Origin: Candidatus Thorarchaeota archaeon SMTZ1-45
GTDB taxonomy: Archaea; Asgardarchaeota; Thorarchaeia; Thorarchaeales; Thorarchaeaceae
Reading direction: 5' to 3'
Length of the DNA stretch: 62,761 nt
NCBI GenBank assembly: GCA_001563335.1
Contig: LRSL01000001.1
Coordinates: 1 to 62,761, forward strand
Shown in pieces: positions 1 to 62,761 of the stretch (positions are counted from its first letter, which is position 1; the number at the start of each line of letters is the position of its first letter). The position numbers and the translations under genes were made by a program. The notes beneath the pieces were generated by a model. It did no database searches. It was not told the DNA's origin and worked only from the letters and a program-made list of their open reading frames with translations.

Positions 1-294
1 CAGAAAGTGCGCGTTGTTTTGATGGGCGCTTCTGAAAATGACCCAGTTAAGATCGAATTGATCTCTCCGCTTAGTGAAGACTCGCCAGTAACAGAACTGC
101 TGAAGAAACGACAAGCACTCTATCATTTATGCTACTCAGTTCCAGACATTGAAGATGCTAAGAGGAAAGCTCGTAAGAATGGTGCCATTGTGATTGCTAA
201 TCCTGTTGAAGCATCTCTTTTTGATAATCGAAAGATATGCTTCCTATTTACTAAGGACCATTATGTTGTGGAGCTTGTTGAAGGTGAACATTGA
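1..294 (+). CDS. VOC/glyoxalase family protein, methylmalonyl-CoA epimerase-like (5'-truncated by window edge)
   Basis: Frame is open from base 1 (QKVRVVLM...). Motifs KIELISP, YHLCYSVPDI and VELVE parallel the epimerase at 62320. Confidence 0.75.
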   Translation, partial: QKVRVVLMGASENDPVKIELISPLSEDSPVTELLKKRQALYHLCYSVPDIEDAKRKARKNGAIVIANPVEASLFDNRKICFLFTKDHYVVELVEGEH

Positions 295-303
295 ATCTCA
301 TTA

Positions 304-1215
304 TCAAGCCTGAGCAACAAAGACCTTCGAGAAGAGATTGAATAGAGGTTCTATGTATTCCGTGTTCATATTAGCGTAGACATGATTGCACATGTCTATG
401 AACTTGTTTGCTCGCTCATCGGCGAACTCATCTATTCCAATTATTTTCTTTGCTCTTTTGGTGATATCCCTCACAAGTCCCTTTGCATTCTTGTCCTCAC
501 CAAAGATATCTGTTGCATCTTGCTCAACACGCTTAAGCTGACTCTTGACCCTGATGTCAGAAACATCATCTGCGCCAAACCCCTTCACAACATCCATGAG
601 AACATCAAGAATTCCATTGTGTAGTCCTGCTACAAGTGCTTCAATCTCATATGCAGTGAACCTTACATTGGTACCTTCTCCACTGAGTTGCCATTTCAAA
701 TCGCTGCTTCTACTCACTGCTATCTTTCTCTGACCCACAGTAACTATCTCATCAAAGAACCTCGAATCGATGCTACTCTTGATCGAAGTCTTAACTATCG
801 CAGCCTCTGGAAGTCGCAACTTGATTGAATTCCCTCCATTAGTGACCACGAGACACATACCATCTGAGGGCGTTATCTTCTTGACATAGTCTGAGGGTGG
901 TGCGACCTCAACTGGAGGCAAATGCTTGAGTTTCTCTGCCAACTCCCTGATTTCAGGTTCAGTACAGATGTAGGTATTTTTATCTCCAGAAATCGAAATC
1001 GTGCCATCATCAGCACGATCAAATGTGATTTTGTTTCCTCCACCAACATCAGTTGTCTTTAGATATTCTTGCTTATAGCTACGTGCTGTTTGTGCAAGTT
1101 TTTCTAAGGCTGCTGCAACCATATGGGCTTCTCCATAACCCAAGGTAATCTCTGCACTTCCCTCGGTTCCGCGGCCGATACCAAGAGCTCCATCTTGTCT
1201 TATTTTGACGTACAC
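304..1215 (-). CDS. hypothetical protein with four internal beta-beta-beta-alpha repeats and a helical C-terminus
   Basis: 303-aa ORF; GTG start preceded by GGAGG-like/AGGT sequence; repeated units end in xExxxL/V-A-xxL. Confidence 0.7.
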   Translation of the reverse strand: MYVKIRQDGALGIGRGTEGSAEITLGYGEAHMVAAALEKLAQTARSYKQEYLKTTDVGGGNKITFDRADDGTISISGDKNTYICTEPEIRELAEKLKHLPPVEVAPPSDYVKKITPSDGMCLVVTNGGNSIKLRLPEAAIVKTSIKSSIDSRFFDEIVTVGQRKIAVSRSSDLKWQLSGEGTNVRFTAYEIEALVAGLHNGILDVLMDVVKGFGADDVSDIRVKSQLKRVEQDATDIFGEDKNAKGLVRDITKRAKKIIGIDEFADERANKFIDMCNHVYANMNTEYIEPLFNLFSKVFVAQA

Positions 1216-1324
1216 GACCTTCCACCTATCGAAAATAGGTGTAGTTCATTGAAAACTATTGTGGAGATATCAGTCCATAACAGTATAGTCATAAGATATC
1301 CATCTGATGAAGTCATGAGGCACT

Positions 1325-1498
1325 ATGACTGACGATGAAACTCCTAAGGTTACCATGATGCTCCCAGGAGTATCACATGAAGAGGTTACCTGCCCTTTCA
1401 GTAAAGGACGGTTGAAGAGGATTGGTGATGCTCTTGTATTCTTCATGCTTTTTGTGACTCCTATCCTATTCCTTCTTGCTCTACTAACCACTAGATGA
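1325..1498 (+). CDS. small tail-anchored membrane protein (57 aa, below the ORF-track cutoff)
   Basis: Translated by hand: MTDDETPKVTMMLPGVSHEEVTCPFSKGRLKRIGDALVFFMLFVTPILFLLALLTTR*. GAGG lies upstream of the ATG; basic patch followed by one hydrophobic helix. Confidence 0.55.
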   Translation: MTDDETPKVTMMLPGVSHEEVTCPFSKGRLKRIGDALVFFMLFVTPILFLLALLTTR

Positions 1499-1522
1499 AA
1501 CTAATTTTTCACCAGAATTAAG

Positions 1523-1547
1523 TGCAGAAGGCTGAAAGCCTTCTGCA
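1523..1547. terminator. perfect 11-bp stem-loop between convergent genes
   Basis: TGCAGAAGGCT-GAA-AGCCTTCTGCA lies between the stops at 1498 (+) and 1558 (-). Confidence 0.5.
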
Positions 1548-1557
1548 GTGAACGATT

Positions 1558-1917
1558 CTAAATCGAGTCTTTCACATCAAAAGCTAGAGTACCTGCTTCC
1601 TTTGTCTTGAGTGAGATGTCGATAGTATGCTCGCCTTCAGGTAGTGCTTCGCCCTTGATGTGTATCTCTATTTCAACACCAACTTTGATTGGGAATGAGT
1701 TGTCCTCACTTATTTCAGATCCTTTGACTTCACCATCTACGGATCTGATTATCGTGGAGTCTAGTGGATACTCATTACCATTCACTTTGATTGGTGCTAC
1801 AGCTGTTGTAGTACCGGGTGATAATGAGTTCTTGAGTTTAAACGAAAAGCCATCTTCGACGTTTTCGAGGCTTCCCTTTATGTATAGCTTCCTCAAAAGG
1901 AATGCTGGAATCTGCAT
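1558..1917 (-). CDS. small beta-sandwich protein resembling the stand-alone N-terminal accessory domain of some HMG-CoA reductases
   Basis: N-terminal IPAFLLRKLYIKGSLENVEDGFSFKLKNSL pattern (from recall of the family); GGAGG SD. Confidence 0.55.
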   Translation of the reverse strand: MQIPAFLLRKLYIKGSLENVEDGFSFKLKNSLSPGTTTAVAPIKVNGNEYPLDSTIIRSVDGEVKGSEISEDNSFPIKVGVEIEIHIKGEALPEGEHTIDISLKTKEAGTLAFDVKDSI

Positions 1918-2097
1918 TATGTCATATAGCCTCCAACTAATTCTATGATGGCTTGCAATCTTGTCAATCTTTTATAATTTCCGAAGTTGACCGGGACTTG
2001 ATTCTCCATTGTTTTCTTAGCTGTGGAATATCTAAAAAAAGTAATAAGTACTCAAGCACCGAATGGGCTTGAAACCCATCTTGAAGGAGAGAATTGG

Positions 2098-2466
2098 TTG
2101 CAGTTCGATTTCTTTAACATATTCGATGACATTTTTGGATCATTCACTATGATGTTCACAGTAATCATGATTGTTGTCGTTGTGATCGTGATTATTGTTG
2201 TTGTTTTTGCCTGTAGAGCAAGTTCAGGAATTGCGAGTGCTGTAGCTCGGGGTTTTACTATCGAGGCACCATCATTTGTCATTCCTGAGAGATATAGAGG
2301 TGAGAGGAGATCAGATGGTTCTGAGATTAAGACTGTCAGGCTTCCAGACAGGTGTCCTTCTTGCGGAGCTGCAATAAGCCATGAAGACATCGACTGGACA
2401 GGTCCTCTTGAGGCAAAATGCAACTATTGCGGTGGCACTCTAAAAGCCTCGTTTGAACGGATCTAA
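2098..2466 (+). CDS. membrane protein with C-terminal zinc ribbon
   Basis: One strong TM segment (VIMIVVVVIVIIVVVFAC), then CPSCG...CNYCG. Start placed at TTG 2098 after GGAG (track start 2023). Confidence 0.7.
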   Translation: MQFDFFNIFDDIFGSFTMMFTVIMIVVVVIVIIVVVFACRASSGIASAVARGFTIEAPSFVIPERYRGERRSDGSEIKTVRLPDRCPSCGAAISHEDIDWTGPLEAKCNYCGGTLKASFERI

Positions 2467-2628
2467 TGTTCTATTGTCCCAGACAAACTGGGCTATACTT
2501 AGTGGCATTAATCTTGAGATTTCATGAGGACATCAGAGTGTCATATATATCCAAATATGAGGAAGCTTTTTCACTGACATAACACGCCACATATGTAGGA
2601 CTTGCGCTGCCCCGTCGAGGAAAACCCA

Positions 2629-2919
2629 ATGGTCGATGCGCTCGAGATGCAAGAGGATGGTACAACACTCTCTGTAAATATCAACAGGGAGAACCTACTA
2701 CCTGATCGAGTCTTTTGCATCGTTGATAACATAAACAAGAATGTCTACATATGGTTGGGTAAGGAAGCAAATGTGCGCAAGAGATTTGTTGGAGCACAAG
2801 TTGCAAGCAAAATTCGTGGAGAATTGAGTACTGGGTTTAGGGTTCGTTCATTGGACCAAGGAGATGAAACTACGGATTTTTTCAACTCGTTGACGCCTGA
2901 CTACCTGACTGAGGAATAG
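2629..2919 (+). CDS. single-domain gelsolin/villin-like protein (Asgard eukaryotic-signature protein)
   Basis: DRVFCIVD...VYIWLGKEA...A...A...DQGDETTDFF matches the gelsolin repeat consensus (D.FilD....yvWiG..a ... eG.E...F). ATG 2629 follows GAGG. Confidence 0.8.
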   Translation: MVDALEMQEDGTTLSVNINRENLLPDRVFCIVDNINKNVYIWLGKEANVRKRFVGAQVASKIRGELSTGFRVRSLDQGDETTDFFNSLTPDYLTEE

Positions 2920-2982
2920 GTTTCTAATCACTACCACAAGATTCTATTGAGTATCAGATATCGAACGTTAGAGGTCAACAAT

Positions 2983-4026
2983 TTGAGAGGACTAATGAAG
3001 ACTGCCAAAGGCGTTGGTAACTTGGAGCTCAGAGAGCTTGAAGTACCAAAACCAAAAAGAGATGAGGTCTTGATAGAGGTTGCAGCTGCAGGTATCTGCG
3101 GCACGGATGTTCATATAAAACATGATCAAGCATTCTACACTCCTCCGGTGGTCTTAGGTCATGAATATTCGGGCACAGTAGTGGATGTTGGACTGGATGT
3201 GACCTCTGTAAAAGTGGGTGACTCTGTTGTGTCTCCTGCTACCGCATATTGTGGCAAATGTCATCAATGTAAGACTGGTCATATGAATCGATGCACTTCT
3301 GAAAATAAGAGAATCTTAGGGACATCAAGAGCTAACGGTGCTTTCGCAAAATACCTTGTTGTTCCAGATTATATTGTACATCAAGTACCAACAGGAGTTT
3401 CTATGGAAGAAGCTGCACTTGCTGAACCCATGGCTTGTGTAGTTCATTCAGTAATCGATAAAACTCCAATCTGTCCGGGTGACGTGGTGGTTGTGCAAGG
3501 TCCTGGTACTATGGGACTGATGGCGACTCAAGTAGCGAAAGCAATGGGCGCTGGAAAAGTCATAGTGACTGGAGTATCTTCAGACCAGTGGCGGTTTGAC
3601 ATAGCAAAGAGGATTGGAGCAGACATGACCATTGATGTGCAAGGAGAAGAGATTCCTATTGACATCATCAATGCTGAAACTGATGGTCGTGGGGCTGATG
3701 CTGTTATTGAAGCGTCTGGAGCTTGTGTCGCTTGCACCCAAGCTTTGGACTTTGTGAAGGTTGCTGGTCATGTGACACTTCTAGGTGTGCGAGGACGCCC
3801 TGCTGACATAGATCTTGACCCAATCATCGTAAAAGAACTCACTATGTCTGGAACCTGGGGCACTCTTCCGTCTTCCTGGGTCACAACTCTGCGACTCATG
3901 TCATCTCGGAAGGTGGATGTTTCTCCACTTATCACACATCGAATATCACTCTCGGAATGGGAGAAAGGCTTTGAGTTAATGGAAAGCCAAAAAGCAATCA
4001 AGGTCCTCTTCAATAATTTTAATTGA
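2983..4026 (+). CDS. Zn-dependent medium-chain alcohol/polyol dehydrogenase (threonine/sorbitol DH-like)
   Basis: GICGTD, GHEYSG, structural Zn site CxxCxxC...C, GPGTMG NAD motif. Probable start TTG 2983 (track 2947). Confidence 0.9.
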   Translation: MRGLMKTAKGVGNLELRELEVPKPKRDEVLIEVAAAGICGTDVHIKHDQAFYTPPVVLGHEYSGTVVDVGLDVTSVKVGDSVVSPATAYCGKCHQCKTGHMNRCTSENKRILGTSRANGAFAKYLVVPDYIVHQVPTGVSMEEAALAEPMACVVHSVIDKTPICPGDVVVVQGPGTMGLMATQVAKAMGAGKVIVTGVSSDQWRFDIAKRIGADMTIDVQGEEIPIDIINAETDGRGADAVIEASGACVACTQALDFVKVAGHVTLLGVRGRPADIDLDPIIVKELTMSGTWGTLPSSWVTTLRLMSSRKVDVSPLITHRISLSEWEKGFELMESQKAIKVLFNNFN

Positions 4027-4043
4027 AGGTGGATTGCATTACA

Positions 4044-4391
4044 ATGTTTCTCACAAAGGATGTTTCTCCAGATGAATATGAGGTCTATGAAACCCCTGGA
4101 ATGAAAGGTGTTAGGCGCAGGAATTTTCTAAATCCTGAGAACTCGTCCAAGAATTTTGCTTTACGTGCTTATACTATCGAACCTAGTGGCCATACATCTT
4201 ATGATAAGCATCCGCATGAGCATGGTGTTTACATGTTGAGTGGAAAAGCAGTTGTCAAAGTTGGAGAGGATGAATTTATACTGACACCTGGAGATGTCCT
4301 TCATATTCGTGCTAACGAACCCCACCAGTTCTTCAACTATGGGTCTGAACTAGTAAAATTTCTCTGTGTCCGAGATTTTATTTCTCCCTAG
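4044..4391 (+). CDS. cupin domain protein
   Basis: HPHEH...G and GD.LHI.ANEPH cupin motifs. Confidence 0.88.
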   Translation: MFLTKDVSPDEYEVYETPGMKGVRRRNFLNPENSSKNFALRAYTIEPSGHTSYDKHPHEHGVYMLSGKAVVKVGEDEFILTPGDVLHIRANEPHQFFNYGSELVKFLCVRDFISP

Positions 4392-4728
4392 GTGCCCATG
4401 TATCCAGACAGTCCTGTACAGTAGCTATATGCGATGCTGCTGGGCCTCCACCCATTACTATAGCAACAGAACAAGCCTCCATTATTTCCTCCCTTGTTGC
4501 TCCTAGAGTAAGAGCCTGTTTTGTATGATAGACCATACATTCCTCACAAGGGTTCAGAACGGAAACCACGATACAAATTATCTCTTTGAACTTTGCAGAT
4601 AAAGCACCATCTTTGTGTACTGTCTTCTGAAGGTCTGTGAATGCATTTCTTGCCTCAGGAATATCTCGGTTTAGTGCACCAAAGTGTTTCATGAAACTTT
4701 TCAGTGTCTTTTCAACATCATCAGTCAT
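4378..4728 (-). CDS. carboxymuconolactone decarboxylase / AhpD-like protein
   Basis: GALSAKFKEII...CEECMVYH...GATREEI.EA motifs. Start set at ATG 4728 because the track extension overlaps lplA. Confidence 0.88.
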   Translation of the reverse strand: MTDDVEKTLKSFMKHFGALNRDIPEARNAFTDLQKTVHKDGALSAKFKEIICIVVSVLNPCEECMVYHTKQALTLGATREEIMEACSVAIVMGGGPAASHIATVQDCLDTWAPREK

Positions 4729-4745
4729 TCGAACATTCCCCAAAT

Positions 4746-5546
4746 TCACTGGGCTAGTAAACCCAAATTCCATTCGGACTGAGAATAGCGGCTCTGATAT
4801 AAAGCCTCTGCAGTGTTCCTCTCCTCCAATGAAAAACTTCCTTTCTGAACGGGCTTTCCCGAAATCTTCTCGATACATTTAGCTATAGCAATCTTGATTG
4901 TGTCATCTGAGGGACAACGACTTACATGGTCTGCAATGTTCGTCACATTATCTCGTTTACTCTTCATACATCGAATCCTAGCTCTGTCTCGTAGAAAAAC
5001 AGGTTGCCCCTCTGGAGGTGAAAGACTCTGATGAAGCATGGGAATATCTGATTTGATAAGCAACGTTCCATGTAGAAACGCAACATTTCTCTTAAGCCAA
5101 CCCGCAGTCCCGGTTATTTTCAAGTCATTTATCCTAATACATGAGCCAAAAGGGTCATACTTGCTGGGAATCCCAACTGATTGCAGCGCTTCAGAAACAC
5201 CACCAATGAATGTTTCATAAATTTCTTTCAATGTCTGTGGGACATAATTTGCACTACGTTTCACACATATTGAGAAATTTAGGTTTCCCAAATCGTGATA
5301 AACTGCGCCACCTCCTGTAAAACGACGAGCAATTTCGATCTTCTTTTTTTTACAGAAGGACAGGTTTACCTCTTCATGAACACACTGAAATCTGCCAATC
5401 ACAACTGCTCTCTCAGAACGCCAAAACCGCAGGGTATCTTGCTTTTCTTCTTGATCTGCTGCGACTCGAGCGATTGCTTCATCAAATGCAAGGTTTTGAT
5501 ACACATTCGTGCAATCCTCTTCTATCAGCCGCCAGGTCATCAGCAC
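4746..5546 (-). CDS. lplA: lipoate-protein ligase A, catalytic domain only
   Basis: NLAFDE, RRFTGGGAVYHDLGNLNFS, KITG, HGTLL and terminal EWN motifs; no C-terminal LplB-like domain. Confidence 0.85.
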   Translation of the reverse strand: MLMTWRLIEEDCTNVYQNLAFDEAIARVAADQEEKQDTLRFWRSERAVVIGRFQCVHEEVNLSFCKKKKIEIARRFTGGGAVYHDLGNLNFSICVKRSANYVPQTLKEIYETFIGGVSEALQSVGIPSKYDPFGSCIRINDLKITGTAGWLKRNVAFLHGTLLIKSDIPMLHQSLSPPEGQPVFLRDRARIRCMKSKRDNVTNIADHVSRCPSDDTIKIAIAKCIEKISGKPVQKGSFSLEERNTAEALYQSRYSQSEWNLGLLAQ

Positions 5547-5625
5547 ATCACTCTATTATATAATCCTATATTCTTCATACACACATTCCTGATTAGCTTG
5601 TTGTAATCATAGAATGAATTGGTTA

Positions 5626-5746
5626 GCCGGTGGCAAAATTAGGTTGCTCACCACCGGCGGGAGGCCTCAGAGCAACTGTTGAGGCTTGGAGCAGATGTCG
5701 TATTCGAGGCTGACACGAATAGTACGTGTCAACAATCAGTCTGCTC
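5626..5746. ncRNA. candidate structured non-coding RNA (four helices, kissing-loop pseudoknot)
   Basis: GC-rich intergenic island. P1 5626-33/5651-58, P2 5662-69/5680-87, loop-loop GTTGCTC(5643-49)/GAGCAAC(5670-76), P3 5689-95/5740-46, P4 5711-17/5725-31. G-U extensions slightly favour the + strand. Confidence 0.55.
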
Positions 5747-5798
5747 TTTAGAATATAAGGTCACCATGTTCTTGATTGACAAAAGGATCATTAGAAAC

Positions 5799-6197
5799 CT
5801 ATGAGAGTATGTGACCACATTCATGGCAGGTTAGCGAACCTGGACGAAGTCGAGTTCCACAATATGGACACATTCTTCCTTGTGGAGGTGTTTCTAAATA
5901 TGGGTCAGAATAAACTTGTCGCGAACCTAGTACAAATCTGCCTGAAGTGTTGATATTTCTGAGTCCAATTTGGTCTGCATAGAACTCCGTATATCCACAA
6001 TCAGCACAGGTGAAAGACTCCAAAGTAGCGGTTGAAAATCCTGGTAGGTCAATTCTGACGTGATGTTCTCCTGCTATCTTATGAGGTCCTGCTATTCTGT
6101 TGCTCCCGCATTTTGGACAAGTATTGGTTTGAATCATCTCACTTTCATGTGAGAATTTTGTCTGAAGACAAATAATGCTTTGGCAATCACTAGACAT
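5799..6197 (-). CDS. double zinc-ribbon protein
   Basis: CPKCG...CADCGYTEFY plus CPYCG...CHECG. Overlaps the cruF stop; alternative start ATG 6137. Confidence 0.75.
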   Translation of the reverse strand: MSSDCQSIICLQTKFSHESEMIQTNTCPKCGSNRIAGPHKIAGEHHVRIDLPGFSTATLESFTCADCGYTEFYADQIGLRNINTSGRFVLGSRQVYSDPYLETPPQGRMCPYCGTRLRPGSLTCHECGHILS

Positions 6198-6951
6198 TGC
6201 TATTATTCAATAGATAGTACCCAATGAGTATAGACAATATTAGACCAATTCCTAGGGGCATTAGCAAACCAGTCCACAGTGAAAAACCAGTCCAAAATGA
6301 CAAACTAATGAAAAGACTACTTGAAACCTCAATGGGGATTTCTATTTGAATCTGCTTGATTCTTTGTAGGAAGTAGTATAGGATTATCGATGCAATGAAT
6401 GCTGTCAAAAACCATCCTATGTAGTTGGTAATTGGAATGCCATAATAGGGTCCTGGAGTCAGCCAGACCCAAATACTCAGCACAACTGCAGCTGGGTCTA
6501 GCACCATGTCAACAAGAACTAGAATGACTGCGCTAAGCACCAAATGTAACCTCCAATCATAGATTAATTTTGTAGAGATTGTTAAACTGCCAAATATCAA
6601 AGGTGCAAAGGCAAATGCCACACTCCATGGAACTAGCCCGAAAATCTTGAATCCCATCCAGTCACTATAATAGAATTCACCATAAGGCAGTCCCGTTGTA
6701 ATTCCAATGGCTTCTACAATTATCGGAAATATGCCAAAGAAGACAATCAAGATTAGTCCCCATTTTACACCAATCCAACGAATAAGGAAATAGTAGGAAG
6801 GAACTGAAAGAAGTACAATGAATAATGCAGAAACCCATGTAACAGCACCACCAATGGAAACATTAGCAACAAGCCAACTAGCAAGAAAGAAGGATATAGC
6901 AAAGATGAGGATTATCAGTTTCTTCATTTCAATGATAGATTTAGATGACAT
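6190..6951 (-). CDS. cruF: carotenoid 1,2-hydratase (bisanhydrobacterioruberin hydratase, CruF family)
   Basis: Multi-TM; EAIGITTGLPYGEFYY, DMVLDP and YYGIPITNYIGW motifs; directly downstream of the lyeJ-like gene. Confidence 0.82.
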   Translation of the reverse strand: MSSKSIIEMKKLIILIFAISFFLASWLVANVSIGGAVTWVSALFIVLLSVPSYYFLIRWIGVKWGLILIVFFGIFPIIVEAIGITTGLPYGEFYYSDWMGFKIFGLVPWSVAFAFAPLIFGSLTISTKLIYDWRLHLVLSAVILVLVDMVLDPAAVVLSIWVWLTPGPYYGIPITNYIGWFLTAFIASIILYYFLQRIKQIQIEIPIEVSSSLFISLSFWTGFSLWTGLLMPLGIGLILSILIGYYLLNNSNV

Positions 6952-6967
6952 CGATAGCTCGCTCCAA

Positions 6968-7840
6968 TCAAGACAGCACTATAGGGAGACCAATGCTAAA
7001 GAAGAGAATTAATCCGAAAAAGCCAGTGTAGTAGGGGAAGTACCAATATGTACGATCAATATCCGCTTCAGGCTTTATAAGAAGATAAAGTGGTATTCCC
7101 GGATAGACTATCATAAGTAGATTCCATGGAGAATTCCAAGGATACCAAACTATCAGTATGAATGCGAAGAGACTCCAAAATATAAGACACAAGACCAGAG
7201 AAGCTCTCTTCCCAGCTACAACAGCTGTAGTTTTGATGTTGGCCTTCTGATCTGCCTCAATGTCGGGAATAGCTGAAAACAGCTGCATTGCTGATGTCCA
7301 CATAAATGCCGCGAAGATGGGTAGGATTGGTGGGACCACTCCCGTCAGTTGATAATACGATAGAAGTGCAGGTATCACATATAGGAAATTCGAGGCAAAA
7401 TCAAAAATTGGCACTGCTTTAAACCTCAATGGTTTTACACTATAGAAGAAGGACAACAACATCCATGATACAAAATATGCAACAGCAATTAAGTCAGACA
7501 ATTGAAACAGAATAAGAATTACTCCATAAATGAACGATAATCCTACTAAGAGGTAAAGGTTTCTTCTATCTTTTTCAGCAGCTCTATACTCCTTCTCATC
7601 TTTCTTTGGATTGAACATATCTGTGTCTTTGTCAGAGATATCGTTAACACCATAGAGGAAAATATTCGCTGGGATCATGAAGTAAAAGAGATTAACAAGG
7701 AACCATGGATCAAGTAGTTGGGTTAGATCATACATTCCAACATTCATTCCTATAATATAACCAATAAGATACGTTCCACCTAAATATAACCAGAACCGTA
7801 CTCTTGAAACCTTCAACGCAAGATACAGGATATTCGTCAT
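6968..7840 (-). CDS. lyeJ: lycopene elongase/hydratase (UbiA-family prenyltransferase, LyeJ/CrtEb type)
   Basis: SRVRFWLYLGG, PANIFLYGVNDISDKDTD..NPKK, YS.KPLRFK and SAIPDIEAD..A.IKTTA motifs; located in the carotenoid cluster. Confidence 0.85.
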   Translation of the reverse strand: MTNILYLALKVSRVRFWLYLGGTYLIGYIIGMNVGMYDLTQLLDPWFLVNLFYFMIPANIFLYGVNDISDKDTDMFNPKKDEKEYRAAEKDRRNLYLLVGLSFIYGVILILFQLSDLIAVAYFVSWMLLSFFYSVKPLRFKAVPIFDFASNFLYVIPALLSYYQLTGVVPPILPIFAAFMWTSAMQLFSAIPDIEADQKANIKTTAVVAGKRASLVLCLIFWSLFAFILIVWYPWNSPWNLLMIVYPGIPLYLLIKPEADIDRTYWYFPYYTGFFGLILFFSIGLPIVLS

Positions 7841-7874
7841 CTCTTAGCCTCCAGTTCACTTACTCAAACTCATT

Positions 7875-9356
7875 CTAACTACCATATTCCTTGTTGATGA
7901 GATTTGCGACTATTTCTGAGGCAATCAAGACCATTGGTACTCCAATTCCAGGATGGGTATATTGACCTGTGTAAAAGAGATTCTTCACCCTCTTACTTCT
8001 GTGTCTTGGTCTGAAGAAAGCGGACTGACTGAATGTATGCGTCAATCCTACAGCTGTTCCCTTATAGGCATTATAGTCCTGCGAGAAATCATTTAGTGAG
8101 AAGATTCTCTTTACAATGATTGAGTCTGAAATAGTTGTTCCAGTCACTTTCTCCATGTGCTTGATTATCTTGTCGAAATAAGCCTCACGAATCTCCGGGC
8201 TGTCCTCTATCCCTGGTGAGATTGGAATTGTGACGAATATGTTCTCACAATCCGGTGGTGCTACAGTATCATCCATCTTCGATGGGCAACACAGATAGTA
8301 CGCAGGCTCATCTGGCCATGAAGGCTCTTCGAAGATCTGCTCAAAATGCCTGACCCAATCGTAATCCAAGATTACATTGTGGTGTGTGAGACTCTCGATC
8401 TTCTTGTTCAAACCAAGATACAGGACAAAGGCTGAGGGAGCAATCGTCTTCTTCTCCCAGTAGCTTTTCGGATATGTCTGAAACTCCCTGTCAAGAAGGT
8501 CCATTTCAGAGTGAGGATAATCTGCGTTACTCACGACAATGTCAGCTTCAAACTCACCCTTTGTTGTGATGACTCTAGTGACCTCCTTGTCTTCAACAAC
8601 AAGTCTGGTCACTTCAGTTTCAAATCGAATATCAGCACCATATTTAACTGCTAGTTCTTGTGTTGCTTCAACAATCTTCCCAAGCCCACCATAAGGATAC
8701 CACACTCCAAGGTTGAAATCAATATGAGATATCATAGAATAGAGTGCAGGTGTATTCTTTGGGTTACCCCCCAGAAAGACTATCGAATACTGGAGTATCT
8801 TCCTTGCTCTCTCTGTCGAGAAGTACTTGCTCATCAATTTCTCCATGTTGGAAAGAATACTCAATTTCCATCCAGCAGCAATTAATTTTGGACTGAACAT
8901 TGCCCTTAATCCAGCCAAGTCTTTATACATTAGACCCTCCAAGAGATATTCGTACTTTATCTGAGCCTGTTTGAGGTATTCCTCAAGCTTTCTTGCTCCA
9001 TCCTTCTCAAGTCTACCAAACAGGGTTTTGTTCTCCTCTAGGTCAGCTGAAATATCAATCACATCATCTGGGAAGAAGATCCTATATGATGGGTTTAGTC
9101 GAATCAGTTTATAGAAATCCTCTACCTTTCTTCCAAAAATTTCAAAAAAATGTTCGAATATCTCAGGCATCAAATACCATGAGGGTCCCATATCAAATAC
9201 AAACCCGTCTTTCTCCCAAACTCGTGCCCTGCCCCCTGGACTTGAGGTCTTTTCCAGCACAGTCACTTGGTGACCTGATTTAGCAAGTAGGGCTGCAGCT
9301 GCTAATCCTCCAACACCTGCTCCTATCACAAAAATTCTCATGTTTTGAATCATCAC
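7875..9356 (-). CDS. crtD: phytoene desaturase family protein, probably carotenoid 3,4-desaturase
   Basis: GxGxxG FAD site, FDMGPSWYLMPE, PGIGVPM. Its position upstream of lyeJ-cruF mirrors haloarchaeal crtD-lyeJ-cruF. CrtD versus CrtI identity is inferred. Confidence 0.7.
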   Translation of the reverse strand: MMIQNMRIFVIGAGVGGLAAAALLAKSGHQVTVLEKTSSPGGRARVWEKDGFVFDMGPSWYLMPEIFEHFFEIFGRKVEDFYKLIRLNPSYRIFFPDDVIDISADLEENKTLFGRLEKDGARKLEEYLKQAQIKYEYLLEGLMYKDLAGLRAMFSPKLIAAGWKLSILSNMEKLMSKYFSTERARKILQYSIVFLGGNPKNTPALYSMISHIDFNLGVWYPYGGLGKIVEATQELAVKYGADIRFETEVTRLVVEDKEVTRVITTKGEFEADIVVSNADYPHSEMDLLDREFQTYPKSYWEKKTIAPSAFVLYLGLNKKIESLTHHNVILDYDWVRHFEQIFEEPSWPDEPAYYLCCPSKMDDTVAPPDCENIFVTIPISPGIEDSPEIREAYFDKIIKHMEKVTGTTISDSIIVKRIFSLNDFSQDYNAYKGTAVGLTHTFSQSAFFRPRHRSKRVKNLFYTGQYTHPGIGVPMVLIASEIVANLINKEYGS

Positions 9357-9474
9357 TCAGGAATTGTGTTTTGTCGATTTCTCGAAATACTTTTTTTCCT
9401 ATCGCAATAATTTTAAAGCATATCTATAGAACCAGCAAAAAAGTGGCAGGAAAGTAAAGAGAAGTCAATGAGGA

Positions 9475-10503
9475 TTGATAAGATTGTTCTTTAGAAGTGA
9501 ATTCAGAGACACATACGCTACCTGTGAATATGATTCTCACTTGTCTGTGCTTCCCTCAAAAGTTATTCCCCACTTAGACCCTACTGATATTGATCTGAAG
9601 GCCAGCTATGATTGCTGCATGAGTCTCTTTGAGGTCCATGCACGCTCATTTCATTTTGCTTCAAGATATCTCGATGAAAAAGACAGACGAGCTTTTGCCG
9701 CTTTGTATGCATTCTGTAGATTAGCCGATGATTTTGCTGATGAAATTGATATTCCCCCAGAAGCTATTGAAGAAGAGCTCGATGCTCTGAAGGATATTGT
9801 GGCAAGAATGGGTCAAGGAGAAATCTTCGACCATCCAGTTTTGCATGCTTTTGGAGACACGATGATTAAATACAACATTCCTGTCCAATACTTGAATGAG
9901 CTTATTGAAGGAGTTCGGATGGATATCAATCTGACAGAAATCCAGACTGTAGAAGAGCTCGAGAAATACTGTTACCATGTCGCATCTACAGTTGGGGTTA
10001 TGTTATGCTATATAATGGGCGCAACTAATCCTAAGACTATTGAACGTGCAATCGATTTAGGCCAGGCTCTCCAAATCACGAACATTCTCCGTGATATTGA
10101 CGAAGACCTCCAAAATGGACGGATATATTTGCCTGTCGAAACAAGACAGCAGTTTAAAGTCACTAGAGATGCGTTTGAAATGAGAAAGGTTGGTCTAAAT
10201 TTCAAGTGGTTAATCAAACATTATATGGCTGTAGCAGACTCTTATTATGCTAAAGCAGAGATTGGAATTCAGGATTTACCACCCGCTGCTGCATTCACAG
10301 TCAAAGTTGCTAGCAGAGTCTATTCTGAAATTATGAATGAAATAAAGAAGATGGACTATGATGTCTTCAGGAAACGGGCAATCGTACCAAGCTGGAAGAA
10401 ACTGTGGATTGCCTACAAGCTTCGGAGAGAGTATTATAGAGAGAAGAAAGCTTACGAAGAATCCAAGGATCAGAGAGGAATTGAAGAAACGGTTGTCAAT
10501 TAG
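9475..10503 (+). CDS. crtB: phytoene synthase
   Basis: ARSFHFAS, LYAFCR.ADDFAD, YCYHVASTVG, ALQITNILRDIDED..GRIYLP. Exact start uncertain. Confidence 0.92.
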   Translation: MIRLFFRSEFRDTYATCEYDSHLSVLPSKVIPHLDPTDIDLKASYDCCMSLFEVHARSFHFASRYLDEKDRRAFAALYAFCRLADDFADEIDIPPEAIEEELDALKDIVARMGQGEIFDHPVLHAFGDTMIKYNIPVQYLNELIEGVRMDINLTEIQTVEELEKYCYHVASTVGVMLCYIMGATNPKTIERAIDLGQALQITNILRDIDEDLQNGRIYLPVETRQQFKVTRDAFEMRKVGLNFKWLIKHYMAVADSYYAKAEIGIQDLPPAAAFTVKVASRVYSEIMNEIKKMDYDVFRKRAIVPSWKKLWIAYKLRREYYREKKAYEESKDQRGIEETVVN

Positions 10504-10526
10504 CAATTGATATAGGAGGATACAAA

Positions 10527-12029
10527 TTGAATAAGAGAGTTGAAAAACAAGTCGTCATTATTGGAGGTGGATTAGGAGGTTTAGCAGCAGCAATTCGAAT
10601 GCAGCACGCAGGTCATTCAGCCATCCTCCTCGAGAAACGGCACCAGTTAGGTGGGCGTGCTAGTGTGTTCACTGAGAAGGGGTATACATTTGATACGGGC
10701 CCTACGATAATTACACCTCCGTTTCTTATCAACGAACTCTTTGAGTTTGCAGGAAAGGATGTAGCAGATTATGTTGAACTTGTGAAGGTATCACCGAAAT
10801 ACCGTTTATATTTCTCAGATGGAACATTCATGGACTATGGTGACTACGAGGACAATATTGAACAAATCGAGAAGTTCAATCCTCAAGATGTTGAAGGCTA
10901 TACAAAATTCCTCAAGGCTGCAAAACCCATCTATGAACTTGGATTTGAACAGCTTGGTTCAATGCCCTTTGAAACCATTTGGAGCATGGCCAAACTCGCT
11001 CCTGCAGGTATCCGATATAGGGCATATCGAAGTGTCTATGGGATGGTTTCTGCTTATTTGAAAGATCCTCGCTTAAGAATCGCAATGTCATTCAACCCAT
11101 TGTTCATTGGCGGAAATCCATTCACAGCCACTTCAATCTACACATTAATCACCTATATCGAGGAAAAGCACGGCGTCTGGTGGGCGCGAGGAGGAACGCA
11201 TAAATTAGTTGAGGCAATGGAGCGGTTATTCAAAGAGCTTGGCGGAGAGTACTATCTAAACTCAGAAGTCGATCTTATAGAAGTTGCTGACTCCAATCGA
11301 GTTAAGGGAGTTACCACAACAGATGGGAAGTCCTATGCTGCGGACATCGTGATTTCAAATGCAGATGTTGCTAACACATACATGAAACTCCTTGATAGGA
11401 AAGTATTCCGAAAGCGAAACGCAGATGGGCGCTATAAGAGAGCTAAATATTCAATGAGCCTCTTTATGACATACTTTGGGGTTGAGAAACAGTACCCTGA
11501 CATGGTTCACCACAGTATAGTTTTTGGTCCCAGATACAAAGAGTTGCTTGATGATATTTTCAAAAAGAAAATAGTGCCTGATGATTTCTCGACATACCTA
11601 CACATTCCTACTAGAACTGATCCTGAGTTGGCTCCACCTGGTTGTGAAACCATGTACGCCTGTACACCAGTAGCCAATCTAGATTCTGGCACAGACTGGA
11701 AATCAAAGAAAGAAGAATTCAGTAATCATATTCTAAGCACTCTTGATAGAAGAGTCCTTCCTGGGCTCCTTGACAACCTTGCTGTCAAGAGAACATTTAC
11801 GCCTGCTGACTATGAAACTGAATTGAACTCATACAAAGGGGCTGGATTCCAACTGCAGCCCTTGTTAATGCAGTCCGGTTACTTTCGACCACACAACCGA
11901 TCCCGAGATGTTAAAGGTCTCTATTTAGTAGGAGCTGGCACTCATCCTGGAGCAGGCGTTCCAAGCGTGATAATGAGTGCAGATTTGACTACACAAATGA
12001 TCTTTGATGATTTAGAGAAAGGTCTATAG
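10527..12029 (+). CDS. crtI: phytoene desaturase
   Basis: GGGLGG, FDTGPTIIT, GGNPF, FRPHN and LYLVGAGTHPGAGVP, typical of 4-step CrtI; follows crtB. Confidence 0.9.
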   Translation: MNKRVEKQVVIIGGGLGGLAAAIRMQHAGHSAILLEKRHQLGGRASVFTEKGYTFDTGPTIITPPFLINELFEFAGKDVADYVELVKVSPKYRLYFSDGTFMDYGDYEDNIEQIEKFNPQDVEGYTKFLKAAKPIYELGFEQLGSMPFETIWSMAKLAPAGIRYRAYRSVYGMVSAYLKDPRLRIAMSFNPLFIGGNPFTATSIYTLITYIEEKHGVWWARGGTHKLVEAMERLFKELGGEYYLNSEVDLIEVADSNRVKGVTTTDGKSYAADIVISNADVANTYMKLLDRKVFRKRNADGRYKRAKYSMSLFMTYFGVEKQYPDMVHHSIVFGPRYKELLDDIFKKKIVPDDFSTYLHIPTRTDPELAPPGCETMYACTPVANLDSGTDWKSKKEEFSNHILSTLDRRVLPGLLDNLAVKRTFTPADYETELNSYKGAGFQLQPLLMQSGYFRPHNRSRDVKGLYLVGAGTHPGAGVPSVIMSADLTTQMIFDDLEKGL

Positions 12030-12044
12030 AATGATGCTGACTCC

Positions 12045-13277
12045 CTAAATCTTCATCATGAAAGGATTCTCAAGGGATTCCTTTAATGATGCTAGGAATT
12101 GACCTGCTGGAGCACCATCCAATACTCTATGGTCAACAGCACAACTAGCCATCATCATTGATCTTATCGTAATCTTATCATCAATGATGACTGGTTTCTT
12201 GTTAATCTGCCCAAGTGCAAGAATTGCAGTTTCAGGAGGATTGATGACTGGTATGAACAAGTCAACATTGAATGGTCCGAGGTTTGACACTGTGAATGTG
12301 CTTCCTGTGAGCTCTTCGGGTTTCAGTTCATTCTTCTTCGCTCGTTTCCCAAAGTCCTTGGTTTCTAGGGCGATCTCAGTTATTGACTTCTTGTTCGCAT
12401 CTCTCACAGTTGGTACAATAAGTCCATCGTCAGTTGCCATTGCAACCCCAATGTTCACCTCATCGAACATGATCAACTCATTTCCAACAAGGGTGGCGTT
12501 GAACTTTGGAAATCTCTCGAGTGTGTCCGCTACAGCTTTCACAATGATGTCGTTGAACGAGATTCTGATACCATGTTTCTTATCAACGCGTTCATTGATT
12601 TCATTGCGCAGCTCAACAACTTCTGTCATATCAATCTCGGTGATCATGGTAATGTGCGGGTTTTGTGCACTCTGTGTCATTCTTCTAGCAATGGTTCTTC
12701 TCAAGGGAGTTAATGGTGCAACTTGTTTGACTTTTCGATCATCAGTAACTGTGATTTGAGGTGTACTCTGTGCAGCAAGAATGTCTTTTTCCATAATTCT
12801 TCCATCCGGGCCGCTACCCACAACCAAGGTAAGGTCAATGCCCATTTCTTCTGCCTTTTTCTTTGCACGTGGTGATGCTTTGATTTTTCCTTCTAGCAAG
12901 CGAGTTTCGACTGGTTTAGCATCAGGCTTGGACACGGCTTTCGTCACTGGTGCAGAAACAGTTGGAGTTTTTGATACAGCGTGTGTTGCCGCAATGGCTT
13001 TGTTTAGCTTCTTAGGCATTATATCCGGAACTTTTTCACCCCTCTTGCCTATATAGGCAATAGGCTCACTTATAGGAATCTCGTCATCTACTTCACACAA
13101 TATCTTTAGCAAGACTCCATCAGCTGGTGATTCCAACTCGAACTCGTTCTTCTCACCAAAAATCTCAACAATAGATTCACCTTGCTTTACAGTATCTCCC
13201 TCTTTCTTCAACCATTTGAGTATCACTCCATATTCCATAGCCACACTCATTCGTTGCATGATCATGGTTGTTACCAT
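12045..13277 (-). CDS. 2-oxoacid dehydrogenase complex E2, dihydrolipoamide acyltransferase
   Basis: Lipoyl domain (GEK, ESPADG), E3-binding domain (KASPRA...GSGPDGRI), catalytic DHRVLDG. ATG 13277 follows GGTGA. Confidence 0.92.
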   Translation of the reverse strand: MVTTMIMQRMSVAMEYGVILKWLKKEGDTVKQGESIVEIFGEKNEFELESPADGVLLKILCEVDDEIPISEPIAYIGKRGEKVPDIMPKKLNKAIAATHAVSKTPTVSAPVTKAVSKPDAKPVETRLLEGKIKASPRAKKKAEEMGIDLTLVVGSGPDGRIMEKDILAAQSTPQITVTDDRKVKQVAPLTPLRRTIARRMTQSAQNPHITMITEIDMTEVVELRNEINERVDKKHGIRISFNDIIVKAVADTLERFPKFNATLVGNELIMFDEVNIGVAMATDDGLIVPTVRDANKKSITEIALETKDFGKRAKKNELKPEELTGSTFTVSNLGPFNVDLFIPVINPPETAILALGQINKKPVIIDDKITIRSMMMASCAVDHRVLDGAPAGQFLASLKESLENPFMMKI

Positions 13278-13286
13278 TGGATTCAC

Positions 13287-14261
13287 CTACATAATATCGC
13301 GGATTGCTTGTGCTATTCGTTTATTGTCAGGAATGAAATAATCCTCTAGGGGTGGACTGAACGGAACTGGCGTGTCTGGGGCATTGACTCTCTTTATTGG
13401 CGCATCCAACCAGTCAAATGCCTCCTCTTGTATGCTGGCTGCAACTTCTGCTGTCGTTGCTCCAGTCTTAGTTTCTTCGGTCACAAGAACCAGTCTCCCA
13501 GTCTTTTTGACAGACTCGATCAATGTTCTCGTGTCTAAGGGAGCTAATGTTCTTGGATCAATGACTTCAACACTTATACCCTCTTTCTCCAGCTCGTCAG
13601 CGACCTCAAGAGCTTTGTGAAGCATGAAGAAAGTACCCCAGACTGTCACATCTGATCCCTCTCTCCTTACCTTTGCCTGACCGAAGGGAATTGTATAATC
13701 CTCATCAGGAACCTCTTCTTTCCTGTCGTAGACCAGCTTATGTTCAAAGAACATTACTGGGTCAGGGTCTCTGATAGCTGTCTTGATGAGTCCTTTAACG
13801 TCATATGCAAACGCTGGGACTGCGATCTTAAGACCAGGTGTATGCATGAACCAAGCCTCAAGACTCTGAGAGTGATGAGATGCTATATTCTTACCACCAC
13901 CAAACACACTTCGAAGGACGAGTGGGACTGAAGTCTGCCCACCGAACATGTATCTCATTTTAGCAGCCTGATTGCAGACCTGATCCATCGCGAGGGCAAT
14001 AAGGTCTCCAAACATTATCTCTGCAACAGGAATTAATCCTGTAATAGCTGCACCGACTGCAGCTCCTGCAATGGTGTTCTCAGAGATTGGTGTATCTCTC
14101 ACCCTAGCCTCACCAAACTCCTCCGCCAATCCCTTAGTTACCTTGAAAGCTCCACCCCAATTAAGCCCTACATCTTCTCCCATTATGAACACGCGGTCGT
14201 CGCGGAGCATCTCCTCACGGAGTCCTGCCCTCAAAGCGTCTCTATATGTCATCTCTGGCAT
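13287..14261 (-). CDS. 2-oxoacid/acetoin dehydrogenase E1 beta subunit
   Basis: GEDVG, DTPISE, HSQSLEAWF.H.PGLK, DPVMFFEHK, EVIDPRTL.PLD. Confidence 0.93.
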   Translation of the reverse strand: MPEMTYRDALRAGLREEMLRDDRVFIMGEDVGLNWGGAFKVTKGLAEEFGEARVRDTPISENTIAGAAVGAAITGLIPVAEIMFGDLIALAMDQVCNQAAKMRYMFGGQTSVPLVLRSVFGGGKNIASHHSQSLEAWFMHTPGLKIAVPAFAYDVKGLIKTAIRDPDPVMFFEHKLVYDRKEEVPDEDYTIPFGQAKVRREGSDVTVWGTFFMLHKALEVADELEKEGISVEVIDPRTLAPLDTRTLIESVKKTGRLVLVTEETKTGATTAEVAASIQEEAFDWLDAPIKRVNAPDTPVPFSPPLEDYFIPDNKRIAQAIRDIM

Positions 14262-15236
14262 TTAGAGCACCTCCATAAAGACATCATCAAGTGCTTCTTC
14301 TGGTTTAGGATATTCTGACCTTTTTGCAAACACAGCTGCCTTCTCAACATCCTTGGATATCTTGGCGTCAATCCTTCCAGCCTCTTTCTCAGTCAGAGCC
14401 CCCTGCTGAATCGCCAGCTCTCGAATGATTCGAACCGCATCTCTTTCTTCACTAAGCCAATAATTTGCCTCTTTTTCTGGCCTATACTTTGCAGCATCAA
14501 ATCGTGAATGTCCCTTCATCCGGTACGTTTGACACTCAATAAGTGTTGGTCCTCCACCCTCTCTTGCACGTTTCACTGCTTCAACTGTTGCTTCATAGAC
14601 AGCAAGTGCATTATTACCATCTACAACAACATTCGGAATACAATAGCCATCAGCTCTCTGTGCAATGGTTACGCTAGGGCACATCATTTTGATAGGTGTC
14701 CCCATCGCATACAGATTGTTCTCAACTACCCAAATCAGGGGGAGTTTCCAGATTGCTGACATATTGAGAGATTCGCCAAAGGTTCCATTGTTTGATGCAC
14801 CATCTCCAAAAAAGCACGCAACGACATCATCCGTACCTCTCATCTGACACGACAGGGCTGCACCAACAGCTATTGGAAGACCCGAAGCAACAACTCCCGT
14901 GGCACCAAGTACTCCAACGTCAAATTGTGTGATATGCATTGATCCGCCTTTTCCCTTGCATGACCCACTTGCTTTACCAAGTAGCTCTGCAAGTGCCGCA
15001 TTCATATCTGCTCCTTTTGCAATAACATGCCCATGGCCCCTGTGTGTACTTTGTATCCAGTCTGTTTCTTTAAGGGCTGTAGTCACTCCTGCTGCAACAG
15101 CCTCTTGACCTAAGTAAAGGTGTAAGGTACCAGGTACAATGTTTTCACCAAAGAGATCCCAAACTTTTTCCTCAAATCTGCGGACCTTCAGTGTTCTTGT
15201 ATAGAGCTCCTTTAGCATCTTCTTATCAACTGTCAT
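14262..15236 (-). CDS. 2-oxoacid/acetoin dehydrogenase E1 alpha subunit (TPP-dependent)
   Basis: HLYLGQEA, HRGHGH, GKGGSMH, GDGA..N TPP motif, YRMKGHS. Probable start ATG 15236 (track 15326). Confidence 0.93.
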   Translation of the reverse strand: MTVDKKMLKELYTRTLKVRRFEEKVWDLFGENIVPGTLHLYLGQEAVAAGVTTALKETDWIQSTHRGHGHVIAKGADMNAALAELLGKASGSCKGKGGSMHITQFDVGVLGATGVVASGLPIAVGAALSCQMRGTDDVVACFFGDGASNNGTFGESLNMSAIWKLPLIWVVENNLYAMGTPIKMMCPSVTIAQRADGYCIPNVVVDGNNALAVYEATVEAVKRAREGGGPTLIECQTYRMKGHSRFDAAKYRPEKEANYWLSEERDAVRIIRELAIQQGALTEKEAGRIDAKISKDVEKAAVFAKRSEYPKPEEALDDVFMEVL

Positions 15237-15601
15237 AATATCAATCAACAACCTTGTCTTGACTAAGAGCACTCTGGCGCCCTCCGCGAATCTTGTCTGA
15301 TAAAGGCTTCGAAGTAGCAGAGGCATTACTCAAATAGGATATTGAGATGTTTAAATAAATCAAAATTCAAAACAAGTACATTGTTTCATAGTGTATCTGA
15401 GCACACATTAACGTAAATAATGAGTTTGTGCACCTGAGATTTGTAGGGATGTGGAGCAAAAAAGTTGCGCTATGGATGGCAATCTAAATAGATTGGAAAC
15501 CCTCCTCGTCCCTACTTCATCTTTTTCCAAAAATATTGTTTCCCCAAGAATTCTTATTGCGGTTTGATTTGTCAATTTGTGGATTTCCGGAGATGTCTTG
15601 T

Positions 15602-16003
15602 ATGAGTCGTGTGGGAGTCGAAGCAATACTCACTTCAGGTAGAACCCTAAAACAGGGACGCGCCATGGAGCTTGGGAAACTTGGTCCAGAGTATCTCAAA
15701 GAAGTTTCATTCTGTGAGATGGATAAAATAACACTCAAAGCCTTAGGGCTGGAAGAAGGCGACCCTGTCCTTGTTGAAACATTGTATGGCAGTGTTGTTG
15801 TAGAAAGCAAACTAGACCGTAGAGCTGAACCTGGTGTTGTGTTCATACCTTGCGGTCCCTATGCAAATGCAGTCATAGGCTCGGACACAGAAGAAACTGG
15901 TATGCCTGACTTCAAAGGAGTACCTGCGAAGCTCTTCGCAGCAAAGGGTGAATCTGTACTTGGTGTTAAAGATCTCTTGAAGAAAATGGTGGAGGGAGCA
16001 TAA
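15602..16003 (+). CDS. fwdD: formylmethanofuran dehydrogenase subunit D
   Basis: LTSGRTLKQG, GVVFIPCGPYAN, TGMPDFKG; coupled to fwdB through a TAATG overlap. Confidence 0.9.
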   Translation: MSRVGVEAILTSGRTLKQGRAMELGKLGPEYLKEVSFCEMDKITLKALGLEEGDPVLVETLYGSVVVESKLDRRAEPGVVFIPCGPYANAVIGSDTEETGMPDFKGVPAKLFAAKGESVLGVKDLLKKMVEGA

Positions 16004-17280
16004 TGACCGAAGAATCAGGTATGAAAGAAAACATTGTATGTCCCTTCTGTGGATGCCTTTGTGACGATATAGCTCTCAATATTGAAAGTAACAAAATTAC
16101 AGAAAATAAGAATGGTTGCTCAATCAGTCAAGCCAAATTTCTGAACCATCGTGATGATCGTCTGGAGATGGACGCCCCTCTAGAAGTGCTCGTCAAGAAA
16201 GCCGCTGAGATAATCATCAAATCCAAGCGCCTTTTAGTATATGGCTTAAGCTCAACAGAAAATGATGCTCACAGAGAAGCTTACAAGATTGCTGAGGAGG
16301 CTGGAGGTGTTGTTGATAATACCTCATCCGTCTGTCACGGGCCTACAATTCTGGGTGCACAGGAGTCTGGTGAACCAATTGCAGCTTTGGCTGAGGCGCG
16401 TCACAGGGCTGATTTCATTATCTATTGGGGGTCTAACCCACAGTTCGCTCATCCTCGACACATGAGTCGGTACACTAGGGCTGATGGTTTTTACATAAAG
16501 GATGGAAAGAAAGATCGTCAGATTTGGGTGGTCGATGTTAGAAAGACCATTAGTGCTGGAGTGGCTGATAAATTCATTAAGATTAATCCTGGTTGCGATT
16601 TGGAGGTTATCTCGGCACTCCGTGCTATTGCACGAGGTAAGATTCTCGAAGTGGATGAAGTAGGTGGACTTCCAATCAGTGAGCTCAGTGACATGATTGA
16701 GGCAATGAAGAATGCTAAGTATGGTGTCCTCTTTTTCGGTCTCGGTCTGACGCAGTCGAAAGGGCGTCACAGGAATATCGATGCGGCAATCAGGTTGATT
16801 CAAGACATGAACCACTTTACAAAGTGGAGCATGATGCCAATGAGAGGGCATTATAATGTCGCAGGCGCAAACAAGACATCGACATGGCAGACTGGTTATC
16901 CATATGCTGTAGACTATGCTCGTGGGTATCCAAGATATCAACCAGGTGAATACACAGCAGTTGACATGCTTGTGAGAGGCGAGGCTGATGCTGTCCTTAA
17001 CATTGCGGCTGATCCAGCTGCACACTTCCCAAAAGAAGCTGTGAAACACCTTGCTAGTATTCCAGTCATCAATATTGATCCCAAACGAAATATGACCTCC
17101 CTCCTTGCAAAGGTCAATATCCAGACTGCTATTGCTGGTATCGAGAGTGATGGTGCAGCCACAAGAATGGATGGTCTCCCATTATATCTGAAGAAAGTGG
17201 TTGATCCACCTGAGGGTGTTCTCCCTGACAGGGATGTCTTGAGAATGATTTACAATGAAGTAAGGAGGCTGAAGAAATGA
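16003..17280 (+). CDS. fwdB: formylmethanofuran dehydrogenase subunit B (Mo/W-pterin; Cys ligand)
   Basis: CPFCGCLCDD, SSVCHGPT (TGT Cys), AHPRHMSRY, MRGHYNV.G. Confidence 0.93.
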   Translation: MTEESGMKENIVCPFCGCLCDDIALNIESNKITENKNGCSISQAKFLNHRDDRLEMDAPLEVLVKKAAEIIIKSKRLLVYGLSSTENDAHREAYKIAEEAGGVVDNTSSVCHGPTILGAQESGEPIAALAEARHRADFIIYWGSNPQFAHPRHMSRYTRADGFYIKDGKKDRQIWVVDVRKTISAGVADKFIKINPGCDLEVISALRAIARGKILEVDEVGGLPISELSDMIEAMKNAKYGVLFFGLGLTQSKGRHRNIDAAIRLIQDMNHFTKWSMMPMRGHYNVAGANKTSTWQTGYPYAVDYARGYPRYQPGEYTAVDMLVRGEADAVLNIAADPAAHFPKEAVKHLASIPVINIDPKRNMTSLLAKVNIQTAIAGIESDGAATRMDGLPLYLKKVVDPPEGVLPDRDVLRMIYNEVRRLKK

Positions 17281-19019
17281 GTAAGCAAACGATTCTCACT
17301 AATGGTCGGGTCTATGACCCAATGAATGGCATAGATGGAGAGATTAAGGACATCTGTATCTCAGATGGTAAGATTGTTGAACGTGTGGAAGGTCCGGCTA
17401 AGAAAATCGACCTCAAGGGGCGTCTTGTAATGGCTGGAGGGGTTGATATGCACTCTCATATTGTTGGTAGTAAGGTTGGCGTTGGCAGAGCCATGTGTCC
17501 TGAAGACCATCGAAAGGATCCAGTGCCAAAGACAAAGAGCACACGTGCTGGTGTTGGTTATACAATGCCTAATTCATACGTTATTGGGTATCGGTATTCT
17601 GCCATGGGCTACACAACTGTAATTGAACCAGCTCTGCCAGCTCTTAAAGCGCTTGGTTCATGGGAGGAGATGGAGGATCTCCATAATCTCGATTCTGGAT
17701 TGCTTCCAATGTTTTGCAACAGCATGATAACATTTCACTATGTGAGAGAAGGAGACCTCAGTGGACTTGCAGCGTATATTGCTTGGGTCCTTCAAAAAGT
17801 TGGTGGTCTTGGTGTCAAGGTTGTAAACCCAGGGGGTACCTATGCATGGGCGCATGGCGTTGACCTTCGAGACCCTGATGGTGAAGTTCCTGGTTGGGGT
17901 ATCACACCTCGCGATATTACAAGAAGTTTATGTCAAGCAGTCGAATCACTAGGGCTTCCTCACATGATGCATTATCACCCAAACAATCTAGGGCGAGTCG
18001 GTAATATCGAAACAACAATTAAGCAGCTCGACTCGGTTCGTGATATCAAAGGATTTAGAGGCCGCAAACACGTTATGCATTTAACACACATGTCGTTTGA
18101 AACGCTTGCTAATGTAGAAGGCGCTGGCACTGAATGGAAAGATATAGCGTCTGGCGGTCTTGAGTTTGCTAAGTACTTCAATAAAAACAAGCACTTCACT
18201 GCTGATCTTGGACAAATTACGTTTGGACCTGCTACGACAATGACTGGAGATGGACCATTTGAGTTCTATCTCTACCAACTCACAGGCGGGAAGTGGACTA
18301 ACATTGCAGTCGATGTTGAACTCCCTGGAGGCGCTGGAATTGTTCCCTATACTTATTCACCAAAGGCCGCTGGTAACTCTGTTCAATGGACAATCCCCCT
18401 TGAGTTTGCTCTGAATGTTGATGATGTGTGGCGCTGTATCATGAGCACAGATCATCCCAATGCTGGGCCATTCACAAAGTACCCTCTTGTAATATCTTGG
18501 TTAATGAGTAAGAAACAACGCGAAATATGGATGGAAGACATGCATAAATTCGCACATGAAAGATCGACTTTACCAACCATTGATAGAGAGTGGAATCTGT
18601 ATGAGATTGCCATCTCTACAAGAGCTGCTCCTGCAAAGATTCTAGGTATTGATTCAACGAAAGGGCATCTTGGTGTAGGAGCAGATGCAGATATTGCTGT
18701 TTATGATGCTGACCCTACAAAAGTTGACTTTGCGAAGGACCCTGAACGTATCATCAAAACCTTCTCAACTTCCTACCTTACTTTCCTACGTGGCCAACAA
18801 GTGTCCAAGAAAGGGGTGGTAAAAGGCACAGAGGAACGAAAAGTATGGTCTCTTCATCCAGAACTGAACGAGTCTCTATGGGAACGAATTAACAAGGAGC
18901 TTGAAGGTCTGATGAATGACTGGTACTCGCATTCCTTCCATAACTATCCTGTTCCTGAGAGATATCGTTCACACTTAGAACAGAAGATTCCTGTTGATTC
19001 AACATCTATACCTGCTTAA
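17277..19019 (+). CDS. fwdA: formylmethanofuran dehydrogenase subunit A (amidohydrolase fold)
   Basis: GGVDMHSH, KVVNPGG, H.NNLG, STDHPNAGPF, GHLGVGADADIA; ATGA overlap with fwdB. Confidence 0.93.
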   Translation: MSKQTILTNGRVYDPMNGIDGEIKDICISDGKIVERVEGPAKKIDLKGRLVMAGGVDMHSHIVGSKVGVGRAMCPEDHRKDPVPKTKSTRAGVGYTMPNSYVIGYRYSAMGYTTVIEPALPALKALGSWEEMEDLHNLDSGLLPMFCNSMITFHYVREGDLSGLAAYIAWVLQKVGGLGVKVVNPGGTYAWAHGVDLRDPDGEVPGWGITPRDITRSLCQAVESLGLPHMMHYHPNNLGRVGNIETTIKQLDSVRDIKGFRGRKHVMHLTHMSFETLANVEGAGTEWKDIASGGLEFAKYFNKNKHFTADLGQITFGPATTMTGDGPFEFYLYQLTGGKWTNIAVDVELPGGAGIVPYTYSPKAAGNSVQWTIPLEFALNVDDVWRCIMSTDHPNAGPFTKYPLVISWLMSKKQREIWMEDMHKFAHERSTLPTIDREWNLYEIAISTRAAPAKILGIDSTKGHLGVGADADIAVYDADPTKVDFAKDPERIIKTFSTSYLTFLRGQQVSKKGVVKGTEERKVWSLHPELNESLWERINKELEGLMNDWYSHSFHNYPVPERYRSHLEQKIPVDSTSIPA

Positions 19020-19034
19020 GTGGCTGGTGGCAGC

Positions 19035-19811
19035 ATGTCTGCTAAGAATCCACTCGAGGACCTCGAGTCTGGATATGAAGGGGTTGGTGAATTCTATGAT
19101 TTGTTCGCAGACAACTCAGATATTCCGTTTTTCCTTGAATATGCTAAAAAGACCGGTTCCCCTATTCTTGATTTAGCAGCAGGTACTGGTAGAGTCACCT
19201 TTGCACTTGCAGAGGAAGGTTTTGAGGTAGTAGCACTGGAACGATCAAAATCGATGCTTTCAGTTGCAAGAAGAAGATTAGAACACTCATCACCTGATAT
19301 ATCCTCTAGGGTTCAAATAATTGAGGGATCTATGAAGGACTTCTCATTGGACCAGAAGTTCTCCCTCATCATCATTCCCAACTCCTTTGGACATTTACTT
19401 ACAAGTGAAGACCAACTCTCAGCACTTCAATGTATCAAGAACCATCTTTTAGATGATGGTATTTTCATCCTTGACCTTTATCCAGGGGCTCATCAATATG
19501 AACAAGCCACATTTGAAGACCCTCCTGCAAGGCTCTCCGATGGTCGCATAGTGAAAAGGTCTGGAGAAATAAAATCCGATTTTACAAGACAGATCATGCG
19601 GGTAGAGCTCCATTATACAATTCAGGATGTAAATGGGAATGTTATTAATACGATTAATGTGGTTTCAGGAGCTGCTCTTATCTTCAATCGAGAGGCAGAC
19701 CTTCTTGTTCGAATGTCCGGCTTGAATAATGAGAATGAATTTGGTGATTTTCAAAAGAATCCTTTCACTCTGGATTCAGGTCGCAGAATATTCATTTTGA
19801 GAAAACGGTGA
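19035..19811 (+). CDS. class I SAM-dependent methyltransferase
   Basis: ILDLAAGTGR motif I, GSMKDFSL, LLDDGIFILD. Confidence 0.88.
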   Translation: MSAKNPLEDLESGYEGVGEFYDLFADNSDIPFFLEYAKKTGSPILDLAAGTGRVTFALAEEGFEVVALERSKSMLSVARRRLEHSSPDISSRVQIIEGSMKDFSLDQKFSLIIIPNSFGHLLTSEDQLSALQCIKNHLLDDGIFILDLYPGAHQYEQATFEDPPARLSDGRIVKRSGEIKSDFTRQIMRVELHYTIQDVNGNVINTINVVSGAALIFNREADLLVRMSGLNNENEFGDFQKNPFTLDSGRRIFILRKR

Positions 19812-19814
19812 TTG

Positions 19815-19842
19815 AGAGAGGCTGAATAAATAGCCCCTCTCT
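19815..19842. terminator. stem-loop between convergent genes
   Basis: AGAGAGG...CCTCTCT inverted repeat just after the methyltransferase stop. Confidence 0.35.
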
Positions 19843-19876
19843 ATGAAAACACATAGGTGAAAGTTTTTGCAGATTA

Positions 19877-21118
19877 TCAACTCACTTGCTCAGGGGGTGG
19901 TAGCTGATCAACTTTTCTTGGTTCCTCTCTGAATGTTACACCATCTTCTGCTTCGAGGCTCTCTGTGTAGAGAACTTCTCCTTCTACATATGCATCTCTC
20001 TCAATATAGATGGTCTTTCCATAGATACTTCCGACACGTGCTCGCTCCTCAATTCTGATGTCTGAACCATAGAGAGAGTCTGTTCTTGCACGTTCGCGGA
20101 TGAGGATTTCATTTGATTCAACGAAACCTCGGACTTCCGCTCTTTTCCCAATTCTGAAACCATCAGTGGCTTTAATGTATTCTGCACGTATCTCTCCACC
20201 AACGATAATCCGAAAAGTATCAATACGTCCTTCTGCTCGTACTGTGCCGCCTACCTTTATTTTTCCATCACTCTTCAGATTTCCGCCTATTGCAGCAGTC
20301 CCACCAACATCGAGTCCTTCAGAAACCTCCAAGTCACCTTCTGTCTTTACAGTTCCACCAACCTCAATCAATCTGCCCGTTGCATTTCCATTAATTTTCA
20401 CAGTCCCACCAACATTAATCTCACCGAATGTGAAATCACCATCAGCCTTGAACGTTCCACCAATGTCAACAGTGCTGATTTTGGATCCTGGACCAACTTT
20501 TGCGGCACCGCCAACATCAAGGTCTTCAATCTCAATCGCTTCTTCTGCCTTGAAACTTCCTCCAACTGAAACCTTTTTGATTACACCTCGGACTGTTTTT
20601 CCTGAGCCCCCTGCATCAAATTCTTCAGCTTGGATTTTTCCATAGATTCCTACTGATCCACCGCCTGAGATTCTGTCAACATCAACATTACCTTCTATTT
20701 TGACAGAGGCTCCTCCAGTGAGTCTTTGCGCTTTCGCATCGCCTGTGACTTTGATTGATGCACCTGCCTTTGCAGCAACACATTCAAGATTTCCGTCAAC
20801 TCTCAAAGCTGCTCCTACTTCAATATCGCGTGCCTTTGCATCACCATATATGGTAAGACTACCTCTTGGAACACTTGCTGCCTTCTCAACTGTAAGGTTT
20901 CCATGTACAGTGATCTGGTCTCTGCTCTTTGATTCAAGCCGGCCACATTGGAGTGCGCCTTCAATATTAATTTCATCAGCAATTGACAGAGTACCAGTAA
21001 TCAAAATTGTATCTCCCTCGGAAGGTCTGAGAGTCCTGCAGTTACGAATCTCGACATCACCATCGACCTTTCCAAGTTCAACCGTGTCTTCATTTTTGAA
21101 TGATAATCTTTCAGCCAT
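19877..21118 (-). CDS. long bactofilin-like (polymer-forming cytoskeletal) beta-helix protein
   Basis: About 17-aa periodic (V/I)GG(S/T)-x-x-x-x-G repeats through most of the protein; C-terminal IEERARVGSIYGKTIYIERDA.V.GEV.YTE. ATG 21118 follows GGTGA. Confidence 0.65.
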   Translation of the reverse strand: MAERLSFKNEDTVELGKVDGDVEIRNCRTLRPSEGDTILITGTLSIADEINIEGALQCGRLESKSRDQITVHGNLTVEKAASVPRGSLTIYGDAKARDIEVGAALRVDGNLECVAAKAGASIKVTGDAKAQRLTGGASVKIEGNVDVDRISGGGSVGIYGKIQAEEFDAGGSGKTVRGVIKKVSVGGSFKAEEAIEIEDLDVGGAAKVGPGSKISTVDIGGTFKADGDFTFGEINVGGTVKINGNATGRLIEVGGTVKTEGDLEVSEGLDVGGTAAIGGNLKSDGKIKVGGTVRAEGRIDTFRIIVGGEIRAEYIKATDGFRIGKRAEVRGFVESNEILIRERARTDSLYGSDIRIEERARVGSIYGKTIYIERDAYVEGEVLYTESLEAEDGVTFREEPRKVDQLPPPEQVS

Positions 21119-21165
21119 CTTGGCCTTCACCTTGTATATTTCTAATTAAATCCGCTCATTTTTAG

Positions 21166-21207
21166 TATATAAAGCACGGCCACAAATTAGGGTCACAATT
21201 TGTGACT
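21166..21207 (-). promoter_or_regulatory. TATA box plus palindromic operator upstream of the bactofilin-like gene
   Basis: Minus-strand TTTATATA at 21173-21166; palindrome GTCACAA-T-TTGTGAC at 21192-21206; extra CACAAATT half-site at 21181-21188. Confidence 0.5.
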
Positions 21208-21233
21208 ATCTTTAGTACCTCCTTTCAGAGTAC

Positions 21234-21671
21234 TCACATCCCAATGATCGGCTCAGGGATTGGTATTCCAACAAGCCCAGCTAGACGCTTGTATAGCTCC
21301 AAGTATTGATGTCCTCTAACAGTCACTTTGAAAACTGTCATACCATCGTCGTCTTCTTCCTCGAGTAAGCCTCTTTCCAATAATTCAGTAATTGACTCCT
21401 TGGCTCTATCGACAGGCATGTTTGTAGACCGAGCTGCCCGAGTCAGAGGACAAAATCCCCAGATGTAAATAACTCGAAGCAACTCTGCGTAGATGTCATA
21501 TCGAGTCCGCTTCTGAAGTTCTCTCTTTTTTCGTTTCTTCTTCATCGGTTCTTCTGACATCACCTTGTCCTCCACCAGACCTGAGCGAATAAAGATAAGA
21601 ATGTACTGACCCCGGCTGATTCTCGTAATCTCATTAGAACCAATAACCCTTATGACTTGGTAAACATGCAT
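21234..21671 (-). CDS. winged helix-turn-helix transcriptional regulator (archaeal type)
   Basis: KRTRYDIYAELL...LTRAARSTNM...LLERGLL...FKVTVRG..YL. True start probably near 21560-21563. Confidence 0.8.
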   Translation of the reverse strand: MHVYQVIRVIGSNEITRISRGQYILIFIRSGLVEDKVMSEEPMKKKRKKRELQKRTRYDIYAELLRVIYIWGFCPLTRAARSTNMPVDRAKESITELLERGLLEEEDDDGMTVFKVTVRGHQYLELYKRLAGLVGIPIPEPIIGM

Positions 21672-21694
21672 TGAGCTATTGAGTCGGAGCCACT

Positions 21695-22432
21695 ATGATT
21701 CGTTGCATATACATTATCAAAAGGGATGGTGACCCTCTTCATGGACGTTCATTTGAAGATGATACATGCCTGAATCTTGACGCCTTGCCATCGTATGTTC
21801 GCAACGCTGTGGTAATGATGCAGTCCAGTTCAAGCACTTCTTCTGATAGAGTTTATACTCTCGAGTTTGATGGTTCACTCTGGGCATATTCCTTCTTTCA
21901 CTCCTTTGCATTGATATCGTTAGCATCAAAGGACCAGTCCATGTCCCAATTGAAGAACATAATGTCATCTCTTGGAAGAGCAATCGCACATCAATTTGGA
22001 GACCTAGTAGAATCATGGAGTGGCACCATGAGTGATATTGTTGATGTAAACTCTCTTATTGACAACTATGTGGCGCTTGATCTTGACCGTCCATCGAAAA
22101 AGGTCTTGAAGGTGATTGATGGACTTGTCAGTAAGGCTCTAAAACAACCGGAGATTGCTTTTGTTGGCATATTCGACTCGGAGGGTGATATGATAAGTGG
22201 TACTGTACCAGATCTTTATCTTTTCAGGATCCAAGTAGAAATCTCACAGGGTGTGATTAAGCCGGTTATGGACATTGTTCCGTCTACAATTAAAGCTGGA
22301 GATCATACTCTACAGATGTTTAATGTCAACTCTCTCACCGTTGTAGTTGCATCTCAACCTGGTGAGAGTAATCTACATGCTATTAGTACCGTCGGTGAGA
22401 TCGCACACGCGCTAAATGAGAAGCTGTCGTAG
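21695..22432 (+). CDS. longin-domain plus roadblock/LAMTOR-like domain fusion protein (eukaryotic-signature protein)
   Basis: N-terminus MIRCIYIIKRDG.PL..RSF is typical of longin/AP-sigma starts. C-terminal helix-EIAFVGIFDSEG-strands-helix fits a roadblock topology. Confidence 0.65.
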   Translation: MIRCIYIIKRDGDPLHGRSFEDDTCLNLDALPSYVRNAVVMMQSSSSTSSDRVYTLEFDGSLWAYSFFHSFALISLASKDQSMSQLKNIMSSLGRAIAHQFGDLVESWSGTMSDIVDVNSLIDNYVALDLDRPSKKVLKVIDGLVSKALKQPEIAFVGIFDSEGDMISGTVPDLYLFRIQVEISQGVIKPVMDIVPSTIKAGDHTLQMFNVNSLTVVVASQPGESNLHAISTVGEIAHALNEKLS

Positions 22433-22473
22433 CAGTTTTATTTGGGTCTTATGTATTCATCAAATGGGTGTGA

Positions 22474-23163
22474 TTGTTTTTGGTTAGTCCTGAAAGAGCA
22501 ATCTTTGACGCTGAAGAATTGATAAACCAGGCAATTTGGAGGGGCACCTACGATCAAGACTTCAAGAGTGAGCTTACTCTATGTTCTGAGGCAAAAATCA
22601 TTCTAGAAGGGCTTTCGAATCTTGACCCTATTTTAGAGAAGCATAGACGGCGGGCTCTATCTCAATGTCTTTTGAGAATTGATCATGCCTATGTTGGATT
22701 GGGAGATCATGAATGGACCATAGACCGAGCCACCGAAGCTCTAACACTTGCAGAAACCTCTGGAAGTGCAGTACAGATTGCTAGAGCCCTATTATCCTTG
22801 GGAAATGGCTTCCTACACGCTGGAGATATTGTCAACGCTGAACGTCAATGGGTGAGGCTCCTTTTACTTGCTGAGGAATACACCAAAGATAGAGAGATGC
22901 AAAATGTTGTCGGCTTGACCTTAATTGTTAGAGGTCATGTATTGAATGGAAAAGGCCTCTATGATCAGGCAGCACGTGTCTTAGAGGATGCCTACGCAAC
23001 ATTGGTGGATGTTGGTGATTATTTTGGATGTGCATCAGCATGTGATCTTTTATCTGAGGTGTATTTGAAATTAGATGCACCTGATAAGGCTGAAACTTAC
23101 AAATCAAAGGCTGAAGAGTGTAAAACTAGAATAAGAAACCAACCAAATCCATATGACCCATAG
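22474..23163 (+). CDS. TPR-like alpha-helical repeat protein
   Basis: Repeated A..L..LG......G....A......A patterns. Confidence 0.7.
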   Translation: MFLVSPERAIFDAEELINQAIWRGTYDQDFKSELTLCSEAKIILEGLSNLDPILEKHRRRALSQCLLRIDHAYVGLGDHEWTIDRATEALTLAETSGSAVQIARALLSLGNGFLHAGDIVNAERQWVRLLLLAEEYTKDREMQNVVGLTLIVRGHVLNGKGLYDQAARVLEDAYATLVDVGDYFGCASACDLLSEVYLKLDAPDKAETYKSKAEECKTRIRNQPNPYDP

Positions 23164-23219
23164 TACGACGAAAGACACAAGTATCACACGTGGGTGTTCG
23201 ACAAGATTGAGGTCTTCAT

Positions 23220-23831
23220 ATGCTTATTGTTGGTATTTGTGGTTCTCCCAAAAATGAACGGTCAAACACACGTTTTCTGCTTGAAAAAGCACTTGAAGCT
23301 GTTTCTGATAGTCAAACGATCTTGCTAAACATCATTGACTTCAACATTCTCCACTGCACTGGTTGTGACTCCTGTGTTCGAAAGAAGCCATGTCCTCAGA
23401 GCGAGAAGGATGACATGCGTACGATTGAGAAGAAACTCATTGATGCGGATGCAATCATAATTGCTGCTCCTTCATACTTCACATCAGTGCCAGGAGTTCT
23501 CAAGGACTTCATCGATAGGTCTCGAGCCATGAAAATGAACGACCATCTACTGAAAGACAAGGTCTTTGGTGCAATCACCTATGCTGGACTCAGATATGGG
23601 GGACAGGAACATGTGATTGATGTTTTGAATCGTTATGCGTTAGGTCAGGGAATGATTGTAGTTGGGAGTGTTGGAAGTCCGGTGAAACATGGTACATTTG
23701 GCTCAGGAAGTCTTCAAACAGATGATGGATCCTGGAGATCTGCAAAGGATGATGACTTAGCAGTGAAAGGCAGTGTGCTCCTTGGACAGAGAGTAGCGGA
23801 GATTGCCACACGTCTACGAAACTCAGGTTGA
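23220..23831 (+). CDS. iron-sulfur flavoprotein / multimeric flavodoxin family
   Basis: GICGSP..., CTGCDSC...CP, DADAII.AAPSYF, LKDFIDR, RYGGQE. Confidence 0.9.
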   Translation: MLIVGICGSPKNERSNTRFLLEKALEAVSDSQTILLNIIDFNILHCTGCDSCVRKKPCPQSEKDDMRTIEKKLIDADAIIIAAPSYFTSVPGVLKDFIDRSRAMKMNDHLLKDKVFGAITYAGLRYGGQEHVIDVLNRYALGQGMIVVGSVGSPVKHGTFGSGSLQTDDGSWRSAKDDDLAVKGSVLLGQRVAEIATRLRNSG

Positions 23832-24389
23832 ATGAATATGATCACAAGGCTTGTTCAGATATACACTGGAAATGGAAAGGGAAAGACTACGTGCGCACTT
23901 GGTTCAGGACTTAGGGCAGCAGGACATGGACTTGAGGTCCTCATGATTTCCTTCATGAAGGCTAAAATTGCAGTAAGAGATGGAACTGAGGATATCAATT
24001 ATGGCGAATTCAGGAGTACTGAGCTGATACCAAATTTCACAATCATACCCGTTGGTAGAGAAACCTTCGTTGACAAAGACAATCCTGACCCTATTGATAT
24101 TGAGATGGCACAAGATGGACTTCGTCTTGCAAAAGAAGCAATTCAAAATAAGAAATATGATATCTTGATTCTTGATGAGATCAATGTCGCTGTCGAATGG
24201 AATCTCATCTCCCTTCATGATCAATTGGAACTCATTAGCAAGAAACCTAAAGAAATGGAACTAATAATGACCGGGCGTTATGCTCGACAAGAGGTCTTGG
24301 ATGCCGCAGATCTTGTGACTGAAATGAAAGAAGTGAAGCACTATTACAAAGACAATAAGGTTCAGGCTCGAAAAGGATTTGAGTATTAA
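23832..24389 (+). CDS. cobO: cob(I)yrinic acid a,c-diamide adenosyltransferase
   Basis: QIYTGNGKGKTT, LILDEIN, ELIMTGR, ADLVTEM..VKH, ARKGFEY. Confidence 0.92.
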   Translation: MNMITRLVQIYTGNGKGKTTCALGSGLRAAGHGLEVLMISFMKAKIAVRDGTEDINYGEFRSTELIPNFTIIPVGRETFVDKDNPDPIDIEMAQDGLRLAKEAIQNKKYDILILDEINVAVEWNLISLHDQLELISKKPKEMELIMTGRYARQEVLDAADLVTEMKEVKHYYKDNKVQARKGFEY

Positions 24390-24464
24390 TCGCCATCATG
24401 AATCGAACAGTTAATATTCTGAACTTTTTTGGGACACTTGTTATATGATATGGAGAAGTTCCTG

Positions 24465-26144
24465 ATGGTTGATGACGCATCCAAGAAAATCGCTGGGGCC
24501 CGGAAGAGTTGGGAGAAGAACACACTTACCCCTCATCAATCAAATCACCCTGATCTTAGGGAGGAGTTTGTCACAACTTCTAGCAAACCTGTGAAAGATC
24601 TCTACACTCCTCTTGACCTCCCGGATTTTGATTATATGAAGGACTTGGGATTCCCAAGTGAATATCCTTTCACCCGTGGTGTTCAGCCTACAATGTATCG
24701 TGGCAGGCTTTGGACCATGCGGCAGTTCGCAGGGATGGGGTCAGCTGAGGAAACTAATGAGCGTTTCAAGTTCCTTCTAGCCAATGGCCAAACCGGACTT
24801 AGCGTTGCTTTTCATCTTCCTACAATATTTGCAAGAGACTCAGACCATCCATTCTCTCATGGTGAGGTTGGCAAGCTTGGTGTTGCTGTTGATACTCTGA
24901 AGGACATGGAACTTCTATTTGATGGAATTCCCTTGGACCAAGTCACTACATCAATGACCATCAATGCTCCTGCGTCGATCCTTCTCGCAATGTACATGGT
25001 TGCAGCTGAGAAACAAGGTGTTTCCTCTCATCAGATTGGCGGAACCATTCAGAATGACCTGCTGAAAGAGTACATGGCTCAGAAGTCTTGGATTCTTGCT
25101 CCAGGGCCTTCACTAAGAATAGTCGGAGATATCATGGAATATGCAACGAAGAATATACCTCGCTGGAACACAATCTCAATTTCTGGATACCACATCCGAG
25201 AAGCTGGATCCACTGCAGTTCAAGAATTGGCATTCACATTGCTCAACGGTATGGAGTATGTAAAGCTGGGAATTAGTCATGGATTGGATGTTGATTCCTT
25301 TGCCCCTCGACTATCATTCTTCTTCAACGCTCATAATGACATCTTTGAGGAAGTTGCCAAATATCGAGCCGCTCGTCGCATCTGGGCTCGGGAGATGAAG
25401 GAAACCTTTGGAGCCAAGGAAGAGAGGTCTCTCTGGATGCGCTTTCATACTCAGACTGCAGGATGCTCACTCACCGCACAACAACCAATGGTCAATGTTG
25501 TGAGAACAGCCTACCAAGCGCTTGCTGCTGTGCTTGGGGGCACTCAGTCTTTACACACTAACTCGATGGATGAAGCTCTGTGCCTTCCCACAGAGGAGGC
25601 GGTTCGAGTTGCATTGAGGACACAGCAGATTATTGCTCATGAAAGTGGTGCCGCCAATACAATTGATCCACTCGCGGGCTCTTACTTTATAGAAGCACTT
25701 ACCAACGAGATGGAGGAGGAAGCCTACAAGTACTTCGAGAAAGTGGAAACCCTCGGTGGAGTCATTGAAGCTATTGAGAAGGGTTTCTTCCAAAAGGAAA
25801 TTGCAGATGCCTCATACCGCTACCAAAAAGAGATTGAGAGTGGTGATCGAACAATAGTTGGTGTCAACGATTTTATACTTGAAGGCGAAAAAATCACTAT
25901 CCCAGTCCTGAAGATTGACGAGGAAGTAGAACGTCGCCAGATTGAACGCACTCAAAAGATTAGGAAGAGTCGGGATAACAAGAAGGTCAAGAACGCTCTG
26001 GATGGACTCCGAAAAGCATCAGAAAGCGATGAGAATGTTATGCCTCACATTGTGAATGCAGTCCGAGAGTATGCAACAATTGGTGAGATATTCGAGGTCT
26101 GGCGTGAACTCTGGGGAGAATGGGACGAACCCAAAATATTCTGA
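24465..26144 (+). CDS. B12-dependent acyl-CoA mutase large subunit, isobutyryl-CoA-mutase-like
   Basis: [13 protein letters not shown] (Phe), [14 protein letters not shown] (Gln), [21 protein letters not shown]; no B12 domain. Confidence 0.85.
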
Positions 26145-26165
26145 CTACAAATTCCATCAAATTAA

Positions 26166-28019
26166 TCATCGTCTTTTAAGCAAATAGATAGCCATCACAA
26201 CCATAACTACTCCTCCAACAACTGCAACCATAATCATCGTGATATTTGGTCTACTTATTGTGAACACAGAGTCTGAAACATCCCATGACGTTATACCAGC
26301 CTCACTTCTAGCTACAACACGAATGAGATACTGATCTCCATCTGGAACCCCACTTATATCCCAAACAAGTGTTGTATCTTCAAAATAACTAATTAACTCA
26401 GACCATGTTTCCCCAGCATCTTGAGAATAGTAGACTGTATAGGTGACTGGAAGCCCCCAAGATTCAACAGCCTCATTCCATCTTATATCATAAGTTCCAA
26501 AAATCGTTTCTCCTCCATTTGGTGCGAGAATGGTGGGATTTGACAATGTGTGACTTTTAACCTCATATTCAGCACCCGTGATGTATTCTGAACTCAAACC
26601 ATCTATGCATTGAGCAACTATCTTGAATCTATATTCGTCACTCTCTGGGAATTCGGACGCGAGCCAGACCAGACTTGTTTCACTGAGGTGATGTGCCACT
26701 TCACTCCAATGAAATCCTCCATCAGCAGAAATCGATACATTGTACATCACGTCATGTCCAAATGTATCGCTAGAAACACTCCAGATAATCTGCGTCATTC
26801 CCCAGAATTTCTCTCCAGCTAGAGTTTCATTGGGATAGATGAGTCTTGGTTTTGTTAGGATGTGCATTAGATATGTCTGGAAGACTTTGACATGTGGTTC
26901 TGAATCATACTTCTCACCACTATAGGGATATGGTCTATCAACGATATCATCCTCATCTTCATCTGGCCACGTCCACACGTCATAATAGTTACCTTGGACT
27001 TGATTGTTTGAACCTACATCAACAAGATATGTAGCAAATTCAGAAAATGCCAAGTTATTCTCAATGAAATTGTTATATTCTATATAGTTACCATCAGATT
27101 GACAACGAAGTCCTTGGAGCTGGCTTCTATAGAAGGTGTTAGTGATTATATCTGTAGAATCACCAGAAACATCCAGAGAGTATGAACCACTCTCAAATAG
27201 CACATTATCTATAACGGAGCAGTTAAACGACACCTCAATTGAGATACCATCCGCTAAGCTGTAGCCCACAAGATTCTCTACCAATATACATTCATGTGAG
27301 TTTCCAAGTTTAATACCACTCGTTCCACTTGTAATCACATTGAGTGTTATATTGTTCTCAGAGGAGTCTCGTAGACGAATGCCATCATGTAGGACTTCAT
27401 TCACAGTATTTTGAGTGATAGAGCAATTATTAGAATAGTCTGCAAGAATACCCCAACCGTTCACAACATCAATTGTGTTGTTTGAATATTCACAATAATC
27501 TGAACTGAAAGAGTAGAGTCCTGCAGAATCCACACCGATGATATTATACACTGTATTGTTTGTCACCTTAACGCCATTTGACTCACCCACAACTAACCCA
27601 TGACCATTTGTATCTTGAATTGTGTTGTTCCAGATAGTAGCATGAGTCAAATTCTCTAGAATAATTCCTGCCGTTCCACTAATTATTAGACATCCTCTAA
27701 TCTCAAAGAATACAGTTGTATTTCCGATATGAATCGCGAAGGTCCCTGTGGTTGTGATATTTACCCCCTCGATGATATATGGATTACTAACTGAACCGTT
27801 ACCGTCCCATAAGTTTGCTATTGCCTGATTTGCAAAGTCAATGTCATTAGAGATTACAATGGGAAGGCTTTCCTCATACGAACCTTCACTAGGGATCAGG
27901 ATATTTGGTATTCCTTGATTATCGCTGTCAAATCCCCCATCAACACAATACTTTGTCACAGTAATTGGACACAGGATAAGCAGACTAATGCAAAATAGAA
28001 CCACTCTCTTTCCTTTCAT
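26166..28019 (-). CDS. secreted NosD/CASH beta-helix protein with two Ig/FN3-like modules and a C-terminal membrane anchor
   Basis: Signal peptide, WDGNGSVSNPYIIEG, Asn-rich parallel beta-helix repeats, PNGGE module, TM followed by KRR. Confidence 0.8.
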   Translation of the reverse strand: MKGKRVVLFCISLLILCPITVTKYCVDGGFDSDNQGIPNILIPSEGSYEESLPIVISNDIDFANQAIANLWDGNGSVSNPYIIEGVNITTTGTFAIHIGNTTVFFEIRGCLIISGTAGIILENLTHATIWNNTIQDTNGHGLVVGESNGVKVTNNTVYNIIGVDSAGLYSFSSDYCEYSNNTIDVVNGWGILADYSNNCSITQNTVNEVLHDGIRLRDSSENNITLNVITSGTSGIKLGNSHECILVENLVGYSLADGISIEVSFNCSVIDNVLFESGSYSLDVSGDSTDIITNTFYRSQLQGLRCQSDGNYIEYNNFIENNLAFSEFATYLVDVGSNNQVQGNYYDVWTWPDEDEDDIVDRPYPYSGEKYDSEPHVKVFQTYLMHILTKPRLIYPNETLAGEKFWGMTQIIWSVSSDTFGHDVMYNVSISADGGFHWSEVAHHLSETSLVWLASEFPESDEYRFKIVAQCIDGLSSEYITGAEYEVKSHTLSNPTILAPNGGETIFGTYDIRWNEAVESWGLPVTYTVYYSQDAGETWSELISYFEDTTLVWDISGVPDGDQYLIRVVARSEAGITSWDVSDSVFTISRPNITMIMVAVVGGVVMVVMAIYLLKRR

Positions 28020-28055
28020 CTGTTATCAGACCTCTTCGCATCGTTTTCAGGGTGG

Positions 28056-29936
28056 TCAAGTTTCGCCAGTACTTCTCTTCTTGAAAAGAATCACCAAAAT
28101 TACTACAGCTGCAATAACTGCAATCCCACCACTTGCAAATCCTATGAGTCCCGTGTCTATTACAGGAGCTGTGGTGGGTGTGGTTGGTGTTGTAGATGTA
28201 GTCGTATGTTGAATTGAGAACGTCACAGATATTGCTTCTGATGTAACCCCTCCATCTGCAGAAGCAATAACCTTGACAACATAGTTGTCCCCATTTGCTA
28301 ATTCTTCAATATCCCATTGATAGCTATTACCAGTTAATCCAAAAGTGATGTCGCTCCAACTGGACCCGCCATTCGATGAGTAATGCAATGAGTAGCTGAC
28401 ACTATATCCCCACGAATCTACAGCCACATCCCACTGAATGTTCAGGCTTGTTTCGAATGGACCTGAATTGTCTGGCGAAGTTATTGTTGGGTCCGTCAGG
28501 ATGTGTGCTATCAGAGAAAACTCACCATCAGACTCGTCTGAAACGCTTAATCCTTCTGAACACTTAGCAATCACTCTGACAAGATAATGAGTAGTCTTCA
28601 ACTCAGAGGATGTGTCCCATTCATATTGAGTAGAAGTGATATTTCCAGCAATCTTTGTCCAATCAGCTCCGGAATTGTGAGAATAATAGATTGAATAATT
28701 AACTGGATGGTCTCTTGAGTCATAACATGTAGACCATTCGACAACAACCGAGTCAGTAATTGCTTCACCACCATTTGGGTGCAAAAGAGTCACAGGTGTC
28801 AGATAATGAAACTCTGGTGGATTTGCAGGATGGGTTAATGGATATGGATCATTGTTCATGACTGCTCCTTCCAGTAAATATGGAATGTCCACGATATTGT
28901 CAAAATCGTCATCAGGAGTTGTCCAATCACTCCAGTAGTTGTACAGAACATTCTCTGAAGCTCCATCGAATGCCTGTGATGTTCCTCCCATATTATTACC
29001 GATGAATGTGTTCCACTTTATTGTATTATTACCTGAATTGAGTTCCGCATAGAATCCATGTTCTGTACAATTGCTAATTGTATTGTTCAAAATGTTGTTA
29101 TCATACGCCAAATGCGAAATATGAATCCCACATGTGTTCGGGTTTAAATCATCCGGGTCAAAGATACGATTGAAATTTATCTCATTCGAGGATGAATGAT
29201 TGGATATCCACATTGCGTTGTCGTTTCCGAACAAAGTGTTTCCAATGACATCACTATTATTGGTATTTCTCAACCAAATTCCCAATTCATCATCATAGAT
29301 TATGTTGTTCCATATTTCAAGCCCTATGGAAGAGTTAGCCCATATGCCATTGTATGTATTATGATAGACCTCATTATGATAGACTCGTACGCTGCCTGAA
29401 GAATTAACTCTGATTCCACTCTCTGACGAATCCCAAATCTTGTTATTTGCAATTTCTATCTCCTGACAGTCCGAATCCAAGAATATTCCATGTCTATTGT
29501 TGACTATATTGTTATTGAAGATCTGACCATTCTTCGCATTTCGTATATAGATGGCATCAAGGGATCCAATAATACTGTCAAGATAGTTGTCCTGAATCAC
29601 GAAGAACGCTTCTGTGTTTTCAATCACTATCAGCTCAAAGTTGCTGTCTGTGATATTATACCCTTCAATCCTATATGGAGTATTCTCATCTCCTGTTCCA
29701 GGAAATCCATAACTACTGAAATCGCTGTCACTATCGATAAAAATGGGTCCTCTATTTGTATATGCACTCTGGTACCCTGTTCCTCTAATTGTTATCTGAG
29801 AGCTTTCTACTACTTGTGGTGCAAATTCAGGTACTCCTGCTATTATGCAATATGTTGCAGTAGAGAATAGCAGAGCCAGACCAATCCAAGCATACCTTCT
29901 CAAACCGAATCTCCCTCTAATGATTAGAATATACAT
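28056..29936 (-). CDS. secreted NosD/CASH beta-helix protein, tandem paralog of 26166-28019
   Basis: FPGTGDENTPYRIEG, beta-helix, two PNGGE-type modules, Thr-rich linker, TM followed by KKR. Confidence 0.8.
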   Translation of the reverse strand: MYILIIRGRFGLRRYAWIGLALLFSTATYCIIAGVPEFAPQVVESSQITIRGTGYQSAYTNRGPIFIDSDSDFSSYGFPGTGDENTPYRIEGYNITDSNFELIVIENTEAFFVIQDNYLDSIIGSLDAIYIRNAKNGQIFNNNIVNNRHGIFLDSDCQEIEIANNKIWDSSESGIRVNSSGSVRVYHNEVYHNTYNGIWANSSIGLEIWNNIIYDDELGIWLRNTNNSDVIGNTLFGNDNAMWISNHSSSNEINFNRIFDPDDLNPNTCGIHISHLAYDNNILNNTISNCTEHGFYAELNSGNNTIKWNTFIGNNMGGTSQAFDGASENVLYNYWSDWTTPDDDFDNIVDIPYLLEGAVMNNDPYPLTHPANPPEFHYLTPVTLLHPNGGEAITDSVVVEWSTCYDSRDHPVNYSIYYSHNSGADWTKIAGNITSTQYEWDTSSELKTTHYLVRVIAKCSEGLSVSDESDGEFSLIAHILTDPTITSPDNSGPFETSLNIQWDVAVDSWGYSVSYSLHYSSNGGSSWSDITFGLTGNSYQWDIEELANGDNYVVKVIASADGGVTSEAISVTFSIQHTTTSTTPTTPTTAPVIDTGLIGFASGGIAVIAAVVILVILFKKRSTGET

Positions 29937-30129
29937 AATATCTCATTGAATCTTTAAAGTTTGACGAATCTTGAAAATCTCTCACAAATCAGTTGACTTT
30001 GATACTGATCGCCTCTTTATTTGGAGTCTATGCTAAGAATCAGATACCAAAATCACTATATTGGGCCCAAATATTGCGTTCGAAATCACCCTTGGCATCA
30101 TTGAGTGCATTTTGGGATGTAGAACATCG

Positions 30130-30360
30130 ATGACCTCCGACTGCCCTGATGGATTATGTAAGCTAAAGATTCAAGCTATTGATCGTGCCATTGGACATCA
30201 TAAAAATGAGTGGTCTGTCCTTCTAAATTCATCAAAAGAGAGCAAGGATGTTGAGCATGCTCTTCGTTTCTGCAAGATGTTTCACCTGGAGTCAAAGGTC
30301 AAAATCGATGGCGAGGACTATATTGTCCTGGTAAAGAATGAGCTGATACGACTTCTCTAG
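30130..30360 (+). CDS. small hypothetical protein, possibly TusA/SirA-like fold
   Basis: ATG 30130 gives MTSDCPDGLC...DVEHAL.FC...DGEDYIVLVK; size and CP motif resemble TusA. Confidence 0.35.
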   Translation: MTSDCPDGLCKLKIQAIDRAIGHHKNEWSVLLNSSKESKDVEHALRFCKMFHLESKVKIDGEDYIVLVKNELIRLL

Positions 30361-30369
30361 AGATTGCTG

Positions 30370-30552
30370 CTATCGTTTTCTAACATATATGACGACGATT
30401 GCCATAACCACGAATCCTATTACGCCGCTCACTACGACTCCTTCTAATGGAAGACCTAAGCTGTTCGACCGTGGTATTGTCGGCCATGTGGTTAGGTTGC
30501 AAACATTTGGAGTGGAAGCAATCAACCACTTTGTGATGGTGAGCAAATCCAA
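30370..30552 (-). pseudogene. orphan C-terminal membrane-anchor fragment, likely a remnant of a surface-protein gene
   Basis: 60-aa TTG-started ORF that is essentially linker, TM and RKR, like the tails of the neighbouring NosD proteins. Confidence 0.35.
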
Positions 30553-30593
30553 TAAATGAAAAAAACTTGATTCTTTCGGACCTATCGTTTGAA

Positions 30594-32480
30594 CTAGTTC
30601 AAACGAGCATTCTCTCTCTGGTGATTTATGATGAGTGCGGTTGAAACCAATATTATGGCGGAGGAACCAATCGATACACCAAATGTAACCAGATTGAATA
30701 AATCAAAAGTCATTGGCTCACCATTTGAAGGGGTCGTAGAAGTTTGAGGGCTTGTTTCATTTTCCGGGAGTTCTCTTGCCAGATAATAGTAGTCTGGATT
30801 CTTAATCATCTCATAGGTTGAATGATTAAAACTATCCATGATGAATGTACCGCATGTCACACGAGGGTCTTGTGGGTTGAATACAGGGTCCCAAGCTTCC
30901 CACTCCTCATAACCAATTCCATCAAAATCATTGAAAATATGCTTTGGGATTATATAGCGTGTCGCACGATCGAATATATGCCAATAGGACACAGTGTTGT
31001 ACTCAAAGACAACTCTTGTCGGTGTCGGAGCATATGCAGCTACAAGTTCTTCCATATTTCGCCCTGCTGGGTTTCCATAGACTCCGCTCTCAAGTTCGTA
31101 GTTAGTCGTGAATGCTACATCTCCAGCGGTTAAGGGCACTCCATCTGACCATGTTGCGTTTGAGATAATGTCCACTGTAATGCGTGTATATCCTTCAGGA
31201 ACCGCTGAATTGTCTGCATGAGTTTCGCTAATTATACTGGTGGCTAGATTGGGAATGAACTCAAGGTTTGGACCAATAGTGAATAGTGTTGGCCAGAGAT
31301 TCTCGAAGAATGGTTTAGAAAACTGATAATCTGCAGTATAGATGTTGAAGTTGCGCATCAAATAGAGAGATCCAATGTGAACAGTGCCACCAGAACTTCC
31401 TGTATTACTTCGCATATTGCACAAGGACCAGATGCCAGACACACCTCGGATGACATCCCCTATGTGTCCTTCAAAGGTGTCAGTTCGATATGGCTGTAAG
31501 AGTGTTTTTGGACAGATGACTAGTCTTGGAACATTATGATGAATTATCCTCTGTATCTGAGCTGCAGCCTCATAAACCGAATCATAGTTTAATCCATGTA
31601 GCATCTCGTCTAGATACAGGTCATAAGTTGCGTTGCTGAATGAGAAGGTGGGTTTCCAGTAAGTTGGATCAACAACAGCGAACTCACTCCAAGTTTTATT
31701 ACTCAACCAATCAACATTGTTAGTATAGAAGTTTGCATCACGAACTAACATGTCAGGATATGATTTTGGCAAAAGATTAGCAACTACGAAAAATGGACCT
31801 GAATATGCGAAGACATGAAGCTCATTCAAAGCATCTACAGCAACTTGTGCCATGATTTCATCAATCTCGGATTGGCCCCAATAATAACTAACTTCTATTC
31901 CAAAGGATTCTCCATTAGGTCCTCTTCTATATCCTGTAGTCGTGTCTACCTCGAAACCAATGTCATCAAGAATCTGATTTCCTATGTCAGCCTGATTTGT
32001 GTAGTAATGTGGTTCTAATTCGTTCTCAATGCAGAAACTGCTTGTGGGAGGTACTATGGAGTCATGCACATTGGAAAGACCCTGCATTATTTCAGTTATT
32101 ACTCTCGTCTTATCAAATGCATATGCAAAGGCTCTTCGGAAGTCACTTATGTTCAATGGATACCTCCAACAATTGAGATCAATACACCAATAACCATTTC
32201 CGGATGTCTGAATGAACTCTATATATGGATCCTCAACTTCAAATGTTGGAGAACGCCATAAATTGATTGGATCTAGAATTAGATCAATTTCTCCAGTTTG
32301 AAGATAATACACCAGATTATCATAGTTTCCAACACTTCTGTACACAACTTTGTCAACATAGGGGCCTCTTAGGACATTGTCGCTAGTAAGTGTAATCTGT
32401 GATGCATTTGTGCTCATAGGAAATGTTAGAAAGACGGTGATGACTAATACTGCTACACCGAATCTTCTGTATCTCCTCAA
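30594..32480 (-). CDS. ABC transporter peptide-binding protein (family 5, DppA/OppA-like), membrane-anchored
   Basis: GPYVDKVVY, FRRAFAYAFDK, IPNLA, ATWSDGVPLTAGDVAFT; signal peptide and C-terminal TM. Confidence 0.85.
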   Translation of the reverse strand: MRRYRRFGVAVLVITVFLTFPMSTNASQITLTSDNVLRGPYVDKVVYRSVGNYDNLVYYLQTGEIDLILDPINLWRSPTFEVEDPYIEFIQTSGNGYWCIDLNCWRYPLNISDFRRAFAYAFDKTRVITEIMQGLSNVHDSIVPPTSSFCIENELEPHYYTNQADIGNQILDDIGFEVDTTTGYRRGPNGESFGIEVSYYWGQSEIDEIMAQVAVDALNELHVFAYSGPFFVVANLLPKSYPDMLVRDANFYTNNVDWLSNKTWSEFAVVDPTYWKPTFSFSNATYDLYLDEMLHGLNYDSVYEAAAQIQRIIHHNVPRLVICPKTLLQPYRTDTFEGHIGDVIRGVSGIWSLCNMRSNTGSSGGTVHIGSLYLMRNFNIYTADYQFSKPFFENLWPTLFTIGPNLEFIPNLATSIISETHADNSAVPEGYTRITVDIISNATWSDGVPLTAGDVAFTTNYELESGVYGNPAGRNMEELVAAYAPTPTRVVFEYNTVSYWHIFDRATRYIIPKHIFNDFDGIGYEEWEAWDPVFNPQDPRVTCGTFIMDSFNHSTYEMIKNPDYYYLARELPENETSPQTSTTPSNGEPMTFDLFNLVTFGVSIGSSAIILVSTALIINHQRENARLN

Positions 32481-32557
32481 GAATGACCACTAGCTACTTA
32501 TTGCTACCAAATCTCAATACTCTTCCGATTGAAGAAAGGTGGATCAAGTTCCAAGAG

Positions 32558-33424
32558 TTATTCATAATCGTAGAATGAAGGTTCATCCTCAATAAATTCG
32601 CTTGGAAGTCCTAGATATTCAAAAAGCCTCTGAACTGCAATACAAGCGAATTTCTCTGTTGAATAGTGAGTAGCGGCAATAACGTTGATTTTATGCTCTT
32701 GACATATTTGATGAAACCTCAGAGATGGTTCATAACTCTGTGACTTCATCGTGACGCCTGTGATGTAGGTCTTAACACCAGCTTCACCAAGCTCCTCCGC
32801 AATCTCGGGATAGTTGCCTCCCCCTGCGACGAGGGCTACCTTCTGATTGGTTATCTCTGGTGCGCCATAATTCCAGACCTTCAATCTGTGACCCACAAGG
32901 TTCTCAATCTTTCCAGCAATCTCGGACACAGTCTTGTATTCTGTCCGCCCGATGATGCCAACCTTGACACCGTGATAGTCGAAGAACTCCCTCTCAGTTT
33001 CAATCCCAACCGCTTTCACGAAGGATGCTGTTGTACTGTATGGGCCATTACGGTCAAGTGGTACATGTATACAATAGTGTGCAATCGCCTGTTCCCTAAG
33101 TCTTTCAAGATAATCCCTAGGTATGTTCTTGAATGGAAAATTTCCAGTACTGTGGTCCCATATCATAGGATGATGAGTGAAAAGAAGGACTTCTCTATCT
33201 CCAGAAGACAGAATTTTGTCAAGCACTCGCTCACTGGGGAACACAGCTGTGTAGACCCTCCTGATTTCATTTGCATTGTCCAACACAAGTCCCATCCGCG
33301 ATTGACTGAAACTCTCAGTCATGTAGTCACCGAGGTCTAATAGACTCCATTCGTCCTCTTGGAGTCTATGAAGTTCAAACTCTTTGTCCAGACTCTCATA
33401 CAACTTCGCTGCTTTCATATTCAT
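32558..33424 (-). CDS. NIF3-like dinuclear metal protein (GTP cyclohydrolase 1 type 2 family)
   Basis: FTHHP, HVPLD, YITG, ATHYSTEK. Confidence 0.88.
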   Translation of the reverse strand: MNMKAAKLYESLDKEFELHRLQEDEWSLLDLGDYMTESFSQSRMGLVLDNANEIRRVYTAVFPSERVLDKILSSGDREVLLFTHHPMIWDHSTGNFPFKNIPRDYLERLREQAIAHYCIHVPLDRNGPYSTTASFVKAVGIETEREFFDYHGVKVGIIGRTEYKTVSEIAGKIENLVGHRLKVWNYGAPEITNQKVALVAGGGNYPEIAEELGEAGVKTYITGVTMKSQSYEPSLRFHQICQEHKINVIAATHYSTEKFACIAVQRLFEYLGLPSEFIEDEPSFYDYE

Positions 33425-33523
33425 TATCTCCTAACAATCACATGGAGAACACGATTGTCGAATTTTCCTATCCCAGTGCCCCTCAAGAAACCTTCCTTGT
33501 TGAGTATCAAAACTATTCTTGAA

Positions 33524-34552
33524 CTAGAAAAATCGCATTGAATCTAGATCGAGAGCTCCTACCATGGCCTTCAAGAGATTCTCATATGGGGGCCTAGGTT
33601 CTCCTTCCACAATATTAGCTATTGAGTATTCATTGCTTAGTGAGGTGTTTCCTCGTTCCTTTATGTGCTGAATAATGCTATACTTTCGCTCGTTGTAGAT
33701 TCTCTCTGACTCATTCTGATCTCTTCTAATCTCAATGTTGATGTCTACCTCATTGAATACAACCATGTGTCTGAGCATTCTGAGTCTGTTCATGATATAT
33801 GGCAGTCTATTCTCTTCGAAGCCATCCTCAACTTTCAGTTGTAACTTGAGGTCAAATGCACTGGCACTAAGTCCCTCTCTATATGACAAATCGCTAGGTG
33901 CAATCACTCGATTGACAATCCCAAAGGGTATGTAGAATATCAATGGTCTTTTGTTCTTAGGTGAAATCCACCACTCTTCCTTGATTTCATCAGTTATTGT
34001 AGGAGAATAAAGGATGTCTGTTATTAGTACATTCTCAAAAAGAAGGAAATTGCATAACCTGCTTTTCGAAGTTAGCTCTTTGTCAAGTGAACTAGCCCAT
34101 GAACCTATGAATACATCAATAATCTCACCAGTGTTAAACTGCTCTATCAATGAATCATGAATGGTATCAATCACTTTTTCCCTGAATCGTTTTTCAGCAT
34201 CCAAGAGAACATTGGCTGTGACTGACTCAACAATGTCAAACCGCTTCAACCAAGATGATTCTAATACCTCCTTCATCTCGTGTTTCGACGCTTCCTGGAG
34301 TAACTGGTCCGTACCAAGACCATCAAATGCTATTTCTGCAAGAGCGCTGAAAGACTCTTGCCAAATGTGGAGAATACGCAAATAGGACTCCTCATTGAGT
34401 TCATGCCTAAGAACCTTCACGACTTTGTCTATCTTTTCCAAGAGGTCCTCCGATAGGCTCAACTCGTTAAGCAATCCTAGACAATACCTCTCGAAATCGT
34501 CAATTGCCCGGCGCAAACCTTCAACCCCTGCTTCAATTCTACATGAAACCAT
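33524..34552 (-). CDS. hypothetical protein
   Basis: 342-aa ORF filling the gap between recognisable genes; no motif recognised. Confidence 0.6.
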   Translation of the reverse strand: MVSCRIEAGVEGLRRAIDDFERYCLGLLNELSLSEDLLEKIDKVVKVLRHELNEESYLRILHIWQESFSALAEIAFDGLGTDQLLQEASKHEMKEVLESSWLKRFDIVESVTANVLLDAEKRFREKVIDTIHDSLIEQFNTGEIIDVFIGSWASSLDKELTSKSRLCNFLLFENVLITDILYSPTITDEIKEEWWISPKNKRPLIFYIPFGIVNRVIAPSDLSYREGLSASAFDLKLQLKVEDGFEENRLPYIMNRLRMLRHMVVFNEVDINIEIRRDQNESERIYNERKYSIIQHIKERGNTSLSNEYSIANIVEGEPRPPYENLLKAMVGALDLDSMRFF

Positions 34553-34628
34553 TTATACCTGCGCCGAAGAATTTCGAATCAGATATCGCCTTATCCTTTT
34601 CTTTTTTTTTGGAGAAATCTTGAAGAAC

Positions 34629-35624
34629 TCAGAGTTTGGGAACGATATAGTCTTTCAGTATCCTGATGGTATCTAACCCGTTCTTCCGAAGATCACCAAC
34701 CATAGGAAGACCCAGAATGAGAATGTCCGTTTCATTCTTGTATTTGGAGAGTTCCTCCAAAGCTGAATCTATAGTGCCTGAAATATACTTTGAAAGCATA
34801 ACATCTAGGATCTTTGGTTTTCGGTCGTCAGTTATCTCTTCGAACAACCAGTGCTGATTCAAAAGATCCTTCTTCTTCGCTTCAAAATCATTAGCATCCT
34901 CCCCAATTACCGATGTGCAAAGATAAAGAGACCATTTCAATTCATCAAAGTCACGTCCAACCCTGTCACATGCTTCTCTCATGCGATCTTTTTTGGCCAC
35001 GTAATCTTCGGGTGTTTCGGAATCATAGTTCAGTCCATCCGCGTAACGTGCTATTATTTCCTCCATCATCGGAGTCTTCAGCTTCTGATTTCCAACCCAG
35101 ATGGGAATACGGGGTTTCTGTACCGGTTTCGGTAGGAACATGGTTTCTTTGATGCTATAGTATTCTCCCTCAAAGCTTGGTCTATCTTCTGTCCAGAGAA
35201 GATTGATTATCTGAATAGCCTCTCTCAGCTGGAGAATTCTTGTCTTGGTGGAAGGAAATGGGTAGCCATATGCTTCATACTCTGTTTCCTTCCATCCTGC
35301 TCCAATACCAAAGTCTATCCTTCCATACGATGCGTTATCCAAGGTCGCTACAATCTTGGCTAATTGTGCTGGATTTCGATAGGATTGGCATGTGACTACT
35401 GTTCCCAATCGAATGCGTTCTGTCTGTGGAGTTAGTAACGCGAGAAGTGTCCATGCATCATGGGCTTGCTTCTCTACACTATCGGGATTTCCAAAGAAGT
35501 GATCCGAAACCGTGAAGCTATAGAAGTTGGCATCTTCAACAGCCTTTGCAAGAGTCACTATGTCTTCGTAGGTATACCCCATTTGAGGCTCAATTTGGAT
35601 TCCAATCTTCAAACTACCACGCAC
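34629..35624 (-). CDS. LLM-class (probably F420-dependent) oxidoreductase
   Basis: SDHF, RIRLGT.VT...YRNPA.LAK..ATLD..S.GR..FGIGAGW, PKPVQKP.IPIWVG. Confidence 0.9.
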   Translation of the reverse strand: MRGSLKIGIQIEPQMGYTYEDIVTLAKAVEDANFYSFTVSDHFFGNPDSVEKQAHDAWTLLALLTPQTERIRLGTVVTCQSYRNPAQLAKIVATLDNASYGRIDFGIGAGWKETEYEAYGYPFPSTKTRILQLREAIQIINLLWTEDRPSFEGEYYSIKETMFLPKPVQKPRIPIWVGNQKLKTPMMEEIIARYADGLNYDSETPEDYVAKKDRMREACDRVGRDFDELKWSLYLCTSVIGEDANDFEAKKKDLLNQHWLFEEITDDRKPKILDVMLSKYISGTIDSALEELSKYKNETDILILGLPMVGDLRKNGLDTIRILKDYIVPKL

Positions 35625-35701
35625 CTAATGATTAGACTGCCATCACGCGTATAATAACTTGTTATATTTACGTAACAAACACGTAGGTGAGATAGCTGAA
35701 C

Positions 35702-36841
35702 TCAGCTCTTGCGAAATCTCTTCCTATGTTTTCTTATGCCTTCTGGCCACTCTTCAATCGATCGGCTTAGAGTAGTTGTAAGTTCGATTTTATCAATTGG
35801 AAACTCTGTCAGTGATTTGCACTCAAAAAGAGGTGTGACATCGAGAGATATTAGTTCGTTATCGTCTAGTTTCAGAAACTCCAGTTTTGTGCAGTTCTTC
35901 AAAGGCGAGAGCTCGACTTCTTTGAGACTCATTCCATCTATAGTTAGTATTTTCAAATCCCTACATTCTGATAATGGGCTCAAGTCGATTTCTGAAGTCT
36001 TGTTTATTCCAATGTTTAGGGCATCCAATTTGAGGCAAGAAGTGAGTGGTGTGAGATCTATAGTTTCAAGATCATTGTCTGTAAGGTCAAGATACTCTAG
36101 ATTTGGGCAGGATGCTAGTGGGGAAAGATCAATTGTTTCTAGATGGTTCATATAGAGGATTAACTCCTTCAGTTTAGCACTCCCCGATAAGGGTGCTAGG
36201 TTGATTGTCTTGAGTTGATTTAGACCAAGATTGATTCTAGTAAGTCTGTGAAGGTTGTGTATCTCTTCCAAATGGAACTCGGTAAGACCATGATGTTCTG
36301 CTTCTAGGACGGTTCGACCACGAGTTACTGGGAGCTTTTTTGGGAGTTCTTGCTTTTTCGGTCCAAAACGAGAGTTTCTGAATTCGTGCCAAATCGCATA
36401 GACTATAATAGTAATTGAAGCGCCTATCTTGACTCCTTCTCCAAACAGCGTCAAGGCATTAGCTCCAGTGAGAGCACCTATTCTTGCAGCCGCTACAGTC
36501 ACTATGAAGCCCATCAGAATACACGAAGCAAGTAGGAAAACTATGAATCCCTTTGGAGAATAAAACTTGAACCCGGAAGGTTCAGAATCTGCCAAGTCTG
36601 ACGACTTCGTTGATTTGTTTTGTCTGTCTTTGTATAGATTATACTCATACTCGAGATATGTTACCAAAAAAATCAGCCCTGATATGCCTCCGCCAAAAGC
36701 CATGACAGTCCAGAAAATTCTAGCCAATATTGTTGTACTGAGAAAACCTAGAATGTTCCAAGTAACGAAACTGATGATAAGACCAAAAACGAGCCCAATT
36801 ATTACTAGCTTTTCGCGTGATATCCTGCCTGGCATTTGCAC
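35702..36841 (-). CDS. membrane protein (about 4 TM) with C-terminal leucine-rich repeats
   Basis: Hydrophobic N-terminal half; about seven 22-aa repeats of consensus IDLSPLxxCxxLxxLxLxxNxL. Confidence 0.85.
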   Translation of the reverse strand: MQMPGRISREKLVIIGLVFGLIISFVTWNILGFLSTTILARIFWTVMAFGGGISGLIFLVTYLEYEYNLYKDRQNKSTKSSDLADSEPSGFKFYSPKGFIVFLLASCILMGFIVTVAAARIGALTGANALTLFGEGVKIGASITIIVYAIWHEFRNSRFGPKKQELPKKLPVTRGRTVLEAEHHGLTEFHLEEIHNLHRLTRINLGLNQLKTINLAPLSGSAKLKELILYMNHLETIDLSPLASCPNLEYLDLTDNDLETIDLTPLTSCLKLDALNIGINKTSEIDLSPLSECRDLKILTIDGMSLKEVELSPLKNCTKLEFLKLDDNELISLDVTPLFECKSLTEFPIDKIELTTTLSRSIEEWPEGIRKHRKRFRKS

Positions 36842-37007
36842 GCTCCCAACAATGTGTGCTCGTGAAAGCCTTTCTATCTTGCTCTCCGCACTGATATCTC
36901 AAAGCTATTGTTAGCCGAATCCTATTTATGATAGATATCTCCAGCAAAGCCTTGCTTTCGACAATTACCGAATCAGCCCTTATGGCTGAAGATGGAGGAT
37001 TAGTCAT

Positions 37008-38525
37008 TTGGTAGAGTACAATAAGGTCACTGACGAGGTGGTCAAAAAACTCACTGCGATATGTGGTGAGAAATATGTCACCACCAGTGAACCACTTCGT
37101 CATAGCTATATGGCTCGAGGGATTATGGGCCTCGAGGCTGTCGTTCCGGAGGTTATTATAAGACCTGCAAGTGCTGAGGAAGTATCCAAGATTCTCATCG
37201 TTGCGAACGAGAACCTTAGTCCTGTAACCCCCGCATCTGGAGGCCTCAGTGGAGGCTTTGCATTACCAGCAATCGAGCCTGGCGGAATCTACATGGACAT
37301 GACTCGGATGGACAAAATGGAAGTAGACACTGAGAATAGAGTCATGGTTGTAGAGCCAGGTGTCCGGTCTGGTGATGCGTGGAGAATTTTCAAGACCAAA
37401 TATCCCGACTGGGCTCCACCAATTCCTGATGGTGCACCACCAGCGGCTACCGTACTTGGGGACGCCATTGAGCGAGGTTTCTCGCTTGTGACTGGTGTGT
37501 ATGGTCCACAGGCTGACATGATCATGGGTATGGAAATAGTTCTTCCAACTGGTGAAATCTTTCATACTGGTTCTTGGGCATTACCTGGCGCAAAACCCTT
37601 CTATCGCTGGGGAGTTGGTCCGAATCCTGATGGATTGTTTCTTGGATCACAGGGCTCTATGGGTATCATAACAAAATGCGCTATCAAGATGGTGCCACAT
37701 CCCCATTACAAGACAGTAGTTGCATATGGTGGAGAAACTTGGGATGACATCGTCAAACCAGCTTGGGAAATATCCAGACACGAGCTTGGCATTGCAGAAC
37801 GCACTGTCATGGTGCAGGGAGGTAACTACGAGCTTGTAATGACTCGTTGGCCAAAAGAGAATGTCCCAATCGACTATGACTTTTACAAGAAGATTGGTGT
37901 TGACAAGAAGTGGATGAACTATGAATGCTGGGCATGGTCGCAGGAGGAGCTTGACGAAACCCTCAAGGGTATTGACAAGATCTACAAGGACTACGAGGTC
38001 AGGGAGAAACGCACTACTCCAAAACAAGAACTGCATCCAAAGCAGGTCGCATCCCGCCTTAAAAAACCCAACAAGATTGCCATTCCTTATTCGTTATGGC
38101 AAGCTGGATTCTTGTTCATAACTTGGTACTGTCCTTGGCTTGAGAGCAGCAAGATGATGGAGGAGTACTGTGGAGCGATGGCTGACTATGGCTTCCCAGA
38201 AACAATGTGGGTGGCATCCATCGACCACGCACGACAGGCAATTGTCATGCCAATTCTCTGTTTTGACTGGACAGAGCCTGGCATCATGGAGAAGATTCGG
38301 GAATTCAACCTGGAAACCACCAAGAGTTTCCTGAAGAAAGGTTGGCTCAATTATAGGCCTGATCCATTTGTCCACGCTCCTCAGACTTTCAGTCAGGCAA
38401 AGGAGTACTACAAGATGCTGGTCAAATTCCGAAAGGTCTTGGACCCGAACTTGATACTGCACCCAGGTCGTCTCGCAATCCCATGGGAGAGTGTTACGGA
38501 TCTTCCCAACCCCGTAAAGGAATGA
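37008..38525 (+). CDS. FAD-linked oxidoreductase (GlcD / VAO-PCMH family)
   Basis: PEVIIRP, DMTRMD, VEPGV, GMEIVLPTGE, GSQGSMGIITK, LDPNLILHPG. Confidence 0.88.
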   Translation: MVEYNKVTDEVVKKLTAICGEKYVTTSEPLRHSYMARGIMGLEAVVPEVIIRPASAEEVSKILIVANENLSPVTPASGGLSGGFALPAIEPGGIYMDMTRMDKMEVDTENRVMVVEPGVRSGDAWRIFKTKYPDWAPPIPDGAPPAATVLGDAIERGFSLVTGVYGPQADMIMGMEIVLPTGEIFHTGSWALPGAKPFYRWGVGPNPDGLFLGSQGSMGIITKCAIKMVPHPHYKTVVAYGGETWDDIVKPAWEISRHELGIAERTVMVQGGNYELVMTRWPKENVPIDYDFYKKIGVDKKWMNYECWAWSQEELDETLKGIDKIYKDYEVREKRTTPKQELHPKQVASRLKKPNKIAIPYSLWQAGFLFITWYCPWLESSKMMEEYCGAMADYGFPETMWVASIDHARQAIVMPILCFDWTEPGIMEKIREFNLETTKSFLKKGWLNYRPDPFVHAPQTFSQAKEYYKMLVKFRKVLDPNLILHPGRLAIPWESVTDLPNPVKE

Positions 38526-38539
38526 AACCAAGGTGCAAA

Positions 38540-38568
38540 TTATGTTACAAAACATAACCACTATATAT
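38540..38568 (+). promoter_or_regulatory. palindrome plus TATA-like element between the FAD oxidase and Fe-S genes
   Basis: TTATGTT-ACAA-AACATAA (38540-38557) followed by TATATAT. Confidence 0.3.
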
Positions 38569-38596
38569 GCTAATGATACAAGGAGGAACGATTGAG

Positions 38597-39913
38597 ATGA
38601 CAAGTCTAGAAGACCTTCGCAGGATCAATGCACGGTGCATTCACTGTCGAGCATGCCAGTACGCCTACTCTGGTGAGCCTGATAAAGAGGGCGAGACCGA
38701 GGAATATACTGGAATGCTTCAGGGTTGTCCTGCTGGTTTATACTTTGGCTGGGAAGGCTACTTCAACTCAGGCAAGCAGTGGATGGCACGAGCATTCCTG
38801 AATGGTGAGCTCCCTGCTAGCAAGGAACTGCTTGAAGTAACTGAAGCATGTACAACATGTGGAATGTGTGAAACCCAATGTCCAAACTACATTGATACAG
38901 TCCATGTGACAGAGGCACTCCGAGCTGCGTTGATTGAGGCTGGTGTTGAGCCCCTTGACAAACACAAAGTCTTTGGAGAACGTGTGGATACGAAAGACCT
39001 CCGAAATCCATACAAGGGAGCTAGGGAGGAGCGTACCAAGTGGCTTGGAGAATACACTGACGTCATTGACAAGCCCGATGCAAAAGTTGCTTACTATGTT
39101 GGTTGCACTGCAGCATATAGGCAGCAACACATTGCCGACCACACAGCAAATATCCTTAGAAAACTTGGCATGGACTTTACAGTTTTGAGTGATGAGGTCT
39201 GCTGTGGCTCACCTATTCTGAGAACCGGACAGAGGGACATCTTTCGAGAAGTGATGAATGAGAACCTTGAGCTGTTCAAGGACTTTGATCTAGTGCTTTT
39301 CAGCTGTGCTGGTTGCTATAAGACCTTCAGGAATGACTATCCCTCGCACAGTGGCAAACCTCTTCCCTTCAAGGTTCGACACGCAGTGGAGTTTGTCTAT
39401 GACCTGCTTGAGGAAGGTAAGATCAAGATTGAGAAGCCCTACAATGAGAAAGTCACGTGGCATGATCCCTGTCACAGTGTTCGACATGTTGGTATTGCTA
39501 TTGAGAAAGAGATACTCAACAATTCGAAGAATTGGTTACTCGATAGCAGAAACGCTGAGAAAGCGAAACAGGCTCACTTTGAGTTGCCTCGTGTAGTTCT
39601 CAATGGCATTCCAGGTCTTGAACTTCGAGAGATGTACCGCATTAAAGGTGATAGCTTCTGTTGCGGCGCTGGTGGTGGTGTGAAGGCACAATTCCCAGAC
39701 CTGGCCCTTTTCGCAGCCAAGGAACGTCTTAAGGAAGCAGCTTCAACTGGTGCTGGCATCTTAATGACATCCTGTCCCTTCTGTGTGACTAACTTCAACG
39801 ATGGCATCAATGCGTTACAGGAAGAGGAGAAAGAAACCAGCAAAGACCTGTCAAATCAGGGCTCAAAGTTGAAAGTAGTTGAGCTTCTAGAGCTTCTTGA
39901 CGAATTACTCTAG
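38597..39913 (+). CDS. Fe-S oxidoreductase with two CCG domains (HdrD/GlpC/GlcF-like)
   Basis: CxxCxxC ferredoxin motifs, CCGSP, HDPCH, CCGAGGG, CPFC. GGAGG SD before ATG 38597. Confidence 0.9.
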   Translation: MTSLEDLRRINARCIHCRACQYAYSGEPDKEGETEEYTGMLQGCPAGLYFGWEGYFNSGKQWMARAFLNGELPASKELLEVTEACTTCGMCETQCPNYIDTVHVTEALRAALIEAGVEPLDKHKVFGERVDTKDLRNPYKGAREERTKWLGEYTDVIDKPDAKVAYYVGCTAAYRQQHIADHTANILRKLGMDFTVLSDEVCCGSPILRTGQRDIFREVMNENLELFKDFDLVLFSCAGCYKTFRNDYPSHSGKPLPFKVRHAVEFVYDLLEEGKIKIEKPYNEKVTWHDPCHSVRHVGIAIEKEILNNSKNWLLDSRNAEKAKQAHFELPRVVLNGIPGLELREMYRIKGDSFCCGAGGGVKAQFPDLALFAAKERLKEAASTGAGILMTSCPFCVTNFNDGINALQEEEKETSKDLSNQGSKLKVVELLELLDELL

Positions 39914-39921
39914 TCAGTAAA

Positions 39922-39963
39922 TTGCTGCGGAAGAATTTCTTCTGCAGCAACAATCTTCTTTTC
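39922..39963 (+). terminator. stem-loop followed by T-rich tract
   Basis: TTGCTGCGGAAGA...TCTTCTGCAGCAA then TCTTCTTTTC, immediately after the stop at 39913. Confidence 0.55.
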
Positions 39964-39972
39964 TAACTCTAC

Positions 39973-40539
39973 ATGGTGATACTCATGCACAAACCTTCTG
40001 AGCTAGTCACTGTCCAACCTTACAACTCAGAATGGTTAACATGGTTTGAAAGGCTCTCCACGTTTTTGATGACTAAGCTTGGTCAAAATGTTATCAGGAT
40101 TGAACATGTTGGAAGTACAACAATTCCTGGAACTGATGCAAAGCCAATCATCGACATTGATATTGTTATACGATGGTTGGATTTTGATAGAATCAAGTCT
40201 AACCTAGAAAAGATTGGATATGTTCATCTGGGCGATCTTGGAATCACTGGTAGAGAAGTATTTGACTTGAGAGATCTTGAGTTGAAACGACAACTGCCAA
40301 ATCATCATCTCTATGTTTGTGATCAGCACAGTGAGGAGCTTCACCGACATATCGCATTCAGAGATTATCTACGTGAGCATCCTGCTGTTGCCAATGAATA
40401 CTCCAATATCAAGATGCATCTTGTTGAAATGTACTCTGGAAACCGAGAGAGGTACATTCAAGGCAAAGACATTCTGGTTCGTGAAATCTTGGAAAAAGCA
40501 TTACAATGGGTTAAAGATAGAACTCCCTCCCTGCCATGA
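39973..40539 (+). CDS. GrpB family nucleotidyltransferase-fold protein
   Basis: IEHVGST.IPG..AKPIIDID, HHLYV, AFRDYLR, Y..GK. Confidence 0.9.
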   Translation: MVILMHKPSELVTVQPYNSEWLTWFERLSTFLMTKLGQNVIRIEHVGSTTIPGTDAKPIIDIDIVIRWLDFDRIKSNLEKIGYVHLGDLGITGREVFDLRDLELKRQLPNHHLYVCDQHSEELHRHIAFRDYLREHPAVANEYSNIKMHLVEMYSGNRERYIQGKDILVREILEKALQWVKDRTPSLP

Positions 40540-40540
40540 T

Positions 40541-41740
40541 TCAATTCTCTCTGAGAATCAGTGCTATTGCTATCATTGCTTCAACTATTAGAGCCAAAAC
40601 AAATAGAGCTGGAATAAAGCTGCTAGTCAGGTCTCTAAGATGCCCTACAAGTATTGGTCCAATAAAGCCCATAGATGCACCTATTGCGAAGAACAATCCA
40701 CTCGCAATGCCTGTGTATTCAGCTCCAACTTCAGGTAGGTCCATCATGACCACAAGCATTAGTGGCATATGTGCCCCACTGACAATGCCATAGATAATTA
40801 GTGAGGTTAAAAGAAACAACCCTAATGAAATTCCTGCAAAGTATATGCAGATGCCCTCTATCAGAAGCACAATAGCAATTACTGGTTTCCTTGAGCCTGC
40901 AAGTGCAACTCCTGGGATGACAGCACTTCCAACAAGCCCAAGCCATGTAGGGATTGACGCCCATAGTCCCGCACCTGCTGGATCCATTCCTTTCTCCTCA
41001 AGAAGAGTTGGAAGCCAATTCCCAAAACCATAGAACACAAGAAAGGACGAAGAACCAATGATTGCCACCATCCAGACAAACTTGTTACTTAGCAAAGAGC
41101 GAAGCGCACTCATCATAGACGTATTTCTAGCATCATTACTTGAGTTGATGGATTGATCTTTTGCCAGTAGAATCCAACTAATTGCTATCAAAAGACCAAC
41201 AATTCCGTAGAATGAGAACACGTTCCGCCACGTACCGACGATTGGGAGAATAAGTGAATTTGTGAATGCCAGTGCTGATGCAGAACCAATAGCCGCTCCA
41301 GTCATGTAAATCCCTGATGCTAAACCTCGCTCCCGCCCCTCAAAAGATGCAGCCACTACTTTCGCCAACCCAACTGAAACTGTTGGTCCTCCAAAACCGA
41401 AAAGGAATACCACAATGAAAAGCGATTCAAAATTGAAGACAAACGATCTGAGAACCGCAGAAGATGAAATTAGGATAAGTCCTAGTGTGATCATTTTCTT
41501 TTGTCCTATGCGATCGATGCTCACACCCACAGGAACTGAAAGAGGGACATACATTAGAATAACGCTACCTAAAATGATGCCCATTTCAACATAGTTCAAT
41601 GTGAGGTCTGCAGATATGACATTTACCAGAGGTGGAAGTGAAGAAAGAATCAGTCCAAATGCAAAATAAACAAGCCATGAGAGTGCTAGGATGATCCACC
41701 TGTAACTAGAAACTTGAGATAGATTGGCACCATCTGTCAT
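40541..41740 (-). CDS. MFS transporter (CynX-like)
   Basis: About 12 TM segments; motif A G...DRIGQK; ERGLASG. Confidence 0.9.
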   Translation of the reverse strand: MTDGANLSQVSSYRWIILALSWLVYFAFGLILSSLPPLVNVISADLTLNYVEMGIILGSVILMYVPLSVPVGVSIDRIGQKKMITLGLILISSSAVLRSFVFNFESLFIVVFLFGFGGPTVSVGLAKVVAASFEGRERGLASGIYMTGAAIGSASALAFTNSLILPIVGTWRNVFSFYGIVGLLIAISWILLAKDQSINSSNDARNTSMMSALRSLLSNKFVWMVAIIGSSSFLVFYGFGNWLPTLLEEKGMDPAGAGLWASIPTWLGLVGSAVIPGVALAGSRKPVIAIVLLIEGICIYFAGISLGLFLLTSLIIYGIVSGAHMPLMLVVMMDLPEVGAEYTGIASGLFFAIGASMGFIGPILVGHLRDLTSSFIPALFVLALIVEAMIAIALILREN

Positions 41741-42009
41741 TTCGCGACTCTCCTATGGAGCTGAATAATTGTAAAAACACAATCATAGTCTTGCTGACTT
41801 CGTCAATAGTGCTCTCTGTGTATTAGTTCTTACTATTGATTGAAACCCTATTTAGCCTAAATCCCATTTAGCGTTATCAAATCCAAATTGAGCTCAAGTA
41901 ACTATCCTTATCTAGGAATAAATTCACATTAAGCTCGTTCTGAGATTTTGTATTCAAAGCACTTTTGTCCAAGAATACAGAATCTTTTGTTTTGCATGAG
42001 GTATTACCA

Positions 42010-42873
42010 ATGACAGAAACAATAGTCCGACCCCCCAAATTAGAGGAGCGAACCTCCTTCTATCGAGTATATGGAACAGGAATGCCTAATGTTGATCGAT
42101 TGACATTCGATGGATTCTCACGTTGGTGGAATCGTAGTAAGGTGCAAGGTGATTTACCAAATCTATGGAGGGTCGCGGTTGTCGATAACCAGATTGTAGG
42201 TATAGCAATCAATGCTGTACTTGATAGTCTTAGTTGGGGTGCGATTTGGGAGCTCGTAGTGGATGAAGAATGGAGGAACAAAGGTATAGGCACAAGCCTT
42301 GTTCATGAGTCTGAAAAAGCCCTACTTGAGCGCAACCCAAATCTTACACATTTTGTGTTGGGTGTTAAAATGCACAACCCCCGAGCCATTCCTTTCATCG
42401 AGCGGCTTGGCTATGGCATCCAATCCCTTGTGATACGACTTGATGGGAATGCGGCATCCACATTACCTGAACAAACCCTCGATGTGAATATTGCTAGACT
42501 CGATGATATTCCAACACTATTACACCTTGTCCCTGACAATTACTGGGGTCAAAGTGATCATAAAATGCTTGAATATTCGATTCGTGGAGGAAACTCCTAT
42601 GTTCTGAAAGAGCGGTCTAGCAATATGGTGGTAGGATTTGTTCGCCTTGAGTATGACCCGGACCAGATTGACTCAACAGTCATTACTTTCAGCTATCGAC
42701 CAGGTTATGGCATAAAGGTCATTGACGCTGCTCTCAACGAAGTTGCTACCAGAAAGGCAATCTTCTGGGTGCAGGATAGACATGAGGATATCCTTGACCA
42801 TTTCTATGCTGAAGGATTCCAAAGGACTGAAGCAGAATTTGTGGCGAGAAAAAGGGTCAAGAGCTTTCAATAG
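42010..42873 (+). CDS. tandem GNAT-family acetyltransferase
   Basis: LVVDEEWRNKGIGTSL acetyl-CoA motif, N.RAI.F.ERLGY; degenerate second GNAT domain. Confidence 0.85.
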   Translation: MTETIVRPPKLEERTSFYRVYGTGMPNVDRLTFDGFSRWWNRSKVQGDLPNLWRVAVVDNQIVGIAINAVLDSLSWGAIWELVVDEEWRNKGIGTSLVHESEKALLERNPNLTHFVLGVKMHNPRAIPFIERLGYGIQSLVIRLDGNAASTLPEQTLDVNIARLDDIPTLLHLVPDNYWGQSDHKMLEYSIRGGNSYVLKERSSNMVVGFVRLEYDPDQIDSTVITFSYRPGYGIKVIDAALNEVATRKAIFWVQDRHEDILDHFYAEGFQRTEAEFVARKRVKSFQ

Positions 42874-42892
42874 TGCAATGCTAGTTTCTCTA

Positions 42893-44971
42893 CTAATCCT
42901 CTCTCTCTTCCATCAAAAGTTTCCACGGGTCAATCTCTTCTTGTTGAGGAAGAATCTCCTCAGGTCTTGTTCTTCCTCGAGCAAAGTGGTCCCATGCAAT
43001 ACCTGCAAACATCAAAGTTGCAACTCCTGTGATTATCATTGCTTCTGGACTCACCGTGAAAAACGTTGGCCCTGAGGGTTCAAAGGTCAGTAAGATATTT
43101 GCTGGAAGCACATAGAATGGGTCCATTACTGGGTACAAATAGGTTGATTCATTCATAACTGCAAGATGTACCAAACCATCCCTTGTAACTGCCATATCAG
43201 CTACGAGTGGTTTTAGGTAGTATGGACCATATGCCTCCGTATCATTGAGATTGAATATACTATCTTGAGAATAGATTTGGCCTGACCGTGTGACTCTATT
43301 TATCGTCATCACATGATTCACATGTCTGTATTCTAGAACAAGATAGAGTAATTGATCATGACCTACCTCGAATCTATCCAATCTCGGAAAATCTTGCCAG
43401 TCATATCCATAGTCAATACTGAATGACTTTGTCCAACTGATTGTTCCTTCTGTGGTCCATCTTGATAATCGAAATTCCTCATCGAAAACATACGAGCATG
43501 TATAAAATCCACCGAAAGGATCAGGTGCGAATGCCTCGTATTCCTCTTCTATGCTCCATACCTCGTTACCGTTTGCATCATATCGTTGAACAGAGTCTGG
43601 CATACCAATGTAGACCTCTCCATTGTAACAACCAAGTCCTTTTGGATATTTTACACTATAGACCGAGAATACATATTCGAAATAGCTAAGATTTAGCAAA
43701 GTTCTATCCCATAGCTTGTATCCCATAGAATCCAATTTAATAAGACTGTAAACAATCCGGCTAGAATTAACAACTCCAGGGTTAAAGTACTTAATTGAAA
43801 GTGAAAGAATGTATATTGTACCTGAAGCATCCACATCCATAAAAAGAGGAATTTCCATATCATACAGATGTATTGAACTGTTCCAGATTTCTTGGCCATT
43901 TGAGTCTAGCTTTAATAGAAACAAGTTTACACTCTCTGGTGACGATTGCGGCGAACATAGGAATATACCATCACCTACTCCTTTGACAATTATATACAAC
44001 CCATATGTTGAAACTTCTTGATATGGAGTCACATTCCAGATGGAAGTATGGTTTGAAGTCATACATCCAAGTGTGACCTCCTGAGAAAAGAAATAATCGA
44101 AACTGAGATGAACAAACGAGTTCTCTCCCAAAGGCTCAAGTCTAGTTATTCCATTATAAATACTCCCTGATATTGTTGTGTTGAATTTTGGTGAAATTAA
44201 CTCAGGAGTTAGGTCGTCTACTTTGAGAAGTGCTTCTATTGAGAAATGACTTATTGTCGCATTCACCACCCCTTCATAAACATCAAAAGGGGTACTACCT
44301 CCATAATAGGCTACAAATCTCTCTGTAGGAATAAGCCCCATAAACATAGCGTAATTATCATGAGGGTAAATCTGAAACCCTTCCTCTTCAATTGATCCCA
44401 CAAAATATTGTTTTGCCTCAGAAGATGTCAGCAAAAACTGAATGTCGTAAGTTTGGCCTCCCTTCAAGCCTGTAACTGTCTTAATTCTTCCAGCATAAGA
44501 ATATCCGGGAGGGCCTATCCAGAAATAGATTGCATACATCTCATCACCATTATCTTGCAGTGTAAAGTCCCCAGAGCATGTTATTTGAACTGATGCAGAA
44601 ATCCTAAGAGTCACTGGAGTCTGGTTGTATTCCCATGTGAACTCCTGCTTCAACCGAGCAAATTCACGACATTCAACATATCCAACATATGGAATCGACC
44701 AAAAATATGGCTGGTGCCCTGCGCTGTGTTCCCATATGAGTGTCACCTCACCATGTTCGCCCTGTGCAAGATAATCATAGCTAAATTCAGGTGAGTCATA
44801 ACCAATCTCAATTTCCGGTTCAGTCAGGAGATAAGGGTCGGGAAGTAGCTCTCCAGATTCTTGGGGATTGCCCTGAGCGGGAGTAAAACTCGCGTCTACT
44901 TTTGTGGCATCACACACAATAAAGAACGTAACTACAAAAATAAGCATCATGATAACCGTGATCTTTCTCAC
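42893..44971 (-). CDS. secreted, membrane-anchored protein with beta-propeller-like repeats
   Basis: Signal peptide; repeats LLKLDSNGQEIW, LIKLDSMGYKLW, RYDANGNEVW, RWTTEGTISW; C-terminal TM and acidic tail. Confidence 0.72.
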   Translation of the reverse strand: MRKITVIMMLIFVVTFFIVCDATKVDASFTPAQGNPQESGELLPDPYLLTEPEIEIGYDSPEFSYDYLAQGEHGEVTLIWEHSAGHQPYFWSIPYVGYVECREFARLKQEFTWEYNQTPVTLRISASVQITCSGDFTLQDNGDEMYAIYFWIGPPGYSYAGRIKTVTGLKGGQTYDIQFLLTSSEAKQYFVGSIEEEGFQIYPHDNYAMFMGLIPTERFVAYYGGSTPFDVYEGVVNATISHFSIEALLKVDDLTPELISPKFNTTISGSIYNGITRLEPLGENSFVHLSFDYFFSQEVTLGCMTSNHTSIWNVTPYQEVSTYGLYIIVKGVGDGIFLCSPQSSPESVNLFLLKLDSNGQEIWNSSIHLYDMEIPLFMDVDASGTIYILSLSIKYFNPGVVNSSRIVYSLIKLDSMGYKLWDRTLLNLSYFEYVFSVYSVKYPKGLGCYNGEVYIGMPDSVQRYDANGNEVWSIEEEYEAFAPDPFGGFYTCSYVFDEEFRLSRWTTEGTISWTKSFSIDYGYDWQDFPRLDRFEVGHDQLLYLVLEYRHVNHVMTINRVTRSGQIYSQDSIFNLNDTEAYGPYYLKPLVADMAVTRDGLVHLAVMNESTYLYPVMDPFYVLPANILLTFEPSGPTFFTVSPEAMIITGVATLMFAGIAWDHFARGRTRPEEILPQQEEIDPWKLLMEERED

Positions 44972-45089
44972 GTCAATCCCTCATATTTCCACGATCTCTA
45001 AAATACAATATAGATATCATCACTATTAGAGATTATCTTTCACGCTCAGAAAAGTTCGCCAAATTGAACTTCGTTTTGTTTTGTCTGGA

Positions 45090-45809
45090 TTACCAACCCA
45101 GTTTCCTACCATAGACTTCACCCTCTCTTGGGGGTTCTTGGTCTATCCTTTCTTCACTTGTTCTTGTCTTATCCACTCTTCCTATGCATACTCCTCCTAA
45201 CAGAAGAACTAAGCAAGAGATACCAAGTAAGAATAGATACGAACTCCAGGCTGTAATTTCGGGAATGAATTCTGATGAGATTGGTTGATTGACTAGGATT
45301 TCTATATACCCATTATCTTGTGAAACTCCATCATCATAGTATGTACCATTGATAGTTATATTATAAAACCCGGGGTCCAAGACAATATTTCTTATTATCC
45401 ACCCGTTTTGATCCTGAATACCCTCTGTTATATTGATAAATAATGAACTAATGATTTCTCTATCTTGGTAGAAGCCAAAAAAGACCTCAATGTATTCATT
45501 TTGTTGCGTTATTCCTGGAACTCTTACCTGAAGCTCTGAATCATAGGCATTTGCTTCATACACAGTGAATAATGTTGAGAATGTTATTGAGAGATCAACC
45601 ATTTCCTGCTCTTGATTGGGTCCATGATATACTGACATGGGTGTTGGCACATATGCCATCGCAACAATCAGTGCAAAAATGAACACTAATGAAGGAACAA
45701 GTAGTGGCTTCTTCCAAATTATGCTTTTTTTCAGATTACCCGAAAGAACCCCCATCCAAATTGTTAACGCAACTACTGATACAGTGACAATAAGACAAAT
45801 CTCTGACAC
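45090..45809 (-). CDS. hypothetical membrane protein (3 TM around one extracellular domain)
   Basis: Hydrophobicity pattern of the 239-aa ORF. Confidence 0.65.
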   Translation of the reverse strand: MSEICLIVTVSVVALTIWMGVLSGNLKKSIIWKKPLLVPSLVFIFALIVAMAYVPTPMSVYHGPNQEQEMVDLSITFSTLFTVYEANAYDSELQVRVPGITQQNEYIEVFFGFYQDREIISSLFINITEGIQDQNGWIIRNIVLDPGFYNITINGTYYDDGVSQDNGYIEILVNQPISSEFIPEITAWSSYLFLLGISCLVLLLGGVCIGRVDKTRTSEERIDQEPPREGEVYGRKLGW

Positions 45810-45982
45810 CAGTATTAGACTATCAAGAGCAGCTCCTATTGTCGATTCCCTCCTGCTATCATTTCTCCAGATTGAATGAATATCAACCTTCGCTATTTGG
45901 CTGCGTAGAATTAATGAGTGATGTTAAATGCCGGGCTTGTCAGGAAAATATTGGTGATTGAAGAATTACAGGGTGTGAAGAA

Positions 45983-48124
45983 ATGGCATCAGACCGTAAT
46001 AGAATCCTCATGGTTCTACTTCGTATGGGGAGAATCATCCTGTTTGCCTTCGGAATATTCACAACATTCTGGTTCTTTTTCAGCTTCATAGGTTTGTTCA
46101 TTGGGATTGGTTGTTTTTTCGCGTTCAGAGAATCCTCATGGTCACGGCACGGTATTGTATTGGCCTTTGCAGCAGGAACAGCTACGCTACTAGCTCATGT
46201 TGTTAAATCAGTAGCTCCTCTTACAATGGCGATAATGAGCTCAATCGCCATTTTAGTGCTGTACTCAATATCTTCTACAATTCTCTGGATTTGGCACAGA
46301 CTTGAGAGAACAACTCCATCCATGATATCTGAGCTTCAAGCAGCCATGAAGACTGTTCCCATGAATCTTCGTAGGTTGCTTATTCTTGTGATTATATTTT
46401 CACCTGTTCTCATGTGGTCAAGTGTGAGTATCGACTTGGGTGTGATGTTTGATAATAGGGCAAGATTGCTCTGGGTGCATGCTCCTTCGACAGTTATTAC
46501 ATCAGCTAGTTTTGAAATCACTGTGGAGGCTTGGGACCCTTATGAGCGGCTGAGTGCGACCTACAAGGGAACTGTCCAATTCTCTATCCTGTCCTACAAT
46601 CTCACTTCATTCAATCAGATAGATAACTCTTCAGTCACTCTACCTTCCCCCTATACATTTACTGGGCAGAACTTTGGGTCTGATATTGCGTATGAGATCC
46701 AAGATGGAAAAGATAATGGACGGCACATTTTCACCGTGACAATAGAAACCCCTGGGATCCATTACATTCTGGTAGAGGATTCCTCTACAGGTAACACTTA
46801 CTACAGTAATCCAATCGTCGCTAAAACTGCCAGTGAGCTTAGCACTATGATCTATTGGGGTGACATCCATAATCACTCTGAACTCTCGGATGGGACTGGC
46901 TCTGCTGCTCACTCATTCTTCTACGGTCGATATATTGCATGTCTGGACTTCATGTCATTGACTGACCATGGGGAGATTATGTTGTTTGGACCTAGTAGTT
47001 TCGATGTTTTGGAGAATGCCACAAATGCAGCGTATGCACCACATCAGTTTGTGACATTTCATGGCCTTGAGTGGACAAACACCGACACAGGTCATTACAC
47101 CTGCATCTTTAGTGGGGATGAGCTACTGAAGGATCCCATTCTCTCCTACCTAACGCTCCCAACAACAGACCTCCTTTGGAATACACTTGATGAGCTCACA
47201 GCTGCAACCAGCTGCAGGGTACTTGCACTTCCTCATCATACAACTCAGAAGCAGTATCTTCAGGACTGGACTTACATCAATCCGAAGTATGTCAAAATAG
47301 TTGAGGTCACATCAGTTCATGGAGAGTGCCTCTTCGAGCAACGTCATCCATTAAACTATGTAGGTCTGATTGCCCCACCCCCAGAATATACGAATGGAAC
47401 ATCCATCATTGATGCCTTCAGAATGGGTTATCGGATGACAATCTATGCCTCAAGCGACCAACACGATGGTCATCCTGGACATTCAATTAGTCATACCCCA
47501 GCCTTTGTAGGTCATCAACGACCATTCAGTGTGTGGCACACGCGAAATGAGCATCCATACCCGGGTGGATTGACTGCTGTTTATGCAACCGAACTTACTC
47601 GTGACTCCATTTTTTCTGCTATAGAGCGTCAAGTGATCTATGCATGTTCTGACCATGGACGCCCTCTTCTTAACTTCACCATCAATGGAGTCAGTGTCGG
47701 AGATGGTTCGACACTCTATGTTGCAAGCCCCTCAACATTACGAGAAATAGAAATAACTCTTGCACAGGACGGGTCTCCTGCTGCAGCATTTCATTCTGCT
47801 GCATCGGTGACTGATAATTGGTTTCCAAATTGGAATGCACAGATTGAAATCATAAAGAATGGAGAGTTGCTTACACGTATTGGAATTAATCAACCTCTTG
47901 TCAATATCACCTACATTGACTCAGAAACCATTACTGGTACATCATATGGTTCTGAGAGTTGTATACTGGTGAATGGTCAGTACTACATCAATGGATATAG
48001 TAACAATCCAATTGATCCTGACACTCTGAATACGAGTGGTGCTGACTTCTATCTAGTCCGGATTGTTGGAGCCAATGGTCGCTATGCATATATTGGTCCC
48101 ATTTGGGTAGAGGTCAATTCTTGA
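45983..48124 (+). CDS. membrane-bound PHP-fold metallohydrolase (DUF3604 / CehA-McbA-like)
   Basis: N-terminal TMs; WGDIHNHSELSDG, LDFMSLTDH, GLEWT...GH, PHH, SSDQHDG, GGLTAVYA.ELTRDSIF. Confidence 0.8.
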   Translation: MASDRNRILMVLLRMGRIILFAFGIFTTFWFFFSFIGLFIGIGCFFAFRESSWSRHGIVLAFAAGTATLLAHVVKSVAPLTMAIMSSIAILVLYSISSTILWIWHRLERTTPSMISELQAAMKTVPMNLRRLLILVIIFSPVLMWSSVSIDLGVMFDNRARLLWVHAPSTVITSASFEITVEAWDPYERLSATYKGTVQFSILSYNLTSFNQIDNSSVTLPSPYTFTGQNFGSDIAYEIQDGKDNGRHIFTVTIETPGIHYILVEDSSTGNTYYSNPIVAKTASELSTMIYWGDIHNHSELSDGTGSAAHSFFYGRYIACLDFMSLTDHGEIMLFGPSSFDVLENATNAAYAPHQFVTFHGLEWTNTDTGHYTCIFSGDELLKDPILSYLTLPTTDLLWNTLDELTAATSCRVLALPHHTTQKQYLQDWTYINPKYVKIVEVTSVHGECLFEQRHPLNYVGLIAPPPEYTNGTSIIDAFRMGYRMTIYASSDQHDGHPGHSISHTPAFVGHQRPFSVWHTRNEHPYPGGLTAVYATELTRDSIFSAIERQVIYACSDHGRPLLNFTINGVSVGDGSTLYVASPSTLREIEITLAQDGSPAAAFHSAASVTDNWFPNWNAQIEIIKNGELLTRIGINQPLVNITYIDSETITGTSYGSESCILVNGQYYINGYSNNPIDPDTLNTSGADFYLVRIVGANGRYAYIGPIWVEVNS

Positions 48125-48126
48125 CC

Positions 48127-48795
48127 TTAATCATTGATTGTGAACTCTTCTCCTTCCTTTAGAGAAACGAATTTTGTGCTTGTGCCAGCTATTCCCTTCT
48201 TGAAGTCATCAATGCTCCTGTCCCACGTGTGCATTGGAATCACAGCTTTCGGTTTGATAATTTTGGTGGCTTCCGCCGCTTCTTTGTTGTCCATCGTATA
48301 TGTATCACCGCATGGAAGTAGTGCAACATCAATTGACCCCAAATCATTCATCTCAGGAATCACATCCGTGTCTCCTGCAAAGTAGATTGTCTTTCCCTCG
48401 ACCTTGACTAGATATCCAACTCCAAATCCCTTTGGGTGAAATGGGTTTCCAGGTGAACGGAATCGCTTCACGTTATATGCATGAACTGCCTTGACTTCTA
48501 TATCATGGAATGTTGACCCTTCTCCTGGCTTCAATGACTCGAATGCATAATCGAGTTTGTCACCGCAGTCCTTTGGTGCTACAACTATTGTGTCTTCATT
48601 ACGTACTTCATTGATTGCTTCAGGGAAACAGTGGTCATTGTGTGAATGAGTCACGAGAACAACTGATGCAGGTTCCAATTTATCTGGAACTTTCTCTCTC
48701 AATTTCTTAGATCTATAGAGGTCAAAATAGACTACCTTCTCATTTGCCTTAATCTGGAAACTAGCATGACCAAGCCATCGAATTGTTACTCCCAT
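48127..48795 (-). CDS. metallo-beta-lactamase fold hydrolase (UPF0173-like)
   Basis: WLGHASF, THSHNDH, YFAGDT, IPMH. Confidence 0.9.
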   Translation of the reverse strand: MGVTIRWLGHASFQIKANEKVVYFDLYRSKKLREKVPDKLEPASVVLVTHSHNDHCFPEAINEVRNEDTIVVAPKDCGDKLDYAFESLKPGEGSTFHDIEVKAVHAYNVKRFRSPGNPFHPKGFGVGYLVKVEGKTIYFAGDTDVIPEMNDLGSIDVALLPCGDTYTMDNKEAAEATKIIKPKAVIPMHTWDRSIDDFKKGIAGTSTKFVSLKEGEEFTIND

Positions 48796-48908
48796 TCAAA
48801 TCACCATTAGAATAGTGTCCAAATTCTCACATAACTCATTTGCTAGAAATAAACAAAACTATAATTGACATTTACACATTATGTTGTAAGTTCAGGAGAT
48901 TGAAGTCC

Positions 48909-51743
48909 ATGCGAAAAGGGAAACTACGCTCCAGACGTGGTATATCGGTAGCGTTACTTCTTATCCTATTTGGTACAACTATATTGATTTCTATACCTGT
49001 AGCAACATATGCAAGTCCAATCTCACAGACACCAAAGACAACTAATAGTATGATGTCTGAATCCATATATAGAGAATTTAGTGAACGCCGTTGGGATTTC
49101 AGGAGTTGCGAACCTCAATTTACCTCTCTCTTAGCACTGAGTAGTATCCGGTTTTCAAATGATGTCCTTCAATTGGACTCGAGTATGCCTCCTGATTTAA
49201 GTCCATTTGGAACACCACACGCTCCCATTGATATTGATGATAACACCGATTTTGTAACTCAGGGCTGGCCTGGTAATGGTACTGTTGAAGACCCATACGT
49301 TATTGCAGGTCTTAATATCAATGCAACTGCTACTGGAGGAGTAGCCATCAACATCACAAATACAGATGTCCATTTCTTCATCAAGGACTGTTGGCTAACA
49401 GCCAATAGCACCTCTGTTATCGAGCTGAACTCAATCGCACATGGCCGCGTCAAGAACAACACGATACTACAGAGTAGTAGGGGTGTGGTCGCGCTTCATT
49501 CAGAAGATTTGACTATTTTTGATAATCTGTTCTACGAATTTAGTTGGGCTGGTGTCTATATGGAAGACTGTTCGCTTTCATCACTCAGGGGCAATAACTG
49601 CACAACCTGCTTCATTGGACTCCATATCGAGCAATCGAACAACATCTTCATTGAAGATAATTATTGTACTGATTGTCTTGGAGGTATTGAACTCTACCTT
49701 GGATGTGAATATATTACTACACACAATAACACCCTTGTGAGCAACGAGGTTGGAATAGGTCTATACTTGGACTGTGAAGATAACATCATAGATTCAAACA
49801 ATTGCACACTCACGAATATGTATGGTATTTATGCTCTGGAATGTGCCAATAACACCATTCTGAACAATTATGGTCGAGTAAATGGTATTGATATTCTTCT
49901 ACAGAACAGCACATCACATACAATACATAACAATGATTGTGGGACCACTACGGGATTGATTGACGCTGGGTCGATATCTCTTGACAATTCAAACAACAGC
50001 ATCATCACAGGTAATCATGTTGAAAATTCGTTTATTTGTATAGAAGCAACAAGAGGTAGCTCCCACAATGAGATAGCAAATAATACCTGCTTCCTCTATT
50101 TAGGTGGTATCGTGGCTTGGTATGGTGCCCCATATAATACAATCACAAACAATACTTGTGACAGTCAGTGGTCTGGCGATGTTGACATATTTGTGGAAAC
50201 TTCTTCATACTGCACGGTGACTGAGAATAAATGTAACCACTCAATGTTCAATATAGTGAGCATTGAAAGCAACAATGTCAGTGTAGTTGACAATTTGTGC
50301 TACGAAACTACAGAAGCTGGTATCTGGTTTTCTATTGGATATCACGTCCTTATCAAAGGAAACACCCTTGGAAATGGCTCAACAGGCATTGTATTGGAAG
50401 ATGTAGTCTACGGATCAGTTCTCGACAATACAGTTTCTAACTTCACTGCAACATGGATGGGTGGTCCCACAGGGATTCATCTAACTAATGCATACAACTC
50501 ATCAGTTGTAGGGAACCATATCACTGAGTGCAACGTAGCCATCTACATGGAACAATCTAGCAAGTGTAACATAACCGACAATACATGTATCGATAATCAG
50601 GATGGTATTTTCGTAGTTATTTCCAATTTTGACATAGTCATAGACAAGAATTACTGCCACCTTACAATGGGATATGCTATTATTGTAGCTGAAACTTACA
50701 ATTGTACAGTGACCAGAAACGTATGCACAAACACAACTGGTCTGGAGGGCATATGCCTTGGTGTTTATGATGCACAATGTGATGCCTTTTGGAATGAATT
50801 TCGCCTCAGTGATATCGGTATTGATTTTGAAGGTCATAAAGGAGTAATAACTCACAATACAATAAAAGACAATGAATTGTTTGGACTGTATATTTTGGGA
50901 CTTCTAGATGTTAATGTAACTTGGAATATTTTTGATGAAAATGGTCAGAATGTTCGAGATGACAGCGTACAGACCATTTTTGACTATAATTATTACTCCA
51001 ATTATACTGGTGTTGATGCAAATGCTGATGGGATTGGAGACACATGGCATCCCATTGACGGTTTAGCAAATAACAACGATACTCATCCACTCATGTATTA
51101 TCCAACTTCCCCTACTTGGCTTGAGGCGCCTATGGACCAACAAGCAGAGTATGGTGAAGAGTTCACCTATAGTATTAGTGTTGTAACTTCTCCAAAATCA
51201 GCACCGATTTCTGAATGGTGGATCAATGATTCACAATTCGTCATTAATGATGGAATCATCTCATACGCCCTTGCTTTAGGTTTCGGTGGTTATCCATTAG
51301 AGGTCCGTGCTTACAATCTCTATGGGTACTATGTCAGTGGGACATTTACAGTCACTGTTGCTGATACTGTTGCTCCCACTATTATAGGACCTGATGATTT
51401 TGACTATATTGTTGGTCAGGTCGGGCGTTGGATCACATGGATAGCTGAAGATCATGATCCTGCAAGTTATAGTGTAACTCTAGATGGAATTGAAGTCATG
51501 TCTGGTGCATGGAACTCCACAGCAGAGAATGTCACTATTAGTGTTGATGGTCTTAGTGTTGGTGACCATACCTTTGTAATTGTATTCCTTGATGGTAGTG
51601 GAAATGCAAACACAGACACTGTTGTGGTCACTGTAAGACTGGAAGACTTCACACCTCTTCTATTTATAGCTGGAATCGGTGCAGTAGCTATAGTAGCAAT
51701 CACAGTGATCTATCTGACTCGAAAGAAAGGAAGTGGAGAATAA
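48909..51743 (+). CDS. large NosD/CASH beta-helix surface protein with Ig-like domains and C-terminal anchor
   Basis: WPGNGTVEDPYVI, many N..C/GI beta-helix rungs, DANADGIGD, TM followed by RKK. Probable start ATG 48909. Confidence 0.8.
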   Translation: MRKGKLRSRRGISVALLLILFGTTILISIPVATYASPISQTPKTTNSMMSESIYREFSERRWDFRSCEPQFTSLLALSSIRFSNDVLQLDSSMPPDLSPFGTPHAPIDIDDNTDFVTQGWPGNGTVEDPYVIAGLNINATATGGVAINITNTDVHFFIKDCWLTANSTSVIELNSIAHGRVKNNTILQSSRGVVALHSEDLTIFDNLFYEFSWAGVYMEDCSLSSLRGNNCTTCFIGLHIEQSNNIFIEDNYCTDCLGGIELYLGCEYITTHNNTLVSNEVGIGLYLDCEDNIIDSNNCTLTNMYGIYALECANNTILNNYGRVNGIDILLQNSTSHTIHNNDCGTTTGLIDAGSISLDNSNNSIITGNHVENSFICIEATRGSSHNEIANNTCFLYLGGIVAWYGAPYNTITNNTCDSQWSGDVDIFVETSSYCTVTENKCNHSMFNIVSIESNNVSVVDNLCYETTEAGIWFSIGYHVLIKGNTLGNGSTGIVLEDVVYGSVLDNTVSNFTATWMGGPTGIHLTNAYNSSVVGNHITECNVAIYMEQSSKCNITDNTCIDNQDGIFVVISNFDIVIDKNYCHLTMGYAIIVAETYNCTVTRNVCTNTTGLEGICLGVYDAQCDAFWNEFRLSDIGIDFEGHKGVITHNTIKDNELFGLYILGLLDVNVTWNIFDENGQNVRDDSVQTIFDYNYYSNYTGVDANADGIGDTWHPIDGLANNNDTHPLMYYPTSPTWLEAPMDQQAEYGEEFTYSISVVTSPKSAPISEWWINDSQFVINDGIISYALALGFGGYPLEVRAYNLYGYYVSGTFTVTVADTVAPTIIGPDDFDYIVGQVGRWITWIAEDHDPASYSVTLDGIEVMSGAWNSTAENVTISVDGLSVGDHTFVIVFLDGSGNANTDTVVVTVRLEDFTPLLFIAGIGAVAIVAITVIYLTRKKGSGE

Positions 51744-51801
51744 TGTCTTAAGGGGTTTATCCTGCTGCTGATACCTAGCTCTTTCTTCACTATATGTCCC
51801 A

Positions 51802-52479
51802 TTATTGTGTTATTATCGAAAGGTCACTTCTGTCGTAGAGAATCCAAATTAGCCAGAGCCATCCAATGCCTGTAAACGCTGTAGTGATCTCTGGTATTGC
51901 ATTACCTGACCAGAAGGGGAAGGAACCACCAAACCATGAGGTCCACATATAGATTGAGAAGAATGGCATTATGATTGATATTAGAGAAAACCACCAGAAT
52001 TTTCTAAATCTCAAGAAACCAAGTCCCACAAACCACATTGCAAAGGGGAAACTCCCGAAGAATCCCACAGAAACATAGAAGTGAATTGCACCAGCATTTT
52101 CCGAGAACACACCAATTGCAATGAGAAAAATCAATGCAATGAAGAATGGAATAAAACCAATCTTTGTTGGCAGGTCTTTAATCACTTTCGTGAAAGAATA
52201 GCTGAAAATCAACAACAGTGCTCCCGCTAGTACAAGTCCAACGTTGAACACGATGGCTGCAAGCAGACCATTATCGTAATTGCCCAGGTCACTCAGAGCA
52301 TTACCATCCCAGGTGAACCATGAGAGTGAGAGTATAATTGCTACTGAAATAGCTACAAGTGCAATTATAGGTCCAATAATTCCTAATATGCCTGGGAACT
52401 TTCTTGATGGACACTTCTCATCAGCTGACATGGTTCTTGTTGGAGTAATCCTCCTTTTTAGTTGTAGGTAAGACATCAT
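51802..52479 (-). CDS. DUF998-family membrane protein
   Basis: WFTW..NALSDLG, FNVGL, IGVFSE...IH..VS..FF, AIPE. Confidence 0.8.
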   Translation of the reverse strand: MMSYLQLKRRITPTRTMSADEKCPSRKFPGILGIIGPIIALVAISVAIILSLSWFTWDGNALSDLGNYDNGLLAAIVFNVGLVLAGALLLIFSYSFTKVIKDLPTKIGFIPFFIALIFLIAIGVFSENAGAIHFYVSVGFFGSFPFAMWFVGLGFLRFRKFWWFSLISIIMPFFSIYMWTSWFGGSFPFWSGNAIPEITTAFTGIGWLWLIWILYDRSDLSIITQ

Positions 52480-52548
52480 CTGACGGATGAAGTTTAAAAC
52501 CTCTCAATCATTTGATTGACTTGGATATAACTAACAAGAGGAGTAAAC

Positions 52549-52914
52549 ATGGCTGAGATTGCAGAGTGCCCCTATTGCGGAGCTAGAGTACCAACTGACC
52601 GAGTAATGGATTATGATAATAAGGTCAAACTCCGCTGTAAGAACTGCGGTGGCTTTTTCGAGTACCTTCCTGGATTCGGAGCTTTCAGTCTCCCAGAAGA
52701 AGAACGAATGGTTTCAACCAGAACAGAAGGTTCGATACCAGAAACCTACTATGGGTTCCCTGATACTGAAACTCCTTGGAGAATTGAACAACCACCTCCA
52801 GAAACCGGTACCGCTGGTGCAGCATGTTTTGTAATTCTATGTATGTGTTGTTTCTTACCTATACTATTCTTCGTTATGATGCTTATTTTGGGAATTGGCT
52901 TCTTCTGGTTCTAG
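52549..52914 (+). CDS. zinc-ribbon protein with Cys-rich C-terminal membrane anchor
   Basis: CPYCG...CKNCG; tail ACFVILCMCCFLPILFF...; GAGGAG SD. Confidence 0.75.
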   Translation: MAEIAECPYCGARVPTDRVMDYDNKVKLRCKNCGGFFEYLPGFGAFSLPEEERMVSTRTEGSIPETYYGFPDTETPWRIEQPPPETGTAGAACFVILCMCCFLPILFFVMMLILGIGFFWF

Positions 52915-52940
52915 CGGGAAACAATATGGTGAATACTGCG

Positions 52941-53267
52941 ATGTCTGAATTTCCAGAATGCCCATTTTGTGAACATCAGTTGACCGAGTCGATCCCAGAA
53001 ACCATTGAAGGCTCCATAAAAATCAGATGTCCTTCCTGTCAACAACGTTATGAATTCATTCCAAAAACAGGATCGTTTCCTTTAGATGAAGACTATGGCA
53101 TCACTGTTACAAAGGGCATTCTCGGACCTCATGTGATATCCAAAAGTACCGAGGCGACTGATGAACTCTCGCTGTCACGTGCTCTTCTCATCGGGGGTTC
53201 CTGTTGTTGCACAATAGTAGTTATCATCCCTATCGTTTTATCTTTGCTGCTGGCACTCCTTGGATGA
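52941..53267 (+). CDS. zinc-ribbon protein with Cys-rich C-terminal membrane anchor (paralog of the preceding gene)
   Basis: ECPFC...IRCPSC...YEFIP..GSF; tail GGSCCCTIVVIIPIV. ATG 52941 follows GGTGA. Confidence 0.72.
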   Translation: MSEFPECPFCEHQLTESIPETIEGSIKIRCPSCQQRYEFIPKTGSFPLDEDYGITVTKGILGPHVISKSTEATDELSLSRALLIGGSCCCTIVVIIPIVLSLLLALLG

Positions 53268-53356
53268 AACTTCTCTATCTTCATGGTCAAAGATAAAAGG
53301 AATGTTGTTTCAGCCCCGATTAAATACTCTGGAAAACTAAGATCAGGTGACAATAT

Positions 53357-54271
53357 TTGACAGAGGCTGAGGTAGAAGACAAGCGTATCACACTTGCAGA
53401 GGCTGCAAAGAAAGTCTCTGATGGAAACGGGCTTTTTTGGGGTGGATTTGGATATCAGAGACCTCCGATTGCTTTTTCCCATGAACTTGTCAGACAAAAG
53501 AAACGAAATCTTACAGTCTATACCTGCGGGTCAGAAGTTGACCTTGAGATCATGGCTGGTGCTCATGTAGTTGACAGGTATGAAATCGCATTCTCCGCGA
53601 TAGAGGCTCTGGGCCTCTCAAACAATATCAGACGAAGAGTTTCAGAGGGAGTATTGCAAGTTGAAGACTACACCAATCTTGCAATGGCTATGCGCTTTCT
53701 TGGTGGTTCGTTAAATATACCATTCATGCCTCTTAGAAGTATGATGGGGACTGACATGGTTCGACTGTCGAGATATCTTGGGGAAAATAAACTCAAAGTC
53801 ATTGACTGTCCTTTCACAGGTCAAAAGCTCACGGTGGTTCCATCTCTTAAACCTGATTTTAGTATCGTTCATGTGCAGCGTGTTGATAAAACAGGCAATG
53901 CGCAGATTGATGGAATAGTTGGTGAAGATATTGAAGGGTCTCGTTGTGGAGAGAAACTCATAGTTCTTGCAGAGGAACTCATTGACGAAGAGGATATCCG
54001 ATCTCGACCTGATCAAACGAAGATTCCTGCTATGTATGTAGATCATGTAGTGATTCTGCCCTTCATCGCCCACCCAATGATGTGTCATGGCTACTACGAC
54101 TATGACTTGGAACATCTCATGATGTTCCATAAACTAACGGAGACTGAGGAAGGCTGGCAAGAGTATCTTGATGGTTACATACTAGGGGTAGAAGATCACT
54201 ATGGCTATCTCGATTTAGTGAGTTGGCCAAGGCTTCATCAGCTGAAAGCAAAGAAACCATGGGGGTATTGA
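53357..54271 (+). CDS. family I CoA-transferase subunit A (glutaconate CoA-transferase-like)
   Basis: HELVRQ, PFMPLRSMMGTD, CPFTG, IVHVQRVD..GNAQI, YYDYD. Confidence 0.88.
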   Translation: MTEAEVEDKRITLAEAAKKVSDGNGLFWGGFGYQRPPIAFSHELVRQKKRNLTVYTCGSEVDLEIMAGAHVVDRYEIAFSAIEALGLSNNIRRRVSEGVLQVEDYTNLAMAMRFLGGSLNIPFMPLRSMMGTDMVRLSRYLGENKLKVIDCPFTGQKLTVVPSLKPDFSIVHVQRVDKTGNAQIDGIVGEDIEGSRCGEKLIVLAEELIDEEDIRSRPDQTKIPAMYVDHVVILPFIAHPMMCHGYYDYDLEHLMMFHKLTETEEGWQEYLDGYILGVEDHYGYLDLVSWPRLHQLKAKKPWGY

Positions 54272-54272
54272 A

Positions 54273-55043
54273 ATGGTTGAATACACAAAGACCGAATTCT
54301 TGATCGCTTGTGCCTCAAGTCATGTCCGAGATGGCGAAAATGTCTTTGGAGGGACTGGAATGCCTCTCCTCGCAGCTCTTCTAGCTAAAGAAACTCATGC
54401 TCCTCGTTCTAACCTCATTTCAGAGGCTGGTTTCATTGACGCTCGGCCTAGAGAGGTTCCACTATCTGTGGCTGATACAAGGTATTACTATGGTTGCTCA
54501 GCATCAATAGGTCTGATTGAAACCTTAGGTTTTCTTCTTCAAGGAGGAAGGATTGACGTCGGTTTTCTTGGAGCAGCACAGATTGATGAATATGGAAATC
54601 TGAATACAAGTTACATTGGTCCTTATGAGAAACCCAAAGTCAAACTTCCAGGGAGCGGCGGAGGTAATGATATCGCATCATCTGCAAAGCGTCTTATTGT
54701 AATGATGTCGCATGATAAACGTAAGTTTGTGAAGACGCTCGACTACATGACATCGCCAGGTCATCTTGAGGGTCCAGGTTCTCGTGAAAAGTGGTCTATG
54801 GTTGGAAAAGGTCCAGAGGTTGTCATCACTGATATGTGCCAGATGGACTTTGAGCCTGAATCATTGAAGATACGTCTAAAATCAGTTCATCCAGGATACA
54901 CTGTTCAAGATGTAATAGACAACATTATGTTCGACCTTATCGTGCCTGATGATGTTCCAACAACAAATGAACCAACACAAGAGCAGATTGATATCATGCA
55001 CAAGCTCGATCCAAAAGGAATCTATCTTGGTAAAGGTGGATAG
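54273..55043 (+). CDS. family I CoA-transferase subunit B
   Basis: GTGMP, catalytic Glu in ISEAG, GFLGAAQID.YGNLN, LPGSGG.NDI. Confidence 0.9.
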   Translation: MVEYTKTEFLIACASSHVRDGENVFGGTGMPLLAALLAKETHAPRSNLISEAGFIDARPREVPLSVADTRYYYGCSASIGLIETLGFLLQGGRIDVGFLGAAQIDEYGNLNTSYIGPYEKPKVKLPGSGGGNDIASSAKRLIVMMSHDKRKFVKTLDYMTSPGHLEGPGSREKWSMVGKGPEVVITDMCQMDFEPESLKIRLKSVHPGYTVQDVIDNIMFDLIVPDDVPTTNEPTQEQIDIMHKLDPKGIYLGKGG

Positions 55044-55064
55044 TACTCTGGAGAATGGACATTC

Positions 55065-55808
55065 TTGAGCTTATTAGACCTCAGTGCATTTGAAACAGTC
55101 ATTTTTGACTTGGACTCAACTTTGACAAATACCCACAGATATCCAATAGTGGCTAGTGAGTGGCTTCTCAAGAAAATTGGCATAGACTCAGAGGAACTCA
55201 TGTCATCCTATATCCGAAATCTTGTCATTAGGTATAGAAAAGCACTTCAAGCCATTGTGGAGGGTGCTCCCTTTCGCTCACCCTTTGACATTATATATAC
55301 TGCAATGAAAAACAGTCTCGAGGATATTGAACAGAAAGTTGATTCTACGCTTGTGAATGAAGCAACTCAAAGATTCAAAGCACTTCATTTGGAGCTTTCA
55401 ACACCTTATGATGGAGTGCTTGAAATACTTGAGAAATTGAAGGCTCGGAACATTAAGCTTGGAGTGATATCAAACTCCTTTGCAGGTCATGCAAGAATCA
55501 TCCTAACAAATCTAGAGCTAGATTACTTCTTTTCTTCCATAGTGGATTGTGGTGATGTCAACGCATACAAACCAATGAAGGAGCCATTCGAGAGAGTGCT
55601 ACGTGAGCTAAACACTGAGGTTTCACGATCAATCTATATAGGTGACGAGTACTATGCAGACATGGTGGGTGCTAAATTAGTAGGTTTGACTACGATATGG
55701 ATAAACAACCGAAATATCTCTCTTGAGGATCAAGTTGCGAAGTATGGGTCTTCTTCGACACCTGATTTTGTATTGAGTTCAACCCATGAATTTCTTCAGT
55801 TATTCTAG
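55065..55808 (+). CDS. HAD-superfamily hydrolase
   Basis: FDLDSTL, ISNS, KP, IGDEYYADM.GA. Confidence 0.9.
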   Translation: MSLLDLSAFETVIFDLDSTLTNTHRYPIVASEWLLKKIGIDSEELMSSYIRNLVIRYRKALQAIVEGAPFRSPFDIIYTAMKNSLEDIEQKVDSTLVNEATQRFKALHLELSTPYDGVLEILEKLKARNIKLGVISNSFAGHARIILTNLELDYFFSSIVDCGDVNAYKPMKEPFERVLRELNTEVSRSIYIGDEYYADMVGAKLVGLTTIWINNRNISLEDQVAKYGSSSTPDFVLSSTHEFLQLF

Positions 55809-55896
55809 TAAATTCGTACTACCTATACCAACGCAACAAACATATTAACCACCACAAAGAGTTCCATGCAGCACACCACTGAGAATTGGAAGGAGT

Positions 55897-56355
55897 ATGA
55901 GAACTTTGAGTGATGGCAAAGACCCAAGTGGCCCAGCAAAAGCACGATCTGACCTTATTGATATTCTAAGCCACGACCCTGAGAACACAGAAGCAATTGT
56001 CACAATAATTCAGAATGAACTCACTGATCTAAAAGATGGCAAAGCTGTTTCTGAGATTTCTAATGCACTCAAAGAAGCTGCAGCAGCATCCAACGTTGCT
56101 GACGATGCAAGAAATAATGTGCTCTATTGGCTGACTGAAACAACTCCCGATATACGTCAAATGATTCTTGTTCAGACCATCGAGGAGCTACTAGGAATGC
56201 CCCAATGCAAGGATGCGACAATAGCTGCCCTCACGCGAATCTCATCCGAAGACAATGTAAAGATGGTTATGGAGTGGGTGGGCAGGAAGATTCTCACACT
56301 GAACCAAGCTGTCTATGTGCTCCTTTATCCCGACTCATCTGCGGCACTAAAATGA
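55897..56355 (+). CDS. hypothetical all-helical protein
   Basis: 152-aa ORF with AGGAG SD; no motif recognised. Confidence 0.6.
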   Translation: MRTLSDGKDPSGPAKARSDLIDILSHDPENTEAIVTIIQNELTDLKDGKAVSEISNALKEAAAASNVADDARNNVLYWLTETTPDIRQMILVQTIEELLGMPQCKDATIAALTRISSEDNVKMVMEWVGRKILTLNQAVYVLLYPDSSAALK

Positions 56356-56375
56356 ACACATCTTTCTGACTGCAC

Positions 56376-56642
56376 CTATAAATCAGGCATATACTTCTTG
56401 ATGTATTTCTCCCAATCGGGTTCCAATTCCAATACTCTCTTCACACAATCTTTAGCTTCTTTCCTCTGATTTAGTTTATAGTGGAGCTTTGCTTTGTGGA
56501 ACCATGCTTTTGCGAAACTACTATCGAGCTTCACAGACTCCTCATAGGCTTTCAAAGCATCTTCAAATTCACCCTTTGTTTCATGTATCCGAGCAACACT
56601 AAACCAATCAAACTGAGTTCTCTCGTGTATCTCTGCAGACAT
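56376..56642 (-). CDS. small TPR protein
   Basis: Two TPR units (A...YE..V.LD...AKAW..KA.L....A......LELEP). Confidence 0.8.
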   Translation of the reverse strand: MSAEIHERTQFDWFSVARIHETKGEFEDALKAYEESVKLDSSFAKAWFHKAKLHYKLNQRKEAKDCVKRVLELEPDWEKYIKKYMPDL

Positions 56643-56875
56643 TTAGATTCAATCCCCTTTCTCAAGAAATTCTTGTTGTGAAGCCTAATAACTATGGAGT
56701 GTGCTAGTAGCAACCTTTTGATAAGTTTGTCTTGATTATAATGGCTCTACAAAGTCTTAAAAGTATCCATAAAGTTTCAATCTGGTAAAACTCTTCTCAT
56801 AAGTTTGATTTCATAATATCTACTCATTTGCCACAAAATTGTCATTATAAATACATACTAATTGTTCTCAGTTAG

Positions 56876-58048
56876 GTGAATAAACTGAAGAATATTCGCA
56901 GGATGATAATTGGATTGTTCCTGATGGTAGCTCTTCTAGGAACAATGACAACCACCGCTACTGCCATGCATGGAATGGATCGACCGGAGGATAGACCTAT
57001 GCCAGGTATGCCAGACCATTCCAGAATGAATGATGGGTCAGTCTGGATAAATACTGATATCATCACAATCATGGCAAATGGAGAAACACCGCAATTGCAT
57101 TTTTGGTTCACCTCAGATGAGGGAGGGACACTTGCCCGTTTCTCGACAAATTATGTGATGCTTATTGAGTTTGAAGACCTGAACGATGATGGAGCATACC
57201 AGAGAAATGAATACCTCTATTTTGCTCCACTTTCTGCATTTGAGTGGACAATCTCAACTGGGGAGGTCGTAGATGATGACATTACCACAGAAGTATGGTT
57301 GAAATATACAAAGTCTGGTGTGAAAAGCTCAATGATGCCTGGAATGCCTATGTTCGGTCATGATGGAATGGGCGATATTGAGAGATTCTCAGATGTGACA
57401 CTTCAGATATGGGCTCATATCTATCTTGATGACTATGTTGGAACTGTTTCTGATGATCATGGAATTCATTTCAACTACACAGTTGCTGGTAGATCTGAGC
57501 TGAAAATGGATATTGAGATTGGTAATTTCCCCTTCAGTAGTGAAAACTCAAGTGTTGCCATACAAACTATTCAGAAAGAGAATGAAGCGACTGGTACTCA
57601 GAATCTTCACCATCACAGAATGGAAACACGTGAACGTTTCCGCAACGTATCTTTCAGCTCAGATATGAACTGGACTACGACCGGTGGAAATGAAACGCGA
57701 TTCGAGAGGATGAATGATACTGAATGTCACAGAATTGACTTCATGGACCAAGATGATGGGATTACTCAGGGATTCTTCAGCTGGCTGGACACTGCAGTCA
57801 TCACTTGGCCTGGAGGTGAAACTGAGGCAGTAGATGTTGAAGTGTCCTATGTCCCCAGAGGTGATGGAGTCGCTGTATACTTAGCCTATCCTTACTTCGA
57901 CGATGGTAGCATCTTGCATGATCCTTCAATAGGTCTCTATCCAGAAGGCGCTCCTGACACTGGAATACTTCTCAACTATGTCTTAATTACTGGTATTGGC
58001 GGGATTGCACTTGTTGCATTACTCGTCGTGTTGGTCCGGAAAAAATAG
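56876..58048 (+). CDS. secreted, membrane-anchored beta-rich protein with Met/His-rich segments
   Basis: Signal peptide, DLNDDG motif, KMDIEIGNFPF, ILHDPSIG, TM followed by RKK. Confidence 0.72.
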   Translation: MNKLKNIRRMIIGLFLMVALLGTMTTTATAMHGMDRPEDRPMPGMPDHSRMNDGSVWINTDIITIMANGETPQLHFWFTSDEGGTLARFSTNYVMLIEFEDLNDDGAYQRNEYLYFAPLSAFEWTISTGEVVDDDITTEVWLKYTKSGVKSSMMPGMPMFGHDGMGDIERFSDVTLQIWAHIYLDDYVGTVSDDHGIHFNYTVAGRSELKMDIEIGNFPFSSENSSVAIQTIQKENEATGTQNLHHHRMETRERFRNVSFSSDMNWTTTGGNETRFERMNDTECHRIDFMDQDDGITQGFFSWLDTAVITWPGGETEAVDVEVSYVPRGDGVAVYLAYPYFDDGSILHDPSIGLYPEGAPDTGILLNYVLITGIGGIALVALLVVLVRKK

Positions 58049-58065
58049 CTCTCTGACAAATACTA

Positions 58066-58090
58066 GGGTAGTGGTTTTTAGCCGCTACCC
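58066..58090 (+). terminator. stem-loop after the 56876 gene
   Basis: GGGTAGTGGT/GCCGCTACCC 10-bp stem with two G-U pairs on the + strand. Confidence 0.4.
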
Positions 58091-58163
58091 ACCAGCTACA
58101 CCTAAGAGAAGTCTTATGAATACTTGAAATCTGAATCAGTAGTCCCAATGAAATGTACAATGA

Positions 58164-59168
58164 ATGTGGTGTGAATCAGTGCGACGAATGGTCTTGGTAA
58201 TGGCTGTGCTTGTCCTCACATCTATGCTGCTCGTTCCAGTTAAAGCCGATGTGCAACTTGCACAACTTGAAGACATCGTTTTAGACCCTGTGGAGATAAA
58301 AGCAATAATGTCGCAGGATGGTGTTACAACTCTCAATCTCCAAGCAAGAGCTACAAATCAAGGAACATCCAGCATCACATCTATCTCTTTTAGAATCGAA
58401 TCGCTTGAAGTGGAACTCCTTGATGCTTTCGTTGATGACACCACGACCACAGCAATCTCTATACTTCAAGAAAGATACACCGAAGTAGTTGTCTCTCTTT
58501 TTTCACCTCTTGAAGAGAATGAATCTGTATGGGTGGAGTTCAATCTTGAAGCAACAGATCTGATTGAAGATCCGGAAATAAGCTTCGATTCTACGAGGTA
58601 CATAACACACTTCGTTTTCTACATCCGCCCTATTACTGAGTTTGCTAATTTCACATTCACTGCAGTTCTTCCTCAAGATGCCCTACTTTCGAGAGAGTCT
58701 GTTGTACCAGTATTCCCCTCTGCTAACTCAAACTATACAGATGGCGCGTCGCTCGCGTTCGTCTGGTTCACTGATTCACTTCAAGTCGGACAGGAACAAG
58801 GATATGTTATTCAATACCAGTATCCAAATCTTCAATCAGGACCATTGGGCTCAATCCTAGTCGAATCTATTGTGATTGCCATTCTGGGTGTTTTAGGTGG
58901 CATCGTACTCACTCTTGGTGGTCCCAAGGTCTACCAACGACTCAAACGAATTGGTTCTGTAAAGTTTGTTGGTGTCACCTCGGAAGAAGAGGAAGTCTTA
59001 GAGGTCATCCGAAAGAAGGGTGGGTCTTGCCCCCAGAAGGACCTGTATACTGAATTCGATATGTCACAGGCTAAGGTCAGCTTAATTTTGAATAATTTAG
59101 AAGAGCGAGGTCTCGTTCGAAGATTCCGTGAAGGTCGTGAAAACGTAGTCCATATCATGGAAGACTAA
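58164..59168 (+). CDS. membrane-anchored winged-HTH transcriptional regulator (COG2512-like)
   Basis: Signal peptide, extracellular beta domain, TM, then EEEVLEVIRKKGG..PQKDL....SQAKVS..L..LEERGLV.R.REGREN. Confidence 0.82.
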   Translation: MWCESVRRMVLVMAVLVLTSMLLVPVKADVQLAQLEDIVLDPVEIKAIMSQDGVTTLNLQARATNQGTSSITSISFRIESLEVELLDAFVDDTTTTAISILQERYTEVVVSLFSPLEENESVWVEFNLEATDLIEDPEISFDSTRYITHFVFYIRPITEFANFTFTAVLPQDALLSRESVVPVFPSANSNYTDGASLAFVWFTDSLQVGQEQGYVIQYQYPNLQSGPLGSILVESIVIAILGVLGGIVLTLGGPKVYQRLKRIGSVKFVGVTSEEEEVLEVIRKKGGSCPQKDLYTEFDMSQAKVSLILNNLEERGLVRRFREGRENVVHIMED

Positions 59169-59241
59169 AACACCCAAAATCAACGCCTTTATATCATTCC
59201 CAAGTTCATCTCCAAACGAATCATCAACCTGAGGTGGTTTC

Positions 59242-59643
59242 TTGAGTTCGTCCAAGAAGATTCGTGTACTTGTAGCAAAACCCGGCCTTGATGGTCATGA
59301 TAGAGGTGCGAAGATTGTTGCTCGAGCACTTCGTGACGCAGGGATGGAGGTCATATACACAGGTCTCCGACAGACTCCTGAAATGATTGTCAGTGCCGCC
59401 CTCGATGAAGGTGTGCATTGCATTGGACTCAGTATTCTGAGTGGAGCTCATAATGCTCTATTTCCAAAGATTATGGAGCTCTTGAAAAAGGAAGGTATCG
59501 AAGATATCCTTGTCGTTGGTGGAGGAATTATTCCTGAGGATGATATCCCTGAATTGAAGAAGGCTGGTATCGCAGCCATTTTTGGTCCAGGAACTCCTCT
59601 GGATGAGATTGTTGAGTATATCAAGGCTAATGTCAAGCTCTAA
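59242..59643 (+). CDS. acyl-CoA mutase small subunit, cobalamin-binding
   Basis: [12 protein letters not shown] (DxHxxG), [20 protein letters not shown]. Confidence 0.95.
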
Positions 59644-59646
59644 CTC

Positions 59647-60627
59647 TTGCAATATGAGGAAATAGCTTTGTCAGTGGCTGAAATTGTCAATGGAGTGTTG
59701 AATGGTAAGAGAAGAGAGCTAGCTCGTCTTATCTCCTTAATTGAAAATGAGGATCTCGATGCCACAGAAGCTCTAAGTCAACTCTACAAGCACACTGGTA
59801 GAGCTCATATTATCGGTGTCACAGGACCACCAGGTTCCGGTAAGAGCTCGCTCGTTACGAAACTGACAACAGAGTTTCGTAAACGCGAGAACACAATTGG
59901 AGTAGTCTGCGTTGACCCCTCAAGTCCTTTTACAGGAGGTGCTCTTCTGGGTGACAGAATACGAATGCAAGAACATAGCTTAGACAAGGAAGTCTATGTG
60001 CGTAGTATGGGCACCCGCGGACATCTCGGAGGACTAGCAAGAGCAACCTCTGATGCAGTACGAGCTATCGATGCATTTGGAAAAGATATCATCTTCGTAG
60101 AAACTGTCGGAGCCGGACAATCGGAGGTCGAAATCATCAATATAGCTCATACAGTGGTCGTTACTGATGTCCCTGGTAGTGGGGATGACATCCAAGCGAT
60201 CAAAGCTGGTATCATGGAGATTGCTGATATTTTCGTCGTAAATAAGATGGACCTTCCTGGGGCTGATAAGAAAGTCACAGAGATCAACGCTATGCTAGAC
60301 ATTGATCCTCGTGAAAAAGCATGGCGTCCTCCTGTCCTCCTCACAAACTCTAGGACTGGTGAGGGTGTACTTGAGCTCACTGAAAAAATCTTGGAACATC
60401 TTCAATTCTTGAAAGATAGTGGCATGCTTGAGCAGAAGGGGCTAAAACGAAGTCGTGACGAACTTCAAGAGTTGATGCAATACAAACTCACTCGAGAATT
60501 ATACCTGAAACTTGAGGGTCGGCCAGAATATGAGGCTGCAATCAAGAAGATAGCCACCCGAAAAGAGGACCCGTACACAGTAGCCGAGCGGTTGATAGCA
60601 GAGTTCTTGTTTAGTGAGAGTAGGTGA
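59647..60627 (+). CDS. meaB: methylmalonyl-CoA mutase-associated GTPase
   Basis: [40 protein letters not shown]. Start may be TTG 59668. Confidence 0.95.
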
Positions 60628-62303
60628 GTGAAATGAGAAATGACTCAAAGCTCCGTGACTCCATAAAGAAGTGGGAGAACGAAACTTTACTCCAGACAAT
60701 CAAGAGATTTCCAGAACGTGAGGAGAATTTCAAGACCATCTCTGGAATCCCAATAAAGCGTTTCTATACTCCTCTGGATTTGCAAGATTTGAACTATGAG
60801 AAAGATTTGGGCTTTCCAGGTGAATTTCCCTTCACTCGTGGAGTACAACCCACTGGATATAGAGGTCGGTTTTGGACTATGCGGCAATACAGCGGATTTG
60901 CCACTGCTCAAGAAACCAACAAGCGTTTTCACTTTCTTTTAGAGCAAGGTCAGACAGGTCTTTCAATTGCTTTTGACCTTCCCACGCAAATTGGCTATGA
61001 CTCTGATGACCCACTAACCCAGGGAGAAGTGGGAAAAGTAGGCGTTGCAATAGACTCGCTCGCAGATATGGAGGTTTTGTTTGAGGGAATCCCTCTAGAT
61101 AAGGTGAGTACTTCGATGACTATCAATGCCCCTGCTTCAATATTATTGGCTATGTATATCGTGGTAGCTGAGAAACAGGGGGTATCGATGGACAAGCTAC
61201 GTGGAACCATTCAGAATGATATCCTCAAAGAGTATGTTGCGAGGGGCACATACATTTTCCCACCAACGCCCTCGATGAGGCTCATCACTGACATTTTCAA
61301 ATTTTGTAGTCAGAATATGCCTCTCTGGAATACTATCTCCATTTCTGGATATCACATTCGAGAGGCTGGTTCAACTGCAGTACAAGAAGTGGCATTTACA
61401 TTGGCTGATGGCATTGCATATGTCCAAGCCGCCATTAATGCTGGACTGGATGTTGATGGCTTTGCATCACGATTATCATTCTTCTTTGGTTCGCATAGTG
61501 ATTTCCTAGAAGAGATCTGCAAGTTCAGAGCCGCGCGTAGAATGTGGGCTAGAATCATGCGTGAACGTTTCAATGCAAAGAATGATGACTCGTGCAGGAT
61601 GCGATTTCACACTCAGACTGCGGGATGCACGCTGACAGCGCAGCAACCAGACAACAATGTTGTTCGGGTTACACTTCAGGCTCTGCAAGCGGTCCTTGGA
61701 GGGACGCAGTCGCTGCATACGAACTCTAGGGATGAAGCACTGTCTCTTCCTACTGAAGAATCAGTCCAGATTGCTCTGCGAACCCAGCAAATAATCGCGT
61801 ACGAATCTGGTGTGGGAGATACTATCGATCCATTCGCTGGGTCTTATTATATTGAAAGCCTTACAAATGAGATAGAAGAGAAAGCTATGGAGTACATCCA
61901 GAAAATTGATGACATAGGGGGAGCTCAAATTGCAATCGAGAAGGGATTCATACAGCGGGAGATTCATGAAGCCGCTTACCAGTTTCAGAAGAGTGTTGAT
62001 GAAACAAAGCGAATCGTGGTTGGTGTAAACAAATTCACAGTGGATGAAGAACCCAAATTTGACTATCTGCGAATAAATCCCGAGGCGGAGAGAGAGCAAC
62101 TAGGAGAGCTGGAGAAAATACGGTCTAAGAGGAATACAAAGCAGGTTTCTCAAGCTCTAAGTGCCCTACGTGAGGCTGCAATGAGTGATACGAATCTCAT
62201 GCCATCAATCATTGACGCTGTGAGGGTCTATGCCACATTGGGTGAGATATGTGGAGTGTTGAGAGAAATCTTTGGCGAATACAAGGCACCAGACATTCTA
62301 TGA
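60624..62303 (+). CDS. methylmalonyl-CoA mutase large (substrate-binding) subunit
   Basis: WTMRQYSGF (Tyr) and [14 protein letters not shown] (Arg), the canonical MCM determinants; lies between meaB and the epimerase. Confidence 0.93.
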
Positions 62304-62319
62304 TTGGAGAGATCAAGTC

Positions 62320-62727
62320 ATGTCCGTGGAGAAGATTAGTCATATTGGAATTGCGGTGGAGAGCATAGAGAAATGGCTTAGCTACTACAAAGATGTTCTC
62401 GGTCTCGAATATACGGGTTCCGAGGAGGTAGCTGAACAGAAAGTTCGTGTAGCCTTTCTCAAGATAGGAGAAAGTCAGATTGAACTTCTCGAACCAACTT
62501 CTGATGACAGTCCAATCGCTAAATTCTTGGAGAAGAGAGGCGGTGGCATCCATCATATTGCTATCAAGGTTGATGATATTAATACAGCTCTAACAAGGCA
62601 TCATGAAGCTGGGGCACAGCTGATTGACAATGAACCTAGAATTGGTGCTCATAACATGCGAATAGCCTTCATTCACCCAAAAACTTCAGGTGGTGTTCTT
62701 ATGGAGCTTTGCGAGGAGCCCCCTTGA
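62320..62727 (+). CDS. mce: methylmalonyl-CoA epimerase
   Basis: HIGIAV, EQKVRVAF, IELLEP, GGIHHIA, AFIHPK..GGVLMEL. Confidence 0.93.
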   Translation: MSVEKISHIGIAVESIEKWLSYYKDVLGLEYTGSEEVAEQKVRVAFLKIGESQIELLEPTSDDSPIAKFLEKRGGGIHHIAIKVDDINTALTRHHEAGAQLIDNEPRIGAHNMRIAFIHPKTSGGVLMELCEEPP

Positions 62728-62761
62728 ATATTTCAAATCCTGAGCATAAATGTGCAAAACT

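Follow-up and report, generated by a model that had tools for sequence, protein, structure and literature searches.

A predicted structured small RNA gene with its own promoter-like box beside lplA in one family of Thorarchaeota

The window analysed here is a stretch of 62,761 nucleotides from a contig of Candidatus Thorarchaeota archaeon SMTZ1-45, and the feature under study is a GC-rich island at positions 5626-5746, inside the AT-rich gap that separates two minus-strand genes. One of them (4746-5546, minus strand) encodes the catalytic domain of a lipoate-protein ligase and was identified as lplA by a Pfam match (PF21948, E = 4e-43) and by synteny, the NCBIfam lipoate-protein ligase models also matching it, below their cut-offs. 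It is the usual downstream neighbour of the small RNA described below and is itself followed by a gene of the AhpD/CMD family. The other flank of the gap is formed by a gene for a Zn-ribbon protein of 132 amino acids (5799-6197, minus strand), and further upstream of the RNA locus come a CruF-like gene and genes encoding a UbiA prenyltransferase and a CrtD-like oxidase. A first-pass annotation, made from the sequence of the window, had named these same neighbours, and the LplA catalytic domain, the Zn-ribbon protein and the CruF-like, UbiA and CrtD-like proteins were all identified again in our searches; the letters it quoted for 5626-5746 match those of the window.

That annotation had seen in the island a strongly folded RNA with four helices, P1 to P4. 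The strong folding is borne out: the region 5620-5752 reaches -50.4 kcal/mol on the minus strand (z = -5.5 against dinucleotide shuffles) and -49.9 kcal/mol on the plus strand (z = -2.9). In a model-fitted alignment of 39 homologues that represent about 13 genera, 98.2% of the cells pair, a value that falls to 30-45% after sliding the partners by 1-3 columns, and compensatory changes occur at all 20 pairs of three stems (5/5 in hp1, 6/6 in hp2 and 9/9 in hp3). Loops vary in these homologues whereas stems covary. The covariance model that had been called for thus upholds P1 (our hp3), P2 (hp2) and P4 (hp1), which are conserved and covarying, but not P3. The latter (GAGCAGA/TCTGCTC) has only 69.6% of its cells paired in the 24 same-genus sequences, five of its pairs being broken in 8-14 of the 24, and compensation is seen at 0/7 pairs; its outer strand (5740-5746) sits between the TATA box and the presumed start of the RNA, and its inner strand in the single-stranded segment J described below. 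The additional pairing proposed between TATTCG and CGAATA fares no better, with 77.8% of its cells paired and the same value reached by 71/500 shuffles, and the switch by helix swapping, which rested on P3 and on this pairing, falls with them. The 39-sequence alignment contains no supported junction or pseudoknot, just three independent hairpins that covary.

The same alignment distinguishes the two strands. Read on the minus strand, the three supported helices comprise 660 Watson-Crick, 47 G.U and 3 A.C cells, so that pairing by the wobble test amounts to 98.6% on the minus strand vs 92.5% on the plus strand. An example is P1, in which many sequences of the genus carry GCCGATGG/CCACCGGC, an A:C mismatch on the plus strand and a G.U pair on the minus strand. 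This asymmetry, together with a conserved minus-strand TATA box, argues for a minus-strand RNA and contradicts the idea that the plus strand encodes a small RNA or ribozyme ending in TCTTT. It also bears on whether there is an RNA at all. The island could in principle act as DNA, in the form of protein-binding palindromes, a recombination site or an origin-like element, as its hairpins are also DNA palindromes and mobile elements have inserted there at least twice; however, strand-specific wobble (47 G.U vs 3 A.C) is unexpected of DNA palindromes, and neither a promoter box at fixed spacing nor loops that vary while stems covary fit such an element, which we consider highly improbable.

The putative promoter is a BRE/TATA-like box, CCTTATATTC, at 5751-5760 on the minus strand (TTATAT = 5758-5753), 27 nt upstream of the first modelled base. 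A box of the YTTAWAT type (YTTAAAT or YTTATAT) begins 26-32 nt upstream of the model start in 65/67 homologous loci, a count that comprises 49 boxes found by a regular expression and 16 more with TTATAT, missed by the expression and read by eye. This is the usual archaeal spacing between TATA box and transcription start, and the RNA would thus begin at the foot of hp1, near 5731. As a sequence signal, this promoter of its own appears strong. The whole RNA as modelled occupies 5622-5731 (minus strand, 110 nt) and scores 123.2 bits with covariance model R1 and 91.3 bits with model R2, both described below; its modelled length of about 110 nt in the window compares with 78-128 nt among relatives. 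Transcription and both ends are what we infer from these features, the modelled 3' end being provisional.

From 5' to 3', the RNA consists of hp1, J, the hp2 core, a short linker and hp3. The 5' hairpin hp1 (5711-5731, minus strand; UGACACG-UACUAUU-CGUGUCA, the former P4) has all five modelled pairs changed on both sides. It is followed by J, an almost invariant single strand of 23 nt, GCCUCGAAUACGACAUCUGCUCC, at 5688-5710 (minus strand), whose columns are invariant in the 24 same-genus sequences and which is conserved across genera too (68-row alignment). A 3-bp helix predicted within J shows zero covariation in the 39-sequence alignment, and J is both invariant and unpaired in the consensus fold, as in the accessible seed of a trans-acting sRNA; we regard it as a candidate seed or protein site. 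The middle hairpin hp2 (5664-5685, minus strand; GCCUCA-loop-UGAGGC, the former P2), with 6/6 pairs changed on both sides and GUUGCUC in its loop, is optional in the family, being missing from 13/68 homologues. The 3' hairpin hp3 (5626-5658, minus strand; GCCGGUGGU-loop-GCCACCGGC, the former P1) is GC-rich and 9 bp long, with 9/9 pairs changed on both sides; its loop opens with GAGCAAC and its G.U pairs are valid on the minus strand alone. Across the family, the constant part is the promoter, hp1 and J, while the 3' hairpins vary or are replaced, that of genus g19 having a wholly different sequence. The unpaired bases of the RNA are poor in G (7% G, 36% C, 30% U and 27% A). In most genera at least one loop contains a CCUC(C) motif, which shares its letters with the end of the archaeal anti-Shine-Dalgarno sequence, and a CUGCUC motif recurs in the hp2 loop of genera g25 and g1. 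Downstream of hp3, a T4 run is found within 45 nt in 21/67 loci (12/67 in the control) and a T5 run in 6/67 (3/67 in the control), T-runs thus being only slightly commoner than in the control, which would make for a weak terminator signal.

A kissing interaction between the loops of P1 and P2 had also been proposed. The two partners are GAGCAAC in the hp3 loop (5643-5649, minus strand; GTTGCTC on the plus strand) and GUUGCUC in the hp2 loop (5670-5676, minus strand; GAGCAAC on the plus strand), which could form a loop-loop pairing of 7 bp. Within the genus this complement is exact and unvarying (24/24 sequences, and 28/28 with at least 7 bp), while the loop bases next to it do vary; we roughly estimate that two loops of this kind would be perfectly complementary over 7 nt by chance with a probability of about 0.002 in a single sequence. 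As the complement is invariant, the genus offers no covariation by which to judge the pairing. In three sequences it lengthens to 8-9 bp, a weak hint, two of the three being close kin. Outside the genus, the proposal finds no counterpart: complementarity does not exceed 2-4 bp in the 27 homologues that have hp2, and 13 have no hp2. The kissing loop is thus possible as a feature of one genus only. Such a contact would recall the ColE1 RNA I/II pair, in that two loops carry a perfect 7-nt complement (28/28 genomes of the genus); here, however, it would be intramolecular, it is invariant and hence beyond the reach of covariation, and its absence from the rest of the family means that it does not define the RNA.

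The novelty claimed for the element holds with respect to known families. Searching 5300-6100 with cmscan against Rfam 15, at E values up to 10, returned two weak matches at 5313-5378 and none on the element, and no match reached a Rfam 15 gathering score in the whole window; ARAGORN predicted 0 tRNA or tmRNA genes in the window. An intron-bearing, split or permuted tRNA was considered and rejected, as ARAGORN reported nothing and no cloverleaf, T-loop or BHB motif was seen by eye. C/D box, H/ACA and K-turn motifs, judged by eye against consensus sequences, were not seen either. No description of the RNA appears in the titles and abstract openings of the papers returned by full-text literature searches. 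On the basis of the sequence comparisons, we conclude that the stretch is a real and apparently undescribed gene for a structured small RNA, located on the minus strand and preceded by its own promoter-like box.

The RNA is single copy in the genome of the window. BLASTN returned 23 same-genus genomes with long matches at 78-90% identity and a 24th with a short match only (E = 0.047). Covariance model R1, built from 24 same-genus sequences (alignment A1), matches 62/86 genomes of the family. Model R2, built from 39 diverse sequences (alignment A4), matches 68/87 genomes of one Thorarchaeota order, mostly once per genome, all of them in one family and representing 11/17 genera. In a sample of the phylum, matches occur in 19/26 genomes of that family and in 1/124 genomes from 26 other families (G203, E = 0.007); the latter match is AU-rich, lacks the promoter box and was judged false. 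An exact-pattern scan of one genome per bacterial or archaeal species matched 93 stretches, 80 of which were examined. Among these 80, 40 were archaeal, mostly labelled Candidatus Thorarchaeota, some others Promethearchaeota or uncultured archaeon and one Hermodarchaeota, and the remaining listed matches were bacterial, about the number expected by chance. R1 matches 39/40 of the archaeal loci, the 40th giving E = 0.006, and 0/6 of the bacterial loci given to it. Homologues in Asgard genomes, which the first-pass annotation had proposed to collect, therefore exist, in records labelled Candidatus Thorarchaeota, and as far as the model sees the RNA appears to be confined to one Thorarchaeota family. 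Missing matches stem in part from incomplete genomes and from the limits of the model: genus g24, which the model misses, has a clearly related but diverged RNA, recognised by eye, at the same place. We thus describe a new RNA family that comprises a putative promoter, three covarying helices and an ultra-conserved single strand, and for which a working covariance model is available. Most genomes of one Thorarchaeota family carry the RNA, linked to the lipoylation locus, and it can be used for Rfam curation, for the annotation of Thorarchaeota MAGs and for the study of gene regulation by small RNAs in this lineage. To our knowledge, and judging from titles and abstract openings in the literature searched, few non-coding RNAs are described from Asgard archaea, the closest known relatives of eukaryotes.

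The position of the RNA is steady beside lipoylation genes (lplA-ahpD-like, sometimes E2). It lies upstream of lplA-ahpD and on the same strand in 22/23 other loci of the genus, the 23rd having a 1.6-kb insertion between them; the same order is found in other genera at nearly every locus with a contig long enough to show it, and three weaker matches (g26, g15) also have the RNA upstream of lplA-ahpD. This tight same-strand linkage in most genera, which weighs against an action in trans, also fits a role in cis. Copies accordingly stay upstream of lplA in most genera but not in g23 or in genome G050. In g23, 4/4 genomes keep the RNA while their LplA-family proteins are only 23-31% identical and none is encoded near it; in the one g23 locus examined (L078), a convergent ORF follows directly downstream of the RNA. 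G050 keeps the RNA without lplA within 2 kb. Conversely, lplA orthologues that are 49-54% identical are present in five genera without model matches. By eye, g16 has the Zn-ribbon gene, about 95 nt and then lplA, and g21 an E2 gene, about 120 nt and then lplA, leaving no room for the RNA in either case, and no RNA was recognised at the lplA loci of g18 and g27.

Between the RNA and lplA, a second conserved box is found, which reads ACAACAAGCTAATCAG or ACAACAGATTAATCAG in the genus and takes the form CAAG-N-TTTAAT/CTTAAG in other genera. In the window, this promoter-like box of lplA (ACAACAAGCTAATCAG, 5589-5604, minus strand) lies outside the conserved core of the RNA, and it is present in 27/28 loci of the genus. 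Its TA-rich part stands 31 nt before the ATG in 10 loci of the genus, none of which has a Shine-Dalgarno-like motif, and 45-57 nt before the ATG in 16, of which 13 have one (13/16), the pattern expected of a promoter that would give leaderless or short-leader mRNAs. In three loci of the genus hp3 ends 3 nt before the lplA box, which, together with the scarcity of T-runs, makes it likely that transcription would read through in part from the RNA into lplA.

These observations bear on two explanations in which the RNA would work in cis. In the first, transcripts begun at the upstream TATA box would continue through the RNA into lplA-ahpD, and the fold would serve as an attenuator or transcriptional-interference element, affecting read-through, processing or interference with the lplA promoter and possibly also releasing a stable RNA. 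Such a leader would account for the location of the RNA upstream of lplA on the same strand at nearly all loci of most genera, for the lack of a consistent T-tract between hp3 and lplA, for hp3 abutting the lplA box in some genomes, and for a layout, a conserved 5' part followed by variable 3' hairpins, that resembles an aptamer plus platform. However, lplA has its own promoter-like box, a long-leader mRNA would be poorly translated in the 10 loci that have no Shine-Dalgarno motif between the RNA and the ATG, the RNA is intact with no lplA following it in the four g23 genomes and G050, and lplA orthologues exist without the RNA; we therefore regard a cis leader as unlikely. The second explanation is a riboswitch; the first-pass annotation had considered a riboswitch-like or attenuator role possible. 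Such an RNA would bind a small molecule, for instance lipoate or a related metabolite, and switch lplA through alternative pairings. This explanation could invoke the location upstream of a cofactor-salvage gene, the strong structure, the conserved unpaired nucleotides and some alternative pairings in the sequence of the window. Yet the alternative pairings proposed are not conserved, the conserved core amounts to one hairpin and a single strand, neither a junction nor a pseudoknot being supported, the start near 5731 would leave no closing helix, Rfam gives no riboswitch match, and either of the RNA and lplA can occur without the other, making this explanation very improbable. The archaeal TPP and fluoride riboswitches and leader attenuators do resemble our case, in which a structured, conserved RNA likewise precedes a cofactor-related gene on its own strand, but here lplA has its own promoter-like box, the two are separable and no conserved multi-helix junction or switch was found. 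The lplA box, the RNA without lplA and lplA without the RNA together speak against a riboswitch and in favour of an independent small RNA.

We tentatively favour, with somewhat more doubt than confidence, a separately transcribed, non-coding small RNA of the minus strand that would act in trans through J and its C/U-rich loops. Transcription from the TATA promoter would start at the foot of hp1; J, which is G-poor and C/U-rich, would be kept open by hp1 on one side and by one or two stable 3' hairpins on the other; together with the C/U-rich loops it would then pair with purine-rich stretches of at least one mRNA, for instance in a Shine-Dalgarno or start region, while the hairpins would serve the stability of the RNA. 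Its steady place beside lipoylation genes suggests a role tied to the lipoylation pathway; the action in trans and any target are what we infer. The trans-acting sRNAs of Methanosarcina and Haloferax are comparable in being short intergenic non-coding genes with their own BRE/TATA promoter, and in combining stable hairpins with an exposed conserved strand that could pair with mRNAs; the present RNA differs in having no sequence or structural relation to any family described in Rfam and in being confined to one Thorarchaeota family. Another likeness is to the C-rich sRNAs RsaE/RoxS of Firmicutes, which use a C-rich layout to pair with the Shine-Dalgarno sequences of metabolic mRNAs: the unpaired regions are G-poor (7% G) and CCUC/CCUCC stands in loops and linkers. 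In contrast to RsaE/RoxS, this RNA is archaeal and shows no homology to them, its 23-nt invariant segment is not simply C-rich, and its pairing with mRNAs is conjecture.

Scans for targets gave no consistent site. Genome-wide duplex scans with J in the window's own genome returned nothing above chance-level matches; the best non-self duplex (-31.9 kcal/mol, contig C81) lies inside a coding frame and was judged to be due to chance. The best start-codon match of J in this genome is to ribosomal protein L1, with 13-16 nt of complementarity (-27.1 kcal/mol); chance alone would produce about one 13-mer match in this genome, and in five other genera the corresponding region yields just -8.8 to -18.0 kcal/mol. 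L1 was rejected as a target. Against the lplA-ahpD operon, a site about 1050-1090 nt after the lplA start recurs, but it corresponds to the codons of a conserved protein motif and its duplexes are inconsistent (-7 to -24.5 kcal/mol), so it was discarded too. The upstream 660 nt contain no site for J that is common to genera, and no consistent site emerged when the flanking genes of up to 68 loci were scanned.

The 23 nt of invariant J are also more than a seed typically needs, an observation against the trans reading, and could be a protein site. Accordingly, J and the C/U-rich loop motifs may instead bind a protein, the RNA working as a sponge, a scaffold or part of an RNP with no mRNA pairing. 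Such a protein-binding RNA would agree with the invariance of J over 23 nt across genera whose LplA is only about 50% identical, with an invariant stretch longer than a pairing seed usually needs, with the recurrence of CUGCUC (hp2 loop of g25 and g1) and of CCUC(C) in several loops, and with the failure of the own-genome and flanking-gene scans to find a conserved mRNA target. A candidate partner is the Zn-ribbon protein, whose gene stands directly upstream of the RNA on the same strand in many genera. However, this gene is not adjacent to the RNA in five same-genus loci nor in g23, and domain searches found no known RNA-binding domain in the window's Zn-ribbon protein, which leaves protein binding as a doubtful explanation of the RNA. 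A Zn-ribbon protein encoded beside the RNA in g23 was considered as the counterpart of that of the window and rejected, the two not being homologous.

More specific versions of a function in lipoylation can be put forward with less confidence. The RNA could be a riboregulator of the Thorarchaeota lipoylation module, in which J and the anti-Shine-Dalgarno-like CCUCC loops would tune the translation of genes for lipoate-dependent enzymes in trans while read-through would dampen the lplA promoter in cis; we hold this to be rather improbable, although, if true, it would make the RNA one of the first regulatory RNAs with an assigned functional place in Asgard archaea. It is extremely improbable that hp3 and the mostly conserved A that follows it would form a tRNA-like minihelix handled by LplA, which resembles class-II synthetases.

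Finally, the RNA gene has been visited by mobile DNA. In two genomes, G013 and G016, an insertion has split the gene, leaving the ancestral promoter, hp1 and the 5' portion of J on one side and the remainder on the other. That of G013 is about 6.4 kb long and carries four ORFs without family matches and a TnpB-like gene; the latter is followed directly by 19 nt that exactly repeat the 3' half of J, and an intact RNA gene comes 131 nt further on. In both genomes, the intact copy adjoins lplA and has a new TATA box and an hp1 of different sequence (GACACAU/AUGUGUC) in which the pairing is kept. In a third genome, G011, the 1.6-kb insertion that parts the RNA from lplA has on either side direct repeats of 30 nt (93% identical), which correspond to the 3' strand of hp3 and the tail. 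No integrase was recognised in the inserts. An omega RNA of the TnpB/IscB type was considered and set aside: such RNAs are encoded beside a TnpB-like gene in many mobile copies, whereas the RNA studied here is single copy and in conserved synteny. Nor was the Zn-ribbon protein retained as a TnpB remnant with the RNA as its domesticated guide, as only the CxxC zinc-ribbon motifs align with the TnpB-like protein. The insertion events are compatible with a gene that is maintained by selection and also prone to insertion. They recall the tRNA and tmRNA genes that serve as insertion targets, in that mobile DNA has entered a small, conserved, single-copy RNA gene, part of which was duplicated while an intact copy was retained; the RNA differs in not being a tRNA (ARAGORN; no cloverleaf), and one of the inserts carries a TnpB-like gene. 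In archaea, mobile elements can thus insert repeatedly into a small RNA gene that does not encode a tRNA.

In many genera, the gene that immediately precedes the RNA, on the same strand, encodes a protein with two zinc ribbons. In the window this is a 132-aa protein (5799–6197, minus strand) that matches the Pfam Cas12f1-like TNB domain with 27.3 bits (cut-off 26.3), a match that stems only from its CxxC motifs. Just upstream of the group formed by the zinc-ribbon gene, the RNA and the lipoate-protein ligase gene lplA, some genomes carry a gene for 2-oxoacid dehydrogenase E2, the lipoylated substrate of LplA (L016, 1723–2967; L097, 844–2073; L223), and in genus g21 the E2 gene lies immediately upstream of lplA. 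On the other side, an ORF of the AhpD/CMD family, listed with 166 aa (window 4378–4878, minus strand), shares about 130 nt with the end of lplA. Since conservation in many relatives begins only at residues ~48–51, the true start of this ORF is probably later than listed.

The promoter-like box of lplA was compared between window positions 5546–5604 and the equivalent region of loci L006–L028, and two spacing classes were found inside one genus. In one class the box lies 31 nt from the ATG and there is no SD (leaderless type); in the other the distance is 45–57 nt and a GAGTGA-like SD is present, the longer spacing having arisen when about 26 nt were inserted. A weak PreQ1-riboswitch-like match at 5338–5378 on the minus strand falls within the lplA coding region; it scores 16.2 bits, where the gathering score is 39 (E = 1.7), and is almost certainly due to chance.

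The RNA gene itself is split in L097 (2501–9139; contig C21 of genome G013), where it is interrupted by an insertion of ~6.4 kb, and also in L018 and L096 (G016). The G013 insert contains a gene for a 447-aa TnpB-like protein and four ORFs for which no family matches were found. Immediately past the TnpB-like gene, a 19-nt stretch exactly reproduces the 3' half of J, the near-invariant single strand of the RNA, and 131 nt beyond this copy an intact RNA is encountered, in which the promoter box differs and the 5' hairpin, hp1, is compensated. The 19-mer occupies the position expected of a TnpB guide. In L219 (G011, contig C346), a 1.6-kb insertion separates the RNA from lplA and is bordered by 30-nt direct repeats (1085–1114 and 2721–2750, 93% identical) consisting of the 3' strand of the 3' hairpin, hp3, and the tail. 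It includes a 255-aa ORF without a match in Pfam or PHROG, and looks like a second, independent insertion event in the RNA gene.

J is also complementary over 13–16 nt to the region around the start codon of the gene for ribosomal protein L1, which belongs to an L11-L1-L10 operon (~2098–2125 on contig C34 of the SMTZ1-45 genome); in five other genera this complementarity is not preserved.

In genome G020 the RNA occurs twice, on the short contigs C152 and C119 (L015, L095), each time adjoining lplA-ahpD, and a strain mixture in the MAG bin is more likely than a true duplication. Finally, a diverged homologue, missed by the covariance models, is present in genus g24 (L222, G065), ~250–90 nt upstream of lplA. 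It combines the box GCTTATATT with a 5' hairpin, a J-like strand in which UCGAAUAC is retained, and a 3' hairpin formed by GUCGGUGAC/GUCACCGGC with the loop CCUCCCUCCCC.
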